Positions 1 through 64,000 of a DNA stretch of 64,000 nt are shown here, piece after piece. The notes under the pieces are model-generated. The model saw nothing but the letters and a program-made list of their open reading frames with translations, was not told where the DNA came from and searched no databases. A program made the position numbers and the translations under genes. The DNA comes from Phycisphaerae bacterium (GTDB lineage: Bacteria > Planctomycetota > Phycisphaerae > UBA1845 > Fen-1342). How positions within the stretch are numbered: the stretch's first letter is position 1; every line of letters begins with the position of its first letter. The stretch lies in the NCBI GenBank assembly GCA_963675745.2, contig CAXXWX010000019.1, positions 256,001 to 320,000 of the forward strand, in the 5' to 3' direction.

Positions 1-470
1 AGCACCTGGTCATATGTCCAGCCATCATGATCTATGCGATAAAGGCCGATCGCCAGACCCGTGCGATTGGCGCCGGCGGCACAGTGTACCAGCGTCGGAT
101 CACCGCCCTGGTCGTCCAGCAACGCCATCAACTCGCGTCTTTGTTCCGCCGTGCTTGTCCCATCGCCGCGCATCGGTACGTTGTGCCATTCGATGCCGAG
201 GCGCTCGGCCGCCGCCCGTTCGTCAATGCACTCCGGCGACTGTGAATCGAGTAGCGAAATCACGCGCTTGATGCCGTAGCGCTCGCGCAGGTTATGAAGC
301 TGCCGGGCCGAAACCGCGCCGCTACGGTAAAGCTGTCCCTCGACAACCGGGGCGAAGCGTTTGGGCAGCGCGGTGGCGGCGCGGTACACGGGCACCGCCG
401 CGACCACGGCGATCAACGCCAACAGGCCGCCAATCAGGCCAATGCGTCTACGTCTGGTCTGTCGATTCAC
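1..470 (-). CDS. Protein-tyrosine/dual-specificity phosphatase family protein with N-terminal membrane anchor (3' end runs off the window)
   Basis: Not in the ORF track. Manual translation from GTG at 470 gives MNRQTRRRRIGLIGGLLALIAVVAAVPVY...GQLYRSG...YGIKRVISLL...TLVHCAAGANRTGLAIGLYR, with the HCxxGxxR P-loop. Start is uncertain. Confidence 0.85.
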   Translation of the reverse strand, partial: MNRQTRRRRIGLIGGLLALIAVVAAVPVYRAATALPKRFAPVVEGQLYRSGAVSARQLHNLRERYGIKRVISLLDSQSPECIDERAAAERLGIEWHNVPMRGDGTSTAEQRRELMALLDDQGGDPTLVHCAAGANRTGLAIGLYRIDHDGWTYDQV

Positions 471-746
471 GCGTGCTTCACCATTTGGGGGCGACTCGCC
501 TCGATCGAGATCGCGCGGCCGCACGGCCGGCGCTGAGCGACTATTGTGGTCGCGAGCGGCGTTTAGGGGAAGCGCGCACATTTGCACGCGACCTCCTGAC
601 CGGTAGTATGAGGCCGGGCAGAGGATTGAAGGGTTGGAGGATTCATGAGATTCACACGCTTCCTTGGGGGGTTGGCAAGCCAGCGGCGTGCAAGCGGGCC
701 GCCGGGCGCTGCGCCATGATCCAGGGTTCTTACCGAGATTACGCCG

Positions 747-1595
747 ATGCCTGACTGGCTTACCGTGCAGTTAACGATGGAATTAGTGGGCATCGGGCTC
801 GTGGCCGGGCTGGTAGGCGGGATGCTGGGCGTCGGCGGCGGGATTGTCATGATCCCAGCCATGGCGTTCCTGCTGGGCGAGGGCGCAGACGCGATCTTTG
901 GTGTCGAGTCGTTCCACGTCTACAAACTCGGGGCGATTGCCACAACCGTCGTGCTGTCCATACCCGCCATCAGGCGACACCGCCGTGCCGGTGCCATTGT
1001 ACCTGGCGTGGTGCTCGGCATGGTCCCCCTGGCGGTTGTCGGCGTCGTACTTGGCGTTCTGCTGACGCGCGTGTTTGCCGCCGAACAAACGCTGACGCTG
1101 CGGCGGTTGTTCGGCGTATTCCTGGAGCTTGTTGCCGGCTTTAACCTGTACCAGGCATGGGCGTTGAAACGCGGGCACAACGCGACCGCCCGAGCTTGCC
1201 CAGTCGGACGCAGAAGCTGGCTGTACGGCATCGCGGCGGGTCTGCCGTCCGGCTTGATCTCCGGTCTGCTCGGGGTAGGTGGGGGCATCGTAGCCGTCCC
1301 GGTACAGCGCATGGCGTTTGGCATCAGCTTGCGCAATGCCATCGCTAACTCGTCCGCCGCGATTCTGCCCATCGCGGTTGCGACAACCGTGGCCATGAGC
1401 TGGAGAGTGGCCAGCGCCGCAACCGACATCACCGTCTCGTCGGGATTCGTGCTGACCGCCTGCCTCGCGCCGGGGGCACTGGTAGGTGCCTGGTGCGGCG
1501 CCGGCCTGACACATCGCGTGCCGGTGCCCACGCTGCGGGTGGCGTTTCAGGTGTTGCTGGCAATCGCCGGCGCAAGGCTGATCGTGGCGCACTGA
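747..1595 (+). CDS. Sulfite exporter TauE/SafE family membrane protein
   Basis: Duplicated GLLGVGGG-type motif (GMLGVGGGIV, GLLGVGGGIV) and about 8 hydrophobic segments. Confidence 0.85.
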   Translation: MPDWLTVQLTMELVGIGLVAGLVGGMLGVGGGIVMIPAMAFLLGEGADAIFGVESFHVYKLGAIATTVVLSIPAIRRHRRAGAIVPGVVLGMVPLAVVGVVLGVLLTRVFAAEQTLTLRRLFGVFLELVAGFNLYQAWALKRGHNATARACPVGRRSWLYGIAAGLPSGLISGLLGVGGGIVAVPVQRMAFGISLRNAIANSSAAILPIAVATTVAMSWRVASAATDITVSSGFVLTACLAPGALVGAWCGAGLTHRVPVPTLRVAFQVLLAIAGARLIVAH

Positions 1596-1726
1596 GGGCG
1601 GCCGGGCCGTGCGCCGGCGGCTGACGTTTCGGCCCGGCGCGCGTATCATGCGCACAAGGTTGTGCGCCGCGCGGGCCCGATCGGCGGGTCAATCCACACA
1701 CAGGCGTGCGCTGCTGGAGGATTTTG

Positions 1727-2068
1727 ATGAGTCGCCCGAAAACCATCATGATCGACCTTGATGGTGTCATCGCCACCGAAGAACGCACCTTCGACCGGCC
1801 CTGCGCCAAGCCGCTTGACGGCGCGCGCGCGGCCCTCCAGGGCCTGCACAATGCCGGCCACACGATCGTGATCTATACCGCCCGCGGCTGGGCCGAATAC
1901 CGCTATACGAAGGAGTGGCTTGATAACCACGGCATCGCGTACGACGCACTGCACATGGGCAAGCCGATCGGCGACATCTGGATCGACGACCGCGCGATCG
2001 GCCATGAGAGCTGGCCGCAGACACTCAAGTTGCTCGAAGAGAAGGCGGGGATTACGGCGCAGGCCTAG
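1727..2068 (+). CDS. Small capless HAD-superfamily phosphatase (capsule-biosynthesis phosphatase-like)
   Basis: Motif I DLDGVI, motif II YTAR, GKP and IDD. GGAGG at 1716-1720 precedes ATG 1727. Confidence 0.8.
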   Translation: MSRPKTIMIDLDGVIATEERTFDRPCAKPLDGARAALQGLHNAGHTIVIYTARGWAEYRYTKEWLDNHGIAYDALHMGKPIGDIWIDDRAIGHESWPQTLKLLEEKAGITAQA

Positions 2069-2155
2069 CGTCGGCGCTTTCGATCGTCCACCCACCTCGC
2101 GCGGATCACAAAGTCCGTTGCGCGCGCCTGTATGACTCATGTCAGGGAGTCTGCG

Positions 2156-3598
2156 ATGTTGCGGGACCACTACCCCTATTATCTGGCCGGCGCACCCGTC
2201 GATGCCAACCGGGATCTTGTGGTTACGAACAAGTTCACCGGCCGGCCGGCCACGTCTGTCGCCGTGGCCGATGAAGATGCGATTGACCGCGCCATAGACG
2301 CCGCCGTATCGGCATTTGAGCAGACGCGCCGGCTACCCGGTTACGCGCGTCAGGCCGTGTTGCAACACGTGGTGCGGCGGGTGACCGAGCAGCACGAGCA
2401 GCTAGCCCGCGCACTGGCGATCGAGGCCGGCAAGCCGATACGCGACGCGCGCGGTGAAGTCACACGGCTGGTCGATACATTTCGCTATGCGGCGGAAGAG
2501 GCCGTTCGGCTCGGCGGCGAGTATCTGCCGCTCGACATCAGCGCCCGTTCAGCGGGCTACGAAGGACTAGTTCGCCGGTTTGCGCTGGGGCCGTGCAGCT
2601 TCATCACCCCCTTCAACTTCCCGCTGAACCTGGTGGCGCACAAAGTCGCGCCGGCCATCGCGGTGGGCTGTCCGTGGGTGCTCAAGCCGGCCTCACGCAC
2701 GCCCGTGGGCGCGTTGTTGCTGGCTGAGATACTCGCCGAGACCGATTGGCCGCGCGCCGCATTCTCGATCCTCCCGTGTCCGCGCGCGCACGCTGACCGG
2801 TTCGTTACCGATGAGCGTTTGAAGCTGCTGAGTTTCACCGGGTCGGCAGACGTCGGGTGGCAACTCAAGTCCCGGGCTGGAAAGAAACGTGTCGCGCTCG
2901 AACTGGGCGGCAACGCCGCCTGCATTGTGGATGCCGATACCGACCTCGATTTTGCCGCCGACCGCATCACTTTGGGGGCGTTTTACCAGTCCGGCCAGAG
3001 TTGCATCAGCGTGCAGCGCGTGATCGCCCACCGCGCCGTTTATGCGGCGCTCAAGAGCAAGCTCGTCGAGTGCGCTGCAAAACTCAAGGCCGGTGACCCG
3101 CTGGAGGAAGACACGTTCCTGGGGCCGCTCATCAGCGAGAGCGAGGCCGTTCGTGTCGAGTCATGGGTCAATCAGGCGATTGATGCCGGGGCGACCCTGG
3201 CTTGTGGCGGCAGACGCGACGGATCGATCTTCTCCGCGACCTATTTGGAGAACGTCGCACGAGAGCAACGTGTCAATTGCGATGAGGTCTTCGGCCCGGT
3301 GGCGACGCTTCAGCCGTTCGATGATTTTGAGGAAGCGATTGGCATTGCCAACGACACGCGCTATGGTCTCCAGGCGGGCGTGTTCACCAGGAACATCGAG
3401 CACGCGTTTCGCGCCTACAATGAGCTGGAGGTTGGTGGAGTCGTCGTCAACGACGTGCCCAGTTGGCGCGCCGACCACATGCCGTATGGCGGCGTGAAGG
3501 ACAGCGGGCTCGGTCGAGAGGGCATCCGTTTCGCGATGGAGGAGATGACCGAGCTGAAGCTGCTCGTGCTGAACAACATCGGCCAACCGGGCTCATAG
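2156..3598 (+). CDS. Aldehyde dehydrogenase family protein
   Basis: PFNFP, LKPA, FTGS, catalytic LELGGN and GQSCIS, EVFGP, PYGGVKDSGLGREG. ATG 2156 follows AGGGAG; alternative start 2132. Confidence 0.92.
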   Translation: MLRDHYPYYLAGAPVDANRDLVVTNKFTGRPATSVAVADEDAIDRAIDAAVSAFEQTRRLPGYARQAVLQHVVRRVTEQHEQLARALAIEAGKPIRDARGEVTRLVDTFRYAAEEAVRLGGEYLPLDISARSAGYEGLVRRFALGPCSFITPFNFPLNLVAHKVAPAIAVGCPWVLKPASRTPVGALLLAEILAETDWPRAAFSILPCPRAHADRFVTDERLKLLSFTGSADVGWQLKSRAGKKRVALELGGNAACIVDADTDLDFAADRITLGAFYQSGQSCISVQRVIAHRAVYAALKSKLVECAAKLKAGDPLEEDTFLGPLISESEAVRVESWVNQAIDAGATLACGGRRDGSIFSATYLENVAREQRVNCDEVFGPVATLQPFDDFEEAIGIANDTRYGLQAGVFTRNIEHAFRAYNELEVGGVVVNDVPSWRADHMPYGGVKDSGLGREGIRFAMEEMTELKLLVLNNIGQPGS

Positions 3599-3632
3599 AG
3601 TCGATGGCGATCCCGCGAGGGCGGCGGCCACT

Positions 3633-3660
3633 GTAGCGGCCTGCGCCTCGCAGGCCGTCG
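3633..3660. repeat. REP-like palindrome, family A (GTAG-CGGCCTGCGCCTCGCAGGCCG-TCG)
   Basis: Same sequence at 33456 and near-identical inverted copy at 12121-12148. GTAG foot plus hairpin. Confidence 0.8.
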
Positions 3661-3861
3661 GATGTTGGCGAGGCCACTCCGCGCCAACCGCCGGCGAAGC
3701 GCGGGAGGCCACGAATCTTGTGCGCAGCGCGGCCGTCAATCGGCCCGCAACGGCAGGGCTCCCTGCGCTCGACCTACCGTCCGTTTGTGCGCGGGGCGGC
3801 GTACAGGCTGGTAAGGCACGTCCAGCGCAGCGATTCGTGCCGGTTTGACTGCATGGTTGCC

Positions 3862-4644
3862 ATGGACAGCCTTCTTGTATACCGGGATGAAGCGCTCGAC
3901 GGCGCGACCAATATGGCGCGCGATGAGCACCTCTTGCACAACCCCGACATTGCGCCAGCGGCCTTGCGCGTCTACGGCTGGTCGCCGCCGACGATCAGCC
4001 TGGGATACTTTCAGCGCTTTGAGGATGTCGCGCGTCTGCCCGACGAAGTCCAGGGCCTCGCGGTCGTACGGCGGCAGACCGGCGGCGGGGCGATTCTGCA
4101 CGATCGGGAGGTGACGTATTGCCTGGTCATTGGCGCCGACCTGCCCGTCGCACGCCGGGCGCCCGACGCGCTCTACAGACTTGCCCACCAGGCCTGGGCG
4201 GAGGCACTGCGGACCGGCGGCAGAGATACACAGATGGCCCCCGATTCGTACCCCATGCCCTCGCCGCGCACCGGTCCGTTCTTCTGCTTCGAAAAGCCTG
4301 GGCGCACGGATCTGATGATTGATGGCGGGAAGTTGCTCGGCAGCGCGCAGCGGCGCATGCCGCGCGTTCCGGAAGACCATCAGGGACGGCCTGCCGGTGT
4401 TGCCGGTCGCGTGTTGCAGCATGGTTCACTGTTGCTGGGCCGGCGGTTCGCCGCACACCCGGGACATGATCTTGGCGAGCCCCCTCCGGCAGCGGTGGAG
4501 CAATGGGTTAGCGAGTTCATCAATCGTGTTGCCCGAGCCCTGGCGCTGGACCCCGAGCCGGCGAGTTGGAGTGCGGATCAACTGGCGGATGTGTCCCGGC
4601 GGCGCGAGCGTTACGCGGGTGACGCATGGACGCGGCGGCGTTGA
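3862..4644 (+). CDS. Lipoate-protein ligase/octanoyltransferase (LipM/LplA catalytic domain)
   Basis: NMARDE, LRVYGW.PPTISLG, RRQTGGGAILH, CF, KLLGSAQ. No LplA C-terminal domain. Start 3853 or 3862. Confidence 0.85.
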   Translation: MDSLLVYRDEALDGATNMARDEHLLHNPDIAPAALRVYGWSPPTISLGYFQRFEDVARLPDEVQGLAVVRRQTGGGAILHDREVTYCLVIGADLPVARRAPDALYRLAHQAWAEALRTGGRDTQMAPDSYPMPSPRTGPFFCFEKPGRTDLMIDGGKLLGSAQRRMPRVPEDHQGRPAGVAGRVLQHGSLLLGRRFAAHPGHDLGEPPPAAVEQWVSEFINRVARALALDPEPASWSADQLADVSRRRERYAGDAWTRRR

Positions 4645-4700
4645 TCCGCGCTTGCCCGAGCGGCATTCCGGCATATGCCGCGCACGGTTAACATATCGCC

Positions 4701-6461
4701 ATGGCAGTTTACACAGGATCGAAACCGGGTCGGCCGCGGCTGGCACTGTTCGTCGCGGCGGCGGCGCTGGCTTGCACTCTGGGGATGGCGTGGCTCCAGG
4801 TCCGCGCCAAGCGCATGCTGCAATCCGAGGTTGCCATCGACGGCACGCCCCTGATTGTGCGCCCGCCGTTGGGCTGGCATCAGGCGGAGAATGAGCCCGG
4901 TCGTTTTTTTCTGCCGGCACCCGCGCCACAACGCCGACGCGGCATCGCGTTCAGCAAGGATGTGCGGGTCAGCTACAAGCGACAGCGTTTCTTCGTGTCG
5001 CCGGTGACACCCGACCGGCATCTGCCGACCACGCTTGCCGGCTTGCCCGCGGTGCAGTCGCGTGTCAGAAAGCCGACCGAGCGGCAGCCGCGGCTGGTCG
5101 ACCACGTCGTCAGCCGGGTCACGTGTTCGCCGCGTGGCGATGTGATCCGCATCGACTATGTGACGCGGACCGGTCTGACAATGGCCGACCTCGAGCTGCT
5201 CGACCAGATCGCCGCGTCAGTCCGCATCCAACTGCCGAACGCCAACGCCGATCCCAGCCAGGCCCTTGAGCGGGTCGGCGTTTCGGTTCCCTTGGAAGAC
5301 GACTGGATCGCGGCATTGCCGGATGTCGAGCAGGTCGCTGGTTGCTACATCGGCGGCACCATCAAGGGCATTCCAGCCTGGTCCCTCGGGATCTACCGCA
5401 CCTGGCTCGCGCATGGTCGTGAGCCGGATGATCTGCTCACCGATTTCGCCGCACTTTATTGGGAAGCGGAAGCCGACGCACTCACTGTGGTACACACACA
5501 ACGCGGCGATGGTGTTCAGATCGCCCATGTGACCACGCCAATCCCCGGACAACATCCCATCGCGGCGGCGTGGCTGGTGAGCAAGTCGGCGTCAGAGGCG
5601 GTGATCATACCGGTCTTTGCAACGCTCGACGTGGCGATCATCTCGGGTGAGGCCGCCGCCGCTCAGATCGTCGAGGCGCTCGAGTTTACGGCGACGGGTG
5701 GCATTCCAGACATCGCCGCCGCCGAGGCCGCCGGGCGCGAACTGGCCGGCGTGATCCACGAGCAGGGTGTGCAGACCTGGTGGGGCAGCGCTCCACAGCG
5801 GACCTACTACCTGGTTCACACGGTGCGCGGCCGCGAGGCCTGGCTCTCCGAACGCGCGCCGGTCGGAGAGCGTCCGGTCCGCGGTTACCGGGGCGCCGAG
5901 TTCAACCTGCATCCGGACGGTGACCGCCGGCAGTCCTGGTCGGTGGATATGTCTGACGCCCAGCCGTGGCGTTACCAGTTCTATTTTGAGGAGAATGTGA
6001 GCGGCCGACTCGGTCGGCGGCGACTCCAGAATCAGGCGACCGAATCACGCAAAGCCGGCAGCGGGCACGTATCACGGACGCGCGTGAACTCCGGCCTCCA
6101 CTCGGAGACGGACTTCACGCCAGGCGCGGCGTTTATCTGCCCGGCGGTCGATTCGATCGCGGAGTACCTGGTCGCGAGCGAGACCGAGGGCGCCTGGATG
6201 ATTGAAGGCTCGGACCTGATCGGGCGCGGCAGCCACACGCGCTTGTTGCGACCGATGTCGACGGACGACCCGGATGACCGCCGCGTACTTGCTCAAAGCG
6301 ACGTTTTTCCATTTGGCGTAGTGCTGACCTATGATGCGGACGCGACACTGCGCGCTGCCGTTTATCCGAGCGCCGCGCTCGAACGGGTCTCGCGCGAAGA
6401 GGCCGAAGCGCGCTTTCCCGAGCTGCGCGGCGTGTCGTTTGAAGGCCTGAGCAGACCATAG
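4701..6461 (+). CDS. Hypothetical membrane-anchored/exported protein
   Basis: 586-aa ORF with genome-typical codon bias and an N-terminal hydrophobic helix. No family recognised. Confidence 0.7.
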   Translation: MAVYTGSKPGRPRLALFVAAAALACTLGMAWLQVRAKRMLQSEVAIDGTPLIVRPPLGWHQAENEPGRFFLPAPAPQRRRGIAFSKDVRVSYKRQRFFVSPVTPDRHLPTTLAGLPAVQSRVRKPTERQPRLVDHVVSRVTCSPRGDVIRIDYVTRTGLTMADLELLDQIAASVRIQLPNANADPSQALERVGVSVPLEDDWIAALPDVEQVAGCYIGGTIKGIPAWSLGIYRTWLAHGREPDDLLTDFAALYWEAEADALTVVHTQRGDGVQIAHVTTPIPGQHPIAAAWLVSKSASEAVIIPVFATLDVAIISGEAAAAQIVEALEFTATGGIPDIAAAEAAGRELAGVIHEQGVQTWWGSAPQRTYYLVHTVRGREAWLSERAPVGERPVRGYRGAEFNLHPDGDRRQSWSVDMSDAQPWRYQFYFEENVSGRLGRRRLQNQATESRKAGSGHVSRTRVNSGLHSETDFTPGAAFICPAVDSIAEYLVASETEGAWMIEGSDLIGRGSHTRLLRPMSTDDPDDRRVLAQSDVFPFGVVLTYDADATLRAAVYPSAALERVSREEAEARFPELRGVSFEGLSRP

Positions 6462-6648
6462 GCCGACGCGTCGCTCGCGTTGGCGTCCGGGCGGAATTGC
6501 GCCCCGGCGGGGATCACCGGTGGGTTGGCGGGAATCGTATTCAGTGTAATCGCACGGATTGGCGAGATTGCGAAGACAGTTGTGACTTGCGTAAGATACT
6601 CGGGCTGCATGGATGATCAGCAAACAGGCTAGTTGACGCGCCGTGCCC

Positions 6649-8514
6649 ATGAAGACACTGGAATTGCCCACATCACCTGCGACAGTTGCCGGAGTGCAGA
6701 CCCCTGCGGGGCGGCCGGCCGATAGGTTATCAGACCACTCGCGCGTCGGCACCAGTTCATTTGACGGAATTACCTGGACATACCGCAACGGCTTTGACCT
6801 CGTCTTGAGCCGCGTCGCCGCGTCGGCGTGGGCCGATCCGCGCGCCCAAGGCTGGGAGTGCGTTAAACAGAATCTGGCACGCTCGGTGTGGCGCGCCAGA
6901 ATCGGCGAACAAACCTACTACCTCAAGTACTACATGACCGGCGGCTGGCTCGATCACCTCAAAGCCTGGGTCCGCGGACCCGCCTGCCAGGCTGAATGGC
7001 GCAGCGGGTTGTTCGCGTTCGGCGCGGGCATCGACGTCGTGCCGCCAGCCGGCTTCGCCGACAAGCTGCGCGCCTTCGGACACCCATGCGCGCTGCTGGT
7101 CACCGAGGCGCTTGAGCCGACCACGCCGCTGAATGAGTTCTGGGCCACGCTGCAAACAGACGAAGACGATCAACGTCGTCGTGCCGACACCGCACAACTG
7201 ATCGAAACGCTCGCCGAGCTCATCGCGCGCGCGCACCAGTCCGGCTTCGAGCACACGGACATGCACGCCGAGAACATCCTGGTGCAGCGCGTCGGCCCGC
7301 GGCGCTACCGGGCCGTATTCGTCGACCTGCACAGCGCCAGGCTCGACACCCCGATCAGTGATCGGGCGGTATTACGCAACCTGGCGCAGCTCAACCAGTG
7401 GTTTCGCCGACACGCATCGATAGGCGACCGGCTGCGGTTTCTCCGGGCCTATCTGCGCTGGCGCGGCGAATTCGAGCACACCCTGCCCCATGGCCGCGCC
7501 ATGCACACGTCGTTCGAGAGCATCATTCCGGCGCTGGCCCGGGCCGCCGAACGCCACGCGGCCCGATTGTGCGCGCAACGCGACCGTCGCGCGCTGCGCA
7601 ACGGGCGCTACTTTGGCAAGCTGCGCACGGGAAGTGGCTGGCGGGCGCGTGTTTTCCTGGCGTGCAAACGACCGCGCGCGGATTCGCACGCGTCGCGCCT
7701 GCAACTGTCACGGGAATGGTGGCGCGCGCAACTGAGTAATCCGCTGCGCTGGTTCACGGCGGATGGCGCCGAGGACTGCAAGAACTCGCACTCGGCGCAG
7801 GTGCGCCGCGCTGTATTGGTCGTTGACAGACAGACGAGCCTACCGGTGATCATCAAACGCCCGTTGGCGCGCGACTGGTGGCGCCGGCTGCGCATGTTGC
7901 TGCCGCCATCGCGCAGTATGCGCGGTTGGCGCATCGGCAATGCACTGCTGCACCGTGATCAAGCCGCCGCGCGCCCGCTCGCCGTGCTCGAAAAACGCAT
8001 CGGCCCGTTGGTCCTTGACAGCGTGCTGCTTACCGAGGCGCTCCCCGGTGCGTGCGATCTCGAAGCACACCTCACACGACAGCACGGCGCCCTCGCGCCG
8101 GGCGACTGGTTCCGGCACAAGCGCTCGCTCTGCGAAGCCCTGGTTCGGCACATCCGGCAGTTTGAGCGGCGCGGCTTTGCGCATCTGGATTGCAAGGCCG
8201 GTAACATCCTGGTCGCGCCGCACCCGCGGCAGAAGCTGCTCTGGATTGACATGGACGGCGTACGTCGGGTTCGCCGGTTGACGCGCCGCCAGCGTCTCAG
8301 GGCCTTGTCACGCCTGCACGTCAGCCTGTTGAGCGTGCCCGGGCTGACGCGCACCGACTCGGGACGTTTTCTGAAGGCGTATTGCTATACGTATGGCGGA
8401 AACATCGATGCCTGGCGCGGACTCTGGCGTGAACTGGAGGCCCTGATTCAGCGCAAGCGGCACAAACGCGAAGCCCGCCGCACGTGGAAGCTGAAACACT
8501 ACGGCAGATCATAA
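6649..8514 (+). CDS. Tandem-domain lipopolysaccharide kinase (Kdo/WaaP/InaA family)
   Basis: Two kinase folds: YYLK...HTDMHAENILV...FVDL and VIIKR...HLDCKAGNILV...WIDMD. Confidence 0.8.
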   Translation: MKTLELPTSPATVAGVQTPAGRPADRLSDHSRVGTSSFDGITWTYRNGFDLVLSRVAASAWADPRAQGWECVKQNLARSVWRARIGEQTYYLKYYMTGGWLDHLKAWVRGPACQAEWRSGLFAFGAGIDVVPPAGFADKLRAFGHPCALLVTEALEPTTPLNEFWATLQTDEDDQRRRADTAQLIETLAELIARAHQSGFEHTDMHAENILVQRVGPRRYRAVFVDLHSARLDTPISDRAVLRNLAQLNQWFRRHASIGDRLRFLRAYLRWRGEFEHTLPHGRAMHTSFESIIPALARAAERHAARLCAQRDRRALRNGRYFGKLRTGSGWRARVFLACKRPRADSHASRLQLSREWWRAQLSNPLRWFTADGAEDCKNSHSAQVRRAVLVVDRQTSLPVIIKRPLARDWWRRLRMLLPPSRSMRGWRIGNALLHRDQAAARPLAVLEKRIGPLVLDSVLLTEALPGACDLEAHLTRQHGALAPGDWFRHKRSLCEALVRHIRQFERRGFAHLDCKAGNILVAPHPRQKLLWIDMDGVRRVRRLTRRQRLRALSRLHVSLLSVPGLTRTDSGRFLKAYCYTYGGNIDAWRGLWRELEALIQRKRHKREARRTWKLKHYGRS

Positions 8515-8541
8515 GCCCGCGGTTGTGCCGCCCGACGGCGT

Positions 8542-9264
8542 TTACTTAGCTACCTCCGCAACCTCGCGGACGACCGGCAGGAAGAGCTTCTCATCGAGCC
8601 CCATTTCATCGATATACTCGGCGATTTGATGAATCGCGTTTAGACAGCGCAGGTCGTCGTGCGTATCCGTGCCGATGCAGACGCGCAGCTTGTGGTTCGG
8701 GACTATTTTGAACCAGGGGTCGTCCTTGCTCAGCGGCAGCAGCTTTGAGTTGATCTCGTAGAAGATCCGCGCGTTGGACAACGTGCGCACCACCTGGTCC
8801 ATCGACGTATTCGGGAACTGCGTGGCAATCTCGGCGTGGGCCAGTCCGACCGGGCAGGGGAATCGCCGGGCCTGGTTGGCCAATGTTGTCAAACCCGCCC
8901 AGTCAACAAACTCGAAGAACACGTAGTCCACGCCGTCCAGCATCCGGCAGATGGTGGGCAGCATGTTCTTGTTGAGCGGCCAGTTGATTTCGGCTCCGCA
9001 GAACACGTCCATCCGACCGGCCCATCTTTTGCGCGCCGCGCGCACCTGCTCCACGTAGGTACGCCGCTCAGCACCAAACATCCGCTCGAAGTCGCGCTCG
9101 GACTTTACCTCGCGCGAGGAGGGGGTGCAGAACAGGTGATCGGTTATCCCCACGCCGTGCACGGGCAACTCGAGTTCCAGGTGGGCCTCGATGATCTCGT
9201 CAATGGAATAGGCACCATCTGAGAACGGCGTGTGGTTGTGCAGGTTATGGACTGTCTGAATCAT
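8542..9264 (-). CDS. PHP-domain phosphoesterase (histidinol-phosphatase-like)
   Basis: HNHT.FSDG, ITDH, GAE, EIN and GTDTH metal motifs. GGAGG lies upstream of ATG 9264. Confidence 0.85.
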   Translation of the reverse strand: MIQTVHNLHNHTPFSDGAYSIDEIIEAHLELELPVHGVGITDHLFCTPSSREVKSERDFERMFGAERRTYVEQVRAARKRWAGRMDVFCGAEINWPLNKNMLPTICRMLDGVDYVFFEFVDWAGLTTLANQARRFPCPVGLAHAEIATQFPNTSMDQVVRTLSNARIFYEINSKLLPLSKDDPWFKIVPNHKLRVCIGTDTHDDLRCLNAIHQIAEYIDEMGLDEKLFLPVVREVAEVAK

Positions 9265-9791
9265 CCTTCCTCCCAGAAGCGTGGCTCCGCCGCGCGCTAC
9301 GCGTGACACATTGCCCGAAACACCTCGGTATCCACCCCCGGCCGGGAGACGTCACGGCATATCGGACGAATCCACGGTGCTACCATCATCAACGAGCCAG
9401 CCGGCGAACTACTGTGCCGCCCTAGGCCGTAAACACTCGCCACCCGCGCGACGAGCGGAAAATCCTAGCGTGCGCCACTGTGTGCGTCCAGATAAGCCGT
9501 CTGACAGGACCGGCGCTACTGGGGTCGTGAGTACAATCCTCCACAGCCGGGCCTTACCGGCTGGCTGATGGCATTGGCACAAAACCTCAGCGGCGCCGAA
9601 GCATGCCATCGCGTCATGTGTTTCACGTTCCCCGCTGCACACCGGCTCGCAGCCGCGCCGCCAGTGCAACTGATCATGAGTATACACCCACACGCCGCCC
9701 TTGGCGAGCGCTGTTTCCGGACACTCGTGCTCGGATCGGGTCTCTGCCCCGGGGCCGTCGCCCCGCTTTCCGGAAAATTCGATTTCGGCGC

Positions 9792-9816
9792 GAACCGCGA
9801 TCCGCCGCCCCCGTAT
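9792..9816 (+). promoter_or_regulatory. Putative ECF-sigma promoter (GAAC-N16-CGTA)
   Basis: GAAC 9792-9795 and CGTA 9812-9815 match the common ECF AAC/CGT architecture. Confidence 0.45.
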
Positions 9817-9821
9817 GTACG

Positions 9822-9921
9822 GGTGAAACACACAGCGACTTGTTAAAACCTCCTGTAACTCCTCCTCTTCCCGCCCCCGCGGCGTGGCCAACGAAGCTTG
9901 GCCACGCCGCGGGGTGTTTTT
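9822..9921 (+). ncRNA. Candidate small regulatory RNA with CCUCCU anti-SD motifs
   Basis: Lies between an ECF-like promoter and an orphan intrinsic terminator. CCTCCT at 9849-9854 and 9861-9866. No credible ORF. Confidence 0.5.
9875..9921 (+). terminator. Intrinsic terminator
   Basis: Perfect 17-bp stem (9875-9891 with 9898-9914), 6-nt loop, then TGTTTTT. Confidence 0.85.
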
Positions 9922-10069
9922 ATGCCACGCCGGTCTCTGTGGATCTGGCGGCCTGAGGCACAACGAGCGTTATCGAGCCCATTCTTGCCTGATGGCGGGG
10001 CGCGGCGGTCGCGGGTACGCTGAAAGCCGTGCAATTGAACACCCGGGTTGGCGAGCAGGGAGGATAGCC

Positions 10070-11965
10070 ATGCTGCCCTGGCTTACGGTACCGGTCGCGT
10101 TGCTGGCGCTTCAGACAGGACCTGTCGCCGCCGCCGACTATTTCCGCATCCGCGTAATTGACGAACAAACCGGCCGGGGCGTGCCCTTGGTTGAGCTGCG
10201 CACCGTCAATAGCGTGTGCTACTACACAGACTCCGCCGGATTCATCGCGTTTCACGAGCCGGGACTCATGGACCAGGAGGTCCATTTCTCAATCTCCGCC
10301 CACGGGTACGAGTACCCGGCGGATGGATTCGGATATCGCGGCGTGCGGCTCAAGATATCGCCCGGCGGTGAGGCCACGATCAAGATCAAGCGTCTGAATA
10401 TCGCCGAGCGCATCTATCGCGTAACGGGCGGGGCGGTTTACCGTGACAGCGTGCTGCTGGGGCGGCCGGTTCCGACCGAGCGGCCGGTGTTGAACGGACT
10501 GGTGTTCGGGCAGGACAGCGTGGTTAACACGGTCTATCACGGGGGCATCTACTGGTTCTGGGGCGACACGAGCCGCCCGGCCTATCCGCTGGGGAACTTC
10601 CAGGTGGCGGGCGCTACATCGCGGCTGCCGGATGATGGCGGGCTGCCGCCGGATGCCGGTGTGGACCTGACGTACTTTGTCGATGAAGGCGGTTTTGCGC
10701 GCGAGATGGCGCCCATTCCGGGTCCGGGACCGACGTGGATCGACGGGCTCGTGACGCTACGCGGAGCCGATGGTACAGAGCGGATGTTCGCGGCGTATGC
10801 CAAGGTCCGGGCCGACATGACGGCTACCGGGCGCGGGCTGCTCGAGTTTGACGACGACGCCAAGCAGCTTAAGCGCATCGCCGAGTTTGATCTCAAGGCA
10901 CCAATAAGCCCGGGTGGCCACACGTTCCTTCACGATGTTGACGGGGTGCGCCACATCTACTACACGCGGCCGTTTCCGGTGATTCGCGTGCCCGCCGACC
11001 CCGACAAGCTGGCCGACCTGTTGAACTACGAGTGCTTCACATGCCTGCGGCCCGGAAGCAGTGTCGAAGAACCGGGGCTCGACCGTGACGCGGATGGCGC
11101 GCTCCGCTGGGCATGGAAGCGCGACGCCCCACCCTTGATTCCACGCGTGCAGGAGGACTTGATCAAAAGCGGCCGGATGGACCTGCGCGAGGCACGGTTC
11201 CGGCTTCACGATATCCAGACCGGCAAGCCGGTGATCGTACACGGCGGCTCGGTGTACTGGAATGCGCATCGCCGTCGTTGGGTGATGATAGCGTCCGAGA
11301 TATTCGGGACCTCAATGCTCGGAGAGATCTGGCTGGCCGAGGCGGATACGCCGTTGGGGCCGTGGCGTTTTGCGTGCAAGATCGTCACGCACGAGCGCTA
11401 CAGCTTTTACAACCCGAAGCAACACCCGATGTTTGATGAAGACGACGGCCGCGTGATCTATTTCGAGGGAACATACACGAGCACGTTTTCCGGCAACCCC
11501 GTCAAGACGCCGCGCTACGACTATAACCAGATCATGTATCGGCTGGATCTCGCCGACCCGCGCACAGTTTTGCCCGTGGCCGTGTACACGAGCGACGAGG
11601 GCGTAAGCACGGGCGTTGATACCGGGGATGACGCACGCCCTGCCCGCATGCCGGCGTTTTTCGCTCTGGATCGCCCGATCCCGGATAGTGTTGCTGTTTA
11701 CGAAGAGTCCTCGGGCCAGCGCCCCGGCACACTTGAAGCGCGGCCGGTGGATACCGACGCTGGTCGGCGTCCGATCTTTTTTGCCCTGCCGGCCGAGCTC
11801 GATTCGCCACCTTCCGCGACGGCGCCGTTGTATGCGCACATCCACGCCGATGGCCGCCGGATTTACGCCGTCGAGGGCGGCCATGTGCCGACCGGCTTTG
11901 AGCGCAGCGGGCAACCTGTCTGCAGAGTGTGGCGCGATCCGCTGAGCGCAGCGCAGACTGATTGA
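10070..11965 (+). CDS. Secreted multidomain protein, possible beta-propeller glycoside hydrolase (DUF4185-like)
   Basis: Signal peptide (MLPWLTVPVALLAL...AAA) and GGAGG SD. N-terminal beta-sandwich-like segment and a YWFWGDT motif. Family call is tentative. Confidence 0.6.
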   Translation: MLPWLTVPVALLALQTGPVAAADYFRIRVIDEQTGRGVPLVELRTVNSVCYYTDSAGFIAFHEPGLMDQEVHFSISAHGYEYPADGFGYRGVRLKISPGGEATIKIKRLNIAERIYRVTGGAVYRDSVLLGRPVPTERPVLNGLVFGQDSVVNTVYHGGIYWFWGDTSRPAYPLGNFQVAGATSRLPDDGGLPPDAGVDLTYFVDEGGFAREMAPIPGPGPTWIDGLVTLRGADGTERMFAAYAKVRADMTATGRGLLEFDDDAKQLKRIAEFDLKAPISPGGHTFLHDVDGVRHIYYTRPFPVIRVPADPDKLADLLNYECFTCLRPGSSVEEPGLDRDADGALRWAWKRDAPPLIPRVQEDLIKSGRMDLREARFRLHDIQTGKPVIVHGGSVYWNAHRRRWVMIASEIFGTSMLGEIWLAEADTPLGPWRFACKIVTHERYSFYNPKQHPMFDEDDGRVIYFEGTYTSTFSGNPVKTPRYDYNQIMYRLDLADPRTVLPVAVYTSDEGVSTGVDTGDDARPARMPAFFALDRPIPDSVAVYEESSGQRPGTLEARPVDTDAGRRPIFFALPAELDSPPSATAPLYAHIHADGRRIYAVEGGHVPTGFERSGQPVCRVWRDPLSAAQTD

Positions 11966-12068
11966 TCGTCACAAGGCGCAGACCCGCGCGGATTACGCGC
12001 CGCGGCCGCGACAACGGCCGTTTCCGCTGGTGGTGTTTTGTGTATCACGCTGCGCTTCAGCGTAACGT

Positions 12069-12148
12069 GTAACGGCCGGCGCCTCGCCGGCCGCCGAGCG
12101 TCAGAAGCGTCGTCTCGCGCCGACGGCCTGCGAGGCGCAGGCCGCTCC
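12069..12148. repeat. REP family A inverted doublet (REPIN-like)
   Basis: GTAACGGCCGGCGCCTCGCCGGCCG ... CGGCCTGCGAGGCGCAGGCCGCTCC between convergent genes. Confidence 0.75.
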
Positions 12149-12186
12149 AGTGCCATACGCGCGAAACAGCCTGACTGGAAACGACA

Positions 12187-13407
12187 CTAATCGTACAGCA
12201 AGTATTTCTCCCGCTGTTTCATGAATGTCTTCAGCTCTTCCGACCACAGCGCGGTGTACGGCGTGGCGCCGCTTGAGGTCTTGACCTGGCCGAGGACTTT
12301 CTTGTTGAACAGCAGGCGGTCAACGTGGTCGACATCGAATGAGTCGCCGAATAGATCCTTGAGTTCGCGCGTGATTGACAGCCCGGTTTCGAGTGGGTCG
12401 AACGCGTCGCGATCCGTCAGCACGATCTGCACGCCGCCACATTCGACGCCCTTGTGCTTGCTCGATTCAGGCACGAACCGGTAGGGAAGAAAGCGAATCC
12501 CCGCCAGCCCCAGCCCGTTCAGCCGGGCCGCCAGTTTGCGGCCGTCAATCCACGGGGCGCCGAATCTCTCGAACGGCGTGTCGGTCCCGCGCCCGACGGA
12601 CACATCACAGGCCTCGATCAGCCCGATGGCGGGATACACGGTCGCCTGGGTCAGCGAGCGCATATTGGGTGACGGGTCGACCCAGGTGAGCAGTGTTTCG
12701 TCGAGCCACATGCTGCGCCGCCAACCCTCCATCTGGATAACGTCGAGGTCGACACCGATCTTCCTTTCGGCGTTGAACATCTGAGCCAGTTCGCCGGCGG
12801 TCATCCCGTGGACAAGTGGGATGCGGTGATACGCGGTGAACTTGCCGTCTCGGTCGCTTAGCGGACCAAACACCCGCACGCCGGTGATGGGATTGGGCCG
12901 ATCGAGGACAACGAAGCTGATATCGTGCGCGGCGGCGGCCTCCATCGCCATCCCCATGGTGGCTATGTACGTGTAGAAGCGTGTGCCGATGTCCTGGATA
13001 TCGAAGACGATTACATCGACACCCTCCAGCATCTCGGCGGTGGGCCGTCGTGTCTCGCCGTACAGGCTGAAAACCCGCAGTCCGGTCTTCTGATCGGTCG
13101 AGTCGGGCACGAGCTCGTCAAACGTGCCGCGGATGCCGTGTTCCGGAGCGAAGAGGGCCACCAGGTTGACGTTTGGGGATTCGTGCATCAGCGATAGTGT
13201 TGACCGGCCGCGGCGATCCAGGCCGGTGTGGTTGGTGATCAGCCCGACCTTGCGCCCGCGAAGTGCCGCAAAGTCGTCGCGCGCGAGCACATCGATACCA
13301 CAGTACACGCCGCCATCGATGTCCTGGTTGTCGTCGGCCGGCGACACGCCGATCATTGTGGCGGCGACAAGCGCCACCAGGATGGCACACCCGGTTCTGT
13401 GAAGCAT
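12187..13407 (-). CDS. namZ: Exo-beta-N-acetylmuramidase NamZ / DUF1343 family
   Basis: Signal peptide; GLITNHTG, FAPEHG, DIQDIGTRFYTY, LDRPNP, HGMT.GE, PSPNM, SVGRGT. Confidence 0.85.
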   Translation of the reverse strand: MLHRTGCAILVALVAATMIGVSPADDNQDIDGGVYCGIDVLARDDFAALRGRKVGLITNHTGLDRRGRSTLSLMHESPNVNLVALFAPEHGIRGTFDELVPDSTDQKTGLRVFSLYGETRRPTAEMLEGVDVIVFDIQDIGTRFYTYIATMGMAMEAAAAHDISFVVLDRPNPITGVRVFGPLSDRDGKFTAYHRIPLVHGMTAGELAQMFNAERKIGVDLDVIQMEGWRRSMWLDETLLTWVDPSPNMRSLTQATVYPAIGLIEACDVSVGRGTDTPFERFGAPWIDGRKLAARLNGLGLAGIRFLPYRFVPESSKHKGVECGGVQIVLTDRDAFDPLETGLSITRELKDLFGDSFDVDHVDRLLFNKKVLGQVKTSSGATPYTALWSEELKTFMKQREKYLLYD

Positions 13408-13675
13408 TGATTTGATCTCCCGTGTTTGTGGCGCACGCGGCGACGACTTCACGGTGCCGTCGGCGCAGGGCTTTGCAACGGCCTCCATAAACGCACATCC
13501 TACGGCGGATGCCGGGCGCGGGCAAAACGCCGAACAGCGACGCCGCATTTGAAGTCTCACGCCCCGAGCTGCGCGGGGCGGCCGGGGCTGACTCTTGCAG
13601 CGCAGCACCCGGCCGTTTAGCCTCAAGGGCGGATTGCCGGTCGACTCTAGTGTGCCAAGCGCAGGGTGCTGGAAT

Positions 13676-15145
13676 ATGTCCGACACACCGCCGAGCCACG
13701 CGCCCGCGAACGAGGAGCGTTATCTGGCGCGCCTCAACAGGTACGTGACCGCACTGCGGAACGACAAGCCCGATTGCGTGCCGATTCGCCCGTTTGTGGC
13801 CGAGTTCGCCGCCCGGTACGCCGGCTATACATGCCAGGACGTGACCCACGATTATGAAAAGGCGTTTGCGGCTGTTCGCCGGTGTGCCGCCGATTTTGAC
13901 TGGGACGCGGTTGTCAGCAACATGGTCTACGTCTGGACCGGGCTGACGCAGGCGATTGGGCTGAAGTATTACGGCGTGCCTGGAATCGACGTGCCGCCCG
14001 ATGTTGGCTTCCAGTACCGCGAGCCCGCCGAGCACGAAGCGTTCATGCGCGACGACGAATACGACGCGCTGATCGACGATCCAACGGGTTTCCTGCTCGA
14101 CGTATGGCTGCCGCGCGTGTCGACGGATGTCGCTGTGCCCGGCGCGCCGGTCACACGGCGCCACAACCTGTCGCTGCTCAAGGGGGGGCTGGCGATGCTG
14201 AGCTACTTCAATGCGTTTGGCCCGCAGAACGAGCGTCTGCGCACGGAATGTGGCACCGTTTCAGCCATCGCGGGAATCCTGAAGGCCCCGTTTGACATCA
14301 TCGCCGACAAGTTGCGCGGGTATGTGGGTCTGACGAAGGACATGGTCCGCCAGCCGCGGAAAGTGCTGGCCGCGTGCGAGGCGCTGATGCCCCATCTGCT
14401 GCACGTGGCGCTTTCCGGTGCCGATCCGGACAAGCGTGTCCCGGTAGGCTTCTGGATGCACCGCGGCTGCGTGCCGTTCGTGCGCCCCGAGCAGTTTGAA
14501 TCACACTACTGGCCGACGTTGAGACCTATCATCGAGGAGCTGTGGAGCCGCGGTCATCAGACGCTCTTCTACGCCGAAGGTGACTGGGGACACCATCTGC
14601 AACGGTTTGCCGAGCTGCCGGACGGTTGCATTGTCTATCACGTGGATCGCGGCGATATCTTCGAGACGCATCGCAAGCTGGGGCACAAGTTCTGCCTGAG
14701 CGGCGGCGTTCCGAACACCTTGCTGAGCTATGGAACGCCGGACCAGGTGCGGGCCCGCTGCAAGCAGGTTATTGATGGTGTGGCGCGCGACGGCGGCTTT
14801 GTCATGGACGCCAGCGCCATCATCCAGAATGATGCGCGCGAGGAGAACGTGCGCGCGATGACCGAATTCACGCGCGACTACGGCACGTACTCAACTTCCT
14901 CAACCGGCGCTGCAACAATCCCCGGTGCCGCGGCGGATACGGCGGCCCGGTCACCGGCGCCTGGTGCCGCCACCTGGCCGGCGCGGGGCGCCCGGGATGT
15001 GCCGCCGGGCGTGTGTATTCCCTGGGAGCAGAAGCGTGCCGAGTTGGCGGCGATATCCGGGGATGCGGAGTTGGTGCAACGCGTCTGGGAGGACATCGAT
15101 GCGCTTGCGCACATGTTTATCTGGCACTGCCTCCTGTCGTTTTAG
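13676..15145 (+). CDS. Uroporphyrinogen decarboxylase / MtaA-CmuA methyltransferase superfamily protein
   Basis: PDCVP, FAARYAG, APFDII...RG, F...YWP.L, CLSGGVP, GTPDQV, GGFVM, EENVRAM. Confidence 0.8.
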   Translation: MSDTPPSHAPANEERYLARLNRYVTALRNDKPDCVPIRPFVAEFAARYAGYTCQDVTHDYEKAFAAVRRCAADFDWDAVVSNMVYVWTGLTQAIGLKYYGVPGIDVPPDVGFQYREPAEHEAFMRDDEYDALIDDPTGFLLDVWLPRVSTDVAVPGAPVTRRHNLSLLKGGLAMLSYFNAFGPQNERLRTECGTVSAIAGILKAPFDIIADKLRGYVGLTKDMVRQPRKVLAACEALMPHLLHVALSGADPDKRVPVGFWMHRGCVPFVRPEQFESHYWPTLRPIIEELWSRGHQTLFYAEGDWGHHLQRFAELPDGCIVYHVDRGDIFETHRKLGHKFCLSGGVPNTLLSYGTPDQVRARCKQVIDGVARDGGFVMDASAIIQNDAREENVRAMTEFTRDYGTYSTSSTGAATIPGAAADTAARSPAPGAATWPARGARDVPPGVCIPWEQKRAELAAISGDAELVQRVWEDIDALAHMFIWHCLLSF

Positions 15146-15298
15146 CGCTTCTTAAGAAACGCTCCGGCGTGCCACCGCTCTTGAGAGGATTGCGCGACCG
15201 GGAGCGTGCCCGTTGTATTGGGCCTGTGACCGAAGTCATTACAACGGATTCTTCCGCCCACGCCCCACCGGCCACTACCGCCGAATTGCAGAAAGCGG

Positions 15299-16099
15299 TC
15301 AACCGACTCGCCGCAGCAGGTCCATCGCGCGCGGAAAGACTGTCATGATTCCCGCGGCGACACGCACGCTGAAGCTGGTCCAGACCTCCGGTCGCGGGCG
15401 GCGCAGACAGCTCACTATCGCGCGCGCCACACGCTCGGGTCGTTGAAACATCCACGCCGGACCGCCCAGTTCGGACGCGTTCGCAACGCCGGCACTGGCC
15501 TCCGCCGCGCGCTCGAAGAACTCGGTCCGAGTGCTCACCGGGTGAACCGAGGATACGTGAATGCCGTGCCGCCTGAGGTCCATGCGCATCGACCGGCATA
15601 TGTGATGCTGGGCGGCCTTGGTCGCGGAGTAGGCCCCGAACGCCGGCAGCGTGAACCGCGCCACGCAACTTGAACACATCAGCAGGTGCCCATGGCGTCC
15701 ATCGGCTATCAGACGCCGGGCCGCTTCAGCGAGCAGCTCGACGCCGGCGAAGAAATTCACCTCGAAAATACGGCGCAGCCCGGCTTCGTCCAGTTCGTGC
15801 GTCGGCGTCTTGAAACCGTAGCCGGCGTTGGCATACACCACGTCGAACCGGCCGAATCGCCGCTCGGCCGCATCCAGCATGCGCGCCGTCATGCCACGCT
15901 CGGCCACGTCGCCGCACACCAGTTCGGCGTTGCGGCCGCGCGCGCGTACGGCGGCGGCGACTTGTGCCAGGGTCTCCTCGCGCCGACCATTCAGAACCAC
16001 GTGCATGCCGGATTCAGCGCAAGCGCGTGCCGTCGCGGCCCCGATTCCGCTGCCGGCCCCGGTGATCACAACAACCTTGTCGGTCAGATCGCGACCCAT
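15299..16099 (-). CDS. Short-chain dehydrogenase/reductase
   Basis: TGAGSGIG, ANAG and YSATK motifs. Start placed at 16099; the track's extension to 16675 overlaps the divergent gene. Confidence 0.9.
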   Translation of the reverse strand: MGRDLTDKVVVITGAGSGIGAATARACAESGMHVVLNGRREETLAQVAAAVRARGRNAELVCGDVAERGMTARMLDAAERRFGRFDVVYANAGYGFKTPTHELDEAGLRRIFEVNFFAGVELLAEAARRLIADGRHGHLLMCSSCVARFTLPAFGAYSATKAAQHHICRSMRMDLRRHGIHVSSVHPVSTRTEFFERAAEASAGVANASELGGPAWMFQRPERVARAIVSCLRRPRPEVWTSFSVRVAAGIMTVFPRAMDLLRRVG

Positions 16100-16153
16100 G
16101 AGAGTCTCCCGCATGCATGGATTACCTTCGGCAAGACTGTATTCTAGCCGTAT

Positions 16154-16819
16154 ATGAAGCGACAGATCATCATCGGCGATATTCACGGTTGTATCGACGA
16201 ACTGCGCGACCTGCTGAGTGCGGTTGCGCCCACCGCCGACGATGAGATCATCGCCACCGGCGACCTGGTCAACCGCGGCCCGGACAACGAGGCTGTGCTT
16301 CGCCTCTTTCGCGACAGCCCCTCGTTTCGTTCTGTCAGGGGCAACGTCGAACACAACCACGCACTGATTCCCGGCGGACGTTTCGCCCCCACGCGCGCCT
16401 ACCAGCTCACCCGGGATCAACTCGGTTCGCGCTATGAGCGGTGGCTGGGCTTCATGGCCGCACTGCCGCTCTGCATCGAATTGCCGCAGGCGATCGTGCT
16501 GCACGGCGCGTTTGAACCCCAAGTAACGCTGCGTGACCAGCGCGAGGATGTTCTGTTGGGGCAGCCGCACGCCGAGGCCGAGTTGAAGGCCCAATACAAA
16601 CGCCCGTGGTATGAGTTGTACGATGGCGCCGTACCGGTGGTGGTCGGTCACCACGACTATCAGTGCGACAATCAACCGCTCATCCGCGACGGCCGAGTCT
16701 ACGCCATCGATACGGGTTGTGTGCGCGGCGGCCGGTTGACAGCGCTGGTCCTGCCGGATTTCCGCATCGTTTCGGTTCCGGCGCGGGACACTTACTGGCC
16801 CAAGGCGGGCACCTCGTAG
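16154..16819 (+). CDS. Metallophosphoesterase (ApaH/PrpE-like PPP family)
   Basis: GDIHG, GDLVNRG, GN(V)E, HG, GH and IDTGC..GG.LTAL motifs. Confidence 0.85.
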   Translation: MKRQIIIGDIHGCIDELRDLLSAVAPTADDEIIATGDLVNRGPDNEAVLRLFRDSPSFRSVRGNVEHNHALIPGGRFAPTRAYQLTRDQLGSRYERWLGFMAALPLCIELPQAIVLHGAFEPQVTLRDQREDVLLGQPHAEAELKAQYKRPWYELYDGAVPVVVGHHDYQCDNQPLIRDGRVYAIDTGCVRGGRLTALVLPDFRIVSVPARDTYWPKAGTS

Positions 16820-16828
16820 CCGGCAACC

Positions 16829-17065
16829 TCAATCGTCGGATGAATCGGGTGCATCGGTTGGCTCCGGAAACGGGAACTCCACGCCGGAGATGTGTACCTT
16901 GCCCGTCCTCAGCAGATCATCAATCAACGGCAAACAGGCCCCGCACTTGCTCCCACAGCCGGTGATTACGGATAGCTCCTGGGCGCAGGTGATACCGCGC
17001 TGGCGCGCGATCCGCAGCAAATCCGCGAATTTCAGATCGAGGCAGACACAACGGAGTTCAACCAT
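16829..17065 (-). CDS. BFD-like [2Fe-2S] ferredoxin
   Basis: 78 aa with CVC...CGSKCGAC. Confidence 0.8.
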   Translation of the reverse strand: MVELRCVCLDLKFADLLRIARQRGITCAQELSVITGCGSKCGACLPLIDDLLRTGKVHISGVEFPFPEPTDAPDSSDD

Positions 17066-17080
17066 GTGGGAATTATAACA
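17066..17080 (-). promoter_or_regulatory. Extended -10 promoter (TGnTATAAT) positioned for a leaderless transcript
   Basis: Minus strand reads TGTTATAAT, 6 nt, then ATG 17065. No SD. Confidence 0.65.
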
Positions 17081-17135
17081 GGCGGCCCTGACCGCACCGA
17101 CAGCACCCCGTTGCGGAAATCGCGGAGACCGAGCC

Positions 17136-18422
17136 CTAGTCTTTGATTGCCAGCAGGCCTTTCCAGGCCTCGTCATTGCGCCAGTGCTCGAAGTGCCGGC
17201 CGTCGAGGTACAGCGCGGGCACACCTTTGAGTTCAAGCTGGTTGCCCAGCGCCACGTGCCGCGCGACGTGGTCGCTTGCCTCTGGTGAGTTCATCGCGGC
17301 TATGAACTTGTCGCGATCGAGCCCGAGCTCGACGGCCCAGTCGGCAAAACGGTCGAGCTCGATATCGTGCTGGCGCTCGAACAGCAGCGCGCGCATTTGG
17401 GAATAGGCCTGGGCCCCACCAACGATCAGGGCCGCACGCGCCGCACGGGCCGCCTGGCAGGACCACGGGTGCCCGCCGCTTTCCCGGTAACGCTCATTGC
17501 ACGCCGGGTCCTGCGGATAGAGGCGGTGGGTCAAGCGAAAACGGCCGGCGTATAGCTCCTGCATGGCGCTGATCTTGTCATTGGCCAGCTTGCAGGCCGG
17601 GCAATTGAAATCGCTGAACACCACGAGCGTGTGCGGCGCATCGGGACTGCCGTACAGCGGATCGTCCTCGCCTACCGGAATGTCCCGGACCGGCTGTTGC
17701 GTGAAGCTCCAGCGAGCATACGCCGGGTCATCGATCACCGCGCGATAGGCCTGCTCAAAGCGCTTCTGCGCGGCGACGGCCATACCGAACTGGCCGACCA
17801 CGATTATCAGCAACGCCGCCAGCCCGCACGCGGTAAGCGTCGCGCCCACCAGCGGATGAGATGGGTGCGGCGGTGTGGGATCAAACTTGCGCCGCGGCCA
17901 GCTCGCCACGGTAACCACCAGTAACAGGCCGTTGAGCACATGCGTGGCCAGACACAGCCCGCACCAGCGGCGCAGCTCGGTCGCCATGACGATGATCAAC
18001 CCGATTGACTCGTACGCGCCATAGCCGATCAATACCAGCATCACCAGGTGCCACCAGCGCCGTCTCCAGGTGGGCAACCCAACAAACGCATACCAGATTC
18101 CGATGAACGAGAAGTACATCATTCCCAGTGCGCCCCAGGAAATGCCGGCGCGCGGCTGCGCGCCGGCGCTCGAGCGCCCCGCAAAGGCTCGCTCCGAGTG
18201 CAGCACGGACGTACAGTCAAACACGGCGTCCGCATCCGCTTCGCTACCGCACAGCATCTCGGCCAGCGGCCCGACGGCTTTGCCGCTCATGCTGATCTGA
18301 AAGGCCGTCAGGCTGAGCAACCACCCGGCCGCCGCCGCGCCTACAGCGCTCCAGCGGATGATGGTCCGCACCGTGATCTGTCGCGGGCTCGGCGTTAAAG
18401 CGGACGTATCGTCGGTCGACAT
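17136..18422 (-). CDS. VKOR-DsbA/thioredoxin fusion (disulfide-bond formation)
   Basis: VKOR loop Cys pair (LC...DCTSVL) and WCGLC in a 5-TM region. C-terminal DsbA with FSDFNCPAC and cis-Pro GVP. Start 18422 or 18431. Confidence 0.88.
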   Translation of the reverse strand: MSTDDTSALTPSPRQITVRTIIRWSAVGAAAAGWLLSLTAFQISMSGKAVGPLAEMLCGSEADADAVFDCTSVLHSERAFAGRSSAGAQPRAGISWGALGMMYFSFIGIWYAFVGLPTWRRRWWHLVMLVLIGYGAYESIGLIIVMATELRRWCGLCLATHVLNGLLLVVTVASWPRRKFDPTPPHPSHPLVGATLTACGLAALLIIVVGQFGMAVAAQKRFEQAYRAVIDDPAYARWSFTQQPVRDIPVGEDDPLYGSPDAPHTLVVFSDFNCPACKLANDKISAMQELYAGRFRLTHRLYPQDPACNERYRESGGHPWSCQAARAARAALIVGGAQAYSQMRALLFERQHDIELDRFADWAVELGLDRDKFIAAMNSPEASDHVARHVALGNQLELKGVPALYLDGRHFEHWRNDEAWKGLLAIKD

Positions 18423-18706
18423 ATGGCTCACTCGCTCTCGGCGGTGCTTCCCGGGCTCGCCTGCTGCAAGACCACGCAGTACATGCCAGACGTCGGATAC
18501 GGGTCGGCATGTCTCGGTCTCAGGAAGTCGTTACGGGCGCCGAGCGTCTTTAATGGAAGGCCATGATACTGGATTGGCGCGTATTTGCCGTCCCCGACAG
18601 ACCGGTCACGCGGATTGAGTGTGGCCAGGCCGTCGCGCGCCCGCGGCGCGAAGGGTGCAAGCGGGCGGCGCATTCGCAATCGTTGCGCAGCGCGGCCGGG
18701 TGTGTG

Positions 18707-19189
18707 TCAGGGTGAGATCGGCGGGAAGGTTGCTGGGCCGTGGCCGGTGGCAAACTCGAAGTAAACGCTCCAGCGCACGATCACGCACACGTAGAGCCCG
18801 AGCAAGAGCCACGTACCAAGTTCCGCAACCGGGTGCTTTCGCAGGCACAGCATGATGGTCGTCCCCAGGCCCACCAGCGCGAATTTGTAGGCCACCACCC
18901 CGCCGATCGAACCCCCCAGGAACCACGCGGCTACCGGATTGAGCTCAACGAAGTGACTGCTGAAGCACTCGAGCAATGTGAAACGAAGATCCAGGATATT
19001 GAACAGCCAAACCAGCGCAAGTCCGGCGAATATACGCCGGCTGCGTGTCAGCCAGCGCAGATACCGATCATGCAACGAGCCGGCCAGCGCGCCGCACGCC
19101 GCAAACATCGGTGAAGCTGTCAGACGCCCAAGACGCTTGGACCGGACGCCGGTCAGCGTCAGATCACTGTGTCGATAACCACTGGCCAT
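18707..19189 (-). CDS. DUF5658-like small membrane protein
   Basis: NILD..FT...ELNP motif and three hydrophobic segments. Confidence 0.65.
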   Translation of the reverse strand: MASGYRHSDLTLTGVRSKRLGRLTASPMFAACGALAGSLHDRYLRWLTRSRRIFAGLALVWLFNILDLRFTLLECFSSHFVELNPVAAWFLGGSIGGVVAYKFALVGLGTTIMLCLRKHPVAELGTWLLLGLYVCVIVRWSVYFEFATGHGPATFPPISP

Positions 19190-19556
19190 ACTTCAATCCC
19201 GTACGCCTCGCGATGGCGAGCACGCTGTGGTGGAATCGGCTCAGACTAAATGTGCGAATACCCGTGCCGACGTGCCAAACAAAATCCGGTGGGCGGGGCC
19301 GCGACGGTCAGCCCGGCAGTCGCCGCGCCCATATCAGACTGTGAAGACATATCGGTCGTTTGCCGGCACGTCTGAAGAGAACCGGCCGCCGTCCGGCAAG
19401 CCTTCCGTGCGGCCCGGCATCCTCCGCCCGACGGCTCACCTTGAAGCCGCGCGCCGGCGCCGCTATAGTCGCTGGCAAGCCGGCGGGCTGCTCAAAGGCC
19501 ATACACGTGCCACCAATCAACAGTCGGCAGCCATGCGCGCGGCGGAGAGTCAAGCG

Positions 19557-20333
19557 ATGAAAGTCGTCATTCTGTGCGGTGGCCTCGGTACTCGCATGCG
19601 CGAGGAAACCGAGTTCCGCCCCAAACCCCTGGTGCACATCGGCCCCCGGCCGGTGCTGTGGCATATCATGAAGAACTATGCCCACTTCAACCACCGGCAC
19701 TTCGTGCTGTGCCTCGGGTATCGCGGCGACATGATCAAGGAGTATTTCCTGAACTACGAGGCGATGAGCAGTGATTTCACCATCCGCCTCGGCGACCGCA
19801 CCGGAATCACTCATCACGGCACGCACACCGAGCAGGACTTCGACGTCACATTGGCCGACACCGGCCAGAACACCATGACCGGCGGCCGCATCAAGCGCAT
19901 TCAGCGCTATATCGACAACGAGACGTTCCTCTGTACTTACGGCGACGGGTTGGCCGACGTGGATATCGGAGAGCTGGTCGCTTTTCACAAGAACCATGGC
20001 CGCATCGCCACGCTGACAACCATGAAACCGCGCTCGCGCTTTGGCATTCTCAAGCTCGACGGGGCCGGCCGCGTCGAGCACTTTCACGAGAAGCCCGTGC
20101 TTGATGATTGGGTAAATGCCGGCTTCTTCGTCTTCAATCGCCAGGTCTTTGACTATCTCGGAGATGACGATTGCATCCTGGAGCGTGAGCCGCTCGAGCA
20201 ACTGGCCGGCGATGATCAGCTCATGGCCTTTCGCCACGAGGGTTGCTTCTACACCATGGATACCTACCGCGAATACAAGGCCCTCAACGAGATGTGGGAG
20301 TCGGGGCAGGTTCCCTGGAAGGTATGGGAATGA
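19557..20333 (+). CDS. rfbF: Glucose-1-phosphate cytidylyltransferase
   Basis: ILCGGLGTR.REET...PKP, DTG..TMTGGR, TYGDG, NAGFF, MDT. ATGA overlap with rfbG. Confidence 0.93.
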   Translation: MKVVILCGGLGTRMREETEFRPKPLVHIGPRPVLWHIMKNYAHFNHRHFVLCLGYRGDMIKEYFLNYEAMSSDFTIRLGDRTGITHHGTHTEQDFDVTLADTGQNTMTGGRIKRIQRYIDNETFLCTYGDGLADVDIGELVAFHKNHGRIATLTTMKPRSRFGILKLDGAGRVEHFHEKPVLDDWVNAGFFVFNRQVFDYLGDDDCILEREPLEQLAGDDQLMAFRHEGCFYTMDTYREYKALNEMWESGQVPWKVWE

Positions 20334-21445
20334 CCACGGCGCTTGAGAGCACATTCAAGGGCCGCTCCGTCTTCATCACCGGCCATACCGGCTTCAAGGG
20401 TTCATGGCTGGCGATCTGGCTCGCGCGCATGGGCGCGCGCGTGACGGGCTATGCCCTCGCGCCGGTAACGGACCCGAGCAATTTCGAGCTGGCGGGTGTG
20501 CGTGATCTGTTGGCGGCACACCATGAGGCGGATGTGCGCGACGCCGCTCGCCTGGACACCGCCGTCCGCGACGCCGATCCGGAGTTTGTATTTCATCTGG
20601 CGGCCCAGGCGATCGTGCGCGAGAGTTACGCAGCGCCGCGCGAGACGTTCGATGTCAACCTGCTCGGCACGGCGGGTCTGCTCGATGCGGTCCGCGCGCG
20701 CGGCAAACCCTGCGTGGTCGTGGTCGTAACCAGCGATAAGTGCTATGAAAACCGTGAACAGGTCTGGGGCTACCGCGAAGGTGACGCGCTGGGCGGACAT
20801 GATCCGTACAGCGCCAGCAAAGGCGCCACGGAGATTCTCGCCGCCGCCTATCGCCGCTCTTTCTTCGATCCGAGCCACGTCGGGCAGCACGGCATCAAGC
20901 TGGCAACGGCTCGCGCGGGCAATGTCATCGGCGGCGGTGACTGGGCCAAGGATCGCATCGTGGCCGACACCGCGCGCAGTCTGAGCGCCGCCGTGCCGGT
21001 CCCCGTGCGCAATCCGCAAGCGGTGCGCCCGTGGCAACATGTTCTCGAGCCGCTGAGCGGCTACCTGATGCTGGCGGCCAGGATGCACGCCGACGATGAC
21101 CCGCGCTGGTGCGATGCGTGGAATTTCGGCCCGCTGCCCGGCGATGATATCGCGGTGGGTGATTTGCTCGACCGTTTCATCGCCACCTGGGGCACGGGCA
21201 GTTGGGAAGATGTTCATGATCCGCGCCAGCCGCACGAGGCGAATGTGCTCCGCCTGGCGATCGACAAGGCTCTCTGGACGCTGGGTTGGCAGCCGCGCTG
21301 GAACCTCGACGAGACAATTCGCCGCACGGCCGGCTGGTATCGTCAGTACTATCTCGAAGGGAAAGCCAACACATTGCCGGCCTGCGAAGCCGATATCGAA
21401 GCGTATGAGAACGCCGAGCCTCAGCCGCCGGCGGGACGGCTCTAG
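20330..21445 (+). CDS. rfbG: CDP-glucose 4,6-dehydratase
   Basis: TGHTGFKGSW, HLAAQ, TSDKCY, DPYSASK, RAGNVIGGGDW, RPWQHVLEPL. Confidence 0.95.
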   Translation: MTTALESTFKGRSVFITGHTGFKGSWLAIWLARMGARVTGYALAPVTDPSNFELAGVRDLLAAHHEADVRDAARLDTAVRDADPEFVFHLAAQAIVRESYAAPRETFDVNLLGTAGLLDAVRARGKPCVVVVVTSDKCYENREQVWGYREGDALGGHDPYSASKGATEILAAAYRRSFFDPSHVGQHGIKLATARAGNVIGGGDWAKDRIVADTARSLSAAVPVPVRNPQAVRPWQHVLEPLSGYLMLAARMHADDDPRWCDAWNFGPLPGDDIAVGDLLDRFIATWGTGSWEDVHDPRQPHEANVLRLAIDKALWTLGWQPRWNLDETIRRTAGWYRQYYLEGKANTLPACEADIEAYENAEPQPPAGRL

Positions 21446-21468
21446 TTTCCCGTCCAATAGAGTGTGCG

Positions 21469-21538
21469 GTGTGCCACGGCTCTGTGAGCCGTGAGGACGC
21501 ACCGCCGGGAGAACACGGCTCATAGAGCCGTGGCACAC
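21469..21538. repeat. REP family B inverted doublet (GTGCCACGGCTCTGTGAGCCGTG)
   Basis: 25-nt arms 21469-21493 and 21514-21538 with one G-T mismatch. Each arm is itself a hairpin. Second copy at 26765. Confidence 0.85.
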
Positions 21539-21571
21539 AATGAGTTTCACTGAACCGGGCATCAATCGCCG

Positions 21572-22891
21572 ATGAGTGACCGTGCCGACAAGTTACGCCA
21601 GCGTATTCTGTCGCTGGTTGACGAATACCACGACGAGGCCTTTGCGCCGCCCGAGTTTGTCGCGGGCGAAACGCCCGTGCCGGTTGCCGGGCGCGTGTTT
21701 GACGCCGAGGATCTGTCTCATCTCATCGACGCCTCGCTGGACTTCTGGCTGACCGCCGGCCGGTATGCCAAGGAGTTTGAGCGGCAATTGGCGCAGCAGT
21801 TCGGCGTGCGCTTCGCCACATTGGTGAACTCCGGTTCGTCGGCGAATCTCGTCGCCCTGTGCGCCCTCACATCGCCCACGCTCGCCGACCGCGCGATCAA
21901 GCCCGGCGACGAGGTCATCACCGTTGCCGCCGGCTTCCCGACGACTGTCAACCCGATCATCCAGGCCGGCTGCGTGCCGGTATTCGTCGATGTGACTGTG
22001 CCAACCTATAACGTCGACGCAAACATGCTGGAAGACGCGCGCAGTGAGCGCACCCGGGCGGTGGCTCTCGCCCACACCCTGGGCAACCCGTTCGATCTGG
22101 CGGCGGTTACGGCCTTCTGTCAGAAGCACGGGTTGTGGTTGATTGAGGATTGCTGCGACGCGCTGGGCGCGACTTACGATGGCCGGCCGGCCGGCGCGTT
22201 CGGCGACCTGGCAACGGTCAGCTTTTACCCGGCTCACCACATTACGATGGGCGAAGGTGGCGCGGTTGTAACCGACACCGGCAAGCTGCGCCGCCTGGTC
22301 GAGTCGTTCCGCGACTGGGGCCGTGATTGCTGGTGCGAGCCCGGCAAGGACAACACCTGCGGCCGCCGCTTTGATTGGCAACTCGGCAGCCTGCCGGAAG
22401 GCTATGACCACAAGTACACGTATTCACACATCGGTTACAACCTCAAAGCCACCGATATGCAGGCCGCTGTCGGCGTGGCACAGCTCAAGAAATTGCCGGG
22501 CTTCATCGCGGCCCGCAAGCGCAATTTCGGGTTGCTGCGCGACGGATTGAGCGACCTGGCGGAACTGCTTGTCCTGCCCGAAGCGACGCCGAAGTCCGAC
22601 CCGAGCTGGTTCGGCTTCCCGTTGGCGGTGCGTCCCGAGGCGCCCTTCGCGCGCGATGCGCTGGTCAGGCATCTGAACGAATGCAAGGTCGGTACGCGGC
22701 TGCTGTTTGGCGGAAACCTGACGCGCCAGCCGGCGTACGCCAATGTCAGCCATCGTGTCGTCGGAGATCTGGCGAACTCTGATTTCGTGATGAACCGGGT
22801 GTTCTGGATCGGCGTCTATCCGGGGTTGAGCGAACCGATGATTCAGTACGTCATCGATTGCATCCACGATTTCGTACGGGACAACAAATGA
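21572..22891 (+). CDS. rfbH: CDP-4-keto-6-deoxy-D-glucose 3-dehydrase (E1/DdhC)
   Basis: [30 protein letters not shown] (His in place of the Schiff-base Lys), Fe-S motif DCWC.PGKDNTC, YDHKY. Confidence 0.95.
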
Positions 22892-23964
22892 GCGCCGCCG
22901 ACCTGAACAGCTATCCACCGATTGTCCGAGACGATCTGCCGCCGATTGCCGACGCGCTGCGGGCGGCGCGCCAACGCCTTTCCGGCAAAACCGTGCTGAT
23001 CACCGGGGCCAGCGGTTTTTTGCCGGCGTACATCGTTGATACGCTCGCGTATCTCAACGACGCCGGCCTGCTTGACCAACCCTGCCGGCAGATTCTGCTG
23101 GAACGCTCCGCGGATGCGATCACGGCGCGCCTGGGCCATCTGCGAGATCGCTCTGATATCACGGTGATGGTTCAGGACGTATGTGACCCGATCACGCTCG
23201 ACCGGCAGCCGCACATGATTGTCCACGCGGCTTCGCCGGCCTCGCCGAAGTTCTTCCGCAAGGACCCGGTCGGCTGCATAGATGCCAACACGCTGGGAAC
23301 GCGGAATCTGCTCGAGCTGGCCCGCGCGGACGCCTGTGAGAGTTTTCTGTACTTCAGCAGCAGTGAAATCTACGGCACGCCCGACCCCGACGCGATTCCT
23401 ACCCCCGAGACATACGTCGGCCGCGTCGATTGCACCGGAAAACGCGCCTGCTATGCCGAAGCCAAGCGACTTGGCGAGAGCTACTGCGTGGCGTATCACG
23501 AACAGTACAGCGTTCCGGCCAAGATGGTCCGCCCGTTTCACGTTCATGGCCCCGGCCTGCGCATCGATGACGGGCGCATCATCGCCGCCCTGATCAGTAT
23601 GGGGCTCGCCGGCAAACCGCTGGAACTGATGAGCGCCGGCACGGCGACGCGCACATACGGCTATGTGTCCGACGCGATAGTGGGTTTTCTTCTGGTGTTG
23701 CTGAGCGATCACGATGGCCAGGCGTTCAACGTCGGCGTCGACAAGCCCGAGACAACCGTGCTCGAGCTCGCTACGATCATCGCCAGGCTTTTCGGCCAGA
23801 CCGAGCCGGTGAAGGTGAGTCAGGCTCCCGGCGCCGAGACGATCAAGGGTGCCCCGGACAGAGCTTGTCCGGATCTGACCAAGATAAGAACGCTGCTCGG
23901 CTATAATCCGCTGGTCGCACTTGAGGACGGGCTGGCGCGCACGATCGCGTGGCACCGCCGGTGA
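22888..23964 (+). CDS. NAD-dependent nucleotide-sugar epimerase/dehydratase (UDP-glucuronate decarboxylase-like)
   Basis: [33 protein letters not shown] overlap with rfbH. Confidence 0.85.
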
Positions 23965-24956
23965 GCGACGCTACGAATAAGCCGCAATCGGAGCAACGGA
24001 TGGTGCCCAAACCCATCACGGAACTTGTCGAGTCCTTCCGGTCCGGCGCGCTGCCGCGTGACGACTATTGGAAGGCGATGCAGCAGCACCATCGCACGCT
24101 CCAGGACTATGCGCGGTTGATTCAAAGCCCTGATCTCGACCGGATCGAAATCCGCGCCAGCGGAGTTTTCGTCGTGTTCGGCTCGGGCGTGCGCATGTAC
24201 TGGCGGCCCGACGACACCCGCAGCGTTCCCAGCGTAACGGTCAACAACGGCAGCTATGAGCCGACCGAACGCCGCTTGCTGGAGAGCCTCGCCGCCGGCG
24301 CTCAGTTAATCCTCGACATCGGCGCCAACGCCGGCTACATGGCCTTGCACATGGCGCGCGCGGTCGCGCCGCGCAGTGGCAAGATCCTCGCGTTTGAACC
24401 CGTGCCGAGCACCTATGGCGAGTTGTGCGCGAACGTGGCGGTCAATGACCTGGAGGAGACGGTCAGCACGATCAACGTGGCCCTCGGGGATCGCGACGGC
24501 AGCCTGGCCTTTTATGTGCCGGCATTTCACGGCAGCGTGGCCGCCTCGGCGCGGCCGCTCTTTCCCAACGAGGAAAACAAGCATGTTCAGGTCCGCATGG
24601 TGCGTCTCGACGACTATGCCGCCGAACACCCCTTCAGCCGGATCGATCTGGTCAAGTGCGATGTCGAAGGGGCCGAGCTGCTCGTGCTGCGCGGCGGGCT
24701 TGAAACGCTCAAGCGGCATCGGCCGATCCTGATGCTCGAGATGCTGCGCAAGTGGGCGGCGGCGTATGACTATCATCCGAACGACATTATCGACCTGCTG
24801 CGCTCGCTCGACTACGCCTGCTGGTCGTATGAGAACGGCCGCTTCGTCGAGTACACCAAGATGGACGACGATTGTGAGCAGACGAATTTCTTCTTCATGC
24901 AGCCGGATAAGCACGCCGGCGTGCGTGAGATGCTCGAACAGCGCATGGCGTCGTAG
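23961..24956 (+). CDS. FkbM family SAM-dependent methyltransferase
   Basis: YEP, LDIGANAG, AFEP, VALG, LDD, KCDVEGAE. GTGA overlap; alternative ATG 24000. Confidence 0.9.
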   Translation: MSDATNKPQSEQRMVPKPITELVESFRSGALPRDDYWKAMQQHHRTLQDYARLIQSPDLDRIEIRASGVFVVFGSGVRMYWRPDDTRSVPSVTVNNGSYEPTERRLLESLAAGAQLILDIGANAGYMALHMARAVAPRSGKILAFEPVPSTYGELCANVAVNDLEETVSTINVALGDRDGSLAFYVPAFHGSVAASARPLFPNEENKHVQVRMVRLDDYAAEHPFSRIDLVKCDVEGAELLVLRGGLETLKRHRPILMLEMLRKWAAAYDYHPNDIIDLLRSLDYACWSYENGRFVEYTKMDDDCEQTNFFFMQPDKHAGVREMLEQRMAS

Positions 24957-25013
24957 AGAACCCAGCCGCAGCGTCCGGCCGCTGCTGACTGCTCGGGGAT
25001 GTGACAGGATTCG

Positions 25014-25850
25014 ATGACAGACGCGCGTCACAACGCCAACACCGATCTTGCCGAAATCGCCCGGCGAATCCGCGTCCACGCGATCCGGATGGTCAACCGG
25101 GCCGGCGCGCCGCACATCGGCACCTCGCTCTCAATGGCCGACATACTCGCGGTGATGTACTTCAACGTGCTGCGCATCGATCCGCGAAACCCTGACCAGC
25201 CGCAGCGCGACCGCTTCATCATCAGCAAAGGACACGGCGCCGCGGCCTACTTCGCCGCCTTGGCGCTGCGCGGCTTTTTCCCCGAGAAGTGGCTCGAGTC
25301 TTACAGCCAGGACGGCGCCAAGCTGGCCGGCCATGTCACCAGTCACGGTGTGCCGGGCGTGGAGTTCTCCTCGGGCTCGCTCGGGCACGGCCTCTCCGTA
25401 GCCTGTGGCATCGCCCTGGCAGCCCGGGCCGACAAGCAGGATCAGCGTGCGTTTGCCCTGCTGAGCGACGGCGAGTGTGATGAAGGCTCCACGTGGGAGG
25501 CGGCGCTCTTCGCCGGTCACCACCAACTCGATAACCTCACGGCCATCATCGATTACAACAAGATCCAGAGCTTCGGCACCGTCAAGGACGTGCTCGACCT
25601 CGAACCCCTCGCCGACAAGTGGCGCAGCTTTGGCTGGTCTGCGCACGAGGTGGACGGCCACGACGTCGCGGCGTTGTCAAGCGTGCTCACCGGGCTGCCG
25701 CGCGAGACCGGCAAACCGACGGCGATTATTGCCCACACCATCAAGGGCAAGGGCGTCTCATATATGGAGAACCAACTGCTCTATCACTATCGCACGCCCA
25801 AAGGCGACGACTTCGCCAAGGCGCTGGCCGAGCTCGGAGCGACGCCGTGA
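25014..25850 (+). CDS. Transketolase N-terminal (ThDP-binding) subunit
   Basis: RDRFIISKGH, SGSLGHG, SDGECDEGSTWEA...N, DGHD, TIKGKG. Confidence 0.92.
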   Translation: MTDARHNANTDLAEIARRIRVHAIRMVNRAGAPHIGTSLSMADILAVMYFNVLRIDPRNPDQPQRDRFIISKGHGAAAYFAALALRGFFPEKWLESYSQDGAKLAGHVTSHGVPGVEFSSGSLGHGLSVACGIALAARADKQDQRAFALLSDGECDEGSTWEAALFAGHHQLDNLTAIIDYNKIQSFGTVKDVLDLEPLADKWRSFGWSAHEVDGHDVAALSSVLTGLPRETGKPTAIIAHTIKGKGVSYMENQLLYHYRTPKGDDFAKALAELGATP

Positions 25851-26755
25851 GAACCGCGTTTATCGAAACGCTCTGCGAGTGTGCCGCGGAGGACGAGCGC
25901 ATCTGGCTGCTGTGCGGCGACCTTGGATTCTCGGTGCTGGAGCGGTTCTCCGAGAAGTTCCCCGAGCGCTATATCAACGCCGGCGTCGCCGAGCAGAACA
26001 TGACGGGCCTCGCCGCCGGGCTGGCCCTCTCGGGTAAGATCGCCTTCACCTACTCGATCGCGAATTTCCCGACTTTCCGTTGCCTCGAACAGATTCGCAA
26101 CGACGTCTGCTATCACGCCGCCAACGTCAAAGTCGTTGCGGTCGGTGGCGGCTTTGCCTATGGATCTCTGGGTTACACGCACCACGGAATCGAAGACCTG
26201 GCCATCATGCGCGTTCTGCCCGGCATGACGGTGCTGGCCCCCGGCGACCCGGTCGAGGCGCGCCTGGCCACCCGCGCCGCTGTCGAGACCGCCGGCCCTG
26301 TGTATCTGCGTCTCGGCAAAGCCGGCGAGCCGCTTGTTCACGAACACGTGCCGGCCTTCGAACTCGGCAAAGCCATACGTGTGCGCGAAGGCACCGACCT
26401 GACACTCATCAGCACCGGCGGTATGCTCCGGACCACCGTTGACACGGCGGCGGCGCTTGCCGCGAAGGGCATTAGGGCGCGCGTTCTCAGTATGCACACG
26501 CTCAAGCCGCTCGACGACGCGGCCATTGTCGCCGCCGCGCGCGAGACCGGCGCGATTATCACGGTCGAGGAACACCGTAAGACCGGCGGACTCGGCTCGG
26601 CCGTCGCGGAGACGTTAGCTGAATCCGGTATGGCGGTGAAATTCACCCGCTGGGCCGCCCCCGACGAGCTCTGCCACGAGATTGGTGGCCAGGAGTTCCT
26701 GCGCAACCTCGGCGGCGATCTTTGCGAAATGGCGATCAAGCTGCTCACGGGGTAA
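25847..26755 (+). CDS. Transketolase C-terminal subunit
   Basis: GDLG, GVAEQNM, EQIRND, G.THH..ED, YLRL, TLKPLD, EEH...GGLGSAV. GTGA overlap. Confidence 0.92.
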   Translation: MRTAFIETLCECAAEDERIWLLCGDLGFSVLERFSEKFPERYINAGVAEQNMTGLAAGLALSGKIAFTYSIANFPTFRCLEQIRNDVCYHAANVKVVAVGGGFAYGSLGYTHHGIEDLAIMRVLPGMTVLAPGDPVEARLATRAAVETAGPVYLRLGKAGEPLVHEHVPAFELGKAIRVREGTDLTLISTGGMLRTTVDTAAALAAKGIRARVLSMHTLKPLDDAAIVAAARETGAIITVEEHRKTGGLGSAVAETLAESGMAVKFTRWAAPDELCHEIGGQEFLRNLGGDLCEMAIKLLTG

Positions 26756-26764
26756 CATCATCGC

Positions 26765-26826
26765 GTGCCACGGCTCTGTGAGCCGTGTTATCCAAACCCG
26801 GCGCACGGCCAGCAGAGCCGTGGCAC
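26765..26826. repeat. REP family B doublet (right arm degenerate)
   Basis: GTGCCACGGCTCTGTGAGCCGTG ... CACGGCCAGCAGAGCCGTGGCAC. Confidence 0.8.
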
Positions 26827-26852
26827 ACGCCGGCCAGCGCCAGAGACCGCCT

Positions 26853-27812
26853 GTGAACGAAACCAGACGGAAGCTGATCTCGGTCAACACGCCTTGCTTC
26901 CGCGAGGAGGACACGGTTCGCGAGTGTTACGAGACGGTCAAGCGCCTCTTCGCTGAGCAGTTGCCCGACTACGATTACGAGCACATCTTTTGTGACAACG
27001 CCTCACCCGATCGTACCGCCGAGATTCTCCGCGAGATTGCCGACCACGATCCGCGCGTCAAGGTCATCCTCAACAGCCGTAATTTCGGCCCCTTCGCCAA
27101 TATCTTCAACGGCCTGATGAGCGCCGGCGGCGACGCGGTGGTCGTCATGCTGCCGTGCGATCTTCAGGACCCGCCCGAGGTAATCGTCGAATTCGTCAAA
27201 CGCTGGGAAGCGGGCTACAAGGTGGTCTGCGGCATTCGTGCTCAGCGGCAAGAGTCCTTCCTGATGCGTAACGTCCGCAAAGCCTACTATCGCATGGTCA
27301 ACCGCTTTGCGAACATCGACATTCCCAAGGACGTCGGAGAGTTCCAGCTCATCGATCGCGCCGTGGTGGAGGCCCTGCGCCGCTGTGATGACTACTACCC
27401 GTACATCCGCGGCATGATCGCCAACGCCGGATTTTCGACGACGGGCGTGGCGTACACGTGGCAGACGCGCAAGCGCGGCATCACCAGCAATAACCTCTAC
27501 AGCCTGATTGATCAGGGGCTTAACGGCCTGATCTCATTCACGAACATCCCGCTACGGCTCTGCCTGGGTTTCGGCCTGCTGCTGTCGATTCTCAGCATCA
27601 CATACGCCATCGTGAATCTGCTGATCAACCTGATCTTCTTCCGCAAATTCGCCGAACCGGGCATCCCGACGCTGATAGTCGCATTATTCTTCTTCTCTGG
27701 CGTGCAGCTCTTCTTCTTCGGCGTGCTGGGCGAGTACATCGGCGCGATCCACTCGCAGGTGCGCCGGCGTCCGCTGGTAACCGAACAGGAACGCATCAAC
27801 TTCGACCCCTGA
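26853..27812 (+). CDS. GT2 polyprenyl-phosphate glycosyltransferase (GtrB/DPM1-like)
   Basis: DNAS.D.T, SRNFG, DLQDPP, FQLIDR, two C-terminal TM helices, GEYIG.I...RP. Confidence 0.88.
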   Translation: MNETRRKLISVNTPCFREEDTVRECYETVKRLFAEQLPDYDYEHIFCDNASPDRTAEILREIADHDPRVKVILNSRNFGPFANIFNGLMSAGGDAVVVMLPCDLQDPPEVIVEFVKRWEAGYKVVCGIRAQRQESFLMRNVRKAYYRMVNRFANIDIPKDVGEFQLIDRAVVEALRRCDDYYPYIRGMIANAGFSTTGVAYTWQTRKRGITSNNLYSLIDQGLNGLISFTNIPLRLCLGFGLLLSILSITYAIVNLLINLIFFRKFAEPGIPTLIVALFFFSGVQLFFFGVLGEYIGAIHSQVRRRPLVTEQERINFDP

Positions 27813-27895
27813 CATCCAATTCCGCCCCCGCGCGGCTGTGACCTCGCCGCCTCGTTGCCTTGTTGCCTTGTTGCCCAGCCGTTACCATAAACGGA

Positions 27896-28390
27896 ATGCT
27901 GCGCGCACTGCTGGACATAACTCTACGAATCTCCTCGGGTCTGGGCCTGCTGCTGCTATTGGCGGCCCACGGGGAGGCATGCGCGTGGTTTGAACCGCCG
28001 GCCGAGAACCCGGATGCGCGTCAAGCCGCCGACCCTCGGACAGACGATCAGTCTTCCGGCGACGAACCCGCCGAGCCGCCACGGCCCACACTGGTGTCGT
28101 TCCTGCCGGACATTGCCGCACCGCCGCGGCGTCCGGCGCCGAGCGAGAGCGGCACGGTGTTGCCGCTGGAACGCCGAGATGTGACGGCGGCGGAGTGTGG
28201 GACGCGTGTTGAAGGCCCGCCACGAGCCGTGCCAGGCAAGGTGTTTGGTTACCCGATAGCTCATCGCCTGACCGAGATTCTGGTGCTGGCGGGCGAGCCA
28301 ACGGGGACGGCCTGGTACCAGGCGGGCAGCGCGCCGACTGATCCCTCACTCGGCACGGCGATCCTGGTTATCGGTCCGCCGCGCGTATAA
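27896..28390 (+). CDS. Exported leader protein, candidate translation-arrest peptide upstream of secDF
   Basis: Signal peptide (..GLGLLLLLAAHGEACA), Pro-rich low-complexity body and C-terminal ILVIGPPRV*. Ends 120 nt before secDF. Confidence 0.6.
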   Translation: MLRALLDITLRISSGLGLLLLLAAHGEACAWFEPPAENPDARQAADPRTDDQSSGDEPAEPPRPTLVSFLPDIAAPPRRPAPSESGTVLPLERRDVTAAECGTRVEGPPRAVPGKVFGYPIAHRLTEILVLAGEPTGTAWYQAGSAPTDPSLGTAILVIGPPRV

Positions 28391-28510
28391 GCTATCATCT
28401 CCTCAACGCCCGATAATCCAGGCGCACGCTGAACCCCATCATGACGGGCTCGCGTACCGCCACGAACTAAACAGCGATCACATTGCCTCACAATCAAAGG
28501 GAAGCCACTC

Positions 28511-31500
28511 ATGTGGGAAAAGAACCTAGGGCAGCGCATGCTGCTGATCGGGATCGTACTCCTGGTCTCAGTACTCTTTCTGTTCACATACAGCTACGAG
28601 ACGGGCGAGTTTGACACTCGCCTGCGCGCCGGCCTCGATATCGCCGGTGGCGTCTCGATGATCTTCGAGATCAACGACGAAGGTGTCGAGAACTGGACCA
28701 ACCTCGCCGAAGAAATGAAGCAACTCCTGCAGCGCCGCGTCGACCCGGCAGGCGTCTACGGCCTCGAATGGCGCGTCCACGGACGCAACCGTATCGAGGT
28801 ACAAATGCCGCTGCCGCCGCCTGGGATAAAGTTGCTGCGCCAGGACTATGACGAGGCGCGCAAGCAACTCGTCGACCGCAACGTTACGCGCGGCGAGCTG
28901 GAAGCGGCACTCGAGCTGACCGGTGAAGAACGCGCAGCGCGTATGCACGAGTTGGCCGACGGACAGGCGTCGCGCGAAGAGGCCCTGCTCAGCGCGGCGA
29001 AGGCCAGCGATACATACCGAGCCGCCCTGGCCGCTCTGAACGAGGCACGCGCCGCCACCACCGGTGACGTAGCACCGGAGAACATCCGCGAACTCGAGTT
29101 GGCGCTGCGCGACTCAGAAGAAGATCTCGAGGACTCAATCGAGGCGGTGCGCGCGACGAACTTCCCGTTCAGCCTGCTGGAGGAGGTGCTCGCCCGCGAT
29201 GCTTCCAAGACTCGTGATGCGCAGCTCAACGAGCTGATTGAGGGGCATCCCAACCTAAAGGCCGACATCGAGAACGTTGTTGCCAAACACGCAGCCTGGA
29301 GCGAGAAACGCACTTTCCTGGACGGTCCGGCGGACTTGCAGCGCTTGCTCCGCGGGGCCGGCGTGCTCACCTTCCGTATTCTGGCCGAACCGGCGCCGGA
29401 GAACCTGACGCGCTACGACGCACTGCGCGAGGATCTGGCCAAACGCGGTCCCAAGCTGGCGCGGACGTCCACCGAGGCCTGGTTCGAGATCGACGATCCG
29501 GTCAATTTCTTCAATCTCGATTCTCCCAACGACCTCCAGGGCAAGGATCCCAAGGACTTCGAACGCTCCGGCACGATGATCGTCGCCAAGCGCGGCGAAA
29601 CCTGGTATGTCCTGGCACGCACCGACCCGAGTGCAGAGATGAAGGGCGACAGCAAACGCTCATGGCAACTGCGCGGCGTGCGGCAGGACCGCGATGAGCT
29701 CGGCCGCCCGAGCGTCAATTTCTTCTTCGACGTGCGCGGCGGTAATCTGTTCGGTCAACTCACCGGCGCCAACGTCGAAAAGCAACTGTGTATCTTCATC
29801 GATGATGTCGCCTATTCCGCGGCGCGCATCGCCGAGAAGATCCATAGCTCGGGCCGCATCACCGGCGATTTCAGCCAGGCGAAGGTCTTGTACCTGGTCC
29901 AGACCATGCAGGCCGGTGCCCTGCCCGCGCGCCTCAAAGACACGCCGATCAGCGAGCGCACGTTGGGTTCGAGCCTGGGGGCGGCAAACCTGCACCGGGC
30001 CCTGCGCGCGGGGGTCGTGGGTGTGATCGCGGTCATGCTCGTCATGCTCGTCTACTACATGTGGGCTGGCGCGATTGCCAACGTGGCCTTGTGCTTCAAC
30101 ATCCTGCTGGTGCTGGCAGCCATGTCGATGCTTAACGCGCGGATAACGCTCGCCGGCATCGCGGGCATCATCCTGACCATCGGTATGAGCGTCGATGCCA
30201 ACGTGCTCATCTTCGAGCGCATGCGTGAGGAGAAGGCCCGCGGATCGTCATTGCGCATGATGATCAAGAACGGCTACGACAAGGCGTTTTCGACGATTAT
30301 CGATGCCAACATCACAACCCTGCTGATATGCGTGATTCTCTATTACGTCGGTAGTGAGGAAGTGAAGGGCTTCGGCCTGACGCTCGGCTGGGGTATTGTC
30401 ATCAGTCTGTTCACCGCCCTCTTCGTCACGCGCACGATTTTCTCGACGTTGCTCAAGTATCACGTCATCAAGGACGTGGCGATGCTGCATCTGATCGGCG
30501 TGCCCAAGGTCGACTGGTACGCCAAGCGGAAGTTGTTCCTGCCACTCTCGCTTGCCGTTCTGGTCGTGGGCCTGGGGCTGCTGTTCAACCGCGGAACCGA
30601 TGCGCTCGATGTCGAGTTCCGTGGCGGCGTCAGCGCCGAGCTCGAATTGCTCCAGTCACACATGACGGTTTATGACAACCAGGAGAATGCCCGTGAGATC
30701 GAAGTCAACGATATCACGTTGCGCGATGACCTGATCGCCAAGGTCGCCGATGACATAAGCCGCGACGGCGCGCGACTTGTGGAGGCCACCGTGGCGGATG
30801 TGCCTGGCGATCCGCGCAGCTTCGTGGTCGCGCTGCCCGGCGTCTCGTCAGCGCGACTGGCGGCCCTGCTGGCCGAGCCGATGGAGGACCATGATCCGAA
30901 GCTGATCGCCCGAGCCGGCATCGATATCCGCGCCGGGCGCGACGAGGTGCTCATCCGCGTGGAAGACGGCGTGAGCAAGGAGACGTTAGTCGACTTCATC
31001 CATTCGCACGCGCGCGAGGCCGAGGCGGCCGGCGAGCGCATCCGCCGCGCACAGATTGCCGCCGTCCTCGAAACCGAGTCCGAATCAAAGGCCGGCCTGA
31101 TCTGGACAATCACGACCACTGAAACCAACAAACGCCTGGTGCAGCATGTGCTGGAGAGCGCGCTGGGTGACAATCTCAACCGCCAGCCCGCGGTGAGTTT
31201 CCAGGTCCGCGGAGATGGGCGGCCCTATCCCATCACCGAGCGCCGCCTGGGCGAAGTCATCCCCGAAATCCCGGAAGCCGTTGCCGGCCGCGATGTGGGT
31301 GACTTCCTGGACGGTGCCGCGATCTACCTGGACGAGCTCAACCCGCCGCAGTCAACCGAGCACATCGCCGAGCGCCTGCGCAACATGCGCTTGCAGCCCG
31401 ATTTTCAGGACCTGCCCTGGCGCGATGCCACCGTGATCGGTGTGTCGCCGACCGGCGAGAACGACCTGGAAGGCAATGCGACGTACAGCGGCGTTGTCGT

Positions 31501-32233
31501 TCTGGTTGTCGATCCGGAAGTCTCGTACACCGAGAGCCCGGAGTCCTGGGCCGTGATGCTCGCCGATCCGGAATTGCGCCTGGCGCAGGACACGCTCTCA
31601 ACGGAGCAGGCCCTGCGTAAGGTCTCGCAGTTCAAGCCCCAGATCGCCAGTCAATCTCAGCTCAAGGCCCTGATGGCCCTGATGCTCTCGTGGCTGATGA
31701 TCATTGGCTACATGTGGCTGCGCTTCGGCCGAGTCGCATACGGCCTGGCCGGCGTGGTCGCGCTGATTCACGACGTGCTGATCGCCTTGGCCGCGGTCGG
31801 TATCAGCGGCTGGATCGGCGGCACGAATCACCCGATCGGGGAGTTCTTCCTGATCGAAGACTTCCACATCAACATGACGATCGTGGCGGCGTTCCTCACC
31901 ATCATCGGGTACTCGATCAACGACACGATTGTCATTTTCGACCGTATCCGCGAAACACGCGGTCGCCTGGGTGTGGTCACGCCGGCGGTGATCAACAACA
32001 GCATCAACCAGTGTCTGGCACGTACGATCATGACCAGCCTGACCACGCTGGTGGTGTTGCTGACCATGTACATTTTCGGCGGCACCAGTATCCGCGGCTT
32101 CAATTTCTGCATGATCATCGGCATCATCACCGGAACCTACTCGTCGGTCGCGGTTGCCGCGCCGTTGCTCATGCTGGCCCTGCGCCGTGAGGCCGTGCGT
32201 GCGGGAGCCTCGATGGAGACCACGCCGGCGTAA
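28511..32233 (+). CDS. secDF: Fused protein translocase subunit SecDF with enlarged periplasmic domains
   Basis: GLDIAGG, GALPA, GMSVDANVLIFERMREE, DANITT, KGF, DVEFRGG, GYSINDTIVIFDRIRE, GTYSS. Confidence 0.95.
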   Translation: MWEKNLGQRMLLIGIVLLVSVLFLFTYSYETGEFDTRLRAGLDIAGGVSMIFEINDEGVENWTNLAEEMKQLLQRRVDPAGVYGLEWRVHGRNRIEVQMPLPPPGIKLLRQDYDEARKQLVDRNVTRGELEAALELTGEERAARMHELADGQASREEALLSAAKASDTYRAALAALNEARAATTGDVAPENIRELELALRDSEEDLEDSIEAVRATNFPFSLLEEVLARDASKTRDAQLNELIEGHPNLKADIENVVAKHAAWSEKRTFLDGPADLQRLLRGAGVLTFRILAEPAPENLTRYDALREDLAKRGPKLARTSTEAWFEIDDPVNFFNLDSPNDLQGKDPKDFERSGTMIVAKRGETWYVLARTDPSAEMKGDSKRSWQLRGVRQDRDELGRPSVNFFFDVRGGNLFGQLTGANVEKQLCIFIDDVAYSAARIAEKIHSSGRITGDFSQAKVLYLVQTMQAGALPARLKDTPISERTLGSSLGAANLHRALRAGVVGVIAVMLVMLVYYMWAGAIANVALCFNILLVLAAMSMLNARITLAGIAGIILTIGMSVDANVLIFERMREEKARGSSLRMMIKNGYDKAFSTIIDANITTLLICVILYYVGSEEVKGFGLTLGWGIVISLFTALFVTRTIFSTLLKYHVIKDVAMLHLIGVPKVDWYAKRKLFLPLSLAVLVVGLGLLFNRGTDALDVEFRGGVSAELELLQSHMTVYDNQENAREIEVNDITLRDDLIAKVADDISRDGARLVEATVADVPGDPRSFVVALPGVSSARLAALLAEPMEDHDPKLIARAGIDIRAGRDEVLIRVEDGVSKETLVDFIHSHAREAEAAGERIRRAQIAAVLETESESKAGLIWTITTTETNKRLVQHVLESALGDNLNRQPAVSFQVRGDGRPYPITERRLGEVIPEIPEAVAGRDVGDFLDGAAIYLDELNPPQSTEHIAERLRNMRLQPDFQDLPWRDATVIGVSPTGENDLEGNATYSGVVVLVVDPEVSYTESPESWAVMLADPELRLAQDTLSTEQALRKVSQFKPQIASQSQLKALMALMLSWLMIIGYMWLRFGRVAYGLAGVVALIHDVLIALAAVGISGWIGGTNHPIGEFFLIEDFHINMTIVAAFLTIIGYSINDTIVIFDRIRETRGRLGVVTPAVINNSINQCLARTIMTSLTTLVVLLTMYIFGGTSIRGFNFCMIIGIITGTYSSVAVAAPLLMLALRREAVRAGASMETTPA

Positions 32234-32332
32234 AACGCTGGTGGTTGGCCGGCGACATCGGTTGTATAATTTCGGCCGGGTGCGCGGCAGGGACGTCGCC
32301 GCACCCGGCCTTTCTTTGGCGAGGTTGGACCG

Positions 32333-33403
32333 ATGCGTACCGAAGTCAAAGCCGGCATCATCGCCGGGGTGATTCTGTTGGCCGCTCTGATTATCTACGT
32401 GTCCACGCGGACCGGCTCGGAAGGCGACGTGAGCTTCGACAATCCGAGTCGGACCGTCGCCGGCAGCGCCGAACCCGCCGGCGACAAACGCCCGGTCACA
32501 CCAGGTGGCTCGCGCGCGCGGCCGGGGGGTTCGCCCTCGGCATCGTCGCAGACTCCCCCACGACGCGCCACGACACCACGGACCGGCACCAATACCGCTA
32601 CCAACACCGACACTGATGCCGACCCGCTGCGGACAGCCACCGGTAACCGCGCCACGCACTCCACGCCGCCACGCAGCACAACGCTGACCGGCACGCCGCA
32701 TTCAACCACGCCCGCCGGTTCGCGCAGCACGGCCGCCCGCGGTGAACCACCGGCCCGTTCTCTCGATGATCTCGACCGAGCGGCCGGCGAGCGCACCGCA
32801 TCAACGCCGGATCGTGATCCGGCCGGCGACTCACAAGCCCCGAACGGCACCCGCGCCAGCGAGAATCCGTACCGTAATTTTGTCAGCCTCCCGGATCGTG
32901 CCGCTGACGCACGCCGCGAGACAAACCCGGCTCCACCGCCCACTCGTCGCACGACCCCGGGCGGTACAACGCCGCCGACTCCAACGCCCCGGGCGACCGG
33001 CACAACGTATACCGTCGAACATGGTGACATCTTCATTCACATTGTTCGCGACCATTACGGCGATGGAGATTATTGGCGGGCCGTCGCCGCCGCAAACCCG
33101 ACCATCAACCCGGACCTAATCCGTCCGGGTCAGAAGATCATCCTGCCGCCCAAGGACCAGGTGGTCAGCCGCACGACCACGCGCCCCACGCCGCCCACGC
33201 GCGGCGAATCCAGCACCACGCGCCGTGCCGCGGCAGGCGATCAGGCCGTCTACGTGGTCGAGAGTGGTGATACGCTGACCAAGATCGCCGAGAACATCCT
33301 GGGCGATGGAGCGCGTTACAACGAGATCTTCGAGTTGAATCGGGACCAGCTCGAGTCGGCTGACGAGATCCAGGCCGGCATGAAGCTGAAGATGCCGCGC
33401 TAG
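32333..33403 (+). CDS. Membrane-anchored protein with two LysM domains
   Basis: N-terminal TM, Thr/Pro/Arg-rich linker, YTVEHGD...IRPGQKIILP and YVVESGDTLTKIA...GMKLKMP. TATAAT at 32265-32270. Confidence 0.9.
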   Translation: MRTEVKAGIIAGVILLAALIIYVSTRTGSEGDVSFDNPSRTVAGSAEPAGDKRPVTPGGSRARPGGSPSASSQTPPRRATTPRTGTNTATNTDTDADPLRTATGNRATHSTPPRSTTLTGTPHSTTPAGSRSTAARGEPPARSLDDLDRAAGERTASTPDRDPAGDSQAPNGTRASENPYRNFVSLPDRAADARRETNPAPPPTRRTTPGGTTPPTPTPRATGTTYTVEHGDIFIHIVRDHYGDGDYWRAVAAANPTINPDLIRPGQKIILPPKDQVVSRTTTRPTPPTRGESSTTRRAAAGDQAVYVVESGDTLTKIAENILGDGARYNEIFELNRDQLESADEIQAGMKLKMPR

Positions 33404-33455
33404 GATCGTTTCCACCTCGATTGTCTCGCGCGTACTGCGCCGTGGCGGCCGCGCC

Positions 33456-33535
33456 GTAGCGGCCTGCGCCTCGCAGGCCGTCGGCACGAGACGGCGTTTC
33501 CGATATCAAACGGCCGGCGGGGCGCCGGCCGCTAC
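33456..33535. repeat. REP family A inverted doublet
   Basis: GTAGCGGCCTGCGCCTCGCAGGCCG ... CGGCCGGCGGGGCGCCGGCCGCTAC between convergent genes. Confidence 0.85.
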
Positions 33536-33656
33536 GCCTTACACTCATGCGTAGCGCTAAACACAAAACGCCCCCAGCGGAAACCACTCCAGGATCTGCG
33601 CGACATTTGCCGCGCTCCGGGCATATCACCGGGTATCGCGTCCCGGGCGATTCCGC

Positions 33657-34445
33657 TCAGTACGCCGGGGCTTCATCAACGCAATGGCTGCGTTCGTACA
33701 GAGCGCTGACCAGGGCTGATCCAAACAACAATACGCCACTCAGCGCAAGCCGCAGCGCGAAGCCTGCCAGCGCCGCAGGCGCGCCATAGTCGCCGACCAT
33801 CGGCTCGAGCAGGGCCCGCGCCCAGTGCAGCGGCAGCGCGAGCCCGAGCCCGTCACTACCCGGCAGCGGGCAGAGAAACGGCCCGACGGCCAGTAACGTC
33901 AACATGATCCATGCCAGCAGGAACACCAGCCCCGCGGCCACCCAGCCCAGGTTCCGCTGTGTGCTCGCGCGCAGATTGAATTCACGGCGTGGGCGACTGC
34001 ATTCGAGCCGGGCTCCCCAGACCTGGCTGAAGTAGATGAACGCCGCGAAGCCACCCGCAAAACAGGCAAACAGCAAAGCACCACCCACCACGCGCGCGAC
34101 GCTCGATGGCGGCGCCGGTGAGAGGGTTGCGACCGCAGCGCTCAGCACGGCGCACAACGGCAGCAGATACCACGCGCCGCCGCGCAGACGTACCCATGCG
34201 TGACGGTGGTCCAGCCGGCGCTGGTGCGCTTCCAGATCAGCCCGAACGACGGCCGGGTCGCCGAAGTCGGCGATCGCCGCGTCAATGGCCAGTGTTTCAG
34301 ACAAACCCGCCGCGTGTTTGTCGGCCACACACTGCTCGAGGTGGCCGCGCAGCTCATCGGCGACTTCCGCCCGCCGCTGAAGGCTCAGGTTGCTGTTTGC
34401 CAACACCGCGTCCAAATGGGCTCCGATCCGGGCTTGATCAGACAT
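33657..34445 (-). CDS. Permease-prefix/HAAS-domain membrane protein (PadR partner)
   Basis: EV.DEL.GHL...GLSE..A...AIADFGDP followed by about 4 TM helices. Overlaps the padR stop. Confidence 0.75.
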   Translation of the reverse strand: MSDQARIGAHLDAVLANSNLSLQRRAEVADELRGHLEQCVADKHAAGLSETLAIDAAIADFGDPAVVRADLEAHQRRLDHRHAWVRLRGGAWYLLPLCAVLSAAVATLSPAPPSSVARVVGGALLFACFAGGFAAFIYFSQVWGARLECSRPRREFNLRASTQRNLGWVAAGLVFLLAWIMLTLLAVGPFLCPLPGSDGLGLALPLHWARALLEPMVGDYGAPAALAGFALRLALSGVLLFGSALVSALYERSHCVDEAPAY

Positions 34446-34776
34446 GGGCGGGCCCTCCCAGCACGAGCGTCATGCCGTTGACGAGTGTCTCCCATTGCTG
34501 CGTGCGGCGTTCGAGCTGCTTGCCACCCCGCGCCGTGATTCGATAAACACGTCGGCGTCGTTGCCCCACGCCTGATTCCCACGCCCCCTTGATCCAGCCG
34601 CGCTCCTCCAGTTTGTACAACAGCGGGTAGAGCGTCCCTTCGCCGAACTCGAAAATCCCCGCGCTACGGCGTTTCAGCCGTTCGACCAGCTCGTAGCCGT
34701 GGCCGGGCGCCCGCGCCAACACGGCGAGGACCAGTGTTTCCGTAGTGCCCTTCAGGAGTTCCTTGTCGAGTCGCAT
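34438..34776 (-). CDS. PadR family transcriptional regulator
   Basis: LLKG...LAVL...HGYEL...EGTLYPLL.KLE..GWI...RRVY.IT..G. Confidence 0.93.
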   Translation of the reverse strand: MRLDKELLKGTTETLVLAVLARAPGHGYELVERLKRRSAGIFEFGEGTLYPLLYKLEERGWIKGAWESGVGQRRRRVYRITARGGKQLERRTQQWETLVNGMTLVLGGPAHV

Positions 34777-34778
34777 GT

Positions 34779-34825
34779 TTATACCTCGTATAACAAAGTA
34801 TTACGCGCATTTGACCCCCTGTCAA
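34779..34825 (-). promoter_or_regulatory. padR promoter with two palindromes (putative operators)
   Basis: TTATAC-N3-GTATAA (34779-34793) covers the SD. TTGAC-N5-GTCAA (34811-34825) covers a TTGACA -35. Confidence 0.6.
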
Positions 34826-34923
34826 GAAGTGATTCGTTTCAAGCACCCCCGAGAAAGCGTGCCGGGCCGCGGCGGCCGCCGACTTGGCGTTTCCTGACCG
34901 GCGAGTCGCCTTTCGCACGCGTA

Positions 34924-36093
34924 CTACGAGTCCGTCCGCACCACGTTAATATCGTGCTGGGATAATTCGGCAACGTATTGATCGAGCGGGACCGATACCT
35001 CCAGCGGTCGGGCCCCGGGCGCGATCAGGCCGCGCGCCTGCATGTGAGCGACCAGTGCGGCGGGAAACGCGGTCGTGCGCTCCATTGCGGTAAGACCCGT
35101 GGCGTAGTCATGGCGATCCAGCAGGTCGTAGCGCAGCGTGCGCGGCTTGCCGGCGTGGCGCCCGCTGACCGTAACACGCAGAACAGCCAGGTCGCGCACT
35201 TCCGGAAACGTCAGACGATCTTCAAACAAGCGACGGAGCACGCGATGTGGCTCGAGCACATTACCGTCGCGCAGTTCGACCCGCGGCTCGAAACAGCCCA
35301 GTTCGAACATCGCGCGGATCACGGCGAAATGACCCGGATAGCGCACGGTCTTGTAATCATATGACTCCAGTTTGCCCGCAAACGTGTCCGCACACGTGCT
35401 TGTCCCGCCTGACGTTACCGCCGCCTCGCATTTGCCCACCGGCGGCGGAAACTCGATCCCTTCCACCTCGGTCAGCGTGGGTACACTGCGCTTCTGGCCG
35501 CCGCGGAGAAACTCGCCCTGGCCGCTGTATTCGTTGATGAGCCCCTCAAAGTTGAAAACCAGTTTGTAACCCAGCGGACCAACCGGGCGCTCCGGCAACC
35601 CGCCACAACGCACCTGAACGTGTTGCGGTTCGTCGAGCGCCGCGATGCCGTGTGCGGCGAGGATATTGCCCAGCCCCGGTGCCAGCCCACAATCCGGGAC
35701 TACGCTGACACCCCGGGCACGCGCGGCCGGATTCAGCTCCAATTGGCTGCGTACGACCGTCGTATTGCCTCCCAGATCACAAAATGAGACGCCCGCCTCC
35801 ACCGCCGCCCGCGTCAGCGCCGTGTTGAAGCGATAGGGCACCGCGGAGATGATGACGTCAGCGCCTCTGACGGCGGTCACCACACCGGCGGGATCGCCGA
35901 CATCGCACGCGATCGCGCTCAGTTCGGCGGTGTTTAGCGGCAGGAGCCCATGAAGCCGGTCAAGCGCGGCTCTACAGATTCCGATGTCAACATCCGCCAG
36001 CGTGATCCCGCGCGCCTCGCCACGTTTCGCCAGATCGTAGGCCAGCGCGACGCCTTGTCGGCCGGCCCCGAGCACGACGTACCGAAAGCTCAT
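34924..36093 (-). CDS. Saccharopine dehydrogenase / lysine 6-dehydrogenase family
   Basis: GAGRQG, DLGGN, DCGLAPG, GGLP, EGLINEY, TSGG, YKTVRYPGH, AMERTT. Confidence 0.88.
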   Translation of the reverse strand: MSFRYVVLGAGRQGVALAYDLAKRGEARGITLADVDIGICRAALDRLHGLLPLNTAELSAIACDVGDPAGVVTAVRGADVIISAVPYRFNTALTRAAVEAGVSFCDLGGNTTVVRSQLELNPAARARGVSVVPDCGLAPGLGNILAAHGIAALDEPQHVQVRCGGLPERPVGPLGYKLVFNFEGLINEYSGQGEFLRGGQKRSVPTLTEVEGIEFPPPVGKCEAAVTSGGTSTCADTFAGKLESYDYKTVRYPGHFAVIRAMFELGCFEPRVELRDGNVLEPHRVLRRLFEDRLTFPEVRDLAVLRVTVSGRHAGKPRTLRYDLLDRHDYATGLTAMERTTAFPAALVAHMQARGLIAPGARPLEVSVPLDQYVAELSQHDINVVRTDS

Positions 36094-36147
36094 CCAAATA
36101 CCTCCGACGGTTGATTGCCCGTTATTCAGTCACCGCGCGCGTGGCCC

Positions 36148-36711
36148 TTATACGCCGGATAGCCAGGGCTTGTCAGCGCCTCCGCCGGCTTTGTTTTCAT
36201 AGCGCGCCAGCACGAACAGAGCGTCCGACAGCCGGTTCAGGTAGCGTTGCAGATCGCCGCTGACGGGCTCGGCCTGTCCAAGCCGCAGAACCACACGCTC
36301 CGCGCGCCGGCACACCGTGCGGGCCACCTGGAGTGCCGCCGCCACACACGTCCCGCCGGGCAGTATGAAGTTTGCCAACGGATCCAACTCTGCCGAGAGC
36401 TCATCAAGCACCGCTTCCAGTACCTCAATGTGGCGGGGTTCAATGCGGTTTGCGGGCGGCACGGCCGCATTCGTATTCGGCATGCTCAGCTCGGCACCGG
36501 CGCGCAACAGGTCGCCCTGCACACAGTGCAGTACCTCCAGGCCGCGCTCGCTCGGGCCGTGTGCGGCGGCAACACCGATAACGGCGTTGAGCTCATCGAT
36601 GGTCCCATATGCTTCGACGCGCAGGGCTGTCTTGGCGACCCGCGCGCCATTGCCGAGCCCTGTTGTTCCGTCATCGCCGGTGCGTGTGTAGATCTTCGCT
36701 TTGCGTGGCAC
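36148..36711 (-). CDS. Cob(I)alamin adenosyltransferase, PduO/MMAB type
   Basis: KIYTRTGDDG.T, YGTIDELN, FILPGG, ARTVCRRAER, YLNRLSD. GTG start after GGGAGA. Confidence 0.93.
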   Translation of the reverse strand: MPRKAKIYTRTGDDGTTGLGNGARVAKTALRVEAYGTIDELNAVIGVAAAHGPSERGLEVLHCVQGDLLRAGAELSMPNTNAAVPPANRIEPRHIEVLEAVLDELSAELDPLANFILPGGTCVAAALQVARTVCRRAERVVLRLGQAEPVSGDLQRYLNRLSDALFVLARYENKAGGGADKPWLSGV

Positions 36712-36889
36712 GGTTGAATCTCCCGAGGCCCAGGTCCGCGTCGCAGCAGGTTTGCGCAAGTTCACTTTCATCTGCGGCAAATGTTTCCCACGCTTCCTAT
36801 TGTAAGGGTTGAACCGCGCCGACCGTAAGTCGCGGATACGCCGCATACCGACCGGCTGATAGCCGAATCGTGGGAGTGGAGACTAGCTG

Positions 36890-37315
36890 ATGGAAGACTG
36901 GAAACGTGCGTTTGCTGACAAGCTCAAGGATGTCCAGTCCCACTGGGTCAAGCAATTCGATGTCATGATGGACCAGCACATCACACCGGCCTTTGACGAG
37001 TTGGAAGGTTTCGTGCGCAACGTTGGCTTCACAACGTCATCGCCGATGCGCGAAGACGACCGGCGCTCGTTGAAATTCGAGCTCGCCGAGAATGCGTACC
37101 TGCTGATGATCTTCCGCTCGACGGGCATCGGTGAGTTTGAGCTGCGGTGCGAGTCATTCGCGCCCGGACAGGAACCGGTCTTCACAAAGCAGACGGTGCG
37201 CGTCGTCGAGGTGGACAATGCCTGGGCGGAGCGCCGATTCCAGGTCGCGCTCGACGCCTTCGTCGATCACCTGGGCTCCACCGAGGTAGCGGCCGAGCCT
37301 GAACTGGTCGCGTGA
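36890..37315 (+). CDS. Hypothetical cytoplasmic protein
   Basis: 141-aa ORF with GGAG SD and typical codon use, followed by a terminator. Confidence 0.75.
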   Translation: MEDWKRAFADKLKDVQSHWVKQFDVMMDQHITPAFDELEGFVRNVGFTTSSPMREDDRRSLKFELAENAYLLMIFRSTGIGEFELRCESFAPGQEPVFTKQTVRVVEVDNAWAERRFQVALDAFVDHLGSTEVAAEPELVA

Positions 37316-37356
37316 TAACGTCGTAACCCGCCCAAGTGAATAGCGCCTACCGCGCC

Positions 37357-37384
37357 GTAGCGGCCTGCACTCCGCGGGCCGTCG
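37357..37384. repeat. REP family A degenerate copy
   Basis: GTAGCGGCCTGCACTCCGCGGGCCGTCG. Confidence 0.65.
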
Positions 37385-37409
37385 GCGCGCCGGGTGTTCT
37401 GCTGGGTGC

Positions 37410-37442
37410 CATGCCGACGGCCGTTTGCGTCGGCATGTTTTT
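37410..37442 (+). terminator. Intrinsic terminator
   Basis: CATGCCGACG-N8-CGTCGGCATG followed by TTTTT. Confidence 0.7.
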
Positions 37443-37451
37443 CCATCGCCG

Positions 37452-38738
37452 CTAGGTCAACGGGTTGATCACCAGGCCGCTGGCCAGCTTCGGGTAAAAG
37501 AACGTGCTCTTTTGCGGCATCAGGTCGCCGGCCTGACATACCCCGCGCATCTCTTCCATCGTGGTCGGCTGCATCAGAAACGCGGTCCCGCTTGTGTCAT
37601 TGGCGACGTTCACCGCGTCCGCGTCGGACTTGATGTAGCGTACCTCGGGGGCCTTGCCGTCACAGAGCTTGGGTGTCACCACGCCGTCAAGCACATACGC
37701 GTGCAGGAACGCGAGTCCGAGCTTGCGCCACGCCGCGCTGCGCTCGCCGGCGACGCTGTCAAGGATGTTCGCGTCCTTCGGACGCAACGCGATAAAGGCA
37801 CGGCTGTCCTGGTTGTAAAACGAGATCGCCTGCGGACCGAGTTCGGCCAATTCGCGAACCACCGCCTCCGGCTTGCTCGCGCTCAATACCTTTACTTCGA
37901 GCAACGGGTCGGCATCGAACAGATCGCGCGTTACGACCACGCCGGGGAGCACGCGATGCGTCGGCAGAATCAACAGGCCGGGATCTTCCATCGCGCAGAA
38001 CACGGTCAGGACATAGTTCGCCGGGTGGTCGGCGGGCAGCTCACCCTTCTGCTCGATCAGCCAATCGCGATACAGCATTGCCGTGCCGCAGCGATGGTGC
38101 CCGTCGGCTATGAATGTCGGTTTCTCCGCCATCAGGTCGCGCACGGCGGAAATCACGCCTGAATCGGTAACGGCCCACATGTGGTTCTCAACTCCGTCGA
38201 GCGTGCCCCGCGCCAGCGGCTTGTCCGGACGGGCGGCATCCAGCCGTTTGGCCACATCATTGGCGGCATCGGGATACAGGCCGAAAATGGGGCTGAGGTT
38301 GGCCTCGCAGGCTTTGGTCAGACACAGGCGATCCTCTTTCGGCCCGCCGAAAGTCTTCTCGTGCGGAAAGATGCTGCCTTGTCCAAACGGCTCCAGCTTG
38401 AGGCGGGCAAAAAACATCTTGCGCACATACTCAGTGCCGCCATGCGTGTAGCGCTGGTGATAGACATAGACGGCCGGCGTCTGATCACGGACCATCGCGC
38501 CATCGGCCAGCCAGGTGTCCAGTTCCTGGCGCGCGCCGGTGTAAGCCTCGGGCGGCCCGGCGGCTTTCGGCGGCGTGTGAGGAAGGTCGATCTTCACGAA
38601 GTTATGACGATCCTGCGCCAGCAACGCAAGTTTGTCTTCGTTACTCAGCACGTCATAAGGCGGTGCGAGACGTGCTGACAGGTCAGTGTCGCTCCCGGTG
38701 CCGTAGCGGATGGCGGCAAACGGTCGGATTTCGCTCAT
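37452..38738 (-). CDS. DUF1015 family protein
   Basis: I.PF, PPYDV, PHEKT, RL.L, SPIFGLY, IADGHHR, PTHR, MPQKSTFFYPK. Confidence 0.9.
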   Translation of the reverse strand: MSEIRPFAAIRYGTGSDTDLSARLAPPYDVLSNEDKLALLAQDRHNFVKIDLPHTPPKAAGPPEAYTGARQELDTWLADGAMVRDQTPAVYVYHQRYTHGGTEYVRKMFFARLKLEPFGQGSIFPHEKTFGGPKEDRLCLTKACEANLSPIFGLYPDAANDVAKRLDAARPDKPLARGTLDGVENHMWAVTDSGVISAVRDLMAEKPTFIADGHHRCGTAMLYRDWLIEQKGELPADHPANYVLTVFCAMEDPGLLILPTHRVLPGVVVTRDLFDADPLLEVKVLSASKPEAVVRELAELGPQAISFYNQDSRAFIALRPKDANILDSVAGERSAAWRKLGLAFLHAYVLDGVVTPKLCDGKAPEVRYIKSDADAVNVANDTSGTAFLMQPTTMEEMRGVCQAGDLMPQKSTFFYPKLASGLVINPLT

Positions 38739-38918
38739 TCGGTCTTCCTTTCGGCTGTCTATGCCACGTCCACGGTTGTGGCGGCACGTGCCGCCTTCCG
38801 TTGACCGGCCACCTGGAAACCACTACATTTATCCGGCGGTCCCGTTATTCGGTGTGGGCACCGCATGGCTGGGCAGAAAACCCTCATTCGTGCCACGTGT
38901 ACCCGGAGGCAGTCACCC

Positions 38919-41900
38919 ATGTACAACCAGCGGCTCGCACGCGTGTCTGTGGTCACGCTCACAGTGCTCGCAGGTATTATGACTACCATCTGGCTGGGCG
39001 GCTGTCCACTCGCCCCTCAGCCCCAGCAGCCGACAAGCGCCCTCGACGGTTCGGGCGCGGATTCAACAGACGGGACCGACGGTACCGATGGAGGCACAAC
39101 GACGCCATCCGGGCCCAACGATCCACGTCCGGTAACCCCCGCAGGCGGCGACAGTAACGAGCCCACGGAGCCCGTGGAGCCGTTCGACCCGTTCATACCG
39201 GTCGACGGCGGGGGCGACGGTGGCGGTGACGGCGGCACGATTCGACCCGTTACGGTCGAACTCATCGAGCCCCTCTCACGGCTGCAAGTTCCCAGTGGAA
39301 CCATCATCGATATCGCCTTTACCGCAACCGATCCCGACGGCGCCCTCGAGACGCTCCAAGTCGTACTTTTCCGCGACAACAACGCCGACGAGGATCCCGA
39401 CGATCTCGACGACGACGGCGAGATTACCAGCGCTGATGCCGTCTTTGAACGCACCAGCACCAGCTTCGTTGCCGGTGCAACCAACCGCCTGTCTCTAAAC
39501 ACATCCGACATCTTCGATGCCGGCCTGCTTAACGCCGAGAGCTTCGGGCGCTTCGTCATCGGCGTGAGCTCCAGCGACAATCTCGGCCGCGAGGCTTTGG
39601 ATTACTCCCCCCGAGCCCTGATTCTCAAGACCGAGATCCCTGCTATCTCCCTCACCGGCCCCGTGACACCGACCAGCCCGCTGGGCATCGGCACGCCGGT
39701 CTCGATCGATTTCTTCGTTGAGGATCCTGACAACGCGCTGTTGCCGCAGCCCGATGGCCTGAAGATCATCTATGCCAAGGACGACGATGGCGACGCGCAG
39801 CCGGACGCCGGCCAGGCGATCAACACCATCGACGTCGTTAATCTCGGCGTCGGCGAAAACTCCTATTCATTCGACACACGCCGCCTGCTGGATGAGGGGC
39901 TGCTCGACGCCACCGGCGGCGGACAGTTCGTCTTCGGTGTGAGTGCCAGCGACAATGTCGGCCGGACCTATCAGCATTGGTCAGGTGGCACCGTCACGGT
40001 CGAGAGCATCGCACCCGGCGGCAGCATTAACTCGCCGGCCGGTGCGACCGCGATCCGCCCGGGCAACGCGCTCGAAGTGGTCTTTACCGTCACCGATCCC
40101 GACACCGTCCTGCTGGCCCAGCCTAACGGCATCAAATTCGTCATCGCCCGTGATGAGGACGGCGTCGCCGGGGCTGACGAAATTGTCTTCACCGACGCTG
40201 CCATGACCTTCGCGGCCGGCCAGCACACCTATGCGGTCGACACCAGCATGTTCACGAAACAAAACCTGCTGGACGCTGATGGCAATGGCACATTCCTGGT
40301 CGGCTTTGTGATTGCGGACATTTTCGGCCGCACAAACGCGGTTTACGCACCGTGGCAGCTTACCGTCGATAACGTCAAGCCCGTCGGCGTGATGTTCAAG
40401 ATGGCGACGCCCGACGACAACCCGCCCACCGACGATGGTGACCCCTTGCTCACCCCGTCGGTCGACCCAAGCGATGCGGACTATCCGCTGTGGATCGATC
40501 CCGAGAACCGCTTGATGACCATAAAGGGACGCGTCGGCTTCTGGTTCCGCACGACCGACACGTCCGACCTGACGATCAAGATCTGGGCCGACACCGACGA
40601 CGATGCCACTGGCGACACTGGTACGCTCGTTGCCGAGGCAGTCGCCGAAGCCGGCACCAACGTGGACACCGCGCTCAGTATCGACCTGACTGACCTGGCG
40701 CCGGACACGTACTACTACTACGTCACGATTGCCGACGCCGTCACCAGCGATCCGTACGCCTTTTACGCGCCGACACTTGATGACGGAAGTGACGATATTC
40801 GCCTCGGTCTGACCAAGCGCCTGGTTGGCGAGTTCCGGCTCGAACGGCTCACCGTGGAGCCTGATGATCCCCAGGATTCCGAGGGCGTCGTCTTCCAGGG
40901 TGTCAACTTCAATGACCTGGGTGGTTCGTCGCTCGCCGGCGTACCCAGTCTGAACGACGACAACGGCGATGGTGTGATCGACGAGAACGACAACGCCGAG
41001 TTCATCATTGGCGCGCGCTTCGGTAAGGCTTACATCATCGAGAACAACGGCGTCGGGTTTGGTGAGGCTTACCTGCTCTACGGCAACGCCGGCCGACTGT
41101 CCGGCACCAGGCCGTTGAACACCGTCGGAAGTTCCATCGACGGAATTGTCTTCCCAGGTATCCGCACACCGCGGGCCGCTGGGGCAACGGTTCCTCTGCC
41201 ATCCAACCCCGTTCTCACGTATCCGGCCAACGAGAGCACGCGCTGGACCGCCGGTCTTTCGGATGTCACCGTTGTGCCCGACATGGACGGTGATGATCGC
41301 CCCGAGCTCGTGTTCAGCTTCCCGCGCGTCGAGTCGGTCTCGCTCAGCGTCACCAGCCCGTCAGTTCAGCATCCGGAACTGGTGCCCGATCTTAACGCCA
41401 TGGGAAATCTCGAATACAACGCCTGGTATGGGCTTGTGCCTTCGTGGCACGTCAACGAGTCGCAGTTTACGCGTGGCGGCGTTGTCGTCGTGTCCAGTCA
41501 CAACGAGCTGCTGCAGTACCCGGATCTGCTCAACCGCAAGGCCGACCGCGTTATTGACCTGCACGAAGTCGGCCAGCTCTTCAGCAGCATGAGCCGGCCC
41601 GATCCGGTTATCTATCCCGCGCTGGTCTTCTCGCGCGGCGACACTTGTGCTGATTGCGATGGCGACCTGAGCAACGGTTGGGATGCGGGCGACAACGCTG
41701 ATCCTAACAACCCGACGCCGGGCAATTGCGGCGACGACAACTGCGGCGATCCCACGGATGGACGCGAAGAGCAGATCGCGCGCTGGGTCATCGAGTGGGA
41801 CATCGCGTTCAACAACCAGGGCCCCGGCGGATTCCTCCAATCATGGACGGTGCCACCCGCCGAGCCGCCGCTGGCGAACCCGGCCTCGTGGCCGTACCCG

Positions 41901-43940
41901 ACCGGGCTGGGCTTCCCGTTGTTCGCCTACCCGAATATCTGGGCCGGGGACGTGGCATTCTGCGAGGACAAGTGCGAAATCACCAATGAGTGGTTTTCGT
42001 GGTTCCCGACTCTGCCTGGTACTACGCTGGCCGGCACACCTTCCTGGGCGACCACCGGCGATCCGTACCACGATCCGCTCCCGCAGTGCTACGAGGACAG
42101 ACGCCAAGCGCCTGACGTCGAACCGGATCCCCCGTGCCCGCCGGATGTGGATGAGACAGCCACCGATTCGGACAACGATGGCATCAACGACTGCCCGGCG
42201 CCGACGCTGGCTGACACGGCCACATTCACCACCTATCCCGACGCTGGCGGGGCCATAGCCTGGACCGGCTTCTACGGGCCCTATGTCTATCCCCGCGTCA
42301 GCGTAACGACCGGCGACACATTCCCGACGCCGATCGGCGCCCGCGTGCTCGGCCAGGAGCTTGACGACCAGTTCGGTACGGCCGTGGCTTCGGACGGAAC
42401 CTGGCTCATGATCACCGCGCCAAACCGCACGGCCAACGGTAATCACTACACCGATGATGTTCCCGCACTGACCGGCTCGCGCAACCTGTCGGGCGTGGCC
42501 TATCAGTTGCGCACGCTCTCGCCGGGTTCCAATGGAGTGAACCGCTCGCAGCTCTGGCTCGAACGCGAGGGCGCATACAATCCCGACACCGGTCAGTTCA
42601 CCTTCCGGTTTGGTGATCCCGAAAACCCCAACTGGACCATCACCCGTTGGCCGCAGGTTGACGTCGAGGACTTCACTCGGACCGACTACACCATGCCGGT
42701 GCCGCACAACTACATCATCGAGGCGATCGGTTCCAAGCGCGGCTCCGTTGACATGTACAACCGCGCGATGGGAGCCACGTGTCCGCCGGAATACAATGCC
42801 GGCGAAACCGGCGCTGATGCCGCTGGCATAACCGCGTTCACGCCGTACCCGGTCGGTACCGCCGGCTATTACATGGACCGCACACCCCAGATCGTGGGGC
42901 CACACGAAAACGCCAAGCTCTCCTTCGTCCGGGCATTGGGCGACGTGAACGATGACGGTGTCAACGATTTCGCCGTCGGCTCCCCCAATATCCGCAAGAC
43001 GGTGCCGGGCACGCCGGTTACCTTCAGTGCCGATCCAGCCGACACCGTCGGTTCGATCTTCATCGTTTACGGCCGGCCGACCGGTGTCGAGGGTGATTAC
43101 CTGCTCGAACAGCTCGCGCTAGACATCAACGACAACAGCCGCCTGAACGGCGTCCTGCTCCAGGGCTCGAAGGTTGGCGAGACGCTAGCACGCGTCTTTG
43201 ATGACGCCGGAGACTTTAACGGCGACGAAATCGCCGACGTGGTCATCGGCAATAAACAGGCCAATAACGGCACCGGCGAGGCGATTGTCCTCTTCGGCGC
43301 CATTGACCTGGTCAGCCCGGCCGGCGGTTGGACCCCCGACAACATCCCCGCAGGCCGCGCCATCCGATTCGTCGGTGAAGCCGTGGGTGACCTGGCCGGT
43401 GCCAATGTCACAGGCGTCGGCAATATAGATGCCGACACCAAGAAGAGAAGCACCGTCGATCCGGTTTCCGGTGAGACCATCATCGAAGACACCGGCATCG
43501 GCTTTGACGATATCCTCATCGCCGCGCCGAATGCCGATGTGGATCTCGACGGTGACGGGACGATTTCAAGTGACGAGCAGAGCGTCGGCAAGGTCTATCT
43601 GATCTACGGATCAGATGAGCTTTCCGGCACCATCAACCTCGCCGATGTCGGGACCGTCGACGTGCCCGGAGCCGTCTTCATCGGACGCAGCGGCGGCGAT
43701 CAGCTCGGTGGCGGTCAGAAGCTCATCGGCGGCACCAACCCCAACTTCGATGATCCCGCTGTGCCTGATTCCTACAACGTTCAGGCTTTCTCACGCGGCG
43801 TGGCCCAACTGGGCGACATCGATGGTGACGGAGCCGACGACCTGGCGATCAGCGCCATGCTCGGCGACGTGCTCGGACGCCAGGATGCCGGCGAAGTCTA
43901 CGTCATCTACGGTCGCAAGGGTGAGGGCGCCCCGGACTAG
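38919..43940 (+). CDS. Giant acidic lipoprotein with Ig-like repeats and FG-GAP (integrin-alpha-type) propeller
   Basis: Lipobox LGGC and GGAGG SD. Three ...DPD...LLD...G.F..G...D..GR repeats. Several GDxNxDG.xD..(I/V)G(A/S)P and G.(V/A)Y(L/V)(I/L)YG motifs. Confidence 0.85.
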   Translation: MYNQRLARVSVVTLTVLAGIMTTIWLGGCPLAPQPQQPTSALDGSGADSTDGTDGTDGGTTTPSGPNDPRPVTPAGGDSNEPTEPVEPFDPFIPVDGGGDGGGDGGTIRPVTVELIEPLSRLQVPSGTIIDIAFTATDPDGALETLQVVLFRDNNADEDPDDLDDDGEITSADAVFERTSTSFVAGATNRLSLNTSDIFDAGLLNAESFGRFVIGVSSSDNLGREALDYSPRALILKTEIPAISLTGPVTPTSPLGIGTPVSIDFFVEDPDNALLPQPDGLKIIYAKDDDGDAQPDAGQAINTIDVVNLGVGENSYSFDTRRLLDEGLLDATGGGQFVFGVSASDNVGRTYQHWSGGTVTVESIAPGGSINSPAGATAIRPGNALEVVFTVTDPDTVLLAQPNGIKFVIARDEDGVAGADEIVFTDAAMTFAAGQHTYAVDTSMFTKQNLLDADGNGTFLVGFVIADIFGRTNAVYAPWQLTVDNVKPVGVMFKMATPDDNPPTDDGDPLLTPSVDPSDADYPLWIDPENRLMTIKGRVGFWFRTTDTSDLTIKIWADTDDDATGDTGTLVAEAVAEAGTNVDTALSIDLTDLAPDTYYYYVTIADAVTSDPYAFYAPTLDDGSDDIRLGLTKRLVGEFRLERLTVEPDDPQDSEGVVFQGVNFNDLGGSSLAGVPSLNDDNGDGVIDENDNAEFIIGARFGKAYIIENNGVGFGEAYLLYGNAGRLSGTRPLNTVGSSIDGIVFPGIRTPRAAGATVPLPSNPVLTYPANESTRWTAGLSDVTVVPDMDGDDRPELVFSFPRVESVSLSVTSPSVQHPELVPDLNAMGNLEYNAWYGLVPSWHVNESQFTRGGVVVVSSHNELLQYPDLLNRKADRVIDLHEVGQLFSSMSRPDPVIYPALVFSRGDTCADCDGDLSNGWDAGDNADPNNPTPGNCGDDNCGDPTDGREEQIARWVIEWDIAFNNQGPGGFLQSWTVPPAEPPLANPASWPYPTGLGFPLFAYPNIWAGDVAFCEDKCEITNEWFSWFPTLPGTTLAGTPSWATTGDPYHDPLPQCYEDRRQAPDVEPDPPCPPDVDETATDSDNDGINDCPAPTLADTATFTTYPDAGGAIAWTGFYGPYVYPRVSVTTGDTFPTPIGARVLGQELDDQFGTAVASDGTWLMITAPNRTANGNHYTDDVPALTGSRNLSGVAYQLRTLSPGSNGVNRSQLWLEREGAYNPDTGQFTFRFGDPENPNWTITRWPQVDVEDFTRTDYTMPVPHNYIIEAIGSKRGSVDMYNRAMGATCPPEYNAGETGADAAGITAFTPYPVGTAGYYMDRTPQIVGPHENAKLSFVRALGDVNDDGVNDFAVGSPNIRKTVPGTPVTFSADPADTVGSIFIVYGRPTGVEGDYLLEQLALDINDNSRLNGVLLQGSKVGETLARVFDDAGDFNGDEIADVVIGNKQANNGTGEAIVLFGAIDLVSPAGGWTPDNIPAGRAIRFVGEAVGDLAGANVTGVGNIDADTKKRSTVDPVSGETIIEDTGIGFDDILIAAPNADVDLDGDGTISSDEQSVGKVYLIYGSDELSGTINLADVGTVDVPGAVFIGRSGGDQLGGGQKLIGGTNPNFDDPAVPDSYNVQAFSRGVAQLGDIDGDGADDLAISAMLGDVLGRQDAGEVYVIYGRKGEGAPD

Positions 43941-43980
43941 AAAACCGGCGGCAATCTCCGGCATGTGAAGTAAACTGAAC

Positions 43981-44013
43981 ACGGGCCCGCGTTTGAAAGG
44001 AACGCGGGCCCGT
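43981..44013. terminator. Hairpin between convergent genes (probable terminator)
   Basis: ACGGGCCCGCGTT-N7-AACGCGGGCCCGT, a perfect 13-bp stem with a weak T tail. Confidence 0.6.
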
Positions 44014-44096
44014 TCTCCATATCGCTCCAAGCAACGGCGGACGTTTCGCCAGCCGCCGGCTGCCGCGCACGGCGCCCCACGGTCCGCTGTGGGGAG

Positions 44097-44152
44097 CTGT
44101 GGCACAGGTTTTCAACCTGTGGGTATCCACCGGTTACAAACCGGTGCCACAG
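44097..44152. repeat. REP-like doublet, family C
   Basis: CTGTGGCACAGGTTTTCAACCTGTG ... CACCGGTTACAAACCGGTGCCACAG; each arm is a hairpin. Confidence 0.7.
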
Positions 44153-44163
44153 GGGGGAGGGGG

Positions 44164-45846
44164 CTACGCGGTGATATCGGCCGCCTTGGCGGGAATATCG
44201 ACTGCCTTGGCGCGCGCGACCTCGATCGCCTCCTGATAGCCGGCATCCACATGGCGTATAACACCCGTCGCCGGATCAGCCGTCAGGACGCGCTGCAATC
44301 GCTCGGCGGCGGCGTCCGTGCCGTCCGCGACGATTACCTGGCCCGCGTGGATGGAGTACCCGATGCCCACGCCCCCGCCGTGATGTACCGAGACCCATGT
44401 TGCCCCGCACGCGGTATTGACGAGTGCGTTCAGGATTGGCCAGTCGGCGATGGCGTCGGACCCGTCCTTCATGCCCTCTGTCTCGCGATTGGGTGATGCG
44501 ACAGAGCCGCAATCAAGGTGATCGCGCCCGATTACCAGGGGCGCCCGCACCTTTCCGCTGCGTACCAGGTCGTTGAAGATCAGCCCCATCTTGGCGCGTT
44601 GGCCATACTTGAGCCAGCAGATGCGCGCGGGCAGGCCCTGAAATGCGACCCGCTCCCGCGCCAGGCGAATCCAGCGACACAGGTGTGTCTCTTCCGGGAA
44701 GGTCTCCAGGACGGCGTCGTCCGTTGCCGCGATATCCGCCGGATCGCCTGACAGGGCCGCCCAGCGGAACGGTCCGGCACCCTCGCAGAACAGCGGCCGG
44801 ATGTACTCGGGCACAAAGCCGGGCACATCAAAGGCGTTGTCCACGCCGGCCTCTTTCGCGTGGCCGCGCAGGTTGTTGCCGTAGTCAAAGCAGACCGCGC
44901 CGCGCTGCTGGAGCTCCAACATGGCGCGCATGTGCTCGGCGATCGTGCGATATGACTCACGCGTATACTTGTCGGCGTCACTCGCACGCAGCGCAAGTGC
45001 ATCGGCGTAACTCATGCTGTTGGGCACATAGCCGTTGAGCGGATCATGGGCCGACGTCTGATCGGTCAGCACATCAGGCGTGAGGTTGCGGCGCAGGAGT
45101 TCGGCGAGCACGTCTGCGATGTTGGCTTGCAAACCGACGGACAGTGCCTCGCCGGCGTCGCGCGCCGCGGCCACCCAGTCGAGAGCTTGGTCTATGTCGT
45201 CGGTCATCTTGTCCAGGTACTTGGTTTGCAACCGGCGCTCGATGCGCTGCGCGTCGACCTCGACGCCGAGAAACACGGCTTCGTTCATCGTCGCGGCCAG
45301 CGGTTGGGCGCCGCCCATCCCCCCGAGTCCGCCGCTGACCAGCAGCCTGCCCTTCAGTGATCCACCGAAGTGGCGCACGGCACACGCGGCGAACGTCTCA
45401 TACGTGCCTTGCAGGATGCCTTGCGTGCCGATGTAGATCCAACTGCCGGCGGTCATCTGGCCATACATGGTCAAACCGAGGGCTTCGAGACGGCGGAACT
45501 CATCCCACGTCGCCCAGCGCGGCACCAGCAGCGAGTTCGCGATTAACACGCGCGGCGCGTCGGCGTGCGTCCTGACCACGCCCACCGCACGCCCCGATTG
45601 CACCAGCAGCGTTTCATCAGACTCGAGCTTTCGGAGCGCGGCGACGATCCGGTCGAAGTCGGCCCAACTGCGCGCGGCACGCCCCGAACCGCCGTAGATG
45701 ATGAGCTGCTCGGGTAATTCGGCCACGTCGGGATCGAGATTGTTCATGAGCATGCGCAGGGCGGCTTCCTGCTGCCACCCCTTGCAGGAGAGTTCGCCGC
45801 CGCGGGGGGCGCGAACGGTTCGCGGGCCGGACGTCGTAGTGGGCAT
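44164..45846 (-). CDS. hutU: Urocanate hydratase
   Basis: [72 protein letters not shown]. Confidence 0.97.
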
Positions 45847-46085
45847 GGGCGCGCCTCCTGGTTCTGCCGGGAGCGATGAGTGGACGATTGCGCAAGTACC
45901 AGACTGTGAATAATAGAGCATTTTAAGCTCTTGCGCAGCAACCGGCAGCCACGCCAGCCGTAGAATCCTCGGGCGCTAGCTTATCGGCGGTGCGGCGGCC
46001 GGGCGCTACTTGATCCGAATAGACGCTGGCACGCCGGACGTACTGCGATTAAGCTCGCCGCTCGATCGCCGTGGAGGATTGGTTG

Positions 46086-47528
46086 ATGTTGCCGCGTGTG
46101 TCCATCGTTTTCGCATTGCTGACTGTCGTCATCGGCGCGCCGAATCTGCGTGCCGGCGAGCCGCTCGACTTGGTGCCGGCCGACAGCATGTTGACCTGGC
46201 ATGGCCGGGCATTTCCCGATGCGCCGGCACCCGATGCCGGGCCGACGTCACTGGATCGGATCATCGCCTCCGTCCCGCAGATGGTCGGTGAGCGCATGAC
46301 GCGTGGTCAGCGCATCAGCCTGCGCATCCTCCAGGCGTGCGGCCAGATGATCCGCTACCGGCACTGCATCGCGCTGATCGACGCATCGGCGATCCCGGCC
46401 GGCCGGCATCCCGACTCACGCCAGGCCGACGAGCTGCGCCTGGTCATGATTGTGGACACCAACGGCAAATCGGGCCCGTTTCTCAGCATCATTCAGACCG
46501 CCGCCAGCGAGCAGACCAACACCGAACACGCCAAGCTGGTCAAGAAGCACGCCGAACGCTGGGACTACACCGAGTTGCACGATGCGCGGCTGCCGGACTG
46601 GTACATCGTTGCGTGGGGCGAGATTGACAACCACTTCGTGCTCACGCTCGGGCGTGACGTGTGGCCGCGGATCGCCGGCATCGCTGCCGGCAAAGAGCCC
46701 GGCCTGTCGCGTGATCCGTGGGTGAGCGAGCACCGCGGTGAGCGGGGCCGCCACGCGCTGATCGAGATTATCGTAGACGCCGCGCGCATGCGCTCGCGGC
46801 TGGATCCCCTGATCCACAATTGGGTCAGCGAGTTCTTTGAGGTCTGGGGGGCGGGGAAGATGCAACGGGCGCACTGGGCGTTGGGGCTGAACGAGCGCGC
46901 GATGTACTGCGTCGCGAGTTTCCTCATGTCCGACGAAGGTGACGCCACGCACACGGTTGAGCGCGTGTTTGCTGACTCGGCCGAGAAGGATCCACGGATT
47001 CTCAATCTCGTGCCGTCCGGCTCGCGCTATGCCATTTACCGTGTGCCCACCTCCGAGATCCTGGTCAATTTCGTTCGCAGCCTGTTCGTCTGGCAGTCGG
47101 ATACCGCCCGCGAGCGGGCCGGCAAGCTGTGGGCCGAGATCCAGGAGGAATTCGGCTTTGATGCGCAGCGCGACGTGCTCGATCACCTCGGTGAAGTGGC
47201 GATCCTGCACAATTACCCGACGCACCCGTTGCGCCTGCCCGTGTTCTTCACGACGCTGATTGAGATCAAGGGCGATGTGAAGCAGGTTCGCAAGACGGTT
47301 GACGTGATGTGCGCGGCGTGGCAGGAGGGGCTCGACCGCGAGGCGGAACGCTCCGCTGCGCTGAACCCGATCCGGCTCAATCGTGACACTGATGGCATGT
47401 GGTATTTCCCGCTGGGGCCGTTCTTCAATGGGCTCGCGTGGAAGGTCACGGATCGCTATCTGGTGATCTCATGGTCGCCGATGGCCTTGCGACAATACCT
47501 GCGTGAGGCCGGCGATCGGCTGAAGTAG
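46086..47528 (+). CDS. Hypothetical exported protein
   Basis: Signal peptide (..APNLRA) and GGAGG SD; 480 aa. No family recognised. Confidence 0.72.
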   Translation: MLPRVSIVFALLTVVIGAPNLRAGEPLDLVPADSMLTWHGRAFPDAPAPDAGPTSLDRIIASVPQMVGERMTRGQRISLRILQACGQMIRYRHCIALIDASAIPAGRHPDSRQADELRLVMIVDTNGKSGPFLSIIQTAASEQTNTEHAKLVKKHAERWDYTELHDARLPDWYIVAWGEIDNHFVLTLGRDVWPRIAGIAAGKEPGLSRDPWVSEHRGERGRHALIEIIVDAARMRSRLDPLIHNWVSEFFEVWGAGKMQRAHWALGLNERAMYCVASFLMSDEGDATHTVERVFADSAEKDPRILNLVPSGSRYAIYRVPTSEILVNFVRSLFVWQSDTARERAGKLWAEIQEEFGFDAQRDVLDHLGEVAILHNYPTHPLRLPVFFTTLIEIKGDVKQVRKTVDVMCAAWQEGLDREAERSAALNPIRLNRDTDGMWYFPLGPFFNGLAWKVTDRYLVISWSPMALRQYLREAGDRLK

Positions 47529-47571
47529 TCGGCGTGTCGGCAGACCCGCGCGCCGCCGTTCCACGCACCAT

Positions 47572-47651
47572 GTAACGGCCGGCGCCCCGCCGGCCGTCGA
47601 ATGTCAGGCACGCCGTTGCGCGCCGATGGCCGGCGCCTCGCCGGCCGCCAC
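47572..47651. repeat. REP family A doublet (variant)
   Basis: GTAACGGCCGGCGCCCCGCCGGCCG ... GGCCGGCGCCTCGCCGGCCGCCAC. Confidence 0.7.
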
Positions 47652-47726
47652 AGTTGAATACGACTTTGACGAAATGCGTCGTACAGTGGCGCCGCCGGCG
47701 CCGAGCGCTGCAATGCGGAGACCCCG

Positions 47727-48587
47727 ATGCGAATTGGACTTTTGACAGCCCTGGACAGCCACGATGTGGCGTTTCTCGCAGGGTTGGGCTTTGAGAGTTT
47801 CGAGCTGCTGGCCTGGCCCGGACACCCGTTCGATCCGGCCAAGGTCACGGAGCGACAGATTGATGAGCTTAAATCACAGCTTGCCGCCCACGATGTCGAG
47901 CTGAGCTCGGTCGGCTATTACGACAACCACCTCGATCACACCAGGCAGCCGCTCGTCAAGGAGCACTTCCTCGGCCTGATGAAGGTCGGCAGGAGCCTCG
48001 GCACCGACGTCATCGGTACCTTCACCGGTCGCGACCCGGAGAAGTCAATCGTCGACAACATCCCCGCGATCAGGGAGTATTGGTCCGAGATGGCGAAGCG
48101 CGCCGCCGACATGGGTATGCGCATCGCGTTTGAAAACTGCCCCATGTTCCACCATCACCCGTTCCGCGGCATCAACACGGCGTTTACGCCCGGTGCATGG
48201 GAACGCATTTTTGACGCCGTGCCGGCGGACAACATTGGTCTCGAATGGGATCCCTCGCACCTGATCTGCCTGCTGATCGATCCGGTTCCGACCATCCGCC
48301 AGTTCGCCGGCAAAATCTTCCACGTCCACGCCAAAGACGCCGAAGTGTGCTGGGATGTCGTACGGCGTGAGGGCATCTGGGACGAGGGGGCGGTGCGCCA
48401 CCGCATGCCCGGCCTCGGGCAGGTCAACTGGCGCGAGGTGATCAGCGCGCTTATCGAGGCTGGCTACGAGGGTAATCTCGACATCGAAGGCGCCCACGAC
48501 CCGGTCTATGGCGGCAAGCTGGAAGAGGCCGGCCTGCGCGTCGGCCTCAATGCCCTGCGCCAATACGTCCCGAAGACAAGCACGTAG
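47727..48587 (+). CDS. Sugar phosphate isomerase/epimerase (xylose-isomerase-like TIM barrel)
   Basis: FENCP, GLEWDPSH, HVHAKD, PG.G.VNW, GY.G...IE. Confidence 0.88.
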   Translation: MRIGLLTALDSHDVAFLAGLGFESFELLAWPGHPFDPAKVTERQIDELKSQLAAHDVELSSVGYYDNHLDHTRQPLVKEHFLGLMKVGRSLGTDVIGTFTGRDPEKSIVDNIPAIREYWSEMAKRAADMGMRIAFENCPMFHHHPFRGINTAFTPGAWERIFDAVPADNIGLEWDPSHLICLLIDPVPTIRQFAGKIFHVHAKDAEVCWDVVRREGIWDEGAVRHRMPGLGQVNWREVISALIEAGYEGNLDIEGAHDPVYGGKLEEAGLRVGLNALRQYVPKTST

Positions 48588-48647
48588 CCAAGCGCGCACG
48601 CCGCTTGCGCCGCTGCCGTCCTGCGCGCGATCATCATCCGCGCGTCT

Positions 48648-49166
48648 TCAGCGTGGACTACGTTCAAGCTCAACCACGCCCCGCAGGTCCGGCGCGCGCA
48701 GCTTACCGAACAGATCCGCGACCCAGCCCTCGTTGACGTCAGACAGGTCTATTGTGAAGTAGTCAGGATCGAGGCCCTGGAACGAGCTCGCGAGACTGCG
48801 GTCGACCAGGAAAACGATTTTCTCCTCCTCCGTCCCAACGTCAATACCAACGCGACAGGTACAGACGGGCGCGAATCGGAACAGCGCCTCGTATGATATG
48901 CACGCTCCTTGCAGGGTATACTCCACCTCTGATTCGGACATTGCCCGGCCAAGTGCGTCGAGGATTACGGGATCTTCACACCTGACCGTCCGCCAATGTC
49001 CCGCGATCTCGATTGACGTAATCTTCTGCTCCCCGCCGCCTTTGAGGCAGCTTCTTAAGGCTGCATGAGCCCGCATACACGCATAGAAGTAGGCGAATCC
49101 CAGCCCAAGTATCAATACGACACTGGACCCCGCCACGGTCACCCACAATCGCCGCCTTGTTGTCAT
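48648..49166 (-). CDS. Hypothetical single-TM protein with atypical codon usage
   Basis: N-terminal TM; many A/T-ending codons relative to neighbours. Confidence 0.5.
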   Translation of the reverse strand: MTTRRRLWVTVAGSSVVLILGLGFAYFYACMRAHAALRSCLKGGGEQKITSIEIAGHWRTVRCEDPVILDALGRAMSESEVEYTLQGACISYEALFRFAPVCTCRVGIDVGTEEEKIVFLVDRSLASSFQGLDPDYFTIDLSDVNEGWVADLFGKLRAPDLRGVVELERSPR

Positions 49167-49222
49167 TCCGTCCACGCGCACAAGACTCACGCGGCACCCT
49201 CGCCGAGCGAGGTTGCACGACG

Positions 49223-50038
49223 CTACATTCGACGAGAAACGGTTCTAAAACTTCGCGCCCTTTGTGGGATCATTACCCCCACGAGGGGGCCCGAACCGAG
49301 CCAGTATTGAATATACTCCTGGTCGACGTATTCGACTTCCAGGTCGCGGTTAAGCCGCATCATCCCGCCTCGGTGCGGGCCCCATAGGATATCTCCATCA
49401 GCCCCGGTTCGCGTGATCAGATCGCGGATCGAGTTTCCATGCTGGTACAGATCCTGAAATATCTCGTTGAGAGGTTGCTCATTGTCGCTGTCGCGCTTGA
49501 AGCGCCAGAACATCCGCCCGTCCAGAAACGCAAACCCCTCGCGCAAGTAGCTGCCGCGCGGGCTGGCCTCGCGATTGGGCTGGTTGACCGAGGCCGGCCT
49601 GAGCGTGTAGCGGAAGCGGCCTTCGCCGCGCGGCCATCCGGCCTTGGCGGATGGGCACACGAAGATCGCCTCACTGCCGCCCAGGTACGGCCGCCCGATG
49701 AGATTCGGCAACGAATTGGGCCAGTAGTCCACATTGGGCTGCTCGCCGGGAGCATCGGGGAAGAGCTTGAACGGGTCGCACTTCTCATTGGGGACCGCGT
49801 TGGGATCGGCGCCGAAGACCAGATTGACCATGGGCGACCAGACATATGGCACGCGGCCGTTGTTCTCGTTCATGTACCCCCAGAAACCGGTCGAGACCTG
49901 ACGCATATTCGATGCGCAAATGCACCGCTTGGCCTGGTCGCGCACCGCTTTCAGCGACGGGAGCATGATCGAGATCAGCACGGCAATGATGGCCACCACC
50001 ACCAGCAGCTCAATAAGCGTGAATGCCCGCTTGCGCAT
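49223..50038 (-). CDS. Prepilin-type N-terminal cleavage/methylation protein (DUF1559-like)
   Basis: [29 protein letters not shown]...C.SNMRQ, F.CPS and C-terminal H-X9-DL. GAGGAG SD. Confidence 0.9.
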
Positions 50039-50070
50039 GATCAACTCCTCAACGTATCGGCGTGATCTGC

Positions 50071-51438
50071 TTACTTACCGGTAAGAGACGCGACAAAGCT
50101 GTCGATGTCTCCGTTGTTCACATAACCGTCCTCATTCGCGTCGTTCGCGCAGAAGAAGTCACAGGTGAACTGGGCTTCCCACGTCGCCTGGTCGTCGAGC
50201 GCCACGATGAATGCATCGATGTCGCCATTGTTGACGAAGCCGTCGCAGTTGGCGTCGCAGCGCGTCGTGCCGGCACAGGGATCGGTGGCGGCGGCGACGA
50301 ACACCGCGTCATATCCGACGGTGTTGCCGAAGACCGGGTCGGCGCTGTTGCTGAGGCCGAAGCCGGCGGCTTCGAGGTAGATGTAGCTCGTGGCATCCAC
50401 CGGCAGCGCTGCCAGAACGACCGTGTCGAAATAGCCGCCCAGGTCACCGGTGAAGTCGGTCAGCGCCAGGCCGCCGTTGCCCGCCGCCGTGAAGTCGTCG
50501 GTCCCGCTGCTGCTTCCGATAGAGGCAGTTCCGCCGAGCGCGGTGTTAAACGTGTTGCCAACCTGAGACACATCAACCAGCGGCCAAAGAGTGCTTCCAA
50601 GTCCCTCTCCGGTGAGCACCGGGAATGTTCCGCCAACCGGGTCGCGCTGCACGAGCCAACCACGAAATGTGCCCAGAAACTGCATGCTGCCCAGCACGTC
50701 GGGCGACGAGCCGGCGGGGTCAATCGAGTCTTCCCACAGCTCGTAGCCGAGATTGTCGATTTGATAAACGCCGCTCAGCGTGCCGCTGTTGCCCAGGAAC
50801 GGTGTCAGCGTTCCGCTGCGAGTGTCGATGCCGGGGTTGATCGGGCCGTTCTTCGAGCCATCGGGTTGCGTGCCGGCGATGGTGATCAGAATCGTGGCGG
50901 TTTCAGGAGCCTGCCCCGGGCCCCCCTCATTCGTGCCCAGCGTGTCAATGTCAACGAGTGTTACCGTCCCGCCTGACGTGTCGGCGTTGAGCTCAATGAA
51001 GCTGTCCGTGCCGGGGATTTCGACGGGCGTCGCGCCGCCGACCGGCACCAGGCTGCGGGGGGCGTTGGGGTCGCCATCAAGATCGAGCAGTGGTCCGCCC
51101 AGAAACTCAATCCCCATAAGCGGGTTAAAGCTGATGAACGGCACCGATCCACGCCGGTACAGCATGCTGAGCGAGCCGAACTCGTTCGGCTGATACATCA
51201 GGTTCTGCGGCAGGATTCCGTAATATGGCACGGTGGGGCCGACGTCGCTGGTGCCGGCCAGGCGGTCGCCGTCGTAGAAATCGGGGTAGTTTCCGACTCC
51301 GTTGTCGCCGGGCACCGAGCGTGCGACCCCCGGATACAGCAGCGTGTCGACGCCGTTGAGCAGGTAATACTTCTCCGCGCTTGCGCTGGCCGCCAATAGG
51401 CAACCCAGGACGATTGTGAGCAAAGTGTGTTTGATCAT
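50071..51438 (-). CDS. Secreted protein with C-terminal dockerin-like Ca-binding repeat
   Basis: Signal peptide (..ASASA); [16 protein letters not shown] and [16 protein letters not shown]. Confidence 0.8.
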
Positions 51439-51548
51439 CTCATCTTTCCCATTGAACGGGGTGTCTTCACGAAAATCAGACTACGCGCATATACAACCGC
51501 TACCGGTCGAGCAAGGCGCTGTCAGCAATTCAGTTATAAGAACGGTGA

Positions 51549-52097
51549 TCAGAAGCGGCGGGGTGGGGCCGGGGGGGCGCGGTCAACCGCGCAGGCGCGT
51601 ATGAGAAGCTGAAAACGTGGCGGCAGCACGGCGCAGGTGAGGCGCTCAATAGCCTGCTGCAAGCTCGCTCGCTGTTGCACGCGACTTGAGCGGGACCACG
51701 CGCGGTTCCCGGGTAACAGGCCGGGCCGCACCTCGGCGAGCAGGTGGACACAGCCACCGGCCAGCACGATCGCCTGCCAGGGCTCAATCGCCAGCGCGTC
51801 GCCATCCGTTACCAGCCGATGGGCCACGCCCGCGTGCAGCAGCAGGCTGATCAGGCAGAAGCTGATCAGCGCTCGACGCTCGCTGGGCAAGCGCAGCCAA
51901 CTGACATCGACCAGCTTCAAAATGAAGAACGCCTGCGTCACCATCAACAGCAGCAGACGCACCAGGTCGAGATCGCTCGGCGAGGTGACGCGCAACAGGG
52001 CGAACAACGCCGGCAAGTGACCCACGAACATCGCGGACCAGAAGACGACCCGCGCGGTACCGCTTCGTGTTCGTCGGTGTTTTCGTAGCACGATCAT
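51549..52097 (-). CDS. 4-TM membrane protein with C-terminal RAPP motif (candidate arrest leader)
   Basis: Four hydrophobic segments, three with His. Ends ...AVDRAPPAPPRRF*; 110 nt upstream of the next co-oriented gene. Confidence 0.65.
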   Translation of the reverse strand: MIVLRKHRRTRSGTARVVFWSAMFVGHLPALFALLRVTSPSDLDLVRLLLLMVTQAFFILKLVDVSWLRLPSERRALISFCLISLLLHAGVAHRLVTDGDALAIEPWQAIVLAGGCVHLLAEVRPGLLPGNRAWSRSSRVQQRASLQQAIERLTCAVLPPRFQLLIRACAVDRAPPAPPRRF

Positions 52098-52247
52098 CGA
52101 CTCAGATACAGACTATTGGCGCAACGCCGCTGTCGCGCGGTGATTATCCTGCGCCATCGGGGTCTCGAACGCAAGTACTATCTGGCGGGAATGTGAGGGG
52201 GTGCAGGCCGACAAGTCGTATCCGGCTCAGTACCGCGTGGTCTGGCA

Positions 52248-52287
52248 CAAAATAAACCCGTCCCCGGCCGCGGGGGCCGGAGACGGG
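52248..52287 (-). terminator. Intrinsic terminator of clpC
   Basis: Minus strand CCCGTCTCCGGCC-N5-GGCCGGGGACGGG followed by TTTATTTT. Confidence 0.8.
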
Positions 52288-52330
52288 CCGATTTCAGATT
52301 CGCAGCACGCGCGCAACCCGCGCGATGCCA

Positions 52331-54856
52331 TCAGGTCGATTCCGCCGACGCGACCGGCTCCGGTTGCGGCTCTTCCTCCGCCGGCTCGTCCAATCCCTCG
52401 AATAGGAATTTCTTCTCAGCGCCAGCGTCGGAGTCCTTGGCAACCGTGATACGGACCACGTTCTTGCCGGCATACTTGCCGCGCAGGATGTCTTCGGAGA
52501 GCGGGTCTTCGATCAGGCTCGAGATGGCCCGGCGCAGCGGACGCGCGCCGAATTTCTCGTCGGTACCCTTCTCCAGCAGCAGTTCGCGCGCGTCGGCGGT
52601 CAGATCCAGTCGCAGTCCGCGTTCCTTGAGGCGCGCATCAACCTTGCTGATCTCCAGCGTGATGATGTTTGTGAGATCGTCATGGTTCAGCTTGTGGAAC
52701 ACGACCACCTCGTCGAGACGGTTGATGAACTCCGGCCGGAAAGCATGCTCAATCTCGGTCGTCAACATCTCCTTCATCTTGGAGTAGTCGATGTCGTCAT
52801 CGCGCTTCATGAAGCCGAACGGATCCTGGCTCATGATCTTGTCCGCCCCGATGTTGCTGGTCATGATCAGAATGGCGTTCTTGAAGTCCACATGGCGCCC
52901 GAACGAATCGGTCAGCCGGCCTTCCTCCATGATCTGGAGCAGCATGTTGAACACATCCGGGTGCGCCTTCTCGATCTCGTCGAGCAGCACCACCGCGTAA
53001 GGACGGCGCCGCACGCGTTCCGTAAGCTGTCCGCCTTCCTCGTAGCCGACGTATCCGGGGGGGGCGCCGATCAGGCGGCTGACATTGTGCTTCTCCATGT
53101 ACTCGGACATGTCCATGGTGATCAGCGCCTCTTCATCGCCGAAGAGGAACTCCGCCAGAGACTTGGCCAGTAGAGTCTTGCCCACACCGCTGGGGCCCAG
53201 GAAGACAAACGAGCCCATCGGGCGATTCGGGTCCTTGAGCCCGCTGCGGCTGCGGCGGACCGAACGCGCGATGGCGCTGATCGCCTCGTTCTGGCTGATG
53301 ACGCGCTTGTGCAGCTCTTCCTCGAGTTGCAGCAGACGCGCGGCCTCTTCCTTCTCGAGACGCGTCAACGGAATTCCGGTCATGCTGCTGACAACTTCGG
53401 CGACGATGTTCTCGTCAACCACCCCGTCAACTTCCTTTGAGCGGTCCTTCCACTTGCGCTCCATCTGCTCTTTCTTCTGGCGCAGCGTCTCGCACTTGTC
53501 GCGCAATTCGGCGGCACGCTCGTAATCCGCATTCTTTACCGCCTCGTCCTTCTCGCCCGCCAGGCGCTGGGCCTCGCGCTCCAGATCCGCCAGGTCCGGC
53601 GGCAGTGTCATGCTCTTGATCCGGATGCGGGCACCGGCCTCGTCAATAATGTCGATGGCCTTGTCCGGAAGCACACGCCCCGTGATGTACCGGTGCGACA
53701 AATGCACGGCGTTTTCGAGAGCCGCTTCGGTGATCTGTACCCGGTGGTGGGCCTCGTAGCGATCGCGCAAGCCGCGCAGAATCTCCAGCGTGTGTTCGGT
53801 CGTCGGCTCATCCACGTGAATCGACTGGAAGCGGCGTGCCAGCGCCGCGTCCTTCTCGATGTACTTGCGGTATTCGTCAAACGTCGTGGCGCCGATGCAT
53901 TGAATCTCGCCGCGTGACAGGGCGGGTTTCAGCACGTTGGAAGCGTCGATGGCGCCCTCGGCTCCGCCGGCCCCGACCAGCGTATGCAGCTCGTCGATAA
54001 ACAGGATCACGTTGCGCGCTCGGCGGACTTCGTTCATAACCGCCTTGATACGCTCCTCAAACTGGCCGCGGTATTTCGTGCCCGCAACCATCATCGCCAG
54101 ATCAAGAATGACGATGCGCCGTTCGTGGAGGATCTCGGGCACCTGATGGTTGATGATCTTCTGGGCCAATCCTTCAACGATCGCGGTTTTGCCGACACCC
54201 GCCTCTCCGAGCAGGACCGGGTTGTTCTTCAGACGCCGACAGAGAATCGTGATGACGCGTTCGATCTCGTTGATGCGTCCGATGACGGGGTCGAGCTTTC
54301 CGCCGCGCGCCAGTTCGGTCAGATCGCGGCCGAAGGAATCGAGGGCGGGGGTTTTGCTCTTGCCTTCCTTCTTACCCTCGGGGGGGCCGCTCATGGTGGC
54401 GGCTTCCTCGGATTCGACGCCGGCGCCGAGCAGATTGAGCACCTCTTCACGGACATCCTCAAGTTTCAGCCCGAGGTTCATCAGGACCTGGGCGGCGACG
54501 CCATCCTGTTCACGCAGCAACCCGAGCAGCACGTGCTCGGTGCCCACGTAGTTGTGGTTCAGATTTCGGGCCTCTTCGATCGCATATTCTATAACCCGTT
54601 TGGCACGCGGGGTTTGCGGCAGTTTCCCCATAGTCACCATTTCGGGACCGCTCTTGACGAGCTTCTCGACTTCGAGGCGGATTTTCCGCAAATCGACGCC
54701 GAGGTTTTTGAGGACGTTCGCCCCGACCCCTGAACCCTCCTTTACCAGCCCCAGGAGGATGTGTTCGGTGCCGATGTACTCGTGGTTGAACCGCTGGGCC
54801 TCCTGGTTGGCCAAGGCCATCACCTTGCGGGCGCGATCCGTAAAGCGTTCGAACAT
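52331..54856 (-). CDS. clpC: ATP-dependent Clp protease ATP-binding subunit ClpC
   Basis: [10 protein letters not shown] double Clp-N domain, GEAGVGKT and GPSGVGKT Walker A motifs, UVR M-domain (YERAAELRD), FGF loop. Confidence 0.96.
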
Positions 54857-54937
54857 AACAACTTATCTCCTTGAGCGGTTGCGTGCTACGTCGGCGCGGC
54901 ACCGAGTGAGTCACGCCGGAGTGTCCGCAACCTGAAG

Positions 54938-54966
54938 ATTGTAGTCGGCGCTGATCATGCCAGCAA
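54938..54966 (-). promoter_or_regulatory. Sigma70-type promoter for clpC
   Basis: TTGCTG-N17-TACAAT. Confidence 0.55.
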
Positions 54967-55131
54967 GCGCCCGCCTTTGCGTTACCGTTTCTATCGGTCG
55001 TGAGGGCTGCCGGATAAAGGCGGGTGACCGCGGGCGAATTGTGGCGATGACGCGATGAGGCAACGAGGCACAGAGGATGGTGTGCCGGGTTCTGACGGGG
55101 CTTGCGGCCGGTGCGTTGCTCCGGCCGGCGG

Positions 55132-55653
55132 TCAGCGCAACCGCTCGTCACAGATCTCGCGATACAGGCGATGGCGGTCCAATCTGCGCACGCGCTCCCA
55201 TGCCCGGCGCGCGGCTGACGCATCACCAGTTTTGGTAAGTACCTGGGCGAATCGATAGGCCACTAACAAGTCACGCTCGGCCATATCCGCGATCGGTTCC
55301 ATCGCCGCCAGCGCCTCATCCGCCTGGTTATTCGCGAGACACGCACTTACGGCGCGCAGCGTCGCGTCGCGCACTTCGGCCACGGCCTGTTGGCGCGCTT
55401 CGCGCAGACATGATCCCATCCGCAACTGCGCTCCGAGGTAGCTCCCGCCACACAATCCGATTGCCAACCCTTGCAGCCATCCCGGCGCGTCATCGGGAAA
55501 CAGGAGTGTCGCGATGATCGCGTAGTTTGCGGTTACGGCAAACAGCATGCCGACAGCCAGTCCGGTCCACAGGCGTCCGACCAGAATCATCCCGCCGCCC
55601 GGAACGACCAGGTTAAACAGCTTGATGCCGACGTCACGTGCGCTAGGTGCCAT
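55132..55653 (-). CDS. Hypothetical membrane protein with C-terminal TPR-like helices
   Basis: N.VVPG.G motif, 2-3 TM segments and a helical C-terminus. TAATG overlap with the upstream gene. Confidence 0.7.
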   Translation of the reverse strand: MAPSARDVGIKLFNLVVPGGGMILVGRLWTGLAVGMLFAVTANYAIIATLLFPDDAPGWLQGLAIGLCGGSYLGAQLRMGSCLREARQQAVAEVRDATLRAVSACLANNQADEALAAMEPIADMAERDLLVAYRFAQVLTKTGDASAARRAWERVRRLDRHRLYREICDERLR

Positions 55654-56774
55654 TAGTGCCGCTCACCGGTAATAGCGGCCGACTCGACCGCGCTGCGGTA
55701 CAGCTCTTCCAACATGGGCAGCCGCCCCGAGATCGCGTGATGCTGTGCGACGTACGCTGAGGCCGTCTCGAGCACGCCGACGACTTCGCGGCGTCGTTCG
55801 AGCAATCTGGTCAGGTGATAGGCCAGCTCCTGGGCGCTGCCGGGCGTGAACTGCACCGATGTCTGACCTTCGATGTGCCACTCCGCGGTCTGGTCGCGCG
55901 ATGTGACGACGAACACGCCCGAAGCCATCGCAACCAGCGGGCCGACGGCGACAGCGCGTTGCCAGGCCGGCACGACGAGAATATCCGCGGCTTCGACGGC
56001 CAGCTCTCCAAAGCGGGATCCCTCGACGAGCGAGAAACACCCCTCGACACCGTGTTCGCGGATAATCGCCCAGGTGCGCTGCTCTCCCGTGCCACGACCC
56101 ACCAGGGCCACGTGCAAATCGTGGTTTTGCCGGTACAACACACTGATGGCCTCGATGAGCACCGGCAGACCGGTGTGTCGATCCAGCCGCCCGGTCCAGA
56201 CAATAGCGCGCGTGCGACCTTCGGTGGGTGGGCGCGGCTTATCCGGCAGATCAATCGCCGGAAGCAACACATCGACGGCACCCGACATGGCCGGGGCGCG
56301 GCGTGCGATCGCGGACTGCTGCGGCAGGCAACTGGCGAGAATGCGCTCGTTGGGATGCTGCCCGTGTCTGATCACGTTATCCACATCATCACGCGACGTG
56401 ACATAGATGATGAGCGGCAGTCGCGCGAGTCGCGTCCATTTGCTGATGACGCCGAGTCCAGCCGTACCCCACAGGTGAACGACGTCCGGTGGCGGGATAA
56501 AGCGGCCGCTGAGCTGTCTTTCGAGCCGCCAGGCGCGCCAACCGTTCAGGGCGGCGACTCCCTCGACCGGCGCGGCGCCGTCGACCACATCAGCGGCCGA
56601 CCCCTGGTCATCGGACATCACGATCGAGACGACGTCGCGTCCGGGCAGGCCGCGCACCACCGCTCGCAACATGGGGCCAAAGCGCGCCAGGCAGTCGGCG
56701 CCGATGACGTGCAGCACGCGGAGCGTTGCCTCCGCGTTGGGTTCGTTGGATGGTTCGACGACGTTCAGCGCCAT
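55653..56774 (-). CDS. GT4 (GT-B) glycosyltransferase-like protein with degenerate active site
   Basis: LRVLHV, PDVVHLW, GRL...G...LIEA, LVG.G, ADILVVP...AMASG. Start uncertain. Confidence 0.75.
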   Translation of the reverse strand: MALNVVEPSNEPNAEATLRVLHVIGADCLARFGPMLRAVVRGLPGRDVVSIVMSDDQGSAADVVDGAAPVEGVAALNGWRAWRLERQLSGRFIPPPDVVHLWGTAGLGVISKWTRLARLPLIIYVTSRDDVDNVIRHGQHPNERILASCLPQQSAIARRAPAMSGAVDVLLPAIDLPDKPRPPTEGRTRAIVWTGRLDRHTGLPVLIEAISVLYRQNHDLHVALVGRGTGEQRTWAIIREHGVEGCFSLVEGSRFGELAVEAADILVVPAWQRAVAVGPLVAMASGVFVVTSRDQTAEWHIEGQTSVQFTPGSAQELAYHLTRLLERRREVVGVLETASAYVAQHHAISGRLPMLEELYRSAVESAAITGERH

Positions 56775-56854
56775 GACAAGCGGAAGATAGCATGGGGGGC
56801 TGTGAGAAGTAAGCAGTCGCGAGTAAGAAGTAAGCTGGGTGCGCTTGAGACCGG

Positions 56855-57019
56855 CTATGAGTCGCGCTGCTTTGGCCGATCGGTCATGACGCGATAGAAA
56901 CAGAACCCGCTCAGCGCGAGCACGAGTGCGATGGCCGTGACCATTACGATCCAGCCGGCGGTGGTGAGTTTGCCCGTTACCGTTTCGGCCGCTTCCTGGG
57001 CCAGCAACTGCACGCTCAT
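56855..57019 (-). CDS. 54-aa single-TM microprotein, putative NSS transporter small subunit (MetS-like)
   Basis: Not in the track. GGAGG SD and ATGA overlap with the transporter stop. MSVQLLAQEAAETVTGKLTTAGWIVMVTAIALVLALSGFCFYRVMTDRPKQRDS. Confidence 0.75.
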   Translation of the reverse strand: MSVQLLAQEAAETVTGKLTTAGWIVMVTAIALVLALSGFCFYRVMTDRPKQRDS

Positions 57020-58857
57020 GACGGACCTCCCGCGGCACCGATGACGACATCGTGGCGTTTGACATCCGCATCGATGCGCGAGCGGATCGCGATATCGCTC
57101 AGCGCGAAGATGCCGATGAATACCAGCACGAACCCCACAAACACCATCCGGGCCACCATTGCCAGCCGCTCGGCGTTGGCACGGTTGGCGGCGGCGTCCT
57201 CGGCCAATGCAGCCAGCGCGATCTTCAGCACCAACGACGCTTCGTATTCGTCCGCGAGTACCAGGCGGGCGCGCGCCAGCACGTTTTCCTCGGTCTGTTC
57301 CGGATCGTCCTCGACTTCCAGCTCAGGATACGCCTGACGCAGCGGCGCCTCATACGTCAGCAGCTCCGCCCGCTCGCCGGCCATATCCGGACTCATGCCG
57401 ACCACACGCTCCCAGCCGTTTTCCCATACCCACAAGCCAAGAATGACCGCCAGGAACGTCGGCGTGATGAAGCGCAGCATGAACGGCATGAATGCGGGGA
57501 GCTTGAACGATGCGCCGCGGTTGGCTTCTTCAACGCCACGCTTGGCCCCGATGACGAAGCTGAAGATGATGACTTGCCCCAGGGCGGCGAGGATCATCGC
57601 GAAGTTGCACCAGAAATCGGTGAAGTCGAGGGCCTGGGCGTTTTCACTGTAGTACATGATCAGCGCCGCGCCGGCTAGCGTGATCAGCCCGAGCAGGCCC
57701 ACGCTTGCCGTTCGCCGCATGCCAAAGCCGTCTTCGAGAAATGCGATCGCCGGTTGCAGCATGCTGATCGAACTCGTAACTGCGGCGAGGAACAACAAGC
57801 CGAACCACATGGCGCCGAAGAACGAGCCGAGCGGCATGTTGTGCATGATCGATGGAACGGTGAAGAAGCCGATCGCGAAAGTTGACTCGCCCACCGATCC
57901 CGGACCCAGGAACAAGAACGCGGCCGGCACGATAATCATGCCGCCGAGAATCACTTCGCAGAACTCGTTCGTGCTCGAGGCGCTGAGCGAGGTGAGCACG
58001 ACGTCGTCGTCGCGTCGCAGGTAGCTGGAATAACACAGGATCAGGCCGAAGCCGACGCTCAGGCTGAAGAAGATCTGCCCCGCCGCCGCCAGCCAGGTGT
58101 CGGTCTTTTTCAGCGCGGACCAGTCGGGGTTCCACATCGCGCCGAGGCCGCCCTCGATCGTCCGTCCTTCGACGACGTTGTCGAGCGTCAGCACGCGGAT
58201 GAGCACGATGATCGCGCAGAGAATCAACAGTGGCATGGCCATCAGGCAGAACTTCTCAATGCCCTTGGTCACGCCGCGATAAATGATAAAGAAGTTGACC
58301 ACGAAGCAGAACAAAACGAGCCAGAGCATGGCGCCGCCGTACATCGCCCCGTTCTGGCCCATGGCGAACGCATTGACGCCGAACGCCTGCGAAGCCTCGA
58401 CCACGTCTGTGCCGGCCTTCTCCGCACTGCTGAAGATCTGGGCGAAGCCGCCGCTGGCGAATTGCAGGAAGTAGCGCAGGCACAGTGCTTCGAGCAGGAC
58501 GTAGTACATATACACGCCGACGGGCACCAGCAGCGCCAGCGTGCCGACCATTCGGCCGAGTACGTTGTCTGACAAGGCGTGGAAGATGCCCGGGGCGTTG
58601 TTCTGGCCGTGGCGTCCGCCCAGCCGACCGATCGTCCACTCACACCACGCGATCGGTATGCCGACAACCAGAAAGCTGATGATGTACGGAATCATGAATG
58701 CGCCGCCGCCGTTGTTTACGGCGACGCCGGGGAAACGCAGGAAGTTACCCAGCCCGACGGCCGAGCCGGCGACCGCCAGCACGACGCCGATGCGCGACCC
58801 CCATTGCTCGCGACCGACCGCTTCGCCCTGCGTGTTAGTGTTCGGCGCCGTGCTCAT
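57016..58857 (-). CDS. Sodium-dependent transporter, NSS/SLC6 (LeuT-like) family
   Basis: REQWGSR, GSAVGLGNFLRFP, GGGAFMIPY, GIEK, GQIFFSLSVGFG, NEFCEVILGG, FLAAVTSSISM. Confidence 0.93.
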   Translation of the reverse strand: MSTAPNTNTQGEAVGREQWGSRIGVVLAVAGSAVGLGNFLRFPGVAVNNGGGAFMIPYIISFLVVGIPIAWCEWTIGRLGGRHGQNNAPGIFHALSDNVLGRMVGTLALLVPVGVYMYYVLLEALCLRYFLQFASGGFAQIFSSAEKAGTDVVEASQAFGVNAFAMGQNGAMYGGAMLWLVLFCFVVNFFIIYRGVTKGIEKFCLMAMPLLILCAIIVLIRVLTLDNVVEGRTIEGGLGAMWNPDWSALKKTDTWLAAAGQIFFSLSVGFGLILCYSSYLRRDDDVVLTSLSASSTNEFCEVILGGMIIVPAAFLFLGPGSVGESTFAIGFFTVPSIMHNMPLGSFFGAMWFGLLFLAAVTSSISMLQPAIAFLEDGFGMRRTASVGLLGLITLAGAALIMYYSENAQALDFTDFWCNFAMILAALGQVIIFSFVIGAKRGVEEANRGASFKLPAFMPFMLRFITPTFLAVILGLWVWENGWERVVGMSPDMAGERAELLTYEAPLRQAYPELEVEDDPEQTEENVLARARLVLADEYEASLVLKIALAALAEDAAANRANAERLAMVARMVFVGFVLVFIGIFALSDIAIRSRIDADVKRHDVVIGAAGGPS

Positions 58858-58954
58858 GGCGGACTCAATCTCCTCAGCCTGTGCGCCGCACGTCGCAGCG
58901 CATCGCAATACCGCTGTTTGCCAACGTGCGGCAGACCACCGCGTTGCCGCACAT

Positions 58955-60709
58955 TTACGACGGGCGTCCCGCCCGCTTGAACTCGCCGGCGTCCAACCGC
59001 CGGAAATAACGCCGCGCAGCGCGGAGTACGACCGGCAGCAGGATGATCGTGCCGATCAGGTTTGGCACCAGCATCATCGCGTTCAGCCCGTCGGCCAGGT
59101 TGACAAGTGCTTTCAGCTCGAGCAGCACGCCGAGGAAGATCACCACGACGTAGGCGAGCTTGAATGGGATGACAGCGCTGTCGCCGAAGAGGTACGACGC
59201 GCACGTCTCGCCGTAGAAACCCCAACTGATCATGGTTGAGAAGGCGAAGAACAAGGCCGCGATCGGAATGAAATAAGTTCCGAAGCCGGGGATGCAGCGG
59301 TCGAAGGCGAGGGTGGTCAGGCCGATGCCGGCGCGGAAGAGGTAGATGTCGGTGCCGGGAGTGAGGAGCGCCTGGTCGGCGGCCAGTTGCGCGCGGCCGT
59401 CGTCGTCATCGGCGTACACGAGCTCCGCCGTCACGCGGCCGGGATTTTCGCTATCGAGCGCGGCGATGTTGATCTTGATTTCCTCGAACATGCCGGCGTG
59501 CTGCGTCGGGCGCTTCGCCAGCAGCGTCTCGCCGATCACGCCAACCGAGCGGTCGGTCAGATCGATCTGCACGTTGACAACCTGCTGGCCGGACTCAGCG
59601 TCTAACGCCGGCGCACCGATCTCCGCGATCGTGCCTACGGGGCCGCGCGCCAACGCGCCGGTAATCAGGATGACCAGGCCGGTCATTGTGCAGACAACGA
59701 TCGTGTCAACAAACGGGCCGATGCCCGCGACGACGCCCTCACGGATCGGCTCGTTGGTCTTGGCCGTTGCATGGGCGATCGGCGCCGAACCGAGGCCGGC
59801 CTCGTTGGAAAAACAAGCCCGCCGAAAGCCCTGGCTCACGGCGACCCACACCATCACGCCGAGGAACGCTCCCTCGCCGGCGGCATCTGAAAACGCGTGG
59901 CGGAAGATCGAGGCGAAGAGCTCGGGTACGAGGCTGATGTTGACGAGAATGACGATGAGCGCTCCGGTGACGTAGATAATGCACATCGACGGCACGAGCC
60001 GCGACGCTACCTGGCCGATGCGCCGGATGCCGCCCAGCATGACCAGGGCGGCCAGCGACGCCAGGATCAGCCCGACCGCAATCCGGATCGCCCACTGCAC
60101 TTCGATAGTCAGTCCGCCGGCCAGGTGTTTGCCGAGATTCACGTAAACCTGGGCCACTTGCTGGGCCTGAAACGTGTTGCCCATGCCGAAGCTGGCAATA
60201 ACCGTGAACACGGCGAAGGCGACGGCGAGAACCTTGGCGAACGCGCGGATCGCCGGCCCGCGCCCGCCGCCGATGCCCAGCTCGATGTAGTACATCGGCC
60301 CGCCACGATACTCGCCGAAGCGGTCCTTGCGGCGATACATCGTCGATAGCGAGCAGGTGGTGAATTTAGTGGCCATGCCGAGCAGGCCTACGATCCACAT
60401 CCAGAACAGCGCGCCGGGTCCGCCGAGCGTGACGGCAATGGCGACGCCGGAGATGTTGCCCAGGCCGATCGTGGCCGAAAGGGCGGCGCAGAGGGCCTTG
60501 AAGTGCGAAATATTGCCTTCATCTTCCGGGTTGTCGTACTTGCCGCGGATGACCGCGAGGCCGTGCGTGATGATACGCCACTGGATGCCGAAGGTCGTGA
60601 CAGTGAACAACAGCCCGGCGCCGGCCAGCAGCAGGGCGACGGGGGTGCTCCACATGTAGCCGGAGAATGCTTCCAGCGCTGCGATCCATTCGGCGTCGGC
60701 AAGCAGCAT
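58955..60709 (-). CDS. Alanine/glycine:cation symporter (AGCS family)
   Basis: ATIGLGNISGVA, GGPGALFWMW, GGPMYY, FSNEAGLGSAPIAH, DTIVVCTMT, FAFST, PNL. Alternative TTG start 60718. Confidence 0.93.
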   Translation of the reverse strand: MLLADAEWIAALEAFSGYMWSTPVALLLAGAGLLFTVTTFGIQWRIITHGLAVIRGKYDNPEDEGNISHFKALCAALSATIGLGNISGVAIAVTLGGPGALFWMWIVGLLGMATKFTTCSLSTMYRRKDRFGEYRGGPMYYIELGIGGGRGPAIRAFAKVLAVAFAVFTVIASFGMGNTFQAQQVAQVYVNLGKHLAGGLTIEVQWAIRIAVGLILASLAALVMLGGIRRIGQVASRLVPSMCIIYVTGALIVILVNISLVPELFASIFRHAFSDAAGEGAFLGVMVWVAVSQGFRRACFSNEAGLGSAPIAHATAKTNEPIREGVVAGIGPFVDTIVVCTMTGLVILITGALARGPVGTIAEIGAPALDAESGQQVVNVQIDLTDRSVGVIGETLLAKRPTQHAGMFEEIKINIAALDSENPGRVTAELVYADDDDGRAQLAADQALLTPGTDIYLFRAGIGLTTLAFDRCIPGFGTYFIPIAALFFAFSTMISWGFYGETCASYLFGDSAVIPFKLAYVVVIFLGVLLELKALVNLADGLNAMMLVPNLIGTIILLPVVLRAARRYFRRLDAGEFKRAGRPS

Positions 60710-60897
60710 AGTGATCAACCTGAAGAGGAGACGATTGCAGCGACCCGCACAACCAGAATGGGGCGTAGCCTATCTGGCGCCAGGCGCGTTTGCAAGCAAT
60801 CTCTGTACCCACCGCCTGGGCGCCGGCAGCGGTGCGCGCGGTGGACCGTGTCTTCAGGCTGTCGGGGGGCGGTGTATAGTCGGCCAGGCGGCGGGCG

Positions 60898-61305
60898 CTA
60901 CTTGGCGGTGGCGTCGATATCGTCGTCCGCGAAGATCAACTCAAACCCGATCTTGTAACCGCCGGCCGTCAGGGTTTCGTGGCAGACTCTGGCGGCCACC
61001 GTGCAGACTTGTTCATCAAAGCGCAGACGGATAATGGCCAGTGTGTTCTCGGGGATTGGCGTGCGCGTCTTCGCCATGATGCCGGCGCGAGAAATGTTCA
61101 GCACGGACGCGCTGCAGTGCATCGGCTGATTGTCAGGTCCGTGGCAAGCGATTTCCGCCATCCCGGACGCCAACCGATAACGTTCCTCCTCACGGCGGGC
61201 AATGCGCTCATCAACGCCACGCGCCGGTGCAATGAGCACCTGCCGGCGCCACTCGGAACGGGTCAGGATCGGCAATTGCGCGGATGTCTGTGTCGGTTCT
61301 GTCAT
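60898..61305 (-). CDS. PilZ-domain protein (c-di-GMP receptor)
   Basis: RxxxR (REEER) and (D/N)xSxxG (NISRAG) motifs, ending with GFE. Confidence 0.75.
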   Translation of the reverse strand: MTEPTQTSAQLPILTRSEWRRQVLIAPARGVDERIARREEERYRLASGMAEIACHGPDNQPMHCSASVLNISRAGIMAKTRTPIPENTLAIIRLRFDEQVCTVAARVCHETLTAGGYKIGFELIFADDDIDATAK

Positions 61306-61478
61306 GTGGCATGAAATCGACAGAATCACCGCCGGCCTGAAGTGACGCCATTTCACGATTGCGCCACGGGCGTGAGAGGCGCTTAACTCACGTGCGCTTC
61401 AAAGAACGCCGATTATCCAGTCTGGTGGGTGTTGTCTGACTCCGGATGCGGCTCGCACCCGGACTGTGAGGGTGGATT

Positions 61479-62603
61479 ATGAGTTCGTTGGTTTGCGTTC
61501 ATGGCGTGCCGGACATCACACAGGAGATGATACCGGACTTTCGTCTTACCCCGGAGACTGCTGACCGCGCGGCGCTGCTCACCGCCATCGGGAGCGTCGA
61601 TCTGGTAGCCGTCATACTGGACATTGACACACCGACCGCCTTTTCGCTGATCGTTGCGATCCGCGAACTGAAGCCGCAACTGGCGATTATCGGCGTAACG
61701 GCGAAAAATGACGCCAAGCACGTCATCGAGGCCTCGCGCAACGGCTGTAGCCAGGTCACGACGCGCCCGATCGACCCGAATGACCTCACAATCGCTCTGC
61801 GCCGGGCTCTCGGAACCCACCTGGGAAGCGAACAGTCCGCCCAGACGATCGCTCTACTGGGCACGCGCGGCGGCTCCGGCTGTACGCTGCTCGCCTGCCA
61901 CATCGGCGTCGAGTTGGCGGTAGCTTCTAGAGAACCCACAGCGCTTTTCGACCTCGACCTGGAGTTTGGCGGCGTGGCCCAGGCGTTTGACATCGAGCCC
62001 AAGTTCACCATCGCGGACCTCGCCCAGGTTGGTGAGCCGGACGCCATCGTCTTCAAGAAGGCCGGCCATCAGGTCATCAACAATCTGCACATGTTTGCGC
62101 GCCCTCATGAAATCAACGAGGCGCACGCGCTCAATGAAGTGGCCATGGCCCAGGTGCTCAATGCCGCCCGCGGGCTGTACAAGCATCTCGTGATCGACTT
62201 GCCGCCTTACCTGACTCCCGTCACAGGCGTCGCGATCGAACGGAGTGACCGGCTGTTGGTAGTTGTCCAGTTGACCGTTCCGAGTCTGACCAACGCCGGA
62301 CGCCTGTTGGATGCCTTACACCATGAAGGCGTCAACGAAGACCGCATCGACATAGTCGTCAACCGCTACAAGAAAGGTACACATCGCTGCTCGATCGAGA
62401 TGGTCGAGGAGAAACTCGGTCGGCAAGTGCTCGCCATTGTGCCCAGTGACTACCAGGCCGTACGCATCGCAACCGACAGCGGCCGGCTGTTGCCCGAACG
62501 CAACCCGGTGCGCACGGCGATCCGCGAACTGGCCGGCAAACTGAGCGGTGAGCGGCGCGAGGTGCCCAAGGGCTGGCTGTCAAAGCTCGGCCTGGGGCGC
62601 TGA
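61479..62603 (+). CDS. CpaE/TadZ-like protein (degenerate receiver plus MinD/ParA-like domain)
   Basis: Receiver-like N-terminus, GTRGGSGCT, DLDLEFG, VIDLP, VVNR, VPSD. Confidence 0.8.
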   Translation: MSSLVCVHGVPDITQEMIPDFRLTPETADRAALLTAIGSVDLVAVILDIDTPTAFSLIVAIRELKPQLAIIGVTAKNDAKHVIEASRNGCSQVTTRPIDPNDLTIALRRALGTHLGSEQSAQTIALLGTRGGSGCTLLACHIGVELAVASREPTALFDLDLEFGGVAQAFDIEPKFTIADLAQVGEPDAIVFKKAGHQVINNLHMFARPHEINEAHALNEVAMAQVLNAARGLYKHLVIDLPPYLTPVTGVAIERSDRLLVVVQLTVPSLTNAGRLLDALHHEGVNEDRIDIVVNRYKKGTHRCSIEMVEEKLGRQVLAIVPSDYQAVRIATDSGRLLPERNPVRTAIRELAGKLSGERREVPKGWLSKLGLGR

Positions 62604-62814
62604 TTTCCATCCCGCACCCACTGGGGGGCGACGCGCGGATGGCGTGTCGTGGTGACACACGCGCACAGGCGCCAAGCAGGCCGCCACCCGACCCCGTCCA
62701 TCTGACCTCCCGCGCTGCCCAGCTTGCGAGTGGTCGCCAAAGTGCTTATCAATACATAGCCTGCGGTGTCCTCTACAATCCTCGCGACTGCTGTGGTTCC
62801 CCGTGGAGTCAGAC

Positions 62815-64000
62815 ATGGCTGAACATGACCTGGTGATTATCGGTGCCGGCCCCGGCGGATATGTCGCCGCGATCAGGGCCGCCCAACTTGGACTCGACGT
62901 CGCCTGTATCGAGAAGGAGACTCGGCTGGGAGGAACCTGCCTGCGCGTGGGGTGCATCCCCAGCAAGGCGCTGCTTGAGTCCAGCGAGCAGTTTCTCGCC
63001 GCCAGGAACTCGCTCGCCGAGCACGGGGTGCGCGTTACCGGCGTGAAGCTCGATCTCGCGGCGATGATGAAGCGCAAACAGACGATCGTCGACGGTCTGA
63101 CCCAGGGCATCGAGGCGCTGTTCAAGAAAAACAAGGTAACACGTTACCTCGGCCAGGCGACGCTGATAGGGCCGCGGCAACTGGTGGTGCGCGGCGCGGA
63201 CGGCGATCAGGAGTTGGCGGCCGACCGAATCATGATTGCCACAGGCAGCAAAACATCGGGCCTGCCCGGAGTCGAGCTCGATTATGACCGCATTGCAACC
63301 AGCACCGAGGGCCTTTCGTTTGACCAAGTGCCGCGCAAGCTGGTTGTCATTGGCGCCGGCTATATCGGGCTCGAACTCGGGTCGGTGTGGAGTCGGCTCG
63401 GTAGCGAAGTGACCGTGCTCGAATACCTCGACCGAGTCCTGCCGGGCACAGATCTGGAGATTGCCAAGGAAGCGCAGAAGCTGCTAAAACGCCAGGGGCT
63501 GACATTCAAGTTGGGCTGTCGCGTCACGAGTGCCACGCTCAAGGGCAAGAAATGCACGGTGACATGTGAGGGCATAGACCCGATCGAATGTGATCGCGTA
63601 CTGCTGGCGGTCGGCCGCCAGCCAAACACCGACGGATTGGGGCTCGAGAACGTCGGCATCGAGCTCGACCCACGCGGGCGAATACCGGTTGACGAGCATT
63701 TCGCGACGGCAGTACCCGGTATCTTCGCCATCGGAGACGTAATTCGTGGGCCGATGCTCGCCCATAAGGCCGAGGAAGAGGGCGTCGCCTGTGTCGAGCG
63801 GATGGTGCGCGGACACGGACACGTCAATTACGACGCGATTCCAGGGGTGGCGTATACACATCCCGAGATCGCCACGGTGGGCCAAACCGAGGAACAGCTC
63901 AAGGAGTCGGGCACGCCTTACCGCAAGGGTGTTTTCCAGTTTCGCGGGAACGGTCGCGCGCGGGCCCTGGGTGAGATCGACGGAAAGGTCAAGATTCTGG
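62815..64000 (+). CDS. lpdA: Dihydrolipoyl dehydrogenase (3' end runs off the window)
   Basis: Not in the track. MAEHDLVIIGAGPGGYVAAIRAAQLG, GGTCLRVGCIPSKALL, GAGYIGLE, GPMLAHKAEEEG. Confidence 0.96.
   Translation, partial: MAEHDLVIIGAGPGGYVAAIRAAQLGLDVACIEKETRLGGTCLRVGCIPSKALLESSEQFLAARNSLAEHGVRVTGVKLDLAAMMKRKQTIVDGLTQGIEALFKKNKVTRYLGQATLIGPRQLVVRGADGDQELAADRIMIATGSKTSGLPGVELDYDRIATSTEGLSFDQVPRKLVVIGAGYIGLELGSVWSRLGSEVTVLEYLDRVLPGTDLEIAKEAQKLLKRQGLTFKLGCRVTSATLKGKKCTVTCEGIDPIECDRVLLAVGRQPNTDGLGLENVGIELDPRGRIPVDEHFATAVPGIFAIGDVIRGPMLAHKAEEEGVACVERMVRGHGHVNYDAIPGVAYTHPEIATVGQTEEQLKESGTPYRKGVFQFRGNGRARALGEIDGKVKIL

Follow-up and report, generated by a model that had tools for sequence, protein, structure and literature searches.

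A candidate heme-responsive RAPP arrest leader ahead of heme-synthesis operons and a secreted-protein/prepilin cassette in Phycisphaerae

RAPP and RGPP are the two motifs reported to support ribosome arrest in all contexts tested (PMC12992588). ApdA, ApdP, SecM and MifM, with which the leader described here would share RAPP-type arrest chemistry, regulate sec and yidC genes (PMC10951233), and the ligand-sensing RAPP leaders CruR and CutF respond to copper. CruR of Bordetella pertussis (Bp2923; DUF2946, PF11162), an exported and poorly structured protein with a CXXC motif, senses copper ahead of a TonB-dependent transporter and is modelled to act through Rho-dependent termination (PMC9426467). 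In CutF of Rhodobacter capsulatus, also of DUF2946, the next gene is controlled by stalling that depends on a ligand and takes place as the protein is targeted to the membrane; copper induces the stalling and melts a hairpin at the ribosome-binding site (10.1101/2025.02.05.636593). Leaders of the SLIV_18480 type in Streptomyces lividans combine four predicted helices, conserved His residues and a C-terminal RAPP, and one of them has a predicted three-His/one-Met copper site and metal genes downstream; arrest by SLIV_18480 and other four-helix leaders was demonstrated in vitro and in vivo (PMC12992588). The source data of the same paper hold an enriched class of RAPP leaders upstream of DUF1559 (112 RAPP versus 68 AAPP, 6.5-fold), and at least ten of its members are His/Cys-rich, DUF2946-like and placed directly before the DUF1559 gene.

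The leader studied here is encoded within a window of 64,000 nucleotides, the whole stretch of Phycisphaerae DNA that was analysed (Table 1). The earlier note had described an open reading frame with four hydrophobic segments and a near-terminal RAPP, set off from a Clp gene by a terminator and followed in the same orientation by genes for a secreted dockerin-tailed protein and a prepilin-type protein. The length of the frame and the position of the motif were reproduced, the four segments recur in the hydropathy of the family and in the AlphaFold model, and the hairpin with its T-rich tail and both downstream genes were found. The Clp ATPase, presumably ClpC, is of the ClpB/ClpA type by NCBIfam, below every cut-off. 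Like CruR, the leader is the first gene of an operon that would serve uptake, ends in RAPP, keeps a conserved spacing between its candidate ligand site and the motif, and is followed by a long spacer after a C-rich 3′ end (PMC9426467, PMC12992588); unlike CruR, it has four membrane helices and two conserved His residues, lacks CXXC and heads heme genes. No match to the leader was found among Pfam, NCBIfam and PDB sequence families. Membership of the CruR/CutF family DUF2946 was rejected, with no PF11162 match at E 1; at E 0.1, PF11162 is absent among 25 of the 26 families listed for 128 members of the leader family, which have no Pfam or NCBIfam family in common. A CruR-type CXXC about 45 residues before RAPP was likewise discarded, CxxC occurring anywhere in just 4 of 153 sequences. 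Structural comparison returned generic helical hairpins only (best Z 7.5, residues 2–72).

Table 1 Features of the leader locus and the downstream cassette in the window
Feature	Coordinates	Strand	Remarks
Prepilin-type (N-methyl; DUF1559-like) protein	49223..50044	−	PF07963, E 4e-7
Secreted protein, 455 aa, with small β-barrel core, large insertions and dockerin-fold tail	50071..51438	−	Candidate heme-capture protein
Dockerin-fold tail of the 455-aa protein	50074..50277	−	From fold matches
Intergenic region, 110 nt	51439..51548	−	Between the leader frame and the 455-aa gene
C-rich stretch around RAPP, possible Rho loading site	51521..51641	−	Putative function
Leader open reading frame, 182 aa	51549..52097	−	Membrane helices, basic cytoplasmic linker and C-terminal RAPP
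RAPP motif, residues 173–176	51570..51581	−	Six codons before the stop
Codon of the candidate heme ligand His88 (helix 3)	51834..51836	−	Conserved; putative ligand role
Codon of the candidate heme ligand His27 (helix 1)	52017..52019	−	Conserved; putative ligand role
Hairpin resembling an intrinsic terminator, at the end of the upstream Clp ATPase gene	52255..52289	−	15 pairs, 11 of them G-C; T-rich tail

The leader belongs to an unnamed family of 589 clusters at 50% identity, collected with a profile built from five sequences. Conservation was assessed in 152 homologues, comprising the best 150 of the 589 clusters and earlier matches, with the window's own protein left out. An R[AGS]PP end is present in 141 of them (RAPP in 130, RGPP in 6, RSPP in 5) and absent from 11, and 137 of the 141 have 1–7 residues after the motif. 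Because the search profile itself includes the motif, matches whose alignment stopped short of it were inspected, and all 19 untruncated genome matches of this kind (19/19) still end in RAPP or RGPP. The codons for RAPP vary synonymously across the family and the linker varies in sequence, so that the comparative check suggested in the earlier note, which set conservation of the motif beside divergence of the linker, found both.

A single RAPP would be unremarkable in this genome (63% GC), because 161 of its 76,230 open frames of at least 40 residues carry one by chance within their last 25 residues. Such chance occurrences, together with a −10-like hexamer (TATAAC, 51533–51538, without a −35 element) after the leader stop, fit an ordinary membrane protein whose RAPP does not stall ribosomes and whose downstream genes use their own promoter; no promoter or terminator was called in the intergenic region. 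The motif is judged real because it is conserved in the 141 homologues and in 59 of 62 mapped loci (R[AG]PP is missing from three). Its retention while adjoining residues diverge speaks against an ordinary protein, as do the avoidance of RAPP by proteomes and the stalling of seven out of seven such Streptomyces proteins; CruR stalls as well (PMC12992588). That reading is very unlikely indeed, and comparative evidence makes it highly probable that the protein is an arrest leader controlling the downstream operon.

The AlphaFold model of the leader (pLDDT 80.8) has helices at residues 11–35, 42–62, 74–97 and 106–126, and the charge distribution follows the positive-inside pattern, with the N terminus inside, four helices and a basic cytoplasmic tail. 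Conserved residues form a face and a loop of the membrane domain (W20, R47, F58, K61, D64, W67), with Trp20 present in all 133 homologues that reach its position. His27 is kept in 151 of 152 homologues and His88 in all 152, and both are kept in 62 of 62 loci; the distance from His88 to the Arg of the motif is 78–86 residues in 138 of the 152. The earlier note had pointed to His residues in three segments, and whereas these two held, the second His of LLHAGVAH (His93, in 3 of 62 loci) and that of CVHL (His118, in 1 of 62) did not. The predicted topology would place His27 and His88 on two outward-running helices, at similar depth in the outer half of the membrane, with the conserved Arg47 and Arg94 at its outer face; helix packing in the model is uncertain (pTM 0.55), and the two His residues are not shown facing each other. 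Direct bis-His binding of heme by the leader has, on this pattern of conservation, a slightly better than even chance. The same His residues, with Met23, might instead sense free iron or copper as proposed for SLIV_18480, the four-helix RAPP leader with three His and one Met in its predicted copper site (PMC12992588), which is likened here by description only. Against a free-metal site stand the conservation of just two His residues, the rarity of CxxC, and Met23 itself, which is present in 113 of 152 homologues and replaced by Leu in 34.

Mapping yielded 66 loci, of which four were dropped (two truncated, two duplicates); several of the remaining 62 share a genome or come from close kin, and three of their labels were set by hand. 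The leader is followed by the secreted family of the window in 30 loci, by a PEP-CTERM protein, a member of a second secreted family or both in 22 and directly by a hemH operon in 9, and one locus is truncated by a contig edge. In all 61 loci with downstream sequence it is the first gene of the operon and co-oriented with it (52 cassette, 9 heme synthesis). In the hem operons hemH comes first, either as a fusion with a divergent hemA or with that gene after it, then hemN and hemE, and often hemG and hemB as well. The synteny of secreted protein and prepilin, noted earlier for this locus, is preserved in the mapped subset, where the prepilin gene follows the secreted gene in 36 of 42 cassette loci. 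The upstream Clp gene, in contrast, was discarded as part of the unit, being directly adjacent in only 6 of 62 loci. A heme oxygenase gene lies directly upstream of the leader in 6 of 62 loci (3 confirmed by Pfam) and a divergent radical SAM gene in the neighbourhood in 7; other neighbours differ between loci, as judged from the 66 of 91 candidate flanking proteins that were scanned. No relative of the 180-residue frame that lies beyond the prepilin gene turned up at any other mapped locus. Comparison of gene order shows a conserved unit composed of the leader, a long spacer and either a predicted heme-synthesis operon or a secreted-protein/prepilin cassette.

Secreted proteins and pilins being the commonest downstream products, and the first described RAPP peptides being monitors of protein localization, the leader could be pictured as sensing, like MifM or ApdA, the capacity of the cell to insert or secrete proteins, with its His residues structural. 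The downstream genes mapped or scanned include no sec or yidC gene of the kind that ApdA/ApdP, SecM and MifM regulate (PMC10951233), and cytoplasmic heme enzymes are encoded downstream in 9 of 62 loci, which makes a monitor of this type very unlikely.

Heme is brought in by the hem operons. Ferrochelatase was found in 12 of 301 class genomes, and in 7 of these the leader directly precedes hemH (one, G193, was found only by a targeted look); no leader precedes it in the other five. The nine hem-operon leaders fall in about four places of the leader tree (164 columns, fast search, 2000 replicates, midpoint root), and a single clade was rejected (AU p 1.5e-6); on these alignments the tree shows repeated association with predicted hem operons, not its direction. 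Both operon types, cassette and heme synthesis, occur in one genome (G092). The earlier suggestion of a sensor for metal or heme was narrowed to heme because the same leader heads hem operons in unrelated branches and because the cassette occurs with heme oxygenase and ChuX/HutX genes. Iron would push synthesis and uptake in opposite directions, whereas scarcity of heme would call for both. On this genomic evidence heme is the likely signal for the leader. At least four sequences in the supplement of PMC12992588 that lie upstream of ferrochelatase (UCC31903.1, UCD75164.1, MCH8823978.1 and MCH8147456.1, given there without comment) resemble the leader family by eye; the main text of that paper contains no mention of heme, haem, porphyrin, cytochrome or DUF1559.

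A leader responding to free iron or copper could also control heme genes, as suppliers or consumers of iron or for the sake of heme-copper oxidases. COX1 is present in 39 of 40 leader-bearing genomes compared with 3 of 9 without the leader, although these include kin that are not independent. A TGA-N9-TCA palindrome, which we take to resemble a Fur box, precedes cassettes in four genomes (G035, G162, G172 and G067) but is unmatched in the host genome. The polarity of a metal response can flip within one family, as between CruR and CutF, and this would give a free-metal sensor further latitude. No copper-chaperone family was found among the 66 flanking proteins scanned. Sensing of a free metal is unlikely on balance, and heme is retained as the preferred signal.

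The host genome (91% complete) has no match to HemA, HemB, HemC, HemH or ChdC, none over the cut-off to AhbD, and none to heme oxygenase or ChuX; it does encode the heme-copper oxidase subunit COX1, a cytochrome c assembly protein and Rho. Among its family relatives, 17 of 18 are without HemB and 18 of 18 without HemH, a pattern of gene absence that suggests heme auxotrophy across a Phycisphaerae family. HemB is present in 12 of 33 leader-bearing genomes without ferrochelatase. The lack of ferrochelatase in cassette genomes was dropped as a discriminating argument: it is the baseline, because the enzyme is rare in the whole class. TonB-dependent receptors number 0–1 in five genomes.

The 455-residue secreted protein has a signal-peptide-like start (judged by eye), and its model (pLDDT 88.9) is a small β-barrel with large insertions. 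Fold comparison matched small barrels only, namely NspA (Z 8.3, rmsd 3.1, 150 residues aligned), a YceI-like barrel (Z 7.4) and the HpuA barrel (Z 4.2). It gave no clear hemophore fold (HmuY, HasA, hemophilin or HpuA); Foldseek found no match at E 0.001 and an Atlas search found none. The dockerin tail, for which Pfam gave no match, aligns with 6kg9 (Z 8.2, rmsd 2.3, 63 residues, 32% identity) and with 6kgf_D (Foldseek probability 0.99), and in some homologues it is replaced by a PEP-CTERM-like end. Tyr and Trp are conserved in this family and His is not; the second secreted family has PDB matches only through its dockerin tail, and two prepilin subfamilies track the two types of secreted protein. 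A complex prediction of secreted protein, prepilin and heme gave no answer (score 0.00). Heme uptake is proposed because of the company the genes keep, not from the secreted protein itself, and by that company the cassette of the host is probably a surface heme-capture module.

Of the 301 class genomes, 23 carry the secreted family of the window and 32 carry the second family; members of the former lie at leader loci, apart from those in G155 (at a contig edge) and G035. In G035 the cassette has no leader, is preceded by a sigma-70-like promoter with the palindrome, and is followed by genes for a 441-residue membrane protein and a ChuX/HutX protein (E 1.9e-31). Examination of 18 further second-family loci revealed one with a truncated leader and one (G040) in which a heme oxygenase gene is followed by the cassette without a leader; heme oxygenase comes right after the cassette in 4 of the other 16, distant leaderless loci, all four from one genus. 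The host cassette includes no inner-membrane permease, as is the case in leader-headed cassettes, which lack a separate one where leaderless G035 has its 441-residue protein. This distribution, with the conserved face and loop of the membrane domain, would suit a released leader that serves as a small membrane carrier or chaperone of heme, its RAPP mainly timing folding or coupling synthesis. A carrier fits poorly with a gene that stands first in all 61 operons before a long spacer, also heads synthesis operons, and has been lost from two genomes that retain the cassette (G040 and G035); it is rather improbable, and the arrest-leader reading is followed below.

The spacer between the leader and the next gene has a median length of 207 nt (range 86–435, 46 loci), and in the host its folding is not better than that of shuffled sequences (z −0.21). 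The leader 3′ end was considered as an occluder of the ribosome-binding site in 46 of 60 loci, 14 without a called start being left out. More than four expected pairs were found in 30 of 46, but native ends beat swapped ends in only 20 of 46 (p 0.64), at the window locus 0.0 native against 2.5 swapped, and occlusion was rejected. The hairpin relay of CutF is thus unsupported for the leader. The 60 nt around the Arg codon hold 32 C against 14 G, a bias partly forced by the Pro codons; the 30 nt leading up to the motif contain more C than G at 49 of 60 loci, and four-fold sites shift modestly towards C (OR 1.31, loci non-independent). The C-rich stretch, together with Rho in the genome, weakly favours CruR-type termination, and a Rho-dependent route is put forward tentatively, at somewhat less than even probability.

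Taken together, the leader is, on comparative grounds, rather probably a RAPP arrest leader that responds to heme, acts in the manner of CruR and here controls a probable heme-uptake cassette. The four helices would insert co-translationally into the inner membrane with the N terminus inside, and the ribosome would stall once it reached RAPP. About 47 residues separate the end of helix 4 from Arg173, a length beyond the capacity of the ribosomal exit tunnel. With heme scarce, the stall would persist and the downstream genes would be expressed; binding of heme b between the two His residues would reshape the bundle and release the ribosome, and the operon would be switched off, with Rho-dependent termination of the CruR kind as the most likely route. 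Stalling at low heme would allow one polarity to serve heme synthesis and uptake alike. The fuller proposal stands at about even odds: a nascent four-helix protein would bind heme between two His residues and so set stalling, having been placed repeatedly before hem operons and, where a lineage has no heme pathway, ahead of a heme-scavenging module of secreted barrel and pilin-like subunit.

RAPP sensor leaders are already known; a heme-sensing one would be new. Within its coverage, which left subscription journals mostly aside, a literature search found neither an arrest peptide that responds to heme nor an account of the cassette. The combination had been put forward in the earlier note as undescribed; a leader before a prepilin-type gene is less new than first thought, because DUF1559 is already an enriched class in PMC12992588, although in the present loci a secreted-protein gene lies between the two. 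HssS of Staphylococcus aureus offers a parallel in that a transmembrane domain senses heme within the membrane, as proposed here, but it is a histidine kinase that controls the transcription of an efflux pump rather than a nascent chain (PMC11237747). The leader may switch translation according to the heme level of the cell. If so, a large cofactor would be sensed inside the membrane during synthesis, adding a new layer to the control of heme homeostasis; the unannotated cassette would gain a candidate function, and a way would be suggested in which planctomycetes with few TonB-dependent receptors might scavenge heme. The central claims are within reach of standard cell-free translation and reporter systems.

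Of the 301 class genomes, 38 yielded the leader, among them 35 of the 44 in the order of the host, and a deeper profile added two. In a sample of the phylum, 2 of 400 other genomes carry the family, including one genome of another class. Named records of the family are metagenome-assembled genomes of Phycisphaerae or Planctomycetales, and a Ca. Hinthialibacteria record also contains it. The C-terminal residues of the prepilin are probably off-frame in this assembly. One Atlas cluster is labelled mostly Acidobacteriota.

At several mapped loci (L044, L047, L051, L062 and L089), the leader, a candidate heme-responsive arrest peptide, is preceded by sigma-70-like −35/−10 pairs that stop 7–9 bases 5′ of its ATG, and a Shine–Dalgarno match is present at 4 of the 51 listed starts; together, these two features suggest that the leader mRNA may be leaderless or nearly so. 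Palindromes of the type TGAGA-N-T-N-A-N-TCTCA, which we take to be Fur-box-like, lie within or adjoin cassettes at L103:5961, L074:3372 and 8889, L098:8693, L110:3164 and L123:4145, and had no match across the host genome.

The C-terminal RAPP motif is altered or absent in three leaders, with no motif at L044, HAPP at L060 and RPPP at L050. Both conserved histidines and the cassette are retained at these loci despite the change in motif, making them natural controls for the putative arrest. In families f16 and f21 (L109, L111, L113–L116 and L119–L123), the second secreted family occurs without a detected leader and is divergent from a prepilin gene. In family f2 (L054, L058, L061, L064–L066 and L070), the leader has a divergently oriented neighbour, a radical SAM gene that matches the viperin family weakly (E 3e-4); the host genome carries a homologue at another site.

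At L055, L063, L067, L073, L095, L096 and L124, a single protein of about 760–820 aa joins ferrochelatase to a divergent domain resembling glutamyl-tRNA reductase, and the two are separate, unfused genes at L036 and L038. Within the host's own family, f1, ferrochelatase was found in 0 of 18 relatives, HemB in 1 of 18 and a heme–copper oxidase in 16 of 18, an apparent heme auxotrophy, judged from gene content, that would extend throughout the family, including the host. The sole TonB-dependent receptor match of the host genome, at L104, adjoins an ABC substrate-binding protein, and the scanned neighbours include no heme gene.

Coordinates of individual features (window positions unless a locus or contig is named)
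Feature	Position	Strand
180-aa ORF	48648-49190	-
Acidic 1691-aa protein	38865-43940	+
Ferrochelatase fusion gene	L055:5900-8185	-
TonB-dependent receptor match	C26:338148-339392	

The 3′ end of the window's prepilin gene (49223–49290, minus strand) is unlike that of its homologues, whose C terminus is G-x-x-F. A contig from run X1 is 8 bases shorter at 49275, giving an in-frame GAKF-stop end, and contigs from run X2 break at the same site; the odd end is likely to be an assembly artefact or a strain variant. The 180-aa ORF, co-oriented with the prepilin gene and beginning 32 bases after it, has a single, N-terminal hydrophobic segment, and neither a family match nor a relative among the other mapped loci was found. 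Elsewhere in the window, the acidic protein carries FG-GAP repeats and a lipoprotein-like N-terminal start.
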